Assembly: GCA_045863855.1 (NCBI GenBank) | Contig: BTVV01000051.1 | Coordinates: 1-40,077, forward strand | Reading direction: 5' to 3' | Length of the DNA stretch: 40,077 bases | From: Planctomycetota bacterium | Lineage (GTDB): Bacteria; Planctomycetota; SZUA-567; H5-PLA8 | Shown: piece after piece, positions 1-40,077 of the stretch | Numbering within the stretch: position 1 is the stretch's first letter | Layout: every line of letters begins with the position of its first letter | The notes under the pieces: generated by a model | What the model was told of the DNA's origin: nothing | Databases searched by the model: none | What the model saw: the letters and a program-made list of their open reading frames with translations, nothing else | Made by a program: the position numbers and the translations under genes

Positions 1-2
1 CC

Positions 3-2000
3 CTCGACGACACCATCGGGCGACGTCCCGACGACCACACGCGCATCGCGGCCGTAGGCCGCTTGATGGGCGATCACGCGCGCAGCGCTTACCAGGCCAT
101 GTGCGCGCTCTTCCTGCAGCCCGAGCGCGCGTTTCTTTTCAATACATACGGCACCAACCCTAAATCGATCTGGGGCCGCTATCGCATGGACTTTTCGGCC
201 GCCGCCTGGAAGGACCGCCTGACTGTCACGCACCTGAAAGAAAAGGACGCTCACTTGGGCACGTACCGCGCGGAGACGTTTCCGTGGAATCCGTACGGCT
301 TGCTCACGATCAACAGTTCCGGCGGCGCGCGGCATTGGTCGGTCGGCGGCGGCGGTGGGAACGACGACGATTTTCCGGTAGGCGAACCGGTGGCGATCCA
401 TGTGACGCATTCGGGCAGTTCGGCCGACGTATACAATCCGGATAGTTTGGCCGGTCGCGCGATCTGGGGCGGCGCGTTTTTCTATTTCGGCTCCACCGCC
501 GAGCCGTTCCTGACTTCCTTTCAGCCGCCGAGCTACTACGGTCCGCGCATCGCCGCGGGCTCACCCCTGGCGCTCGTCTTCCGCCAGCGTTCGGCGCAGA
601 ATTTCTGGATGCCGTGGCGGTTGATGATTACCGGCGATCCGCTCTTCGCGCTGCGCGACAAACCCGCCGAACGCAAACCGCACAAGTCCCAGAAGCGCCC
701 GCTGGTCCGCGACGGCGAAGCGCCGTTGTCTGTCGCGGCCGAAGGCGATGCGTACGCCAAATGGCTTAACGAACTGCGCGTGGCGCGCTGGCGCGGAACG
801 CGCGGCGCGGCGCTGGCGTTGGCCGAGAAGCCGCCCGAGAAGGCATCGCTGGACGCCGCGGGCCTGCCGCTGGTGCTCGAAGAGTTCCTCCGCGCGGTGC
901 GCCTCGAGGATGCCGCGAAGACTTGGCTCGCGGCGCCTGCCGCCGCGCGCGATTCCTATGCGGCGCGCGTTTACGCGCGCCAGGCGTTCGGCGCGCTTCT
1001 TGACCGCGCGCTGCTGAAGAAGGATCTGCCGGCGCTTCAGACGCAGTACGAAGGACTCTTGACCACCGCGCCGTTCAACGACTTCGCGGACCGCTGGCTC
1101 GGTAAGCTGCTGGAATGCGCGAACGAAGGGGAGGGGGCCGAGTTCGACGCGTGGCTTACGGCCAGCGCTGCGAAAGACGACCTCAAAGCGTATCAACCGC
1201 TCTTCCAAAAGCGGATCGACGAACGCGGGTACGCGCGGCTGGTGGCCAAGCCGGCGTGGGACGATGCCGATCTAACAGCCGCGCTGAGCCGCTTCGCGGA
1301 CTCGGTTAAGCGCAAGGCCGAGACGCGCATCCTGCAACAGGAGCTGGAGAGCCTTTTCGACGCGGCGCTCGCCAAACGCGAAGGGCTCACCCCGGATGTC
1401 CTGCAGCAACGCGTAAACGAGCAGTTCGAGACCGACGGCGAAGATCATAAGCGCCTTAAACCGGCGCTCGAGGGCTTCGTGAAGCAACGCGCGCTGCACA
1501 AAGACTGCCTCTTACTGGGCGGATTCGAGGCCGCCGACGCCGGAGCTTGGGAAAAGATCGCACCCAACGGAAAGCCCGATTTTTCGGCGACCTATTCGGA
1601 GGGCGGGCGCATAATCGCATGGCAACGGCCCTATAAGCCGGGTTCGTTCGGGATCGTGGACCTCGTCAAGCTGCTTAAGCCGAACGTGAACTGCTACGCT
1701 TACGCCGCCGTTAACGTGACCGTCGCGGCGCCCGTGGACGGCTTCCTGCTGCTCGGCAGCGACGACGGCGTCACGGCGCATCTGGCCGGCCAGGAGATCC
1801 ACAAGAATCCGACTGCGCGCGGGGTCACGCCCGACCAGGACAAAGTCGCGGTGAAGTTGGAGGCGGGCACCCACCTCTTGATGCTGCGCATCGATCAGGG
1901 CGGCGGCGGCTGGGGCTTTTGCGTCCGCTTCGCCGATGGCGAAGGCAAGCCGTTATCCGGGGTGACGCTGAGCTGCCCCGAGAAGCAGGCCGCGCCCTAA
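3..2000 (+). CDS. Large hypothetical protein, 5'-partial: N-terminal region resembling TIGR03790-type proteins, helical middle, C-terminal PA14-like/carbohydrate-binding beta-sandwich
   Basis: The frame is open from base 3 (LDDTIGRRP...GRLMG), so the gene starts before the window. Motifs EPFLTSF...ITGDPL; C-terminal LLGSDDG...LEAGTHLLMLRIDQGGGGWGF pattern typical of PVC beta-sandwich domains. Confidence 0.6.
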   Translation, partial: LDDTIGRRPDDHTRIAAVGRLMGDHARSAYQAMCALFLQPERAFLFNTYGTNPKSIWGRYRMDFSAAAWKDRLTVTHLKEKDAHLGTYRAETFPWNPYGLLTINSSGGARHWSVGGGGGNDDDFPVGEPVAIHVTHSGSSADVYNPDSLAGRAIWGGAFFYFGSTAEPFLTSFQPPSYYGPRIAAGSPLALVFRQRSAQNFWMPWRLMITGDPLFALRDKPAERKPHKSQKRPLVRDGEAPLSVAAEGDAYAKWLNELRVARWRGTRGAALALAEKPPEKASLDAAGLPLVLEEFLRAVRLEDAAKTWLAAPAAARDSYAARVYARQAFGALLDRALLKKDLPALQTQYEGLLTTAPFNDFADRWLGKLLECANEGEGAEFDAWLTASAAKDDLKAYQPLFQKRIDERGYARLVAKPAWDDADLTAALSRFADSVKRKAETRILQQELESLFDAALAKREGLTPDVLQQRVNEQFETDGEDHKRLKPALEGFVKQRALHKDCLLLGGFEAADAGAWEKIAPNGKPDFSATYSEGGRIIAWQRPYKPGSFGIVDLVKLLKPNVNCYAYAAVNVTVAAPVDGFLLLGSDDGVTAHLAGQEIHKNPTARGVTPDQDKVAVKLEAGTHLLMLRIDQGGGGWGFCVRFADGEGKPLSGVTLSCPEKQAAP

Positions 2001-2027
2001 AAGAAAGCCCCCGCTTGCGCGGGGGCT
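1999..2027 (-). terminator. Rho-independent terminator for the FKBP gene (possibly bidirectional)
   Basis: Hairpin AGCCCCCGC-TTGC-GCGGGGGCT at 2006-2027 (GCAA tetraloop on the minus strand), followed by a U-rich tract on the minus strand; lies between convergent genes. Confidence 0.8.
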
Positions 2028-2057
2028 GGTGAAGCGCCTGAGAACGACCGGTCGAGA

Positions 2058-2771
2058 CTAAGGCTTGACCTCAAGCAACTCGACATCGAAGACCAGCGTT
2101 TCGTTGGGGCCGATCGCCGGCGGGCTGCCGCGTTCGCCGTAACCCAAGTTCGCCGGAATCCAGAAGCGCCCTTTGCCGCCGGCTTTCAGAAGCTGCAAGC
2201 CTTCGGTCCAGCCGGGGATGACCTGGTTGAGCTTGAACTCCGCCGGTTCGCCGCGCTTGTAGGAGCTGTCGAATTCGTCGCCGCTTAACAACGTGCCCTT
2301 GTAGTGAACCTTGACCGTGTCCGTCGCCTTCGGGGCATCGCCTTCGCCTGCCTTTTCGATTTGGTACTGCAAACCGCTCTCGGTGGTCTTAATGCCTTCC
2401 TTTTTGCCGTTCTCGACAAGGAACTGGGTGCCCGCTTCCTTGCTCTTCTGGGCCTTTTCCAGCATGCGTTGTTGGAAGGCCTGCTGGAACGCGGTCAGCG
2501 CTTCCTGAATGTCCTTATCGGTCAGCGCGGAGGGCTTGCCTTCGAAGGCGTCCTTCATGCCCTTCATCACGCCTTCCCACTCGAGCCCGTCGCCTTTGAA
2601 GCGCTTGCCGTAGTTGTAGCCGATCGCGTACCCGGCGCGCTGATCCATCGTCTTCAGGCCGCTGGCATCGCCGGCGGGCGCTGGCGTTTCGGTCTCGCCT
2701 TCGGCGCGTGCCTGAGCCGCCAAAACCAATGTCAACAAAACACAAGCCGTCATCTTAGTGACGTAACGCAT
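2058..2771 (-). CDS. fkpA: FKBP-type peptidyl-prolyl cis-trans isomerase (FkpA/Mip-like)
   Basis: Signal peptide; FKBP_N dimerisation region (YAIGYNYG); catalytic motifs VKVHYKGTL, FDSSYKRGEP, VIPGWTEGL, IPANLGYG, LVFDVELL. Confidence 0.93.
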   Translation of the reverse strand: MRYVTKMTACVLLTLVLAAQARAEGETETPAPAGDASGLKTMDQRAGYAIGYNYGKRFKGDGLEWEGVMKGMKDAFEGKPSALTDKDIQEALTAFQQAFQQRMLEKAQKSKEAGTQFLVENGKKEGIKTTESGLQYQIEKAGEGDAPKATDTVKVHYKGTLLSGDEFDSSYKRGEPAEFKLNQVIPGWTEGLQLLKAGGKGRFWIPANLGYGERGSPPAIGPNETLVFDVELLEVKP

Positions 2772-2902
2772 GATCCGTCTCCAAAAGGGGGAAGGGTGAA
2801 AAGCCGGCTCGAAATGCTACTCGGTGGCCCCGATCTGTCGAGCGGGGAAGCGGGTCGCCGCGCGCCCCATCGGCAATGGGATGTCTGAAGCCCGCCGCTT
2901 AT

Positions 2903-4135
2903 TCAGCGCCTGCGGATCGTCTCGGTGGCGTGTTTGAGTGCTTTTTCTGCCAACTTGGCGACTTCGGCCAAGCCGGTTTCGTTCAAGTCCGCGCCGTCCA
3001 TCTTGTCGGCGGCGCATTGCGTGGCAAAGGTCGCGTCAATCCAGGGCGCGCCGCTTTCTTCGAGTTGCCGGCCGACGCGCGTCAGAAAATCCTTGTGTCC
3101 CTTTTTCTGAGCGTCGGTCGCTCCCGCTGGAGCCGAGGGCAGCACCCAAATCGGCAACACCCCGGCTTGCAGGCAGCGGCTGCTGATGCGTTGCGCATCA
3201 GAGGCCGAACTGGACGCTTTCCAAGCCGCCGCGGGCATTGCCAAGAGCACCGTTTCGCTCTCGGTCTTGGATAGGACATACGGAAGCAGCGCGCGCAGCT
3301 CGGCGAAGCCGTTCAGGTTCAAGCCTTCGGGCAGGACGGCTTTGGTCATTTCCGTGCGCGGCACGTTCGCCGCGACGAGGGCCGGAAACGCCGCCTCGTG
3401 CTTGCCCGGCGCCAAAGGCAGGATCGTGCGCGGTTTGGTCCGGCCTGACGGACGGCGCAAGGCGTCCTTGGCGTTCTCGATCGTCTTGGTCGAGATGCGG
3501 AATCCGTCGACATCCGCCTGAGCTTCCAATTGCGCCCGCTTGATCTCTTCAGCCAGCGCCACGTTCCAGAGTTGTTCGGGCGTCGCTCCGGTCGTCACGA
3601 TGAAATCGTCGATCCAGACTTCGGGCATTCCGGCGCCGCCGACGATGAAAATCTTGATCTGGCTCAGCTTGAAGTCGTTGGGCATACGCGTCACGCCGCT
3701 GCGTGCCTGGCCCATTGGCGTAGTCACGTCGAACCAGCGGTCGTTCGTGGTCGAAGTGTAGCGGTAGGTATACCCCTTCGCACCGTCGTTGAACTCGATC
3801 CGAACCTGATCGATCCCCTTGCCGAAGACTCGGAAACCGACGTACACCTTATTGATATCCGTCGCGCCCGGCAGCTTGAACTGGCCGATCTTGCCGCTCC
3901 AAACCCAGGCCAGGTTGGCATCCCAACTGGCTTTCCCGAGCTTCAGTGCCTTGGTGTTGGGGCGTACGCCTTTCCCGATCTCCGGCGTACCGTTCGACCA
4001 CGCCTTGTTGTCGTCTTCGAAGCTGTCGAACCAAGTGATCGGCCCCGGCGCTTGTGCGCGGACGGATCCTGCCGCGAGCAGTAGCGCGAACGCAATCGCT
4101 GCCCGAATCCAAAGTGAACTTGGAGACTCGGTCAT
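2903..4135 (-). CDS. Secreted hypothetical protein: N-terminal galactose-binding-like/CBM domain and C-terminal degenerate SGNH-like alpha/beta domain
   Basis: Signal peptide ending VRA-Q; beta-rich N-domain (WFDSFED...VWIDDFIV); its start overlaps the stop of the upstream gene by 4 bp. Confidence 0.6.
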   Translation of the reverse strand: MTESPSSLWIRAAIAFALLLAAGSVRAQAPGPITWFDSFEDDNKAWSNGTPEIGKGVRPNTKALKLGKASWDANLAWVWSGKIGQFKLPGATDINKVYVGFRVFGKGIDQVRIEFNDGAKGYTYRYTSTTNDRWFDVTTPMGQARSGVTRMPNDFKLSQIKIFIVGGAGMPEVWIDDFIVTTGATPEQLWNVALAEEIKRAQLEAQADVDGFRISTKTIENAKDALRRPSGRTKPRTILPLAPGKHEAAFPALVAANVPRTEMTKAVLPEGLNLNGFAELRALLPYVLSKTESETVLLAMPAAAWKASSSASDAQRISSRCLQAGVLPIWVLPSAPAGATDAQKKGHKDFLTRVGRQLEESGAPWIDATFATQCAADKMDGADLNETGLAEVAKLAEKALKHATETIRRR

Positions 4136-5394
4136 TCTTCTTCCTCTTCCACCGCCGGCGCTCCAGGCTTGCCAGGAGCCGCCGAACCCGAACCCACGTC
4201 CAGCCCCAGGATATGTTTAGCCGTGAGGCGCAGAATCGCTTCGACGCGCTGCGGGAAGTCCGCCGCACTGCCGTCCATGGCCGGAACCTTGGCTTCGTGC
4301 ATCACGCCCACGATCGCGCCGCGCAGCGGATCGTCCGGACCGCCTTCCGGCACCACCAAGATCGGGACCGCGCCGAAATATCCGCATAGCGCGCATACGT
4401 CGTCCCAATCGGCCTTCAAGTGGTCCGGCACACTCTTGAGCGCCCCCTGATGTAGAAATACGAACGCCGGCTTTTCTTTGAGCAGATGATCGGGCAAGAG
4501 GCGCAGCAGATCGAGCGGCGTGACGTCCCCGGTCTGGAGCGCTGGCAGCGCGGCGGCCTGTGCCCAGCCGGCCGGAGGCGCGGGCGATTTTGCCGTACCG
4601 CTACCGGCCCACAGGATTTTATCCTTGGAGGCTCCTTTCAGACCCTTCTTGAGCTGCGCGCGAATGCCGGCGGCTACTTCGGGCGAAAAGTGCATCCCCG
4701 ATCCCGCGAGTTCCCGTTTAGGCGCGGATTGGGCCGGATCGGGCGCCGCGGGTTTGGCTGGGGCGGCCGCCGGTTTTGCTTCACCGGGTTTGGCGGGCGT
4801 CGCCGGCGGTGCGGCGGGTGCGGCCGCGCCCGCGCCCGCGGCTTGGCCGCTACCATCGGGACGTTTGGTGCCTGTAGGCGTATAATCGCCGCTGGTCAGC
4901 GCCAGACAATCGATCCCGCCGTGGTTGGAAATTTTGCTGGTAAGCTTGAACTTCAACGTGTGCGCGCCGGGTTTGAGCTTGAGCGTGCCGAAATCGTGCC
5001 AAGCCAGGTTGCGATGGTCGGGCTTATCCGAAATTATCTGCTCTTCGGTCTTCTTGGCGAAATCGCAGGGTTCCCATTCCTCGCCATTGAGCTGCCACTG
5101 CATCGTCACCATCAAATTGTTGCAACGCACCCAGAATCGAAAATCGCCCGCCGCTTCGATTTTGAACGAGTAGGTGATCTCTCCGGCATCGGGGCCGTAA
5201 TGGCTGGCCCATTCGCCGCCGGAAAGCACGGTCTTGGTTACGGCGTCGTACCAGTTGTGCTTGACAAAATTGGATTCATGCGCGGCTTCGCCCTCGATCC
5301 AGACGTGCTCCGCACGAAGCGCGGAAACGGCCAGCAACCCGCTCAGTGCGGCGCACAAAAAGCCTGTTTGAAGCAATCGGTCCGGCAAAGGCAT
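4132..5394 (-). CDS. Secreted hypothetical protein: CBM-like N-domain, Pro/Ala linker, degenerate SGNH-like C-domain
   Basis: ATG at 5394 with GGGAG RBS; signal peptide ending LRA-E; HVWIEGEA and LKPGAHTLKF...GIDCLALT CBM-like pattern; PA-rich linker. Confidence 0.6.
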   Translation of the reverse strand: MPLPDRLLQTGFLCAALSGLLAVSALRAEHVWIEGEAAHESNFVKHNWYDAVTKTVLSGGEWASHYGPDAGEITYSFKIEAAGDFRFWVRCNNLMVTMQWQLNGEEWEPCDFAKKTEEQIISDKPDHRNLAWHDFGTLKLKPGAHTLKFKLTSKISNHGGIDCLALTSGDYTPTGTKRPDGSGQAAGAGAAAPAAPPATPAKPGEAKPAAAPAKPAAPDPAQSAPKRELAGSGMHFSPEVAAGIRAQLKKGLKGASKDKILWAGSGTAKSPAPPAGWAQAAALPALQTGDVTPLDLLRLLPDHLLKEKPAFVFLHQGALKSVPDHLKADWDDVCALCGYFGAVPILVVPEGGPDDPLRGAIVGVMHEAKVPAMDGSAADFPQRVEAILRLTAKHILGLDVGSGSAAPGKPGAPAVEEEEE

Positions 5395-5600
5395 GACGGT
5401 CTCCCTGCGATGCGGCGCCCGAACGGCGCGCGCATTCGAATCACACGCTGTAATGGTAACTAATGAAGGCGAAAAGTTCACCCGGAAAGCACCGGGAATG
5501 CAAGTCCAAAGCTTTAATGGCCCAGCGGGTACACGTATTTTCCGTCGAGAATTGCAGCTAATTTCAAGCCGCTAATTATCCGTGAAGTGGTCTATACCTC

Positions 5601-6818
5601 TCAGGCTTTCAGCGGCACCAATTCCACGCTTAGTACGTGGTTTTGCCCGCGCAGCGCCGCCAGCGTCGTGGCTTCGGGCGCACTGTCCAGTTCGATCCGC
5701 GCGACGGCCGCGCCGGCGCCTTGGAAGACGATGTTGCTCGTGCGCTGGACATTGATCCCGTTCGTGCGCAATTCGTCGAAGATGCCCGCCAGCACGCCCA
5801 CGCGGTCGAAGTGCCGCACGGCCAGCAGCCATTGAGCCGGAGTGCGTTCGGCAAGATTCACGCAGTTGGGGACGCTTCCCGATTTCAGGAAGCACTCGAC
5901 GATGCGCACCGCTTCTTGCGCAATCGCTTCTTGCGCCTGCTCGGTGCTCGCGCCGATGTGCGGCGTCCCGACGAAGCCCGGTGCGTCCTTGATCGCGAGC
6001 GTGAAGTCCGCCGCCGCCGCTCCGGGTTCGCCCTCGAACACATCCAGCGCCGGCCGGATGCCGCGGGTCTTGACGGCTTCCTCAAGCGCCTGGAGGTCCA
6101 CCACTTCGCCGCGGCTGGTGTTGATCAGAATGGCGCGCGGCTTCATGGCGGCGAGAAATTTCGCGTCGATAAGATGCCTCGTCTGCGGCGTGTAGGCCAC
6201 GTGAATCGAGACTGCGTCCGCACGAGTGGCGATCGCCAGCGGATCCTGAACGCGTTCGACGCCCAGTTCCTGCGCGCGCTCGGCCGTCAGCGAGCGCGAC
6301 CACGCCAGCACCGGCATCCCGAACGCCTTGGCCCGTTCGATCACGCGCTCGCCGATCCCGCCCACGCCCAGGACGCCCAGCGTGCGGCCTTTCAGGCCGT
6401 CGGCCTTGCCGTACTCGCCCTTGGACCACTTCCCGGCCTTGAGGTCCGCGGTGGCTTGCGGGATGCGCCGGTCCGCCGCGAGCAACAGGCCCATAGTCAG
6501 TTCCGCCACCGCCGCGGCGTTTTTGCCCGGGCAGTTGGCGACGTAGATCCCCAGCGCGCTGGCTTTCTCCGTGTCGATGTTGTCCGTGCCGGCGCCTGCT
6601 CGAACGATGAGCTGCAACTCTTTTCCTGCTTCGATCGCCGCCGCTTTCACTTTCGTCGACCGCACCACCAGCACCGCGACGCCGTCGAGCATCTCCGGGA
6701 GCTTTTCCGCGCTCGAATCCGGCTCGTAACGTAACTTCACGCCCAGCGCCTTCAGGCGTTCCAAGCCGCTGGAAGAAAACTTGTCGGCCACCAGGATGCG
6801 CTTCTCGCCGTCGGACAT
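5601..6818 (-). CDS. serA: D-3-phosphoglycerate dehydrogenase family protein with C-terminal ACT domain
   Basis: VRAGAGTDNID, GVLGVGGIG Rossmann motif, INTSRG, LDVFEGEP, TPHIGASTEQAQ; ACT domain HFDRVGVLA. Confidence 0.88.
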   Translation of the reverse strand: MSDGEKRILVADKFSSSGLERLKALGVKLRYEPDSSAEKLPEMLDGVAVLVVRSTKVKAAAIEAGKELQLIVRAGAGTDNIDTEKASALGIYVANCPGKNAAAVAELTMGLLLAADRRIPQATADLKAGKWSKGEYGKADGLKGRTLGVLGVGGIGERVIERAKAFGMPVLAWSRSLTAERAQELGVERVQDPLAIATRADAVSIHVAYTPQTRHLIDAKFLAAMKPRAILINTSRGEVVDLQALEEAVKTRGIRPALDVFEGEPGAAAADFTLAIKDAPGFVGTPHIGASTEQAQEAIAQEAVRIVECFLKSGSVPNCVNLAERTPAQWLLAVRHFDRVGVLAGIFDELRTNGINVQRTSNIVFQGAGAAVARIELDSAPEATTLAALRGQNHVLSVELVPLKA

Positions 6819-6939
6819 GCCGTCCTTCTCCTTAGAGTCTGTAACACTTATGCTCCGATCTGTTCGCGCGCTGTCAAGCTATTGGCGTCGGAGAGGCCAG
6901 GCGCTATGGTGCGCGGACGATCTTTACGAGGAGGCCTTC

Positions 6940-7983
6940 ATGCTGCGCGTCGGCATCGCCGGGCTTGGATTCATGGGCATGATTCACTACCACGCGTTCG
7001 GGCGCATTGCCGGCGTGCGCGTGGACGCGATCTCGACGCGCGATCCCAAGAAGCTCGCCGGCGACTGGACCGGGATTCAAGGCAACTTCGGTCCGCGCGG
7101 CACCCAGATGGACTTGTCGGGCGTGCGCACCTCTTCCGATCTCGATGCGATGCTCGCCGATCCCAAACTCGACCTCATCGACGTGACGCTTCCCACCGAA
7201 CGCCACCTGGACGTCACGCTTGCCGCCCTCAAGGCCGGTAAGCACGTGCTGGTCGAAAAGCCCATCGCGCTCCAGCCGGCCGAAGGCCGGCGCATGGCGG
7301 CCGCGGCGCGGAAAGCGCGACGCAAGTTGCTGGTCGCGCATGTCCTGCCGTTCTTTCCCGAATACGCCGCCGCTTACAAGCTGGCAACCTCCGGGCGCTT
7401 CGGGAAGCTCCTGGGCGGGCATTTTAAGCGCATCATCAGCCGCCCCGACTGGTCGAAGGCCGCGCTCGATTACAGCCGCTCCGGAGGGCCGGCCGTCGAT
7501 CTGCACATTCACGATACGCATTACATCCGCAACCTCTTCGGGATGCCCAAGGCGGTCTTTTCGCGCGGAGTCCAGGCCGGCGGGGGCGTGCAATACCTTA
7601 CCACTCAGTACATTTACGCCGACGCGGGACTCACCCTCAGCGCTTCGTCCGGGGCGGTCAGCCAGTCCGGGCGCTCGTTCACGCACGGCTTCGAGATCTA
7701 CCTCGAACGCGGCACCCTCTGCTTCGAATGGGCCAACCAAGGCGGACAGCCCACGCCCGTGATGCCGCTGACGCTCCTCAAGCCCGACCGTTCGGCCGAA
7801 CGCGTCAAGCTGGGGAGTTCCGATCCGGTCGAGGCCTTCGTGGGCGAACTGAAGTACGCCGCGGAAGCGCTGCGCGGGAAGCACGACGGCAAACTCCTCG
7901 CCGCCGAAGGAGCTTTGGCCGCGCTGACGCTGTGCCACAAGGAAATCGAGAGCGTGCGCAGCGGGCGCGTGGTGAAGATTTAA
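6940..7983 (+). CDS. Gfo/Idh/MocA family oxidoreductase
   Basis: ATG 6940 after GAGGAGG; VGIAGLGFMG, GKHVLVEKP, DLHIHD motifs. Confidence 0.9.
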   Translation: MLRVGIAGLGFMGMIHYHAFGRIAGVRVDAISTRDPKKLAGDWTGIQGNFGPRGTQMDLSGVRTSSDLDAMLADPKLDLIDVTLPTERHLDVTLAALKAGKHVLVEKPIALQPAEGRRMAAAARKARRKLLVAHVLPFFPEYAAAYKLATSGRFGKLLGGHFKRIISRPDWSKAALDYSRSGGPAVDLHIHDTHYIRNLFGMPKAVFSRGVQAGGGVQYLTTQYIYADAGLTLSASSGAVSQSGRSFTHGFEIYLERGTLCFEWANQGGQPTPVMPLTLLKPDRSAERVKLGSSDPVEAFVGELKYAAEALRGKHDGKLLAAEGALAALTLCHKEIESVRSGRVVKI

Positions 7984-7987
7984 GCGA

Positions 7988-8713
7988 ATGGCGCGCATCC
8001 GCCGCTTTGCCGTTCCCGACCTGTCCGCTGCCGCGGCCGGCGCGCGTCTGGCGTTGCCTGCCGACGAACGCCAGCACGCCCGCGTGTTGCGCCTCGAGGC
8101 CGGTGTAGAGATCGAACTTTTCGATCCCCACGGCCGTGTTTGGCGCGCACGCCTGGGCGACGAAGCCCAAGACGTCGAACTGCTGGAAGCGCGCGAAGCG
8201 ATCGAAGTCCGGCGGACGCCGCTCTGGCTGGCCACGGCTTGGCCTAAAGGCAAGCGTGCGTCCATGCTGGTGGAGAAAGCCTCCGAACTGGGCGCCGCGC
8301 GGATTCTGCCGCTGCGTTGCGCGCGCAGCGTGGTGACGAAGGACGGCGAGAGCGAAGGCGTCGCGCGTCTGAGGCGCATTGCCGCCGAAGCCGCCAAACA
8401 AAGTGGGCGCTCGGAAGTCCCGGTGGTCGAAGCCGAACGCTCCTTCAACGATCTGCTGGAGCGCGAAGCGGCGGCTGCGCGGATTGTTTTGCTCGATCCG
8501 CGCGCGCCGCAACGGTTCGCGGATTTGATCGAAGAGCCCGCGATGGACACTCGGCCCTGGCTGGTGCTCGTGGGGCCCGAGGGGGGCTTTACGGCCGAAG
8601 AAGAAGCACGCGCGGTGAATGCCGGTGCGCTTCGCGCGCGCTTGGGGCCGCATGTCCTGCGCGTCGAGACGGCGGCGCTGGCCGCTTGCGCCGCCTGGGC
8701 CGCCCGCGCTTGA
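7988..8713 (+). CDS. rsmE: 16S rRNA (uracil1498-N3)-methyltransferase RsmE
   Basis: HARVLRL, VEKASELG, EAAKQSGR, VGPEGGF, LGPHVLRVETA (SPOUT RsmE motifs). Confidence 0.93.
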   Translation: MARIRRFAVPDLSAAAAGARLALPADERQHARVLRLEAGVEIELFDPHGRVWRARLGDEAQDVELLEAREAIEVRRTPLWLATAWPKGKRASMLVEKASELGAARILPLRCARSVVTKDGESEGVARLRRIAAEAAKQSGRSEVPVVEAERSFNDLLEREAAAARIVLLDPRAPQRFADLIEEPAMDTRPWLVLVGPEGGFTAEEEARAVNAGALRARLGPHVLRVETAALAACAAWAARA

Positions 8714-8771
8714 CGCGGGAACGAAATCGGAGAAGTTGAAGGAGCGCCAACCCCGTAGGGATTTGCCTTCG

Positions 8772-9578
8772 ATGCCTGCCGAAGCCTTGTCCGCATGGCG
8801 CCCCGCGCGCATAGTCCAAAACGAACCCATGGCCCGTGGGAGCATCTGGCTCACGCTGGAAGCCGCTGACGGGCGCGCGGCCGATTTCCGCCCCGGACAT
8901 GTGCTGGGCCTGGGGTTGCGCCAGCCCGACGGTTCGTACTTGCGCCACGCGTATACCGTAAGCGTTGGGGATGCGCCGCAGCGCCGCTTTCACCATCTGT
9001 ACCGCGTGATCCCTTCGGGTCGGCTCACCCCGCGCCTCGAGAAATTGCGCCCCGGCGAGACGATTTACTTCCAGGGACCGGGCCATCGGCCCATCGAGGA
9101 CGAGGTCGATCCGGCCGCCGAGCGCATTATGGGGATTGCGACGGGGACCGGCATCGGCCCCCTTTTTGGGTACGCCCAGCGCGTGCTGGAGTTGGGCGAG
9201 ATGCGCCCGATCACGCTCTTTGCCGGGTTTCGCGAAGAGTCCGATATGTGCCTGCGCGACGAACTCGATGGACTTGCGCATCGCTATCCTAATTTCGGTT
9301 ATCGCTACACGTTGACCCGGCCTTCGCCCGAGTGGCGCGGCCTGACCGGCCGCGTGACGGACTCCTTACCGCCGATGCTGGGGCGATTGGACCGCCTGCA
9401 TGTTCATTTAGTCGGTAACGGCGAGATGGTGCATCTCTTTCGGAGCGCGCTCTTTGCCGCGGGCATGCCGCGCGAACGCGTGAGTATCGAAACGTACTTC
9501 AATCATTCGGCGGAACCGCCCAAACCGGATGTGATCGGCCTGGCTGAACGGCTGAAGCCGCCGGCCAAAGCGTCCTGA
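8772..9578 (+). CDS. FAD/NAD(P)-binding oxidoreductase, ferredoxin-NADP reductase family
   Basis: FRPGH, RHAYTV (RxYS-like), GRLTPRL, IATGTGIGP, GLTGRVT motifs; start codon chosen at ATG 8772. Confidence 0.82.
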   Translation: MPAEALSAWRPARIVQNEPMARGSIWLTLEAADGRAADFRPGHVLGLGLRQPDGSYLRHAYTVSVGDAPQRRFHHLYRVIPSGRLTPRLEKLRPGETIYFQGPGHRPIEDEVDPAAERIMGIATGTGIGPLFGYAQRVLELGEMRPITLFAGFREESDMCLRDELDGLAHRYPNFGYRYTLTRPSPEWRGLTGRVTDSLPPMLGRLDRLHVHLVGNGEMVHLFRSALFAAGMPRERVSIETYFNHSAEPPKPDVIGLAERLKPPAKAS

Positions 9579-9645
9579 TGCTTGCGGCCGTATCGGACGC
9601 CGCGATGCCCAGTGAAGGTATTTGAGCCATCAAAGGAAGACTTCC

Positions 9646-10113
9646 ATGACTGCGCCAGCGTTTTCCGATTTGAGCGACGCGGAACGCGAATGGATCTCAG
9701 CCCAGCTTGAAGGCGCTCGGCATTTTGTAGGGGCGATGTCACCGGAGGACGCGACTGGACCGCTGACGCTCGAAGTCCTGGATCGCGCGTGGTCAGCTTG
9801 GCTGGGTCGCGGCTCTAGCGATCAAACCGAAGTTAACGCAATCGTGAACTTTGTCGGCATTCAATGGGGTCAGATGCTGGTGGATCGCTTGGGCTTTGCC
9901 TGGGTCATCGCAGACGACGGGCAGGGGACCGATTTGGCTGTCCGCGCGCTGCCCGGACAAGGCGACGTCGTGCTGTACCCCGCCAACTTCGTGGCGAAGC
10001 GTTGGGAGAAACGCGAAGCGAACTTCCTGGCCGTTTCTTTCGAATCGGTTCGCCAGCAGGTGGCGGCCGTCGCGGCCGGCCGCCCCTTGAAGCCTTGGTG
10101 GCGCTTCTGGTAG
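9646..10113 (+). CDS. DUF3806-like hypothetical protein
   Basis: ATG 9646 after AAGGAAG; pattern GxxWG...W...DDGQGTDLAV...LYPANFVAKRWE; C-terminal KPWWRFW tail. Confidence 0.6.
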   Translation: MTAPAFSDLSDAEREWISAQLEGARHFVGAMSPEDATGPLTLEVLDRAWSAWLGRGSSDQTEVNAIVNFVGIQWGQMLVDRLGFAWVIADDGQGTDLAVRALPGQGDVVLYPANFVAKRWEKREANFLAVSFESVRQQVAAVAAGRPLKPWWRFW

Positions 10114-10116
10114 CTG

Positions 10117-10866
10117 CTAGGCTCGCTCTTGGCGCAGCACTCCGTGGTGATGCCCGTCCTGCGGCCGGTTGAAGGCAAAGGTATTCGCGCGGCGGTCGTG
10201 GTCGGAGTGGTTCGCGTCGCTGCCGTGGATCACCAGCGCTCCGAAGAAGACGCAGTCGCCCGGCGCCATGGGCACCGCCACCGCGTCGCTGCGGGGATTG
10301 AAGTACCCCGGCAGGTAAATGCCGAAGCCGTACCCCGTATCCTTCTTGATGTGCTCCACCAGACCGCGCTTATGGCTGCCGGGGACGAACTGGATGCAGC
10401 CGTTCGTCGCTTCCGCCGGATCGATCGCCAGCATGCAGTTGATCTGGTGCGGCTCCGTAAACGCGCTCTTCCAGTAACCGAAATCCTGGTGCCATGGCGT
10501 GATCGTTCCGTCGCGCGCGGCCTTCATCAAAAGCTTGCTGTGAAAGTGCGCGATATTCGGCCCAAAGAGCCCTTCCACCACATCCAGGATCAGGTCGCTG
10601 TGCAGCAAGCGATTCAAACCGGGGCAGACGTTTTCGCTGTGCATGAGCTGTCGGATGCGCTTGGGACGGCCGGGCACCTGTTTGTCCCACGTCACGCCTA
10701 CGTTTTCGGGCGTATGCTCGGCCATGCGCTCGTGGAGCGACTTCGTTTCCGCGTCGATCAGCGCCATCCAATCCTTCGGAACCAGCCCACGCTTGAGTAA
10801 GTAGCCGTCGCGTTCGTAGGTGGCCAGTTCTTCCGCGCTCAGCGCCGGCGCCGTCTGGGTGCTCAT
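10117..10866 (-). CDS. Phytanoyl-CoA dioxygenase (PhyH) family 2OG-Fe(II) dioxygenase
   Basis: YERDGYL, TPWHQD (HxD), NGCIQFVPGSH, GDCVFF...IHGSDAN...RR. Confidence 0.9.
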   Translation of the reverse strand: MSTQTAPALSAEELATYERDGYLLKRGLVPKDWMALIDAETKSLHERMAEHTPENVGVTWDKQVPGRPKRIRQLMHSENVCPGLNRLLHSDLILDVVEGLFGPNIAHFHSKLLMKAARDGTITPWHQDFGYWKSAFTEPHQINCMLAIDPAEATNGCIQFVPGSHKRGLVEHIKKDTGYGFGIYLPGYFNPRSDAVAVPMAPGDCVFFGALVIHGSDANHSDHDRRANTFAFNRPQDGHHHGVLRQERA

Positions 10867-10945
10867 GTCGAAGGCCCTCAAGGTTCCAAGTTGACTGATT
10901 CTGCCTTATGGAAGTACCATACAACCTGGATTTTAGAGGCGCATC

Positions 10946-10980
10946 GGGAGGCTTTTGATAATAACTTGGATAATTCTGCT
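10946..10980 (-). promoter_or_regulatory. Putative AraC-type tandem half-sites (I1/I2-like) upstream of the PhyH gene
   Basis: GGA-N6-TG(A/C)T repeated with 21-bp period (10946-10959 and 10967-10980). The minus strand AGCAGAATTATCCA resembles E. coli araI1 TAGCATTTTTATCCATA. Candidate -10 TATGGT at 10921-10916. Confidence 0.5.
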
Positions 10981-11007
10981 CCGAAACGAAGCCGTACCGT
11001 GTTTACC

Positions 11008-11856
11008 ATGACCGGCTTTGCAAGCGAGTCGGCGCGGCGGCTGTACTGGTACGTCCACAACGGCGCGCACATGGTTTGCGGCCCCGATTTCGGGTGCGAC
11101 CGGCCCAGCTTCCACGGACACCAGATCATGTTCATGCTGCGCGGCCGCGGTTCGGGCGCCTATCGCGGAGAAGCGTGGGAGGCGCGCGGAGGGCAGGCGG
11201 TGCTGATGGACCTGCGCCAGCCGCACAGCTACTTTGCCGATCCGGACGATCCGTGGGAGATGTACTGGGTTCGCTTCGACGGGCCGGGCGTGGCGAATGT
11301 GACCAAAGCGCTGCTGGCCTCGGCCGGAAGCTGCGTCATTCCCTTCGCGTCGCGGGAGAAGCTCGACGAAGACTACCACGCGCTGGCTCGGTTGCTCGCC
11401 GAAGTGCCTCCCGGCTACGACGCGTGGGTCTGGCGGCATCTGGTGGCGCTCACAGCGAACCTGATCGAGGGACTGCGCCGTACGGGCCTGCCCGCCTCCC
11501 AGGATCTGACCGTCGCCCCCCACGCCGCGCCGGAGGGCATCGCCGCGGCCCTGGCTTACATGCGCTTTCAACACCAGCGCGCGCTCAGTATCGCGCAACT
11601 GGCGCAGACGGCGCACATGAGCGAATCGCATTTCATCCGCCGCTTCCGCGCCGTTACTGGATTCACGCCCATGGAGTACCTCGAGAAATTCCGCGTCGGC
11701 CGCGCCCAGGAACTGATGCAGGAGGAACCGGACCTCCGGCTGAGCGAGATCGCGCGCGCGGTGGGGTACGAAGATCCCGCCTATTTCAGCCGCGTTTTTC
11801 GCAAGCAGGTGGGTTTTTCGCCGCGCGCCTACCGCCGCCGGCTCCCGGTGGGGTAG
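11008..11856 (+). CDS. AraC family transcriptional regulator (cupin + HTH_18)
   Basis: Cupin N-domain (HSYFADPDDPWEMYWVRFDG); C-terminal LSEIARAVGYEDPAYFSRVFRKQVGFSPRAYR; start uncertain. Confidence 0.92.
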   Translation: MTGFASESARRLYWYVHNGAHMVCGPDFGCDRPSFHGHQIMFMLRGRGSGAYRGEAWEARGGQAVLMDLRQPHSYFADPDDPWEMYWVRFDGPGVANVTKALLASAGSCVIPFASREKLDEDYHALARLLAEVPPGYDAWVWRHLVALTANLIEGLRRTGLPASQDLTVAPHAAPEGIAAALAYMRFQHQRALSIAQLAQTAHMSESHFIRRFRAVTGFTPMEYLEKFRVGRAQELMQEEPDLRLSEIARAVGYEDPAYFSRVFRKQVGFSPRAYRRRLPVG

Positions 11857-11956
11857 GCCGCCCTTGCGCTTCGGGCCGGCATGGGGTACATATCCTAAAT
11901 CCATGCGCTCACTCGTGTGAGCAAATGCAAATTACCGAATCCGGAGCCGAGCTCCC

Positions 11957-14671
11957 ATGCCCGCCGCCGCCCGCCGATCGCGCCGTGATGCACTCCGAAC
12001 CTTCACCGGAGAGGCGCTCTCTCAGATCGCCTTTCCCTTGGGCGGAATCGGCACCGGCACCGTCTCGCTCGGCGGCCGCGGCGAACTGCGCGATTGGGAA
12101 ATCTGGAACCGGCCCAACAAGAATTCGACGCTTCCGCTGAGCTTTTTCGCCGTCTGGGCCAAGCCGGCCGCCAAGGACGCCGCGCCCGTCGCCAAAATTC
12201 TCGAACGCCGCGTCCTGCCGCCGTACCACGCCGGACACGGGCTCTCGCGCCATGCGCTGGGCGGTGTCGCACGCCTCGACGAAGCCACCTTCCAGGGCGA
12301 GTATCCCTTTGCGAAGATCGATTTCGCCGACCGCGAACTGCCCGTTAAAGCCAGCCTGGAGGCCTACACGCCCTTCATTCCGCTGCAGGAAGACGACAGC
12401 TCCTATCCCGTCGCGATCTTCAATTGGACCTTCCGTAATCCGACGAAGCAAAAGGTCGAACTGTCTCTGCTGGCCGCGCTGCACAATCCGATCGGCCGCT
12501 CGAACATCGGTGTGGAGAGCGAAATCAAGAGCGTGCTTAACCAATTCCGCGACGACGGCGGCGTGCGCGGGATCTGGTACACCGCGCCCGAACTGGGCCG
12601 CAACGATCCCAACTTCATGACCGCCGCGCTCGCCACGCCCTGGACCGATCTGGACGTGCAGACGCATCTGTACGATGGCGGCTGGTGGGACGCCGCGCAT
12701 CTGCTCTGGGACGATTTTGCCGAAGACGGCCGGCTCGCGCCGCGCGTCCTCAGCACCTACGGCCAAGCGGGTTCCGCGGGCGCCACCGAAAACGCGCGTG
12801 CCGGATTCTTCGATATCGTCCAATCCAAGCACAGCCGCGGCGTCGGCGCGATTTGCCTGCACGTCAGCCTCAAACCCGGAGAGTCGCGCACGCTCCCGGT
12901 CTATATCGCCTGGCATTCGCCGCATCTCAAGGCGTGGACCGATAATGTCGTCACGCGCACGTACGTCGGCACCCAATTTCAAGATGCTTGGGACGCAGCA
13001 GTCCGTTTGGAGGCCGAGAAGGAACGCCTCGATGCGCAAACGCGCGCATGGCACGCGGCGCTCTTCCAAAGCACGCTGCCGCCCGAAGTTCTCGACGCCG
13101 TCTCCAGCCAGGCTTCGATTATTCGCACCCAAACGTGCATTCGCCTGGCCGACGGACAGTTCTACGGCTGGGAAGGTTGCAGCGACAATGCCGGCTGCTG
13201 CAACGGGACGTGCACCCACGTCTGGAATTACGCGCAGTCGCTCGCGTTTCTGTTCCCCAAGCTCGAACGCAGCATCCGGCGCAACGAATTTCTCAACGCC
13301 ACGCGCCCCGACGGTTCGATGAGCTTCCGAGTCTCCATGCCGGCCAATGCGCGTGCCTGGACCCACGCGCCCGCCGCCGACGGGCAGATGGGCTGCATCG
13401 TTCGTGCGTACCGCGACTGGCAACTGAGCGGCGACGACGGCTTCCTGCGCGAGATCTGGCCCGGCCTCAAGCGCGCGCTCGAGTACGCCTGGACGGCGCC
13501 CCACGGCTGGGATCCCGACGCCGACGGCGTGATGGAGGGCTGCCAGCACAACACCTACGACATCGAGTTCTACGGGCCGAACACGATGATGGGCTCGTTG
13601 TACCTCGGCGCGCTCGAAGCCGCCGCGCGCATGGCCGAACACTTGGGCGAAACCAGTTCCGCGCGGCGCTATCGCGAGATCGCGGCTTCCGGGCGCGCGC
13701 GCATGGACCGTGAACTCTTCAACGGCGAGTACTACACCCAGAAGGTCGAAGTCCTTCCCGAACTGAACGTGCCTGACAAGCTTCGCGGGCCGCTCGATTT
13801 CGCTGCCGGCGAATGCGGTCCGGCCTGCGCCTGCAACGAACCGCCCGGCGGCAAGGCTCCGGCGCTCGTGCCCGGCAAAGACTTCGAGGTGAAGTATCAG
13901 TACGGCGAGGGCTGCCTCTCCGACCAGGTGCTCGGCCAGTGGGCCAGCCACGTGGCAGGACTGGGGCATGTCCTCGACGCCAAGCACGTTCGCTCCGCGG
14001 TCCGCGCCATCTATAAGCACAACTTCCGCAGCCCCATCGGCGGCTTCAGCAACGTCCAGCGCATCTACGCGCTCAACGACGATGCCGGCCTGCTGCTCTG
14101 CTCTTGGCCGCACGGCAACCGTCCCAAACTGCCATTCGTCTACTGCGACGAAGTCTGGACCGGCATCGAGTACCAGGTCGCGGCGCACCTGATCTACGAA
14201 GGCGCCGTTGCCGAAGGCCTCCGTGTGGTCGCCGCCATTCGCGAACGCCACGACGGCTTGAAGCGCAACCCCTGGAACGAGTTCGAATGCGGGCACCACT
14301 ACGCCCGCGCCATGGCCTCGTGGTCGGTGCTGTTGGCATTAAGCGGTTTTACGTTCAGCGCCGTCGAAAAGAAGCTGGGGTTCGCGCCGCGTACGAACGC
14401 CGAGAACTTCCGCTGCGCGTTCACTTCCGGTTCGGGGTGGGGGAGCTACGCGCAAAAGTCCGGCAAGGCTCGCTTCGACGCGGCGCTTGAACTGAGCGCG
14501 GGCCGCCTGGAATTGAATCGACTGGATTTGAACCTTCCTCGCGGAGCCCAACAGGTTCAGGCCACAGCCGCCGGAAAAACCATCGCCGCGGAAATCGACG
14601 GCGCAGGCGTGAACTTCCCCGCGGGCGTGAGCCTCGCGGCGGGCGAGAAGCTGGTCTTGGTCGTGAAGTAA
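11957..14671 (+). CDS. GH116 family glycoside hydrolase (GBA2-like glucosylceramidase/beta-glucosidase)
   Basis: FPLGGIGTG N-terminal motif, FYGWEG, GTCTHVWNY, QHNTYD, GCLSDQVLGQW, EVWTGIEY, NPWNEFECGHHYARAMASW; no obvious signal peptide. Confidence 0.9.
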   Translation: MPAAARRSRRDALRTFTGEALSQIAFPLGGIGTGTVSLGGRGELRDWEIWNRPNKNSTLPLSFFAVWAKPAAKDAAPVAKILERRVLPPYHAGHGLSRHALGGVARLDEATFQGEYPFAKIDFADRELPVKASLEAYTPFIPLQEDDSSYPVAIFNWTFRNPTKQKVELSLLAALHNPIGRSNIGVESEIKSVLNQFRDDGGVRGIWYTAPELGRNDPNFMTAALATPWTDLDVQTHLYDGGWWDAAHLLWDDFAEDGRLAPRVLSTYGQAGSAGATENARAGFFDIVQSKHSRGVGAICLHVSLKPGESRTLPVYIAWHSPHLKAWTDNVVTRTYVGTQFQDAWDAAVRLEAEKERLDAQTRAWHAALFQSTLPPEVLDAVSSQASIIRTQTCIRLADGQFYGWEGCSDNAGCCNGTCTHVWNYAQSLAFLFPKLERSIRRNEFLNATRPDGSMSFRVSMPANARAWTHAPAADGQMGCIVRAYRDWQLSGDDGFLREIWPGLKRALEYAWTAPHGWDPDADGVMEGCQHNTYDIEFYGPNTMMGSLYLGALEAAARMAEHLGETSSARRYREIAASGRARMDRELFNGEYYTQKVEVLPELNVPDKLRGPLDFAAGECGPACACNEPPGGKAPALVPGKDFEVKYQYGEGCLSDQVLGQWASHVAGLGHVLDAKHVRSAVRAIYKHNFRSPIGGFSNVQRIYALNDDAGLLLCSWPHGNRPKLPFVYCDEVWTGIEYQVAAHLIYEGAVAEGLRVVAAIRERHDGLKRNPWNEFECGHHYARAMASWSVLLALSGFTFSAVEKKLGFAPRTNAENFRCAFTSGSGWGSYAQKSGKARFDAALELSAGRLELNRLDLNLPRGAQQVQATAAGKTIAAEIDGAGVNFPAGVSLAAGEKLVLVVK

Positions 14672-14677
14672 GGCGAA

Positions 14678-15472
14678 TTACATTACCTTAAAAGCGATCA
14701 GCGTGATGTCGTCTTCCTGCGGCGCCGAGCCCAGGTGGCTGTGCACCGATTCCTCGATCAGATTGATCAGGTCGATCACGCTGACGGAATGATTGCGCAG
14801 CAGCAGGTCTTTGACGCGCTCGTCGCCGAACTCGTTCTTCTCGCGGTCCGGAGCTTCCACCAGCCCGTCCGTGTACTGAAAGAACAGATCGCCGGTCTGA
14901 AGCTGGATCGTCTCTTCCTTCATCACCGCCGGGAAGCGCTGCCCGGTCTTGTCCACGCCGATGACCATCCCGTTGGGCTTAACTTCCGTCACCGCCGGGG
15001 TGCGCGCCGGATTAACCAGATACGGCGGGTTATGCCCCGCGCGCGCGAATTTCAGAACCCGCGTCGAAGTGTCGATCACGCCGTAACTGGCCGAAAGGAA
15101 AGTCTCGCCGTCCAGATCCTGCGCCAGATCGGCGTTGGTGACGCTGAGCATGTCCTTGGGACTCTCGCGGCCCTTGGCGTAGATCTGCATGGCCTTTTTG
15201 GCCATACCCATAATGATCCCCGCCTCGATCCCGTGTCCCGAGACGTCGCCCATCGTCAGCCCGATGGTGTGGTCGTTGATCTGGATGAAGTCGTAGAAGT
15301 CGCCGGAGACGTTCGTCGCCGGAACGTACAGCGCGTGGAATTCGAATCCGGGCACCTTCGGGACTTTGGGCAGCATGCGCATCTGGCGCTTGGTCGCCAT
15401 CTTCATGCTCTTGCGCATTTCTTCCTGCTGCCGAATCTGCTGCGCAAGCTGTTTGAGACGTGAAGTATCCAC
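14678..15472 (-). CDS. PP2C/SpoIIE (RsbU-like) serine phosphatase, stand-alone
   Basis: VSGDFYDF, GDVSGHG, ARAGHNPP, YTDGLVEA, EDDITL; only a short coiled-coil N-terminus. Confidence 0.9.
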   Translation of the reverse strand: MDTSRLKQLAQQIRQQEEMRKSMKMATKRQMRMLPKVPKVPGFEFHALYVPATNVSGDFYDFIQINDHTIGLTMGDVSGHGIEAGIIMGMAKKAMQIYAKGRESPKDMLSVTNADLAQDLDGETFLSASYGVIDTSTRVLKFARAGHNPPYLVNPARTPAVTEVKPNGMVIGVDKTGQRFPAVMKEETIQLQTGDLFFQYTDGLVEAPDREKNEFGDERVKDLLLRNHSVSVIDLINLIEESVHSHLGSAPQEDDITLIAFKVM

Positions 15473-15742
15473 GTGAGTCCCAGTCCCGGGCGATCGATAG
15501 GAGGCGTATCAGCCAACCGATACAATCGTGCGAAAGCAGTATAACCAGACCGCGCGCACGGCGTCAATCGAGCGTCAATCGCTTGTGCGGAAATACCTTA
15601 CAAAGTCGTTGGCTGGAATCGCGAGGATTCCGTCCACCAGTCCGAGGTTCGGGCGCGCGCATACTTGCCCTTCTCGGTACAGTTTCGTAAGATGTGGACG
15701 GTCGAGCCCGTACCGGGCTCGCGAGCACGGAGCTAAATCGCC

Positions 15743-16168
15743 ATGCCTTACCCCGAAGAACTGGTCGCCCCCATGCGCGCCGAACTTACTTCTCTCGGCG
15801 TCGAGGAACTTCGCACCGGAGCGGCGGTCGAAACCTTCATGAAGCAGAACCACGGCACCGCGATGGTGATCGTCAATTCCGTCTGTGGCTGCGCGGCCGG
15901 CGGCGCGCGTCCGGGTGTGAAGTTGGCGCTCCAGAGCCCCAACCGCCCCGACAGGATCGCCACCGTCTTTGCCGGGCAGGACCAGGAAGCCACGGCCAAG
16001 GCGCGGAGCTACTTCTCGGACATTCCGCCGTCCAGCCCGTGCGTCGCGCTCTTCAAGGACGGCGAACTGGTCCATTTCGTGCCGCGCCATCTGATCGAAG
16101 GGCGCAGCCCGCAGATGATCGCGCAGGAACTGAAGGCGGCCTTCGAAGAACATTGCGTAAAGGCGTAA
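15743..16168 (+). CDS. BrxA/BrxB family bacilliredoxin (YphP/YqiW-like)
   Basis: MPYPEELVAPMRAELT start, VNSVCGCAAG (CGC motif), TVFAGQD, PPSSP, RHLIEGR. Confidence 0.92.
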   Translation: MPYPEELVAPMRAELTSLGVEELRTGAAVETFMKQNHGTAMVIVNSVCGCAAGGARPGVKLALQSPNRPDRIATVFAGQDQEATAKARSYFSDIPPSSPCVALFKDGELVHFVPRHLIEGRSPQMIAQELKAAFEEHCVKA

Positions 16169-16191
16169 GCTCGACCGGAATGAGGTAGCCC

Positions 16192-16899
16192 ATGGGTACG
16201 TTTCACCACGATAAGCACGAACTCCACGGCATTACCGTTGTCGTCGAGACGCCCGAGAAGGTCTTCGTCGGGCGCTGCGACGATATGGACGCCGCCGAGG
16301 TGATCCTCCTCGACGCCGACGAGCATACCGAAGGGCAGGGCGGGCGGAGCAAAGAAGAGTACCTCAAGCGCGCCGCCAAGTTCGGGGTCTGGAAGAAGCA
16401 CGCTCGAGTCTCGGTGCCGCGAGAGGAAGTCGCTTGGGTGCGTCGCCTCAGCGAATTCACACAGGGCATTCCGGCTGACTTGAAAGGCGGCATGGCCACC
16501 GCGACCGCCGTAGCCGAACCGCCGATTCAGGTGGCTGTGGCGCCCGCTCCGAAGCCGGCCGCCCCCGGCGCGCAGGATGTCGTGGTCCTGACCGAAGCCG
16601 CCAAGGAAGAAGTTCGCCGCCTCATCCGCGATGACAAGAAGGTCGGGTTGGGCCTGCGCCTGGCCGTGAGCGGCGGCGGCTGCTCGGGGCTCGTCTACAA
16701 ACTCGACTTCGACAAGAAGAAAGACGGCGACGTGGCCATCGTGTGCGAAGGCTTCGAGGTTTACCTCGACAAGAAGAGTACGATCTACTTGCGCGGCGTC
16801 ACGCTCGACCACCAGAAGGGCCTCAGCGGCAAGGGCTTCATCTTCAAGAACCCCAACGCCACGAACACCTGCGGCTGCGGCGAGAGCTTTTCCGTCTGA
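16192..16899 (+). CDS. A-type Fe-S carrier (IscA/SufA/HesB family) fused to an N-terminal domain of unknown function
   Basis: C-terminal ~110 aa with LRLAVSGGGCSGL and NPNATNTCGCGESF (three conserved Cys); N-terminal ~90 aa domain plus Ala/Pro linker. Confidence 0.88.
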   Translation: MGTFHHDKHELHGITVVVETPEKVFVGRCDDMDAAEVILLDADEHTEGQGGRSKEEYLKRAAKFGVWKKHARVSVPREEVAWVRRLSEFTQGIPADLKGGMATATAVAEPPIQVAVAPAPKPAAPGAQDVVVLTEAAKEEVRRLIRDDKKVGLGLRLAVSGGGCSGLVYKLDFDKKKDGDVAIVCEGFEVYLDKKSTIYLRGVTLDHQKGLSGKGFIFKNPNATNTCGCGESFSV

Positions 16900-17001
16900 C
16901 GCGTGGCGTGCGTGCCAGGACGTGCAGGCGGCATGCCTTGAATCTCGGCCTGGGAGTCCGCGCGCTTTCCAATCGAGCGCACTACCCTTAGTCTTCACTC
17001 C

Positions 17002-18843
17002 ATGATGGCCCAGCCGAACTACCGACCCGAAGAGCTTGCTCGTGCGGCCCGCAAGACCGGCCTCTTTGCCGTCGTTACCGAACGCAATCGCTCGCAAGCC
17101 GGCCTCGCCGACTTGGGCGCGCTGCTCGTTACCGGCGCCGGAGCGGCCGGATTTCTCCACGGCCAACTCACCAATGAAGTCGCGGCGCTACAGCCCGGCG
17201 CAGGGAACCTCAATGCGCGCACAGATGGCAAAGGCCGCCTGCTGCGGACCTTCAGCCTCCACGCGCTCCCCGACGAAGCGCCGGCCGCGCCGGGATTCTT
17301 GCTGCTGCTCGAAAGCGCAGGCGTCGCCGCGCTGCGCGAAGACCTCGATAAGTATTGCCTCACCGACGACGTGCTCCTCGACGATGCCTCCGACGCCTTC
17401 GACTGGGTGCTGCTGCAAGGCCCCGAAGCCCCCGCCACCTTGGCCGCCGGGCTGACCAAAGAAATGGAAGGCGCAGCGCGCATGCCCGAGTTCGGCATGC
17501 AAATGCTCTGGGGCGATGGCATCCCGCCGGGCAGTTTCGTACTTAGCCGTTCGCTCACCGGCGAACACGGCTACCTCCTGGCGCTGCCCAGCGGAGCGGG
17601 GGACGCCGATCCGCTGGTACGCAAGCTGCGCGGGATGGCCCGGGCGCGGAACCTGATCGAGCCGTCCGACGAGGCGCTCGCTCCGGTTCTCGAAAGCCTG
17701 CGCGTCGAAGCCGGCGTCCTGCGCGCGGAACTCGATTTCGAACCCGGCACGCGCGTGCTCCCCGAAACGGTCCTCGAACAGCAGGTCGTCAGTTACACCA
17801 AGGGCTGTTACCTCGGCCAGGAAGTGATCGCGCGCATCCGCACCTACGGCGCGACGAACTATGCCATGCGCGGGCTGGTGCTCGACGCCCTGGCCATGGA
17901 TCCGTCCGAAGCGCTGTTGCATCGCGTGCCTCCGCACGGAAGCGATCTGCTATTGGCCGACGGGAAGAAAGCCGGCACTTGGGCTTCGCGCGGTTTTTCG
18001 ACGGTGCTCGACGCGCCGGTGGCCTTCGCGTACCTCGATAAGGCGCACCGCACGCCGGGGGCTGCGCTGGAGCTTCAGGTGTCCGGCGGGACGGTGAAGG
18101 CGCGCGTGGCGCTGCTGCCGTTCTTTCACGCACTCGACCGCACCCAGCGCGCGCGCTTCCTGCACGACCGCTCCGTACGCGCCTTCGCCGAGCATCAGGA
18201 CGACGAAGCCATCGCGCTCCTGGAAGAAGCGCTGCGCCTTGATCCCGCGTTTGCCGATGGTTACGAAGCTCTGGGCGTGATGCTGGGCCGGCGACAGCGC
18301 TTCCACGAGGCCATCGATATCTTCAAGCGCCTGGAGGAGGTCGCGCCCAACGAGCCGATGGTTCACACCAATCTCTCGCTCTTCTACATGAAGATCGGCG
18401 ACAAAGAGTCCGCCGAGAACGAGAAGGCCAAGGCCACCGTAAAGCGTTTCAGCAGCTTCGCCGACGCCAAAGCCGAAGAAGCCCGCGAAGCCGCCGAACG
18501 CCTGGCGCGGATCGAAGACGCCAAACGCAAGAAAGCGATGTTCGAGGAAGTGCTGGAAATAGACGCCGCCGATCCCGTCGCGCTCTTTGGACTGGGCAAT
18601 GCGCTCTCGACGCTCGACGATTGGGACGGCGCGGCGCTGGTCTACCGCAACGCGTTGGACCTGCAGAAGGACAGCAGCCCGATCTATCTGGCCTACGGCA
18701 AAGCCCTGGAAAAGATCGGCCGCGAAGCCGAGGCGCGCGACGTCTATCGCCGCGGCATCGACGTCGCTTCGCGGAAGGGGGATCTGATGCCGCTCAAAGA
18801 AATGGAACACCGCGCGCTGCTGCTCAGCGACGCGAACGCGTAG
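17002..18843 (+). CDS. ygfZ: YgfZ/GcvT-family folate-binding Fe-S repair protein fused to C-terminal TPR repeats
   Basis: FLHGQLTNEV and the signature SYTKGCYLGQEVIAR; C-terminal ~230 aa of TPR helices (ALRLDPAFADGYEALG, EVAPNEPMVHTNLS, ALFGLGNAL). Confidence 0.88.
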   Translation: MMAQPNYRPEELARAARKTGLFAVVTERNRSQAGLADLGALLVTGAGAAGFLHGQLTNEVAALQPGAGNLNARTDGKGRLLRTFSLHALPDEAPAAPGFLLLLESAGVAALREDLDKYCLTDDVLLDDASDAFDWVLLQGPEAPATLAAGLTKEMEGAARMPEFGMQMLWGDGIPPGSFVLSRSLTGEHGYLLALPSGAGDADPLVRKLRGMARARNLIEPSDEALAPVLESLRVEAGVLRAELDFEPGTRVLPETVLEQQVVSYTKGCYLGQEVIARIRTYGATNYAMRGLVLDALAMDPSEALLHRVPPHGSDLLLADGKKAGTWASRGFSTVLDAPVAFAYLDKAHRTPGAALELQVSGGTVKARVALLPFFHALDRTQRARFLHDRSVRAFAEHQDDEAIALLEEALRLDPAFADGYEALGVMLGRRQRFHEAIDIFKRLEEVAPNEPMVHTNLSLFYMKIGDKESAENEKAKATVKRFSSFADAKAEEAREAAERLARIEDAKRKKAMFEEVLEIDAADPVALFGLGNALSTLDDWDGAALVYRNALDLQKDSSPIYLAYGKALEKIGREAEARDVYRRGIDVASRKGDLMPLKEMEHRALLLSDANA

Positions 18844-18845
18844 CC

Positions 18846-19865
18846 CTACTTCGACCAACTCACCGTGACGGGCTCGGGACCGGGCAGCAAGTCCACCAGA
18901 ATTCGATGTTCCGCCACGCGCGCCGGAATCGGCTCGCTCCGGCCCGTACGCTTGGCCTCGGCGCGTACGGCGCCGGGAGCATCGACGACGACCGTCAGCG
19001 GCCGGTCGAAGATCCGCGTATCGAGTTCGGAGGACAGCGTCAGCTCGACGCCGCCGGCCACGGGCCGGGATTCCAGCTTCGAGGCGTCGCGCAGCCGGAC
19101 GTACTTCGAGACCGTGGCAAACGGCGCGACCCAAAGCCGAGCTTCATGCTCTTTGACATATTGGAGATGCGTATCGAATGCGCCGGGCTCCTTGAATTCG
19201 GCATAGCCCTTCGAGTAGCTGTGTAGCATCGGTACGATCCATTCCTTCTTGGCGATGGCGGCATCGACCCAGCGATTGGCCTTCTCCAGCGTCCACTTGT
19301 CGCCGCCGTAGAAAAGGCGCGCGCCCGTCTGTGCGCGGTGTTTGACGGCGATCAGCGCGTCGACGGCTTCGTTGCGCGCGCCGTACGCCGGGCAGTAGGA
19401 GAAAGGCGGCGCGCCGAGGTGCTTCTCGATTTGGGCGTAGGCTTCGTCGATCTCGTGGGCGGCGGCCTGCGCCTCGAGCTGCGTCAGATTCGCGTGCGTC
19501 AGGCCGTGGTTCCCGATCTCGTGCCCCGCGTCTCGTAACGCGCGCCACTGCGGCCACATCGTTCGTCCTTTGTAACCCGTCATATCCTCGGTGGTCGGCC
19601 CGGGATTGACGTACCACGTGACCTTGAATCCGAAGGGCTCGAAGGCCTTCGTCAGTTCGTCCGTCGCGCCTTTGAAACCGTCGTCGACGGTGAACGAGAT
19701 CGCGGCGTCCTTGTCGCCGGAGAAACGCGCGATGCGCGCCGCCGGGACCGCGCCGTCCTCTTCGCCCGCGCCAGTCAAGGAAGCTCCCAGCATCATGACC
19801 GCAACTCCCATCCACACGAGGACCATGCCGAAGGGCGGCGTCGAGATTAGGCTGAGATTGAACAT
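18846..19865 (-). CDS. Polysaccharide deacetylase (CE4/NodB) family protein, exported
   Basis: ISFTVDDG and GHEIGNHGLTH motifs; hydrophobic N-terminus; start uncertain. Confidence 0.85.
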   Translation of the reverse strand: MFNLSLISTPPFGMVLVWMGVAVMMLGASLTGAGEEDGAVPAARIARFSGDKDAAISFTVDDGFKGATDELTKAFEPFGFKVTWYVNPGPTTEDMTGYKGRTMWPQWRALRDAGHEIGNHGLTHANLTQLEAQAAAHEIDEAYAQIEKHLGAPPFSYCPAYGARNEAVDALIAVKHRAQTGARLFYGGDKWTLEKANRWVDAAIAKKEWIVPMLHSYSKGYAEFKEPGAFDTHLQYVKEHEARLWVAPFATVSKYVRLRDASKLESRPVAGGVELTLSSELDTRIFDRPLTVVVDAPGAVRAEAKRTGRSEPIPARVAEHRILVDLLPGPEPVTVSWSK

Positions 19866-19943
19866 GCGGCGCGGTACTCCCTTAACAGGAGCATATGCCC
19901 GTCGCCTCGAGAGTGCGGCTGGTAATTACGAGAAAGCCGGCTC

Positions 19944-20624
19944 CTAACGGCCGTTGTACTGCTCGATCATCTTATTGACCTTGTTCCGGTCGATCTTGCT
20001 GTTGCGCAGCCGGTCTTGCAGATCCTGGAGGTTGTTCCCGTTGCGGCTGTTCCGGTCGTTGCGGTCGTTACGATTGCGGTCGAAGCGGTCGTTGGTGTTG
20101 CGCTCGTTCTTGTCGTTGTAGTCACGCCCGGTGCGGCGCTGTTCAAGGTAGCTGTCCACCCAGGACGGTTGCTGAACGCCCGGCTTTTGAGCCGTCTTCT
20201 TGGCGGCCTCGGCGGTCTTCTTCTCTTCGTCTGCTTTACGCTTGGCCTCGTCGGCTTTTTTCTTGGCATCGGCCGCGGCCCGGTCGGCCAGAATCTTGGC
20301 CTGATCTTCCGGACGCATCCATTTGCCGCCGAAGTTCACCAAGCCCTTGGCGCGCATCGCCTCTTCGAACTTTCGCTTTTCTTCCGCCGCCCGTTCCCGA
20401 GCCGCGATCTTCTCCGGCGTGTCTTCTTCGATGGCCAGGATCTTCGCGCGTTCGACGTATACCATCCCTTGCGGAACCTTGAGGCGGATGCCGTCGTCGT
20501 CCTGCTTCAGGATCTCGCCTTCCAGTTCCTGCCCGTTCTTCAGCACCACCGTGTCGGCCAGCACAACCGAAGGCGCGAACAGAAGCGCCAAAAGCATCGG
20601 AAAGAGGAAAGCGTGACGCGCCAT
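19944..20624 (-). CDS. Secreted hypothetical protein with PVC-type N-terminal beta domain and charged low-complexity tail
   Basis: Signal peptide ending VLA-D; DTVVLKNGQELEGEI and GLVNFGGKWM motifs; K/E/A-rich and D/R/N-repeat C-terminus. Confidence 0.65.
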   Translation of the reverse strand: MARHAFLFPMLLALLFAPSVVLADTVVLKNGQELEGEILKQDDDGIRLKVPQGMVYVERAKILAIEEDTPEKIAARERAAEEKRKFEEAMRAKGLVNFGGKWMRPEDQAKILADRAAADAKKKADEAKRKADEEKKTAEAAKKTAQKPGVQQPSWVDSYLEQRRTGRDYNDKNERNTNDRFDRNRNDRNDRNSRNGNNLQDLQDRLRNSKIDRNKVNKMIEQYNGR

Positions 20625-20734
20625 CGCACACCTGCCTTCGCTGAGTGACCGAACCTGACTCATGTACGGGTATCCTAACGCAAGACTCCGGAATGCAAGA
20701 CTTTGCTGCAACGCGCATGGCCTACGGGGTGCGG

Positions 20735-21046
20735 TTAGGTATACCCCAAAAGGCTCGCCTGCAACTTGCCCTCGGTCGTCATCTTGTCTTTGCCCCATGG
20801 CGGGTCGAAGGTAAGCGTCGTGCGCACGTACTCCACGCCGTCCACTTTAGCCGCCACCGCAATCATTTTCGCCGCGAGCTGGTCCTGCACCGGGCAGGCC
20901 GGGTTGGTCAGCGTAAAGACGATCTCGAAATCGCCCGGCGCGTGTTCTTTCACGTCGTAGATCAGGCCCAGATCCACGATATTAATCGGAATCTCGGGAT
21001 CGTAAATCTCGCGCAGCGCTTCGCGCACCGTTTGAACCGAAACCAT
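20735..21046 (-). CDS. sufT: DUF59/SufT metal-sulfur cluster assembly factor
   Basis: IYDPEIPINIVDLGLIY, TLTNPACP, FDPPW; directly downstream of sufS. Confidence 0.88.
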   Translation of the reverse strand: MVSVQTVREALREIYDPEIPINIVDLGLIYDVKEHAPGDFEIVFTLTNPACPVQDQLAAKMIAVAAKVDGVEYVRTTLTFDPPWGKDKMTTEGKLQASLLGYT

Positions 21047-21073
21047 GACCCACCTGTCTTTAATCCTGCGGAC

Positions 21074-22357
21074 TTACGCGAAATACTTCTTCACTTTCAA
21101 CAGGCCCTTGGCCAGCAGATCGATTTCTTCCTGATGCGTGTAAACATAAAAACTCGCCCGCGCCGTCGAGGGACTCCCCAGCCATTCGTGCAGCGGCTGC
21201 GTGCAGTGATGCCCCGCACGCACCGCAATCCCCTCGCTGTCCAGCACCTGAGCGACGTCGTGCGCATGAATGTGCTCGAACTCGAAGGTGATCACGCCCG
21301 CGCGCAGTTCCGGATCGGCCGGACCAAATACCTTGAGGCCCTGGACTTCTTTCAGCTTCTCCAGCGCGTAGGCGACCAGTTCCTTCTCGTGCGCGCGCAC
21401 GTTGGCCATGCCCAGCCGGCCCAGGTATTCCAGCGCGGCCGTCATGCCCGCCGTCTCCGCGATCGGCGGCGTCCCGGCCTCGAAGCGTAGCGGCGGATCT
21501 TTGTACGTGCTGCTCGAGAGCTTCACTTCCTCGATCATCTCGCCGCCGCCGAGAAACGCGTCCATCTGCTGCAGCAGGTCGAAGCGCCCGTAAAGCACGC
21601 CCAAGCCCGTCGGGCCCAGCATCTTGTGCGCGCTGAAGGCATAAAAGTCCGCGCCCAGTTCGCGCACGTTCACCGGAAGGTGCGGCGCGGCTTGGCAGCC
21701 GTCGACAACCAGAATCGCCCCGTGCGCGTGCACCAGCTTCGAAATCTCGGCGATCGGATTGATCGTGCCCAGCACGTTGCTTACGTGCGCCAGCGCCACC
21801 AGCTTCACCTTGCCGCCCTTGAGAAACCCTTCGAGTTCCTCCAGCCGCAGCGTCCCGTCGGCGTTCAGTTCCACGCCGCGAACCACGACGCCCTTATCTT
21901 GGGCCAGCAAATGCCACGGGACCAGATTGCTATGGTGCTCCAGGCGCGAGACGACCACCTCGTCGCCGGCCTTGAGATGCCTGCGCCCCCAGCCGTGCGC
22001 GACCAGATTCAGCGCTTCGGTCGCGTTCTTGGTCCAGACGATCTCCGTCGGCCGCGCGGCGTTGATGAACCAACTCGCCCGCGTCCGCGCGCATTCGTAG
22101 ATCTCCGTCGCGCGCTCGGCCAGCATGTGCAGCCCGCGATGCACGTTCGCGTTGCTGGTGTGGTAATACTCGTTCATCGCGTCGATGACCGTGAACGGCT
22201 TCTGGCTCGTCGCCGCGCTGTCCAGGTACACCAGGCGCTTGTCGCGCACCTTCTGCTTCAGGATCGGGAAATCCTGCGCGAGCTTGCGTCCGTCGATCGG
22301 CTGGCGTTCGATGGCCGGGGCATCCTTCTTGACGGGGGAAGAGGAAGGGCGGTTCAT
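21074..22357 (-). CDS. sufS: Cysteine desulfurase, SufS (group II)
   Basis: YLDSAATSQKP, ANVHRG, EHHSNLVPW, FSAHKMLGPTG (PLP lysine), RAGHHCTQP; ATG at 22357. Confidence 0.95.
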   Translation of the reverse strand: MNRPSSSPVKKDAPAIERQPIDGRKLAQDFPILKQKVRDKRLVYLDSAATSQKPFTVIDAMNEYYHTSNANVHRGLHMLAERATEIYECARTRASWFINAARPTEIVWTKNATEALNLVAHGWGRRHLKAGDEVVVSRLEHHSNLVPWHLLAQDKGVVVRGVELNADGTLRLEELEGFLKGGKVKLVALAHVSNVLGTINPIAEISKLVHAHGAILVVDGCQAAPHLPVNVRELGADFYAFSAHKMLGPTGLGVLYGRFDLLQQMDAFLGGGEMIEEVKLSSSTYKDPPLRFEAGTPPIAETAGMTAALEYLGRLGMANVRAHEKELVAYALEKLKEVQGLKVFGPADPELRAGVITFEFEHIHAHDVAQVLDSEGIAVRAGHHCTQPLHEWLGSPSTARASFYVYTHQEEIDLLAKGLLKVKKYFA

Positions 22358-22377
22358 GGTCGTTACCCGAGAAAACG

Positions 22378-22692
22378 TTATTCCACCTGAACTTCGATGT
22401 CGTCCCCGGTCACGCGAACGGGGTAGCTCTTGATCGGTTCCACCGCCGGCATCGACTTCGCCGCGCCGGTCTTCAGGTCGAATTCCGCGCCGTGCCACGG
22501 GCAAGCGACCGTGCAATCGTCGGTCAGCCAGCCCTCGGCCAGCGAGGCGTCGGCATGCGTGCACGCGTCGTCAATGGCGAAGAGCTGCCCCTTGGCGTGC
22601 CAGATGGCGATCAGCTTCCCCGCCACCTTCACGCAATGCCCTTTGCCTTCGGGAAGGTCGGCCTTTTTCAGCACTTTTTCGAAACCAGCCAT
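22378..22692 (-). CDS. Rieske [2Fe-2S] ferredoxin (non-heme iron oxygenase ferredoxin-like)
   Basis: CTHADASL and CPWHGAEFDLKTG Rieske motifs; ATG 22692 after AAGGAG. Confidence 0.92.
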   Translation of the reverse strand: MAGFEKVLKKADLPEGKGHCVKVAGKLIAIWHAKGQLFAIDDACTHADASLAEGWLTDDCTVACPWHGAEFDLKTGAAKSMPAVEPIKSYPVRVTGDDIEVQVE

Positions 22693-22913
22693 CGCCCAAG
22701 CACTCCTTCGTATCCGGAGCATGATTGGAAGCCCACGGGAGCATCTTCGCCTGCTCTCCGAAGAGCGTCAAGCTAATGCGGATATCGATTATCCGTATTC
22801 GAGGGGGGTTTGCAAGCATCCAAAATGCTGGGGAACGCTTCTCCCATTCGCTTCGTCCAAGAACAGTAACTCGCGCAGGAATGGGCGTTTGCCGGCAATG
22901 GGAGAGGCGTGGC

Positions 22914-24524
22914 ATGGCAAGCGAGCCAGCTCTCGAAAATGCGGACTCGGCCCAGCCAACCGTGTCCGATCTCGCTTGGCGGGATGAAGACCTGCTTCCG
23001 GAGGAGGACGGGCCGGACGCTACGCCGCCCGCTGCTCCGCTGCCGTCCGAACGCAAGCCTCGCTCCGCCCACTTCGGATCCGAATGGTTCGCTCGCGTGC
23101 GTGTCGTTCCATGGTGGGCGATTTCCGGCGCGTTTCACGGCCTGCTGGTGATGCTCGTGACCTTGTTGGGTGTGGCCGTCCAGCGCATCCAGTCCCAGGA
23201 TACCGCGTTCTATACCAGCCTCGAACGCCCGCATGTTCCGGATCTGGAGCGCCTGCGGCATCCAGACGCTTCGCTGCAATCGTTCGAAATGCTTGACGAT
23301 CATCGGGTGCTGGACAACCCCGTCGTACCGCTGCGCGACGCGGACGTGGTGGTGAGCCACGACGAGAGCGTGACCGAAGAAGAATGGAAGGCCGCGCGTG
23401 GCGATGCGCGAGCCTTATCCGATGTACCCTTGGAAGGCCACGGCTGGGTGGGTCAAATGGGGTTGCGCAGGGGTGGCGGAGGCGCGTACGGCCAGCGCTC
23501 GGCGCTGGAACGCCGCAGGCTTTCCGAGGCCGGCGGAGGCGGGCGCGTGACCGAGAGCGCCGTACAAGCGGGGTTGCGCTGGCTCGCCCTGAGTCAGGCG
23601 ATGGACGGGCGCTGGAGCTGCGTAGAGTTTGGCGGAAAACCGGCCGATGTGGCCGTCACGGGACTGGCGCTGCTGGCCATGCTGGGCGCCGGAAACTCCG
23701 AACGTTTCGGCGAGTACAAAGAATGCGTGCGCCGCGCCGTGCGCTGGCTTCAAAGCATCCAAAAACCCGACGGCTCGCTCTTCAAGGAGGGGGAAATTCA
23801 CGGCATCGGCTACCACCACGCCATCGCGGGCTTGGCGCTCGTCGAAGCCGCCGGCATGGGACGGGTGCCCGAGACCCGAGTCGCCGCGCAGAACGCGGTG
23901 GACTATTCGTGCCGCATCCACCAACAGGTTCAGAACGGCCTCCGCATGGGCTGGCGTTACGAGGCTGGAGAGGCCGGGGATCTGTCCGTCTCCGGCTGGT
24001 TTGTCATGCAACTCAAAGCCGCCAAGGTCGCGGGGCTGCGCGTGGATGCCGAATCGATCCGCGGAGCCGAACGCTTCCTGGAGCATGCGCAGTGCCGCGT
24101 AGAATCGCCAGACGGTTACGACGCGCACCGCTACGGATACCAGGACGGCACCACCCGCGGGGTGCGCCAGACCGCCATCGGCTGCCTCAGCCGTATCTTT
24201 TTGGGCGAGCATCCCAAGAAGGTACGGGCCGGGATACATTGGTTCGTGAACATGGGCGGGGTACCCGAGTGGAGGAAGGACGGGAGTACGGTCGATCTGT
24301 ACCACTGGTATCATGGCACATTGTGCGTATTTCAGTACGGCGGCGATTTGTGGAAGAATTGGAACCACGCCTTGATTACGAGCCTCTGCCAGCACCAAAA
24401 GACCGCCGGCCCGGACCTGGGATCGTGGGAGCCTATCGGAGCTTTCAGCACCTCCTGGGGGCGTGTAGGTCAAACCGCCCTAAGTTGTCTATGTCTAGAA
24501 GTATACTACCGTTACAAGCGCTGA
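22914..24524 (+). CDS. Membrane-anchored prenyltransferase/squalene-hopene-cyclase-repeat protein (paralogue 1)
   Basis: TM segment WWAISGAFHGLLVML; Gly-rich linker; QW-like repeats (GLRWLALSQAMDGRW, WLQSIQKPDGS); DLSVSGW, YHWYHGT, LCLEVYYRY. Confidence 0.8.
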   Translation: MASEPALENADSAQPTVSDLAWRDEDLLPEEDGPDATPPAAPLPSERKPRSAHFGSEWFARVRVVPWWAISGAFHGLLVMLVTLLGVAVQRIQSQDTAFYTSLERPHVPDLERLRHPDASLQSFEMLDDHRVLDNPVVPLRDADVVVSHDESVTEEEWKAARGDARALSDVPLEGHGWVGQMGLRRGGGGAYGQRSALERRRLSEAGGGGRVTESAVQAGLRWLALSQAMDGRWSCVEFGGKPADVAVTGLALLAMLGAGNSERFGEYKECVRRAVRWLQSIQKPDGSLFKEGEIHGIGYHHAIAGLALVEAAGMGRVPETRVAAQNAVDYSCRIHQQVQNGLRMGWRYEAGEAGDLSVSGWFVMQLKAAKVAGLRVDAESIRGAERFLEHAQCRVESPDGYDAHRYGYQDGTTRGVRQTAIGCLSRIFLGEHPKKVRAGIHWFVNMGGVPEWRKDGSTVDLYHWYHGTLCVFQYGGDLWKNWNHALITSLCQHQKTAGPDLGSWEPIGAFSTSWGRVGQTALSCLCLEVYYRYKR

Positions 24525-24721
24525 AGCACCCCAATAGCAGTTTCCGCAAAGCCCATCGCTGCACTCAGTGCATATTTTTTGTACGGCATAAGTCAAGAAT
24601 TCGACAGTTTTTGAATGAGTCTTCGTTCTTTATTTGAACCCCGACCGCAGTCGCTGCGATTAGGGGTTCGAACATTGCTGCGGGGAGAGGGACCTCGCAA
24701 GCCCTATCTGGAGAACGGATC

Positions 24722-26278
24722 ATGGCCCGGAACGAAGAATTCGTCGAAGAGGAACTGCTCGACGAGGAACTGGAAGAAGAAGCGCCAGCAGGCGAGGGCT
24801 TTTTCGACAGCCTTTCGTCACAGTTCGGTTCGGCGCCTTGGTGGGTGATCTCAGGAGCGTTTCACGCGCTTCTGCTGCTGTTGCTCACTTTGATCGGCAT
24901 GGCGATCTACCGCGCGCAGACGAACGACGTGGTGATCACGACGGACCTCGAAAAGAGCAAGCCGCCGGAATACGACGAGAAGAAGCCGCGCGACGTCTTT
25001 AAGAACCCGGTTCCGATCGACAGCGATATGCCTCCGGTCGAGAACCCGGTGGTGACGCACGAAGAGGTCGAGATTTCGGACCATGTCGAGACGGAGAACG
25101 ACATGGACATGGCGACGGCGAAGGGCGACGAGAACGCGATCTCGGACGTTCCGCTGGGCGGCGTGGGCACGGTGGCGGCGATCGGATTGGGCGGCGGCGG
25201 CGGCGGCGCGTTTGGGCATCGCCTGGGCGGCGGCCGGCGGCGCTTGGCGACTCGCGGCGGCGGCGGCCGGGCGACGGAATCGGCGGTCGATGCGGCGTTG
25301 AAGTGGCTGGCCGACCACCAGGAAGCCGACGGGCATTGGGATACGATGAAGTACGCGGCCAGCAACAAGACGGATACGGCCTGCACAGCGCTGGCGCTGC
25401 TGGCCTTCCTGGGCGCGGGTCACACCGAGAAGGTCGGTAAGTACAAGGACAACGTGCGCCGGGCGGTGAGCTGGCTGATCAGCAAGCAGCAGGCGAACGG
25501 GCTCACCTTCGACAGCACGGATGCGGGCGGGCACCGCGGTACGGGTTATCCGCACTCCATCGCGGGCATGGCGCTGGCCGAAGCCGCGGGCATGGGCCGC
25601 GTTCCCGAGACTAAGGCGGCGGCGCAGAAGGCCATCGACTACACCTGTAACGTGCACCAGCAGGGCGACGGCTCCGACAAGCTCGCGTGGCGCTACCAGC
25701 CCAAATCGGCGGGCGATACCTCGGTGACCGGCTGGTTTATCATGCAGCTCAAGTCGGCCAAGGTTTCGGGCCTGAGCGTGGACGCCGCCTCCTTTGAAGG
25801 TGCGATCAAGTTCCTGGACAGCGTCGAGAAGAAGGCCGAGGGCGGCGAATACGGTCCGGCGAGCATCTACTGGTACCAGCCGACGAACCCGCACGAGCAC
25901 ACGCAGCACCGCTTGACGGCCATCGGTACCTTGGGCCGCCAGTTCCTGGGCTGGAAGAAGGAAGACCTGGAAGGCAGCGTGAAGTGGTTCATGAACAAGG
26001 GTGGCGTGCCGAAGTGGGACGGCGGCGGCAGCGTCGACCTGTACTACTGGTACTACGGCACCCTCTGCGTCTTCCAGCAGGGCGGCGATCTGTGGAAGCA
26101 GTGGAACGACTCGATGAAGAGCGCGCTGTGCGACAATCAGCGCAAGGGCGGCGACGAAGACGGCTCGTGGGACCCGGTCGGCGCGTACGCGAACGAGTGG
26201 GGCCGCGTGGGCCAGACAGCGCTGTGCTGCCTCTGTCTCGAGGTCTACTACCGCTACCTGCCGCTCTACAAGCAATAA
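24722..26278 (+). CDS. Membrane-anchored prenyltransferase/squalene-hopene-cyclase-repeat protein (paralogue 2)
   Basis: Acidic N-terminus; TM WWVISGAFHALLLL; ALKWLADHQEADGHW, DTSVTGW, YYWYYGT, LCLEVYYRYLPLY; colinear with paralogue 1. Confidence 0.85.
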   Translation: MARNEEFVEEELLDEELEEEAPAGEGFFDSLSSQFGSAPWWVISGAFHALLLLLLTLIGMAIYRAQTNDVVITTDLEKSKPPEYDEKKPRDVFKNPVPIDSDMPPVENPVVTHEEVEISDHVETENDMDMATAKGDENAISDVPLGGVGTVAAIGLGGGGGGAFGHRLGGGRRRLATRGGGGRATESAVDAALKWLADHQEADGHWDTMKYAASNKTDTACTALALLAFLGAGHTEKVGKYKDNVRRAVSWLISKQQANGLTFDSTDAGGHRGTGYPHSIAGMALAEAAGMGRVPETKAAAQKAIDYTCNVHQQGDGSDKLAWRYQPKSAGDTSVTGWFIMQLKSAKVSGLSVDAASFEGAIKFLDSVEKKAEGGEYGPASIYWYQPTNPHEHTQHRLTAIGTLGRQFLGWKKEDLEGSVKWFMNKGGVPKWDGGGSVDLYYWYYGTLCVFQQGGDLWKQWNDSMKSALCDNQRKGGDEDGSWDPVGAYANEWGRVGQTALCCLCLEVYYRYLPLYKQ

Positions 26279-26319
26279 CCCGGCCGCGCCCCAACGGGCG
26301 TCCCGGACTTAGCCGTACC

Positions 26320-26356
26320 GCGCCGGCCCCTGAAAAGGGGCCGGCGCTTTTTTTTT
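26320..26356 (+). terminator. Rho-independent terminator
   Basis: GCGCCGGCCCCT-GAAA-AGGGGCCGGCGC followed by T9. Confidence 0.92.
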
Positions 26357-26477
26357 GACCTTCCGGCGGCCGGTTTTCCGGCGATTCCCGGCCGAAAAGT
26401 TAAAGATCAGCCCCTCCGACGCGTCCTTGGGTGGCTTCCGTTTTCCTTTTCCCCATGGCTGAAAGGCTCGCCCGCTC

Positions 26478-27830
26478 ATGGCCCACGCGTCCGCACCGAT
26501 TCCGGTTCCCGCGCTACCCTCCGAACCCGTCCAGCGCTTCACCGGTCCGCTGGCGCGCTTTCTGCATATCCAGGCCGCCAGCGGGATCGTGCTGCTTATT
26601 TTCACCGTCCTGGCGCTCTTCCTGGCCAACTCGCAATGGTCCGAGCCTTTTCTGGCGCTTTGGAAGACCAAGGTGGGGTTTACGTTCGGCTCGTTCGAGT
26701 TCACGCATTCGCTCAAGCATTGGATCAACGACGGGCTGATGACGATCTTCTTCTTCGTCGTGGGCCTGGAAGTGAAGCGCGAGATGGCGGTGGGCGAGTT
26801 GCGCGAGTTGCGCCAGGCTTCGCTGCCGATCGCGGCCGCGATCGGCGGAATGGTGGCGCCGGCGGGACTGTACCTGGCTTTTCAGGCGGGGGAACCGGGC
26901 GCGCGCGGCTGGGGTATCCCGATGGCGACGGATATCGCCTTCGTCGTCGGCTGTCTGGCTCTGCTGGGCGAGCGCGTTCCGCACGGCCTGCGCATCTTGA
27001 TGCTCTCGCTGGCCATCGTCGATGACATCGGCGCGATTCTGGTGATCGCGGTCGGATACAGCGGGGCGCTGAATCTGGTCGCGCTGGCTTTGGGCGGAGC
27101 GGGGATTGCCGGAGTGCTGGCCATGCAGCGATTGGGCGTGCGAAGCGTCGGCCTGTACTCGATCGTGGGCGTGGGGATCTGGTTCGCTTTCCACGAATCG
27201 GGGATTCACGCCACGATTGCCGGTGTGATTCTGGGGGTGCTGACGCCGGTGCGCAGTTGGGTCTCGCAAGGGCTTTGGACCGAGATGGCGTCGAGCGCCA
27301 TGAGCTTCCTGCGCGGGGAGGATGCGGCCGAAGCGCAGCGCCGGCAGGTGTTGGAACGCGTGGAGGCCGCTTCGCGCGAGTCGCGTTCGCCCCAGGAGCG
27401 CCTTGAAGGCATGCTGCATCCGTGGGTCAGTTTCGTGATCATGCCGCTCTTCGCCTTCGCCAACGCCGGCGTGCCGGTGCAGCTTGGCGCGTTCGGCGAA
27501 CCCATCGCGGTGGCCGTGATGGTGGGCTTGGGCGTGGGCAAGCCTCTGGGGGTCGTGCTGGCCTGCCTCCTGGCCGTGAAGCTGGGCATCGCGCGGCTTC
27601 CGGAACGCGTCACCTGGAGCGCCATCGTGGCCGGGGGGTTCCTGGCCGGGATCGGCTTCACCATGGCGCTCTTTATCGCGGGCTTGGCGCTGGACGCGGA
27701 GTTGCTCGACACGGCCAAGATCGGGATCCTGGGCGGCTCGGCGCTAAGCGCCGTGGTGGGGATGGTGCTGTTGGTGGCGGTGCTGCCGAAGCCGGCCGGC
27801 GCCGAAGCCGGACTTGCCCATTCTCAATGA
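26478..27830 (+). CDS. nhaA: Na+/H+ antiporter NhaA
   Basis: WINDGLMTIFFFVVGLEVKRE, GWGIPMATDIAF, LAIVDDIGAI, SGIHATIAGV, PLFAFANAG, GIGFTMALFI. Confidence 0.95.
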   Translation: MAHASAPIPVPALPSEPVQRFTGPLARFLHIQAASGIVLLIFTVLALFLANSQWSEPFLALWKTKVGFTFGSFEFTHSLKHWINDGLMTIFFFVVGLEVKREMAVGELRELRQASLPIAAAIGGMVAPAGLYLAFQAGEPGARGWGIPMATDIAFVVGCLALLGERVPHGLRILMLSLAIVDDIGAILVIAVGYSGALNLVALALGGAGIAGVLAMQRLGVRSVGLYSIVGVGIWFAFHESGIHATIAGVILGVLTPVRSWVSQGLWTEMASSAMSFLRGEDAAEAQRRQVLERVEAASRESRSPQERLEGMLHPWVSFVIMPLFAFANAGVPVQLGAFGEPIAVAVMVGLGVGKPLGVVLACLLAVKLGIARLPERVTWSAIVAGGFLAGIGFTMALFIAGLALDAELLDTAKIGILGGSALSAVVGMVLLVAVLPKPAGAEAGLAHSQ

Positions 27831-27872
27831 AAGGGGAGCGGCGGGCGCTCTCGTCCGCTTACCTGAAACTGT

Positions 27873-27916
27873 AGCCCCCGGACGAGGGCGTCCGGGGCTC
27901 CATCTCTTTCCGTTTT
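27873..27916 (+). terminator. Probable terminator after nhaA
   Basis: AGCCCCCGGACG-AGGG-CGTCCGGGGCT hairpin followed by a pyrimidine-rich tract. Confidence 0.5.
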
Positions 27917-27989
27917 GGCCATGCGAATCGAAAGGCACGGCTGCGCGGGTTGTGCGAAACGAAGCCGATCTAGTATTCTGGATCGATCT

Positions 27990-28619
27990 ATGTGGACCGA
28001 AACCGACGACCGATATTGGATCGAAGCCGAGACGCGGGTGCTGGGGAGCCTGGTGGAGCTCTCGGGCCGCGGCTTCGTGCTGGATTCCTGGCCGCTGCGC
28101 CGAGGCTGGACGGACGACCCGCGCATCCGTGTCCGCCCGGGGCTAGCCGAAGGACTGGAACGCGCCCGCGAGGCCCTACCGGCCGGGTTCAACTTCCGGA
28201 TCGTGGACGGCTGGCGGCCGTGGAGCATTCAGGAAAAGGCCGCCGAAGACGCACTGCAGCAGATCCGCAAGGCGCATCCCGATTGGACGGAAGAACGGAT
28301 TCAGCAGCGCCGCAGGGAGCTGGCGCCGCTCTCGCGCATCGTCTGCGGCTTCGACAGCCATCGCTACGGCGGCGCGGTGGATCTGGGCGTGCTCGACGAG
28401 AAGGGCCAGCGGCTCGATATGGGCGTCCCGATCGACCACTTCACCGGCCCGGAATGCGCGCTGCTGTGGTTCGAGTTGAAGGCGGACTTGACCGAAGCGG
28501 AGCGTGTTGCGCGCGAGCATCGCCGCATCCTGATCCGCGCGATGGGGGCGGGCGGCTTTCAGCCGTATTTGGCCGAGTGGTGGCATTGGAGTATGCGTAA
28601 AGATGTCGGCCCTGGCTAA
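27990..28619 (+). CDS. M15 family D-alanyl-D-alanine dipeptidase (VanX/DdpX-like)
   Basis: IVDGWRPWSIQ, SHRYGGAVDL, DMGVPID, EWWHWS zinc-peptidase motifs. Confidence 0.85.
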   Translation: MWTETDDRYWIEAETRVLGSLVELSGRGFVLDSWPLRRGWTDDPRIRVRPGLAEGLERAREALPAGFNFRIVDGWRPWSIQEKAAEDALQQIRKAHPDWTEERIQQRRRELAPLSRIVCGFDSHRYGGAVDLGVLDEKGQRLDMGVPIDHFTGPECALLWFELKADLTEAERVAREHRRILIRAMGAGGFQPYLAEWWHWSMRKDVGPG

Positions 28620-28630
28620 AGGAGACACGT

Positions 28631-28987
28631 ATGATACGCGGCGTGCACACGATGTTCTATTCGTCCAAGGCAGACGAGATGCGGGCCTTTCTGCGCGACA
28701 AACTGGGCTTTAAAAGCTTCGACGTCGGCGGCGGTTGGCTGATCTTCGAGATGCCAGAAGCAGATATGGGAGTCCATCCGGCCGAGACCGAGGAAGGCAA
28801 TAAGGCAGGTGAGCATTCAATCTCGTTCTACTGCGACGATATCGAAACCACCGTGACGGAATTGAAAGGAAGGGGTGTCGAATTCGTAGACGCCGTCCAG
28901 GACTTCGGCTATGGATTCGTCACGCACTTCAAGATGCCCGGCGGTGTAACCGTGCAGCTTTATCAGCCTAAGTATAGAAAGGCGTAG
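28631..28987 (+). CDS. VOC/glyoxalase (extradiol dioxygenase-like) family protein
   Basis: AAGGAG RBS; HTMFYS...FLRDKLG...GGGWLIF, ISFYCDDIE, QLYQPKY. Confidence 0.85.
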   Translation: MIRGVHTMFYSSKADEMRAFLRDKLGFKSFDVGGGWLIFEMPEADMGVHPAETEEGNKAGEHSISFYCDDIETTVTELKGRGVEFVDAVQDFGYGFVTHFKMPGGVTVQLYQPKYRKA

Positions 28988-29117
28988 CGCGAGCGTTGGC
29001 TGGTGGCCCTGTCACGCCTTCTCTTTCCGCGTACTTTTAGGAACGGCGCCATTGGCTGCGGGTGTAACCAACCCGTGCTTCAGCGTACGACGCTCGAGGA
29101 TCGTCGCGGACTTCGGT

Positions 29118-29288
29118 AGGCTGTGTGTTGCATGGGCGGTTCGCCGGACCCCTAGCGTTGGTCGAGTGGGCGTTGTTTGGATCGGGCGCGAAGAGCAGCC
29201 CAGTTTCTGGCGGTGAATGATTGAGCGGAGGCTTGAGGGTTAGCGGTCGGTGAGGGACGGAGCACGCCCACGGCGCTTGCTTCGAGGC
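29118..29288 (+). repeat. 171-bp direct repeat, copy 1 (body of a REP/REPIN-like element, about 29045-29297)
   Basis: Identical to 29869-30039 except one base (T29124 versus C29875); offset 751 bp. Confidence 0.95.
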
Positions 29289-29384
29289 GCCCGGCCACCT
29301 GCCTTTCCCTGAGTTTAGCGAACCTGTGAGGCCGGTGCAGGTGAGCTAAATAGGAATCCGGCTTCGAGGCTTTGCATACGTACG

Positions 29385-29720
29385 ATGTTCGCCGTCAGAT
29401 TAATCGCCATCGTTTGGCTACTTGGTGCGATCTACATTCTGGTGGCCAGTCGCCTCTCCCCTGGATTGTTTGGCACGATTACAATTGCCCTCGCGATTCC
29501 TGCGGGGATCGGCATCTTCGCTCGGCGGAGGTGGGCTGTTGTTCCGGCGGTGCTTCTGTGTGCAGCATGGGGAGTGTTTGCGATCTTGTTCATGGTAAAG
29601 GGTGCTGGGTTAACCCTGAATAATGTAGCTTTGCTTGTCTCGGCATTGGCGTGCGGAGTCATTGTCATTCATTGGCATCGCACAGGACGCGGATCCAACG
29701 TATGGATCGAGCAGCAATGA
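29385..29720 (+). CDS. Small hypothetical membrane protein (about 4 TM), cassette-like
   Basis: 111 aa, strongly hydrophobic, AT-richer codons; enclosed between the two 171-bp repeats. Confidence 0.6.
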   Translation: MFAVRLIAIVWLLGAIYILVASRLSPGLFGTITIALAIPAGIGIFARRRWAVVPAVLLCAAWGVFAILFMVKGAGLTLNNVALLVSALACGVIVIHWHRTGRGSNVWIEQQ

Positions 29721-29868
29721 AATGGCGCGACCGGCTGGAAATCCTGGCTGGTGGCTCGGGCAGCCCCTCTCGCCGCTCGTGAACGTGTCGCCCCTTCGGA
29801 TCTGGTGCCACGGGATGCGGCCGTTCGCAACCCTTGCGTCCACCGCACGAATGCTCCATGAACGTCGC

Positions 29869-30039
29869 AGGCTGCGTGTTGCATGGGCGGTTCGCCGGAC
29901 CCCTAGCGTTGGTCGAGTGGGCGTTGTTTGGATCGGGCGCGAAGAGCAGCCCAGTTTCTGGCGGTGAATGATTGAGCGGAGGCTTGAGGGTTAGCGGTCG
30001 GTGAGGGACGGAGCACGCCCACGGCGCTTGCTTCGAGGC
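29869..30039 (+). repeat. 171-bp direct repeat, copy 2 (body of a REP/REPIN-like element, about 29804-30044)
   Basis: Near-identical to 29118-29288. Confidence 0.95.
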
Positions 30040-30044
30040 ATTCG

Positions 30045-30233
30045 CTATGGGCTACCGGCCTTGGCGTTCTGCTCCAGCCGTTCGAGCCGGGCTTCCAGTG
30101 CGGCCAGGCGCCGTTCGAGTTCCTTTCTGCGCGTGCGATTGCGCAGCGCGGCGGCGATCCAGTCGGGAATATCGAAGGCGTGAACGATGAGCACGATGCC
30201 CAGCGTCCACGAAATCATTTCCAACGGAAACAT
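30045..30233 (-). CDS. Small hypothetical protein, single TM plus coiled coil
   Basis: GAGGAG RBS before ATG; hydrophobic N-terminus; LERRLAALEARLERLE heptads. Confidence 0.6.
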   Translation of the reverse strand: MFPLEMISWTLGIVLIVHAFDIPDWIAAALRNRTRRKELERRLAALEARLERLEQNAKAGSP

Positions 30234-30368
30234 GGGCTTCTCCTCTTACGCGACTGCGCGACAAGGTCACGTGATTGTGCGTGGCGAAACAATATACGAA
30301 GGCACGAACAAGGCTTTCAAGGAATTCGCTAAACTAGTGCGGGCTGCGGGTGCAGGCAAACGAGCGTT

Positions 30369-30425
30369 CCCAGGGTAGGCGCTCGCGCGCCCACCCTGGG
30401 CTTGGGTACACAACCCCTTCGGGGT
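30369..30425. repeat. REP-like palindromic element (CCCAGGG...CCCTGGGCT family)
   Basis: CCCAGGGT-AGGCGC-TCGC-GCGCC-C-ACCCTGGG hairpin plus ACCCC-TTC-GGGGT hairpin; related copy at 37454-37550. Confidence 0.7.
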
Positions 30426-30439
30426 GGCGCCGCCGCGGG

Positions 30440-31375
30440 TCAGACGCCCCACTTCCGGCGCGAGACTTCCAGCGGTTCGGTGGGCGTCTTACGCCAGGCG
30501 TAGTTCCCGGCGGGCTCGGCGCCGATCCAGCGCGGGTCCATCGGCTCGCTCGCCGGTTGCCAGCGCACGTCGGTGCTGAGGCGAAAGCGCGGGCCGCGGT
30601 TGGCGACCGCGCCGTGCATCGTGAACATCCCGAAGATCAGCACGTCGCCCATGCGGAACTCCGACGTCTGCCACTGCCCGCCGTAGCGCTGCACGATCTC
30701 TTGCGGATCGTGCGAGAAGAACGTCTCGATGTTGTCGCGGTCGGCGTCGGCGTTGCCGTACGTCTGGCGGACGCGTTCGTACGAAGGGAGCCGGTGCGAG
30801 CCGGCCAGCAGCGCCAGCGGCCCGTCGTCGAAGGTGAGATCGCCCAGCGGAATCCAGCACGTGAAGAGGCGCTCGCGCGTGCCGCGGCCCATGTAGACGA
30901 CGTCGTAGTGCGGGCTGGTGGCGTCGCCGCCGGCCACGGCGCGCAGCCACTTGTATTCGATGGTCACGGGCGCTTCGCCGAAGTACGCGGTCCAGAAGTT
31001 CGCGAGTTCGGGGCTTTCCACCGCGTTCAGGAAATCGGGCCGATGCGTCACTTCGCGGCGCCCGCCGAAGTATCCGCCCTTGGCGCCTTCGGCGCGGTAC
31101 CCGTCCATGAACGGGCGCGTGCGATCGACTTGGCCTTGGGCGTCGAGGTGTTCGAGGACGACGCGCCGCGCGGCTTCGATGCGTTCGCGCGCAATCAGCC
31201 CGCGCATCAGCAAGTAGCCGTCTTCGGCCATCCGTTCGCGCAGCGCCTGCGGATCGGCGCCGGCGGCGGGCGTTTCGCGCAGAAAGCCGAGTTCGTGGCC
31301 GTCGAGCGCCAGGTCGCGGCGCGCGAGGCGCAGGACTTTGGAGGGAGCGGCGGCGGGCGTTACGGTGGCGGGCAT
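30440..31375 (-). CDS. Phytanoyl-CoA dioxygenase (PhyH) family 2OG-Fe(II) dioxygenase
   Basis: AGGAG RBS; EDGYLLMRG, TSPHYD (HxD), CWIPLGD, LAGSH, GDVLIFGMFTMHG, RLSTDVRW. Confidence 0.9.
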   Translation of the reverse strand: MPATVTPAAAPSKVLRLARRDLALDGHELGFLRETPAAGADPQALRERMAEDGYLLMRGLIARERIEAARRVVLEHLDAQGQVDRTRPFMDGYRAEGAKGGYFGGRREVTHRPDFLNAVESPELANFWTAYFGEAPVTIEYKWLRAVAGGDATSPHYDVVYMGRGTRERLFTCWIPLGDLTFDDGPLALLAGSHRLPSYERVRQTYGNADADRDNIETFFSHDPQEIVQRYGGQWQTSEFRMGDVLIFGMFTMHGAVANRGPRFRLSTDVRWQPASEPMDPRWIGAEPAGNYAWRKTPTEPLEVSRRKWGV

Positions 31376-31472
31376 CGGGGCGTGCTCCTGGGGGGATAGG
31401 ATTATTGCTTCCACTTCACGGGCTTGCTTCAATCGTCGGAAGCCATTATTACCTGTGGGTCGATGAGCCGGA

Positions 31473-31507
31473 ATGGAGGCATTGCTTAGAGATATGGAAA
31501 AAATGCT
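31473..31507 (-). promoter_or_regulatory. Putative AraC-type tandem half-sites upstream of the second PhyH gene
   Basis: ATGGA-N5-TGCT repeated exactly 21 bp apart (31473-31486 and 31494-31507); candidate -10 within TAATAAT on the minus strand at 31451-31445. Confidence 0.55.
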
Positions 31508-32408
31508 CAAACCTCGACGCCGGCGGACCCGCCCGCCGCCGGTCCCGAACTTGGCTGCCGCCGAGGTTCCGCCCGAACGCGTCTCACGCTACGCCGTGCC
31601 CAGCCGCGCTCAGGAGCGTGTGGGGTTATGGGTCAGTTCCGTTGGCCGGCATGTGAACCAAGGGCCGCAGACGCACGTCCGCGGGCGCGTGATGGATTGC
31701 TACGCCGCGGTCTGGATCGCGCGCGGCGAAGGCTGGTACGAGAGCGCCGCCAGCGGCCGGCGCAAAGTGGGCGCGGATACGGTGATGTGCGTGGCGCCCG
31801 GGGTGGCGCACAGCTATTCGGCCGATCCCGCCGGCTGGGACGAGCATTGGGTCGTCTTCGGCGGGCGGCTGGCGGAGGAACTGGAGCGGCAAGGTTACTT
31901 TTCGGCGCGCACGCCGCTGATCGCCACCGGCGGCGATCCGCGGGTGGAAGGCTTGTTCGAACGGTTGCTGGCGACGTTTCTGCGCGGCGGGCCGCTGAGC
32001 GATGCGACGGCGGCGGCGATGATGCACGAGTTGCTGGTGGTGCTGCACGGGCTGGCGAGCGGGCTGGATCGCGTGGGCGCGGCGCCGAGTTCGCGGGTGG
32101 ACGACGCGCTGCGGCTGATCGAACGCGAAGCGCTGCGGGGACTTACCCCGGAAGGGCTGGCCGAGCGCTTGCACACGGGCTATTCGACGCTGCGGCGCGA
32201 GTTTCGCCGGAGCACGGGCGGGACGATCAAAGAGTACCTTTTGCGCGTCAAATTCAGGCGCGCGAAGGAGTTACTCGCGGCCGACGACTTGAACGTCGAG
32301 CAGGTGGCGCGGGCGTGCGGCTTCGAGGATCCGCTCTACTTTTCGCGTGCTTTTCACGCGCGCATCGGGCTGTGGCCGACGGAATTTCGGGCGAGCCAGC
32401 GGCGCTGA
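31503..32408 (+). CDS. AraC family transcriptional regulator
   Basis: Cupin (HSYSADPAGWDEHWVVFGG) plus HTH (VARACGFEDPLYFSRAF); start could be 31473, 31494 or 31503. Confidence 0.9.
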   Translation: MLKPRRRRTRPPPVPNLAAAEVPPERVSRYAVPSRAQERVGLWVSSVGRHVNQGPQTHVRGRVMDCYAAVWIARGEGWYESAASGRRKVGADTVMCVAPGVAHSYSADPAGWDEHWVVFGGRLAEELERQGYFSARTPLIATGGDPRVEGLFERLLATFLRGGPLSDATAAAMMHELLVVLHGLASGLDRVGAAPSSRVDDALRLIEREALRGLTPEGLAERLHTGYSTLRREFRRSTGGTIKEYLLRVKFRRAKELLAADDLNVEQVARACGFEDPLYFSRAFHARIGLWPTEFRASQRR

Positions 32409-32487
32409 CGGCCTTCCTTATAGAGGTAGGAACAAATCTCCGTGCGATCGCGGAATCGGCTGGCTGGCGGCGGTCGAACGGGGTATA

Positions 32488-32509
32488 TTAAGTGAACTAG
32501 TACACTTAA
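32488..32509. promoter_or_regulatory. Palindromic operator, probably for the downstream GntR-family regulator
   Basis: TTAAGTGAACTAGTACACTTAA: 22-bp palindrome with one mismatched pair, overlapping TATATT (-10-like, 32484-32489), 44 bp before the ATG. Confidence 0.65.
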
Positions 32510-32553
32510 AGATGGGTGGGGACTGGTTAAAGCTAGGGTGGATTGACCTTTAC

Positions 32554-33807
32554 ATGAGCACCAAGACCAAAGTGCCTGCGTACAAACCGCGCTTCGCGGA
32601 TGCGTTTTCGTGGTCGCTGGACCTGAAGCGCGACGATCCGGACGCGCCGCCGCTGGTGGAGCAGCTTCGCGAAGGGATTCGCGCGGTGATCCTCGCCGGG
32701 CGCTTGAAGCCCGGGCAGGCGTTGCTCCCGCAGCGGCAGTTGTGCAAACAACTGGGCTTGAACCAGGTGACGGTGACGCGCGCGCTGCAAGATCTGGTGC
32801 GCGATGGACTTCTGCGCAGCGAAAAAGGGCGCGGGCTTTTCGTGAGCGATCTACGCCCGCCGCGGCTCACGATTTTGTGCCGCAGCCGCTCGGTGCGGCA
32901 GGAGCCCGGGAGTTCGTATGCGCGGATCGTGAGCGCCGCGCTTAAACGCTTGGAGCGCCAGAACGTACGCGTGAGTTGGGTGGTCCGCGAACGCGGCACC
33001 GAGGGCGATCGCTTCGGTCCGGGGCTGGATCGCGTGAGCGCCGTGGATGCGGACGCGTTTTTGGCGGTGGGGATCCAGAACGAGGAGTACCTCGCGGCGG
33101 TGGTGGCGTTGGGCCGGCCGGTGGTGGCGCTGGATGCCGCGCCGACGACGGCGGAATTCGATGCGGTCGTGCAAGATACGTTCCGGGAAGGCTATCTGGC
33201 GACGCGGCGGCTGCTGGAGTTCGGGCACCGTTCGATTCTGTACTTGGGCGCGCATCGTGGGGAGCATCCGGCGCCGCTGAGTGCAGACGCGCGGATTCCG
33301 GAGCCCGACAGCTTCAAACGTGAAGCGGGTTATCGGTTTGCGTTGGCCGAGGCGGGCGTGGCGTATCGTCCCGAATGGAGCGTACAGCGCACGCAAAACG
33401 ACGCGGCGGCTCAGGCGCAGGTGGCGCAATTGCTGGCGCGCGGAGAAGTTACGGCGGCGGCGGCGTGGGGCTCCTGGGCCGCGTGGCTCGCGAAGCACGC
33501 GGCGATTCCCGAACGCTTGAGCTACGTAGGGTTTGGGCCGGCGGAGGCGCTGCCGAAGGCGACGTGTTTGGATGCCGACATTGAGGCGCTGGCGCGGGCG
33601 GTGGCGTTGCGTGTGCTGCGGCGCTTGCGGCGCGAAGAGCCGGAGGAAGGCGAGCGCCGGCCGGCCGCGCACGGCGTGCTTTCTACGGTAGCTCCTGTGT
33701 GGACCGAAGGTTCCAGCGTGAAGCGGATCGGCGAGGCGCCGGCAGTTTACCGCTACCACGCGCGGCAGCAGCAGGCCGAATTCAGCGAGAAAAACGCGGA
33801 GGAATAA
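32554..33807 (+). CDS. GntR-HTH / LacI-type periplasmic-binding-fold regulator (AraR-like)
   Basis: LKPGQALLPQRQLCKQLGLNQVTVTRALQDLVRDGLL..EKGRGLFV GntR wHTH; RPVVALD, GYLATRRLLEFGHRSI, REAGYRFAL effector domain. Confidence 0.88.
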   Translation: MSTKTKVPAYKPRFADAFSWSLDLKRDDPDAPPLVEQLREGIRAVILAGRLKPGQALLPQRQLCKQLGLNQVTVTRALQDLVRDGLLRSEKGRGLFVSDLRPPRLTILCRSRSVRQEPGSSYARIVSAALKRLERQNVRVSWVVRERGTEGDRFGPGLDRVSAVDADAFLAVGIQNEEYLAAVVALGRPVVALDAAPTTAEFDAVVQDTFREGYLATRRLLEFGHRSILYLGAHRGEHPAPLSADARIPEPDSFKREAGYRFALAEAGVAYRPEWSVQRTQNDAAAQAQVAQLLARGEVTAAAAWGSWAAWLAKHAAIPERLSYVGFGPAEALPKATCLDADIEALARAVALRVLRRLRREEPEEGERRPAAHGVLSTVAPVWTEGSSVKRIGEAPAVYRYHARQQQAEFSEKNAEE

Positions 33808-33812
33808 GATTC

Positions 33813-35795
33813 ATGAGTACCACGCTTTCGACCGAAGAACCCGTTGTCACGAGCCGGATTGCGCGGCCCGATCCGGCGCCGAAGCCGCCGGAACTGACCG
33901 AGCCGATCCGGCTGACGCCGGCGGCCTTCGAGCGTCCGCGCATGTTGTTCACGGGCGCGGAGTTGTCGAATTTGAAGGCGCGGCTGGACGGGAAAATCGA
34001 GAAGCGGATGCTGGAGCGGCTGACGCAGCGCTGCGAGAAGCTCATGGCGACTTTTCAGCCGCCCGCCGCGGGGACGCCGATCAGCGACCGCGGGCCGAGC
34101 GCGTGGCCGCCGTATCTCGCGCTGGCGTATCTGCTTACGGGCGAGAAGCGCTATCTCGAGAAGGCCAAGGCCTGGACGCTGGCGATCGCGCGGCAGGATC
34201 ACAAGTTCCACCAGCAGCGGGACTTGCCCGTTTCGCATAGCTTATCGTGCGTGGCCTGGGTGTACGACATGCTGCACGCCGAGTGGACGGCGGCGGAGCG
34301 GGCGGAGATCAAGCAATTCGTGCTCGATCTGGGAAGCCATTTCTTCAACATCACGGCCGCTCCAACTTGTTATTGGGGCTCGATTTTGCTCCAAAATCAC
34401 TGCCAAGTGGCCTGGACGGCGCTGGGCGCGATCGGGATGGCCTTCCACGACGAATTGGCACCGGCGAAGGAATGGGCGCAATGGGTGCAGCGCGTGTACC
34501 GGACGATCAGCTGGCTGCAGCCGCAGGACGGGACGAATCTGGAAGGGTGCAGCTACGGGACGTACGGGAGCGAGCGGCGGGTGCTGCACTACGAAGCGGC
34601 CAAGCGCTGCCTGGGCGAGAATTTATACGCGCACGGCGAGAAGGAAATGGGGCGCTGGATTCAGCATTTGACGCTTCCGGAATTCAAGGCCAAGCACAAT
34701 GCGTTCAACTGGGGCGATAATCCGCCGCGCTTCGATACGCACGGGCCGGTTCATTCCATGTTGGCTTGCGCCAAGGCGTTCTGCGATCCGCAGGTGCAGG
34801 GTTTGGCGCTGGAGTTCTGGCGGCGCGAGATTGGCGGCGATTGCGCGCTGACGTGGCTGGATCTGCTGCTGTACGATCCGAGCGTTCCCGAGGGGGATTG
34901 GCGTTCGGAGCCGACGTCCAAGCACTTCAGCGACTGGGACTTAGTGCAGGCGCGCAGCAGTTGGGACGCGAACGCTACGGCGCTATCGTACCGCTGCGGG
35001 CCGTTCCAGGGGCATCGGTTGATGAACTGGAACAGCGGCGACTTGGGCGGCGCGCACATGCACGGCGACAACAACAGCATCATGTTGTTCAGCCGCGGCG
35101 AATTTTTGCTCAGCGATCCGGGCTACGAATTCCGGAAGCGAACGGATCATCATAATACCGTGCTGGTAGACGGTTTCGGGCAATTGGGCGAAGGCATGAA
35201 GTGGTACAACGTGAACCGCGTGCTGCACGAAGACGGGTACGGGGAAGTGCTTTCGTTCGCCGACGACGGCCAAACGGTGAGCTGGGTGGGGGAGTGCGGG
35301 CGGGATTACGTGATCGAGGCGAAGCTTAAGAGCTTCCGCCGCCATGTGTTGTACGCTCGCCCGGACGTGTTGGTCGTAGCCGACGAATTAGAGGCCGCGG
35401 AGCCTCGAGAATTTACACAGCTTTGGCACAGCCCGACACCTTTTGTGGCTCATAACGGCGGCAAAAATTGGGGCTTCACGCAAGGCCGTGCGGCGCTTAG
35501 CGTTCTGCCGGTGTTGAACGCGGATCCGGCGGGCGTGGCGACGGTGCTCGCGCGGCGGCAGGAGCTTGCGGATCTGACCGAGAAAGGCAAGAGCCAGGAG
35601 GAGTTACGGGTGACGAGCGTTCGGGCGCCGAAGTGGCGGTTCGTCACGGTGCTTAGCGCCGGTGCGGCCGAGGCGGGCCCGGTGCGCTTGGAAGCTCAAG
35701 TGGCATGGCCGGTTGTGAAGGTGAAGCTGGGGAGCGGGGAGACGCTTAGCGTACGCTTCTCGCCGGACGACGGGGCCGCTCCGCGCTTGGAGTGA
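33813..35795 (+). CDS. Heparinase II/III-like (DUF4962 + Hepar_II_III) polysaccharide lyase
   Basis: RPRMLF, ALAYLLTGEKRY, LLQNH, DGTNLEGCSYG, HMHGDNNS, DPGY, HHNTVLVDG; no signal peptide; GGAGG RBS. Confidence 0.85.
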   Translation: MSTTLSTEEPVVTSRIARPDPAPKPPELTEPIRLTPAAFERPRMLFTGAELSNLKARLDGKIEKRMLERLTQRCEKLMATFQPPAAGTPISDRGPSAWPPYLALAYLLTGEKRYLEKAKAWTLAIARQDHKFHQQRDLPVSHSLSCVAWVYDMLHAEWTAAERAEIKQFVLDLGSHFFNITAAPTCYWGSILLQNHCQVAWTALGAIGMAFHDELAPAKEWAQWVQRVYRTISWLQPQDGTNLEGCSYGTYGSERRVLHYEAAKRCLGENLYAHGEKEMGRWIQHLTLPEFKAKHNAFNWGDNPPRFDTHGPVHSMLACAKAFCDPQVQGLALEFWRREIGGDCALTWLDLLLYDPSVPEGDWRSEPTSKHFSDWDLVQARSSWDANATALSYRCGPFQGHRLMNWNSGDLGGAHMHGDNNSIMLFSRGEFLLSDPGYEFRKRTDHHNTVLVDGFGQLGEGMKWYNVNRVLHEDGYGEVLSFADDGQTVSWVGECGRDYVIEAKLKSFRRHVLYARPDVLVVADELEAAEPREFTQLWHSPTPFVAHNGGKNWGFTQGRAALSVLPVLNADPAGVATVLARRQELADLTEKGKSQEELRVTSVRAPKWRFVTVLSAGAAEAGPVRLEAQVAWPVVKVKLGSGETLSVRFSPDDGAAPRLE

Positions 35796-35821
35796 GGCTA
35801 GAAAAAAAGGGTGAGTCTTGG

Positions 35822-35855
35822 AGCCGCGCTCGGGTGACCGGGCGCGGCTTTTTTT
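35822..35855 (+). terminator. Rho-independent terminator
   Basis: AGCCGCGCTCGG-GTGA-CCGGGCGCGGCT followed by a T-run. Confidence 0.9.
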
Positions 35856-36366
35856 GTGGGTTTGCGGGGCTTTTGATAACGGGGTCGGTTGGGGTCGAAG
35901 TGAGAGGTTGCAAGGTGCGTGGAATCGGTTTTTAAGGGTTTAGAGTGGTCTAGACGTGTGGGCGCACGAGGAGCAAAAGTGAGATCCTGCTATAATGCTG
36001 CTATAAATGGATGCCACAAAGCGTAAGATTGGCCCAACGGGACGCATAGCGTCCGGCGACTATGCACCTCGCGCTTTTGCGGCGCGCGGGAGGTGATGAA
36101 GCGGGGCGTCATGGGTGGGGTAGGAGTAAGGTGGATTGGAAGGGCGGGGGAGCGGATTGGAGCCCGTTCGAAGGCGCTCGTGTAATGACTTGGTAGTACA
36201 TCAAAATGAATGTGTGTCGTATCCGCAACGCGTACGTTTCTTGGCCTCAAGGAGCGGGAGCGGATTTCCCTTTTGTGGCCTGTTGACGTGTTGCGGTAAA
36301 AGAAATATGAACCTGGAAGTACAAGGTTGCATGAATGCGGTCGAAGACCAAGGTAGGCAGAAAATC

Positions 36367-36747
36367 ATGCACATTAAATTCTATCACGTGGTCTTAGTGG
36401 CGCTCCTTCTCGTTAGCGTATCTCGAGCGGAAGACGCAAAATTACGCGAGCTAGAGGCGCGTCTCGATTCGGCCCAATCCCAAACGGATATGAATATCGC
36501 GTCAGGAAAGATCGCTGAATATCTAGACAAGAAACTGATTGAAAAGGAAGCTGAAATTGCGAAGGACTTAGATCCCGAAGGAGTAAGGCTATTCACTGAA
36601 GCAGCGAAACTTTGGCGAGACTACCGTTTAGCCCAAGTTTTATTTGAGGGCGATCTTTATCGAGGCGGAACCATTCGTCCGCTAATTCATAACCAGACGT
36701 TTAGTCGGCTTACCCAAGAGCGGCTTTCGGCGCTATTTAAGGAGTAG
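36367..36747 (+). CDS. Lysozyme inhibitor LprI (DUF1311)-like secreted protein
   Basis: Signal peptide ending SRA-E; QSQTDMN, WRDYR, GGTIRPL, LTQERLSAL pattern; AT-richer codons. Confidence 0.7.
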   Translation: MHIKFYHVVLVALLLVSVSRAEDAKLRELEARLDSAQSQTDMNIASGKIAEYLDKKLIEKEAEIAKDLDPEGVRLFTEAAKLWRDYRLAQVLFEGDLYRGGTIRPLIHNQTFSRLTQERLSALFKE

Positions 36748-36853
36748 GGAGGGCGGTTGAAAATGCGGTTCCCGGCAGGCCAACTTGCTGAGGTTTTTCG
36801 TGAATGAGCAACCAAGGGCGGGTGGCAGGCAGGAATTTGTTTCGAAGTGCTAG

Positions 36854-36898
36854 GGAGCACGCGCACGGCGCTTGCTCCGCAGTACCCGGCGCCGGCCA
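36854..36898 (+). repeat. Diverged copy of the right end of the 29-kb REP-like element
   Basis: GGAGCACGCGCACGGCGCTTGCTCCGCAGTACCCGGC matches 29259-29295 at 31/37 positions; ends CCGGCCA. Confidence 0.8.
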
Positions 36899-36927
36899 AT
36901 TAGAAGGATCATCGCAAAGGGAAACTA

Positions 36928-37350
36928 ATGCTTATATTTTACGGCATTCACGAGTTCTCCAAGAAGGTCACTGACAAGGCTCAGGTCTTCTGCAAAACAT
37001 GCCAGACCAAGGTGGATGCCCTAGAGCATCAGAGTTTCAATATGGCTCATCTGTTTTTCATCCCGCTTATTCCGTTAGGAACCAAGAAAGTATGGATATG
37101 CCCTGAATGTGGCAATGATCCACATTGCAGGACAAGGACCTCCAGGGCGAAAAAGATCCTGCTTTGCATCCTAGGCTTGCCAATGCTCGGTGCGATCTGG
37201 TTCGTGGAGGGCAAGCCAGAAGATACCGGCTCGATGTGGGGTGTCCGAGCTGTGTTCACGGTTGGTTATTTGATTCTCCTGTATGTCACTATTAATCATC
37301 AGCCGTTCGTTGATTCAGAAGATGAGGGGAATAGCGAACCCTCGGCTTAA
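36928..37350 (+). CDS. Zinc-ribbon domain membrane protein
   Basis: CKTC...HLFFIPLIPLG...CPEC, then two TM segments. Confidence 0.72.
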   Translation: MLIFYGIHEFSKKVTDKAQVFCKTCQTKVDALEHQSFNMAHLFFIPLIPLGTKKVWICPECGNDPHCRTRTSRAKKILLCILGLPMLGAIWFVEGKPEDTGSMWGVRAVFTVGYLILLYVTINHQPFVDSEDEGNSEPSA

Positions 37351-37388
37351 CCGGTTTGGCGTGTCCTCGTGTTGCGTGGAAACCCTTG

Positions 37389-37421
37389 GGCGCTTGCTTC
37401 GCGGTACTCGGCATTCGGCCA
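37389..37421 (+). repeat. Further short copy of the REP-like element right end
   Basis: GGCGCTTGCTTCGCGGTACTCGGCATTCGGCCA; shares its core with 29272-29297, 30023-30044 and 36867-36898. Confidence 0.7.
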
Positions 37422-37453
37422 GTCGTCCCCTTTGTGCAGCGGGTGCGTTTAGG

Positions 37454-37550
37454 CCGCCCCTACAGGGCGGAACGGCTTTGGAGGTCGCTTACCCAGGGCG
37501 GCGGCGCGGGCGCCTTGCCCTGGGCTAACCAAGGTTGTGCCGTTGGCACA
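37454..37550. repeat. REP-like multi-hairpin element (CCCAGGG...CCCTGGGCT family)
   Basis: CCGCCC-CTACA-GGGCGG, CCCAGGGC...GCCCTGGG and TGTGCC-GTT-GGCACA hairpins. Confidence 0.7.
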
Positions 37551-37713
37551 AGGGTGGATGTTGGCCTTTGGGCCACGATCCTCGGCGGCGGTTGGCCGGA
37601 AGCGAACGGCCGTAGCGCAGGGGCACTGAGCACGGAGCAAGCTTACTGCGTTTGATCCGAGGCGCTCGGTGCACGGGATGCGGCGCGCGCCCACCTGCTG
37701 TTCGGAGGTTTTT

Positions 37714-38550
37714 ATGGCCGTTGATTATATCATTAATTTGCCCTGCGAACCCAAGCTGGCGTTCGGCACTGGAGATTTGCTTCAGGGTACTGGTGCAATT
37801 CTCGAGCTTCTAAAGGCGCGAAATCGTGCTGCGGCTATTGTTGAAATAGCTAAGGCTAAAGGAAAGAGTCCTTCTGAAATCTCAGTCACTGTTCGCGTCC
37901 TTACACCAGACGGAATAGAGCAACAACAGTCTGTTACCCACGGAACATTGGTTGAGCAGTGCCAGCCACTTGCTGCTCATGCGGCAGCATGCCGAAACTG
38001 CCCCGGCAACAGCTTGCAGACGGAATATGGATGTTACGGAGCTCTCAATTACCCTGTGCCTGCCAGCGCGGAACGATGGCTATTCGCTAAGCTTCAACCC
38101 CCCAGCCACGTTGGTGGGAATCTGTTCCTGCAATCGGTGAAGCAGTTTGATAATCGTGGCACGGAAGTCGAACGTATGCGCGCGGCCGGTTTATTTGAAA
38201 GCAAGCTGCCATTCACGACTACTCATCGCATTTCGTTTTTCAATCGCCCCACCTTCACATCGAGCCAATTGATCGAAGCGATTTTGGGAGTAGGGGAATC
38301 CCTGGACACTTGGCATTGCGGCGGAATTCTGCTTTGGCTTGGTGCTATTCAGATTGATGGCGTGGTGCCGGTCGAGCCTAGGCATGTGAACGATTTCTTG
38401 TCACTTCAAACCGTTGCCGACAGGCAATCGCGTACTTCGTTTTGTGTCGAAGAACCTCTGGACCATACTGGTGAATCGGCCTTCTACCACGTCCTCAAAG
38501 CCCTCTATACGGCATGGGTTCTTGGGGTGCCCATCCTTGTGAGCCCGTAG
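37714..38550 (+). CDS. Hypothetical protein with Cys cluster (possible metal binding)
   Basis: GGAGG RBS, ATG 37714; CRNCPGN...GCYGALNYP; AT-richer codons. Confidence 0.7.
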   Translation: MAVDYIINLPCEPKLAFGTGDLLQGTGAILELLKARNRAAAIVEIAKAKGKSPSEISVTVRVLTPDGIEQQQSVTHGTLVEQCQPLAAHAAACRNCPGNSLQTEYGCYGALNYPVPASAERWLFAKLQPPSHVGGNLFLQSVKQFDNRGTEVERMRAAGLFESKLPFTTTHRISFFNRPTFTSSQLIEAILGVGESLDTWHCGGILLWLGAIQIDGVVPVEPRHVNDFLSLQTVADRQSRTSFCVEEPLDHTGESAFYHVLKALYTAWVLGVPILVSP

Positions 38551-38704
38551 CTGGAAGAGTTTCGAATTTTAGGCTGGCCTAGGGTGGTGGTGCTGAATCC
38601 CTACCCATGACGATTGAGCGAGTGGACGAGGTGCAGAGGCCACGCGTGGGCGTTAGACTGCTCACACTTCGCGATTTCCAACTAGCTCCGAGAGAACATA
38701 CCGC

Positions 38705-39046
38705 ATGGCCAAGTACTTGATCTCTTTTCCCAGCGCCGCGATGGTCGTACCCGACGGCGAGTGGGAGGCGGTGGGGCGGGACGCGCACGCGGTGATCGAC
38801 GCGGCGAAGGCCGCCGGGGTCTACGTCTTCGGCGGCGGCATCGACGAAGCGGTCCCGCCGGCGCTCGTTGCGGCGGACGGCTCCGTGGCCGAAGGCGGCT
38901 ATCCGTGGGCGCCGCCGCTCAACGGCGGCTTCACCGTGCTTGAACTGCCGTCGCGCGAGGAGGCCGTCGCTTGGGCCGCTCGCCTCGCCCAAGCCTGCCG
39001 CTGCGCTCAAGAGTTGCGTGTGTTCCAATTCGATCCGCAGTCTTGA
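38705..39046 (+). CDS. YciI family protein
   Basis: KYLISF, AKAAGVYVFGGGI, GGFTVLELPSREEAVAWAARL, QELRVF. Confidence 0.82.
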   Translation: MAKYLISFPSAAMVVPDGEWEAVGRDAHAVIDAAKAAGVYVFGGGIDEAVPPALVAADGSVAEGGYPWAPPLNGGFTVLELPSREEAVAWAARLAQACRCAQELRVFQFDPQS

Positions 39047-39077
39047 GGGTGGATCGAGGCGGGCGTGCGGCGTTCAC

Positions 39078-39096
39078 CGCGTCCCTACGGGACGCG
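39078..39096. repeat. REP-like hairpin
   Basis: CGCGTCCC-TAC-GGGACGCG perfect 8-bp stem downstream of the YciI gene. Confidence 0.55.
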
Positions 39097-39309
39097 AAGG
39101 GCTTGCGGGGCGTGCGGGGATCGGGCGTTTGCTCCGCGGCCGGAAGGAATTCGAAAATGGGTGCGGAATTGTACGGGAAAAACGGCTAATCTGCTGGCGA
39201 GGCGTACGACGTTTCGTTTCGATAAAGGGTGTGACGCTCACGCGTCACAGGAGTTGGGTGGTCGGGCCGCCATCCCCACGCGCATAACCTGCGCAAGGGA
39301 GGTAGGCAC

Positions 39310-39657
39310 GTGTCCACCCATTCGGAAAAGGAATCCGCAACCCCCGCCGCCGGCTGTCTGGCTCGGATCTATTGGATCTTCGCGGGCAACGCCGTCCCGA
39401 TCTTCGCCGGTTTAATGATCGCCACGCGCAAGTACGATCTGCTTCCGCTCGCCGGAGTGTACTGGCTTGGCGTGGCGGCGTTGCTGGCCGTGCGGTGGTG
39501 CGATATTCGATTCTATCAAGGCAAGACCGCGGACGATCGACCGGCGGACCTGGGCACCTGGGTCCGTTACGCTCTTGCGGTCTTGGCGGCCAGCGGCTTG
39601 GGCTTCGGGGCGGCGTGGGGGTTGTACGTGTGGCAAGCGCCCACCGGGGCAGGTTAG
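39310..39657 (+). CDS. Hypothetical membrane protein (3 TM)
   Basis: GTG start after GGAGG; hydrophobic segments. Confidence 0.65.
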   Translation: MSTHSEKESATPAAGCLARIYWIFAGNAVPIFAGLMIATRKYDLLPLAGVYWLGVAALLAVRWCDIRFYQGKTADDRPADLGTWVRYALAVLAASGLGFGAAWGLYVWQAPTGAG

Positions 39658-39715
39658 CCGTCCGTTGATAAAGGGCCGGACCGCGTTGCGCGGCCGGGCC
39701 GTCGCTCCGGGCGTG

Positions 39716-40075
39716 CTACGGTCCGATCAGGCGGCGCACGGTTTCGGCCCAGGGGGCGTCGCCGTAGTAGGCGTGGACGCGGACGATGGTGGCGAGTATC
39801 AGGATGAGTCCGATCGCTTGCTGGCCGTACAGGCGCACGATTCGTTGCCCAGTTGAGATGGCGTTCCAGTTAGGGCTCTCGATCCAGAAGCGGTAAATTT
39901 TGCTCATACCCCACACGGCCAGCACGCCGCCGCTGATGGTGAGCATCAGGTCGGCGCCCGCGGCGGCGCGCCCGAGGCCTAAGGGCAGGAAGCCGGCGGT
40001 CAGCATCGCGATAAGGCCGACCAGCGAAATGAGGTCTCCTTCGCGGTACAGGCATTGCCGGGTACGGTCGGGTTC
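39716..40075 (-). CDS. Hypothetical membrane protein, 5'-partial
   Basis: Frame open from the window edge (EPDRTRQCLYREGDLISLVGLIAMLT...); hydrophobic segments; converges on 39310-39657 with a GC hairpin at about 39677-39700 between them. Confidence 0.5.
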   Translation of the reverse strand, partial: EPDRTRQCLYREGDLISLVGLIAMLTAGFLPLGLGRAAAGADLMLTISGGVLAVWGMSKIYRFWIESPNWNAISTGQRIVRLYGQQAIGLILILATIVRVHAYYGDAPWAETVRRLIGP

Positions 40076-40077
40076 GT

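What the first reader, a model, noticed from the sequence alone, without database searches (positions are those of the whole stretch)
35860..39110. Cassette-like array: REP-like element ends fused to attC remnants between co-oriented foreign ORFs (candidate integrase-independent gene-capture system)
Seen: four unrelated small + strand ORFs (LprI-like, Zn-ribbon, Cys-cluster protein, YciI), the first three visibly AT-richer. Several spacers reuse parts of the 29-kb element: right ends at 36854-36898 and 37389-37421 (all ending CGGCCA) and a left end GGTGCACGGGATGCGGC at 37668-37684 (compare 29804-29821). CCACCTGC precedes ORFs at both 29295 and 37691. attC-like pieces flank the genes: GGTAGGC/GTTCGGA/GTTAGAC cores shortly before starts (36352, 37700, 38652) and R''-5bp-L'' left arms over stop codons (AGCGAAC-CCTCG-GCTTAACC at 37333-37352; weaker GTCTTGA-GGGTG-GATCGAGG at 39040-39059). 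No attC is complete, and two break at CCGG next to a REP. Established: attC sites and REPs are both recognised as ssDNA hairpins, by IntI and by HuH RAYT nucleases respectively. Inference: a RAYT/REP system harvests or disperses integron cassettes into chromosomal arrays. I do not know a description of this.
Basis: partly seen in the sequence, partly recalled or inferred. Interest (0 to 1): 0.8.

Follow-up and report, generated by a model that had tools for sequence, protein, structure and literature searches.

The report
Variable gene arrays behind centromere-like repeats
In this planctomycete about 25 copies of a repeat related to the chromosome-segregation (parS) site each head a one-way array of foreign genes that differs between sister species and is studded with the ends of single-strand transposase (RAYT) elements, which may be an integron-like way of collecting genes without an integrase, although passive accumulation in hotspots is not excluded.

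Summary
The ORFs and REP-like ends are real. The claimed attC halves in the window score at background, and the core at 36352 belongs to an attI-like site. No integron integrase passes the cut-off here or in the family (0 of 17 genomes). The array starts at a ~150-bp 'leader' (35921-36066) with 26 copies in this genome, homologous to the parS cluster beside parB. Against a sister species, DNA before the leader is shared and DNA behind it is replaced (24 of 25 loci; 11 of 12 on spanning contigs). Low-GC cargo reads away from the leader (59 of 66), and RAYT-element ends share that polarity (19 of 19). In relatives these RAYT elements are multi-copy, and their two flanks never rejoin (0 of 8 traceable), mostly breaking at CG. 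Best reading (0.45): RAYT end-joining builds and reshuffles polar arrays at fixed platforms, with integron fragments as minor cargo. Main rival (0.35): passive hotspots colonised and trimmed by selfish elements. Not found described in 10 literature searches. No biochemical evidence.

The parts
35820..35851 (+). Intrinsic-terminator-like hairpin closing the upstream core operon (heparinase II/III-like gene)
35921..36066 (+). Leader repeat (conserved core 35973-36004); 26 copies in the genome; old subfamily copy that lacks the parS palindrome carried upstream by younger copies
36274..36358 (+). attI-like segment with a -35-like hexamer at 36283; core at 36352-36358. Promoter role inferred only (sigma-70 scan found none)
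36367..36747 (+). LprI-domain ORF, 47% GC, first gene behind the attI-like site; shared with G002, where it has a longer 3' end
36814..36898 (+). Decayed right end of a RAYT-derived element (REP1 hairpin 36854-36878)
36928..37350 (+). Zinc-ribbon membrane ORF, 48% GC; 94% identical protein in G002 but in another order relative to the next repeat block
37333..37352 (+). Claimed attC left arm over the stop codon: best left-arm score in the array but at genome background
37389..37604 (+). Repeat block: half REP1 (37389-37421), REP2 element (37447-37554, same type as the flanks of the Y1 gene on C66; weak Rfam Acido-Lenti-1 hit below gathering score) and an element left end (37587-37599); lies before the Zn-ribbon gene in G002
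37628..37698 (+). Degenerate REP1 hairpin fused to a piece of the left end of the C13-type RAYT element (37668-37684)
37714..38550 (+). Cys-cluster ORF, 278 aa, 52% GC, no Pfam or NCBIfam family; 8 other homologues; absent from the G002 locus
38705..39046 (+). YciI-like ORF, 70% GC; the G002 copy is only 77% identical in DNA
39079..39095 (.). Short palindromic repeat of a further family
28997..29297 (+). Second pile of RAYT relics without a leader: inverted right end of the C13-type RAYT (28997-29110), then a decayed RAYT 3' end with REP1 hairpin
29385..29720 (+). Small membrane ORF whose G001 homologue lies in an attI-headed array and is followed by a decayed attC-like site
29746..30053 (+). 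Internally deleted RAYT element: C13-type left end (29746-29866) plus second copy of the 171-nt remnant and REP1

Best explanation
The window array is one of about 25 polar gene-collecting sites. Each starts with a fixed leader derived from (or homogenised with) the parS region beside parB. Behind it, RAYT (HUH Y1) elements with inverted hairpin ends and their deleted derivatives act as cut-and-join points. Shown: fixed leader, one-sided turnover, co-oriented cargo, polar RAYT relics, reordering of units, multi-copy RAYT elements whose two flanks are unrelated. Inferred: the RAYT nicks single-stranded DNA next to an element end and transfers that end onto a short dinucleotide (CG for the TIR family) in any partner strand, so each end is joined independently. 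Joining a right end to incoming foreign DNA adds a gene; joining within the array deletes or permutes units; recombination between leaders and between repeats spreads units among sites. Genes joined just upstream of their start codon, in the leader's direction, are kept, probably because the leader or the element transcribes them. Pieces of other bacteria's integrons (attI plus 1-3 cassettes) enter as one kind of cargo and their attC sites decay because no IntI is present.
For: Leader: 26 copies here, 27 matches in G002, a separate family with its own parS variant in G001; same palindrome three times beside parB in G000, G001, G002. One-sided turnover: aligned fraction median 1.0 upstream, 0.10 downstream, lower in 24 of 25 loci; 11 of 12 loci differ where one contig spans the site. 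Low-GC cargo on the leader strand 59 of 66, control 18 of 27, Fisher p 0.014. REP1 copies behind leaders 19 of 19 co-oriented. RAYT-type genes inside leader arrays and co-oriented: 6 of 10 in G001, 4 of 7 Y1 genes in G002. Nine G001 elements of 779-782 bp, 93-99% identical, with HUH and Y..NP motifs. A low-GC ORF starts within 150 nt of 18 of 33 right ends, control 457 of 2000. Of 13 whole elements, 8 have a left flank traceable to a repeat elsewhere; in 0 of 8 does it continue into the element's own right flank; the continuation starts with CG in 6, ties in 1, not in 1; 3 of 5 traceable right flanks are preceded by CG (about 0.1 expected from base composition). Two order swaps between G000 and G002. 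TnpA-REP cleaves at a dinucleotide and joins a foreign oligonucleotide in vitro (PMC8266576, passages).
Against: No gene was found moved between two leader loci with its junction; cross-locus homologues are only 28-66% identical. Unmatched flanks also arise from adjacent deletion or recombination between copies of ordinary IS (PMC11708052, abstract). Only 7 of 80 AT-rich islands of 1 kb or more lie near a leader and 11 near REP1; 17 of 36 REP1 copies are not behind a leader on the same contig. At least six unrelated repeat families, IS66 and an IS256-like element share these sites, as in any neutral dump. No joint skipping a unit was seen in four runs (contigs only). The C13 RAYT scores 64 bits, under the NF047646 cut-off of 80, and no intact RAYT with REP1 ends was found. 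The CG rule was shown for the TIR family of the relatives, not for the window's own repeats. No sigma-70-type promoter was called in the leader. G001 leader sites mostly are not at G000's positions.
Confidence: 0.45

Rival explanations
1. Passive hotspots. Foreign DNA is exchanged by homologous recombination at flanking genes and repeats; RAYT elements, REPs and IS merely colonise the dispensable AT-rich DNA and trim it by adjacent deletion. The leader is a dispersed parS-bearing or promoter repeat kept alike by gene conversion, and polarity comes from transcription or replication direction.
For: Many repeat families pile up together; most islands have no leader; young leaders are closer to paralogues than to positional orthologues (C52 0.99 vs 0.89, C82 0.96 vs 0.88), which shows recombination between sites without needing a RAYT; REP1 copies away from leaders mostly follow contig GC skew too (9 of 13 scored, the misses including 3 inverted partners); MGE-poor hotspots driven by homologous recombination are known (PMC5635113, abstract).
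Against: It does not explain why turnover stops sharply at the leader in 24 of 25 loci, why element ends abut start regions, or the CG junctions. The replication link is weak once the array is excluded (13 of 21; 14 of 20).
Confidence: 0.35
2. Decayed integrons. The arrays are former integron cassette arrays (CALINs) that lost intI, or cassettes placed by an IntI acting in trans; RAYTs came later.
For: attI-like heads and complete attC sites on C1 and C3 and in G001 and G002; the attI-like motif lies just behind intI in 2 of 30 phylum loci; IntI passes the cut-off in 52 of 301 phylum genomes; IntI can insert cassettes at non-att sites (10.1101/2022.09.11.507474, abstract).
Against: No IntI in 17 family genomes; the leader is absent from 30 intI loci and their 20 widened versions; young, nearly identical leaders head arrays without any attC; the model finds only 4, 6 and 5 attC in the three genomes, mostly away from leaders (first 150 candidates scored per genome).
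Confidence: 0.1
3. The leader is one end (att arm) of an unidentified integrative element with a tyrosine recombinase, and the arrays are its decayed cargo.
For: The leader has tandem direct repeats like arm-type sites (recalled resemblance, alignment); each of G000 and G002 has a leader at a site where the other has none.
Against: No recombinase among 113 cargo ORFs scanned out of 148 called; no tRNA in 42 loci; no second end or target duplication seen at the site compared base by base; the leader aligns to the parB-proximal parS unit; not found outside two species.
Confidence: 0.07

Closest known systems
REPtrons / TIRtrons: RAYT (TnpA-REP, TIRYT) genes with REP or terminal-inverted-repeat flanks, and REPINs (PMC3733652, PMC6006769, 10.1101/119735, PMC8266576; passages read)
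   Same: HUH-Y1 enzymes with the class 2 Y..NP motif, inverted hairpin ends, non-autonomous deleted derivatives dispersed in intergenic DNA.
   Different: RAYTs are described as mostly single-copy and domesticated; here whole elements are multi-copy and 93-99% identical (G001), sit in polar arrays with foreign genes, and carry unrelated flanks. No cargo role is described in the passages read.
Integrons and CALINs
   Same: Fixed platform, one-directional array of small foreign ORFs, turnover and reordering; real attI-like and attC fragments are present.
   Different: No IntI; most units lack attC; about 25 platforms per chromosome; the platform is parS-related.
rAID-1 orphan-immunity arrays of Bacteroidales (10.1101/471110, passages read)
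   Same: Co-directional low-GC genes, many immunity-like (Imm33, SMI1/KNR4, SUFU, ankyrin, HEAT, LRR), separated by repeats.
   Different: rAID-1 has one XerD-like recombinase at the head; here none, and the repeats are RAYT ends.
TnpA-REP with prochlorosin (procA) genes in picocyanobacteria (10.1101/2020.03.09.984088, whole main text read)
   Same: Full and truncated RAYT copies interspersed with variable genes; a diversifying role was proposed.
   Different: One gene family, face-to-face orientation, no platform repeat; the authors later found no strong evidence for or against causality.
MITE-flanked integron mobilisation units (PMC3184786, passages read)
   Same: Integron fragments bounded by small non-autonomous repeats.
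   Different: Those are flanked by two identical MITEs with a 5-bp target duplication; here no duplication and HUH-type ends.

Membership tests
Integron | IntI integrase next to the array | tested here: not met
   Best TIGR02249 piece 75 bits against cut-off 265; 0 of 17 family genomes; positive control 52 of 301 phylum genomes. Assembly is 94% complete.
Integron | attI site at the head of the array | tested here: inconclusive
   36274-36358 is homologous to heads of attC arrays; its 3' motif follows intI in 2 of 30 loci, but the full profile does not hit intI loci.
Integron / CALIN | attC site after each cassette (at least two per cluster) | tested here: not met
   None in the window; met on C1 and C3 only.
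REPtron / TIRtron | HUH-Y1 gene of the RAYT clade in the genome | tested here: met
   C13 protein: HUH and Y..NP motifs, NF047646 64 bits (under cut-off 80); G002 protein L108 104 bits (over); C66 protein scores as IS200-type, 61 bits over 55.
REPtron / TIRtron | Gene flanked by inverted hairpin ends whose copies are dispersed | tested here: met
REPtron (classic) | GTAG-type 5' tag and single-copy, non-transposing RAYT | tested here: not met
   Ends carry another tag; nine near-identical copies in G001.
REPtron / TIRtron | Cleavage and strand transfer at the ends by the cognate enzyme | not testable with these tools
   Only junction patterns.
IS200/IS605 | Precise insertion after a fixed tetra- or pentanucleotide, flanks contiguous | tested here: not met
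   No common 4-5-nt target; flanks contiguous in 0 of 8 traceable cases. Feature recalled plus PMC5027513 abstract.
parS centromere | 16-bp palindrome clustered beside chromosomal parB | tested here: met
   Three copies beside parB in G000, G001, G002; also beside parB in G003 and G014; the G001 variant is the same at parB and in its dispersed copies. The parS name itself is recalled. The window's own leader lacks the palindrome.
parS centromere | ParB binding at the dispersed copies | not testable with these tools
   No binding data.
rAID-1 | 5' XerD-like recombinase gene | tested here: not met
   None among 113 scanned cargo ORFs.

The most novel reading that the evidence does not exclude
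A categorically new, integrase-free gene-capture system: copies of the chromosome's own centromere region serve as about 25 parallel landing platforms at which multi-copy RAYT elements join foreign single-stranded DNA (immunity genes, integron pieces) end by end at a dinucleotide, building and reshuffling expressed arrays. This would give RAYTs the host function that is still missing.
Probability: 0.28. Interest if true: 0.87.

Novelty: new variant of a known kind. Interest (0 to 1): 0.62.

Why it matters
[quoted passage not shown] This genus offers sharp element ends, a predicted joining dinucleotide, near-identical active copies and fixed platforms, so gene capture by an HUH enzyme becomes directly testable. 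Even under the passive reading, a dispersed parS-derived repeat that marks the 5' edge of one-sided HGT hotspots links chromosome segregation sites to genome plasticity in a way I did not find described (paper searches).

Tried and rejected
attC remnants in the window: rejected. A loose pattern scan for attC arms gave hundreds of chance hits and was dropped. Leader as structured RNA: consensus energy -6.6 kcal/mol, no covariation (23 sequences). Leader as tRNA-linked attachment site: 0 tRNA in 42 loci. Leader as intI promoter relic: no hit in 30 plus 20 intI loci. Leader elsewhere: pattern in 2 of 301 phylum genomes, 1 metagenome contig; two viral hits of a shorter pattern were not examined. 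Replication-strand rule: 23 of 24 and 21 of 26 by raw GC skew fell to 13 of 21 and 14 of 20 with controls: not established. LprI homologues in other planctomycetes to test cassette origin: only G000 and G002 of 301. Cys ORF: 9 hits including itself, no context; Atlas gives only unnamed clusters. Leader tree: the G000 young clade has only 93/96 support and 5 leaders had no anchor. ORF calls in cargo are heuristic (148 ORFs in 38 regions; 97 same strand, 51 opposite before the low-GC filter). The junction dinucleotide of the REP1 and C13-type ends, the families present in the window, remains open. No supplementary files were read; those of PMC6006769 and PMC3733652 may list these repeats.
Full report
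Setting. The window is contig C51 of a 6.93-Mb, 63.8% GC assembly in 287 contigs. The two closest records with a related RAYT are titled Planctomycetota. G002 is a sister species (shared flanks 84-96% identical); G001 is a more distant member of the genus.

Observation. The attC reading fails in the window. Arm matrices from 12 complete attC sites put the claimed arms at genome background, and a covariance model gives at most 11.1 bits, against 29-62 bits for non-training sites in G001 and G002. The core at 36352 ends a segment homologous to sites that head small arrays with complete attC on C3 and C1 and in G001 and G002; its 3' motif lies about 190-390 bp behind intI in 2 of 30 phylum loci. 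I read it as an attI-like site, so LprI is probably a former first cassette. IntI is not found here or in 17 family genomes, though it passes the cut-off in 52 of 301 phylum genomes.

The repeats. The 29-kb element is a decayed RAYT 3' end plus hairpin; its neighbours match the two ends of an intact RAYT on C13. The hairpin (REP1) has 36 copies at E<1e-4, some in inverted pairs around RAYT remnants, that is REPIN-like. The element at 37447-37554 matches the flanks of a second Y1 gene on C66. 29 of 36 REP1 copies lie within 400 bp of an AT-rich island, against 7.4% of random positions.

The leader. 35921-36066 is a repeat with 26 copies, 27 matches in G002 and none beyond the palindrome in the other 29 relatives; its core pattern occurs in 2 of 301 phylum genomes. 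Younger copies carry a 16-bp palindrome that also stands three times directly upstream of parB in G000, G001 and G002, and the leader aligns with the outermost of these units. Exact palindrome counts are 14, 12 and 33 in G000, G002 and G001; G001 uses its own variant both at parB and in its own leader family. I call it parS from recalled knowledge and position. Old leaders, including the window's, pair with their positional orthologues; a young subfamily is closer to paralogues than to orthologues, which points to conversion between sites (moderate support). Each species has a leader at a site where the other has none.

Turnover. For 25 G002 leader loci, 2.5 kb upstream aligns to G000 with median 1.0 and 2.5 kb downstream with median 0.10; lower in 24 of 25. 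G000 is fragmented and AT-rich contigs may be missing, so I repeated this for the 12 loci spanned by one contig: 11 differ, one is identical. At this locus G002 has an extra first ORF, lacks the Cys ORF and has the 37389-37604 block before, not after, the Zn-ribbon gene; on C15 two genes are swapped as well. A single metagenome contig joins a C236-type leader to the second C79 gene (could be a chimera). Low-GC cargo lies on the leader strand in 59 of 66 cases (control 18 of 27) and REP1 in 19 of 19. Cargo is mostly without family; named ones include immunity-like domains, a toxin-antitoxin-like pair, glyoxalase, a DNA methylase and IS66 (113 of 148 ORFs scanned). No recombinase and no tRNA were found.

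Mechanistic clues. In G001 nine RAYT elements of 779-782 bp are 93-99% identical, with sharp inverted ends and no target duplication; 6 of 10 RAYT-type genes in G001 and 4 of 7 Y1 genes in G002 lie co-oriented within about 5 kb behind a leader. A low-GC ORF starts within 150 nt of 18 of 33 well-preserved right ends (control 23%), and only 2 of 33 have a gene ending there instead. Among 13 whole elements, 8 left flanks can be traced to a repeat present elsewhere; none continues into the element's own right flank, and the break precedes CG in 6, ties in 1 and differs in 1; 3 of 5 traceable right flanks follow CG. This fits independent joining of each end at a dinucleotide, as TnpA-REP does in vitro (PMC8266576, passages). 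It fits adjacent deletion equally well (PMC11708052, abstract), so it shows end-driven rearrangement, not yet capture. Integron fragments end at RAYT-type ends on C3 and in L260 and L263, but at another repeat on C1, and others (C23, C123) stand alone.

Against. Most AT-rich islands have no leader (7 of 80). No gene was caught moving between loci. Four sequencing runs show no unit-skipping joint. Many selfish repeats share the sites. No intact RAYT with REP1 ends was found. The tie to replication direction is weak, so fork targeting as known for IS608 (PMC5027513, abstract and section titles) remains only a possibility.

Literature seen. Whole main text: 10.1101/2020.03.09.984088. Passages: PMC3184786, PMC6006769, 10.1101/119735 (76), PMC8266576, PMC3733652, 10.1101/471110 (108), 10.1101/2024.07.17.603846 (126). 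Abstract and outline: PMC5635113, 10.1101/2022.09.11.507474 (109), PMC5027513, PMC11708052. Ten searches returned no description of parS-related platforms heading RAYT-studded arrays; the library lacks most subscription journals and no supplements were read.

Verdict. It works like an integron in layout but is not one. RAYT-driven building 0.45, passive hotspot 0.35, decayed integron 0.10, unknown integrative element 0.07. New variant of a known kind; interest 0.62.

Noticed in passing
window 39227-39275 (+): Rfam nhaA-I riboswitch-type RNA (48.3 bits, gathering 37) upstream of a 115-aa membrane ORF at 39310-39657; an nhaA gene lies at 26478-27830.
   Followed up: no
L114:2640-4060 (G000 C1) and L013:1210-2760 (G000 C3): Two intact mini-CALINs: attI-like site, three cassettes, two complete attC and a half attC, with no intI.
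   Followed up: partly
G000 C23 near 44,600 and C123 near 11,100-11,540: Solitary cassettes with attC arms away from leaders.
   Followed up: partly
L061:2827 and L079:1285: In these planctomycete integrons the attI-like motif lies behind intI in the same direction as the integrase gene.
   Followed up: partly
L265-L271 (G010): Another genus of the family also has parS-type palindromes dispersed inside its own repeats, far from parB.
   Followed up: partly
L028 near 336, L094, L161, L014: Several unrelated cargo ORFs end in a shared ~45-nt tail that supplies their last codons, in three species.
   Followed up: partly
L161:4150-5360 (G001): An Rhs-core fragment with a C-terminal tip and a likely immunity gene sits inside a leader array.
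   Followed up: no
L087:5446-6183 (G002): Cargo ORF with an aminoglycoside adenylyltransferase C-terminal domain.
   Followed up: no
window 37714-38550: The Cys-cluster protein forms a small unnamed family with a confident predicted fold (pTM 0.83) that matches no named family.
   Followed up: partly
L145, L146: Two viral contigs hold the leader's short tandem repeat; not examined.
   Followed up: no
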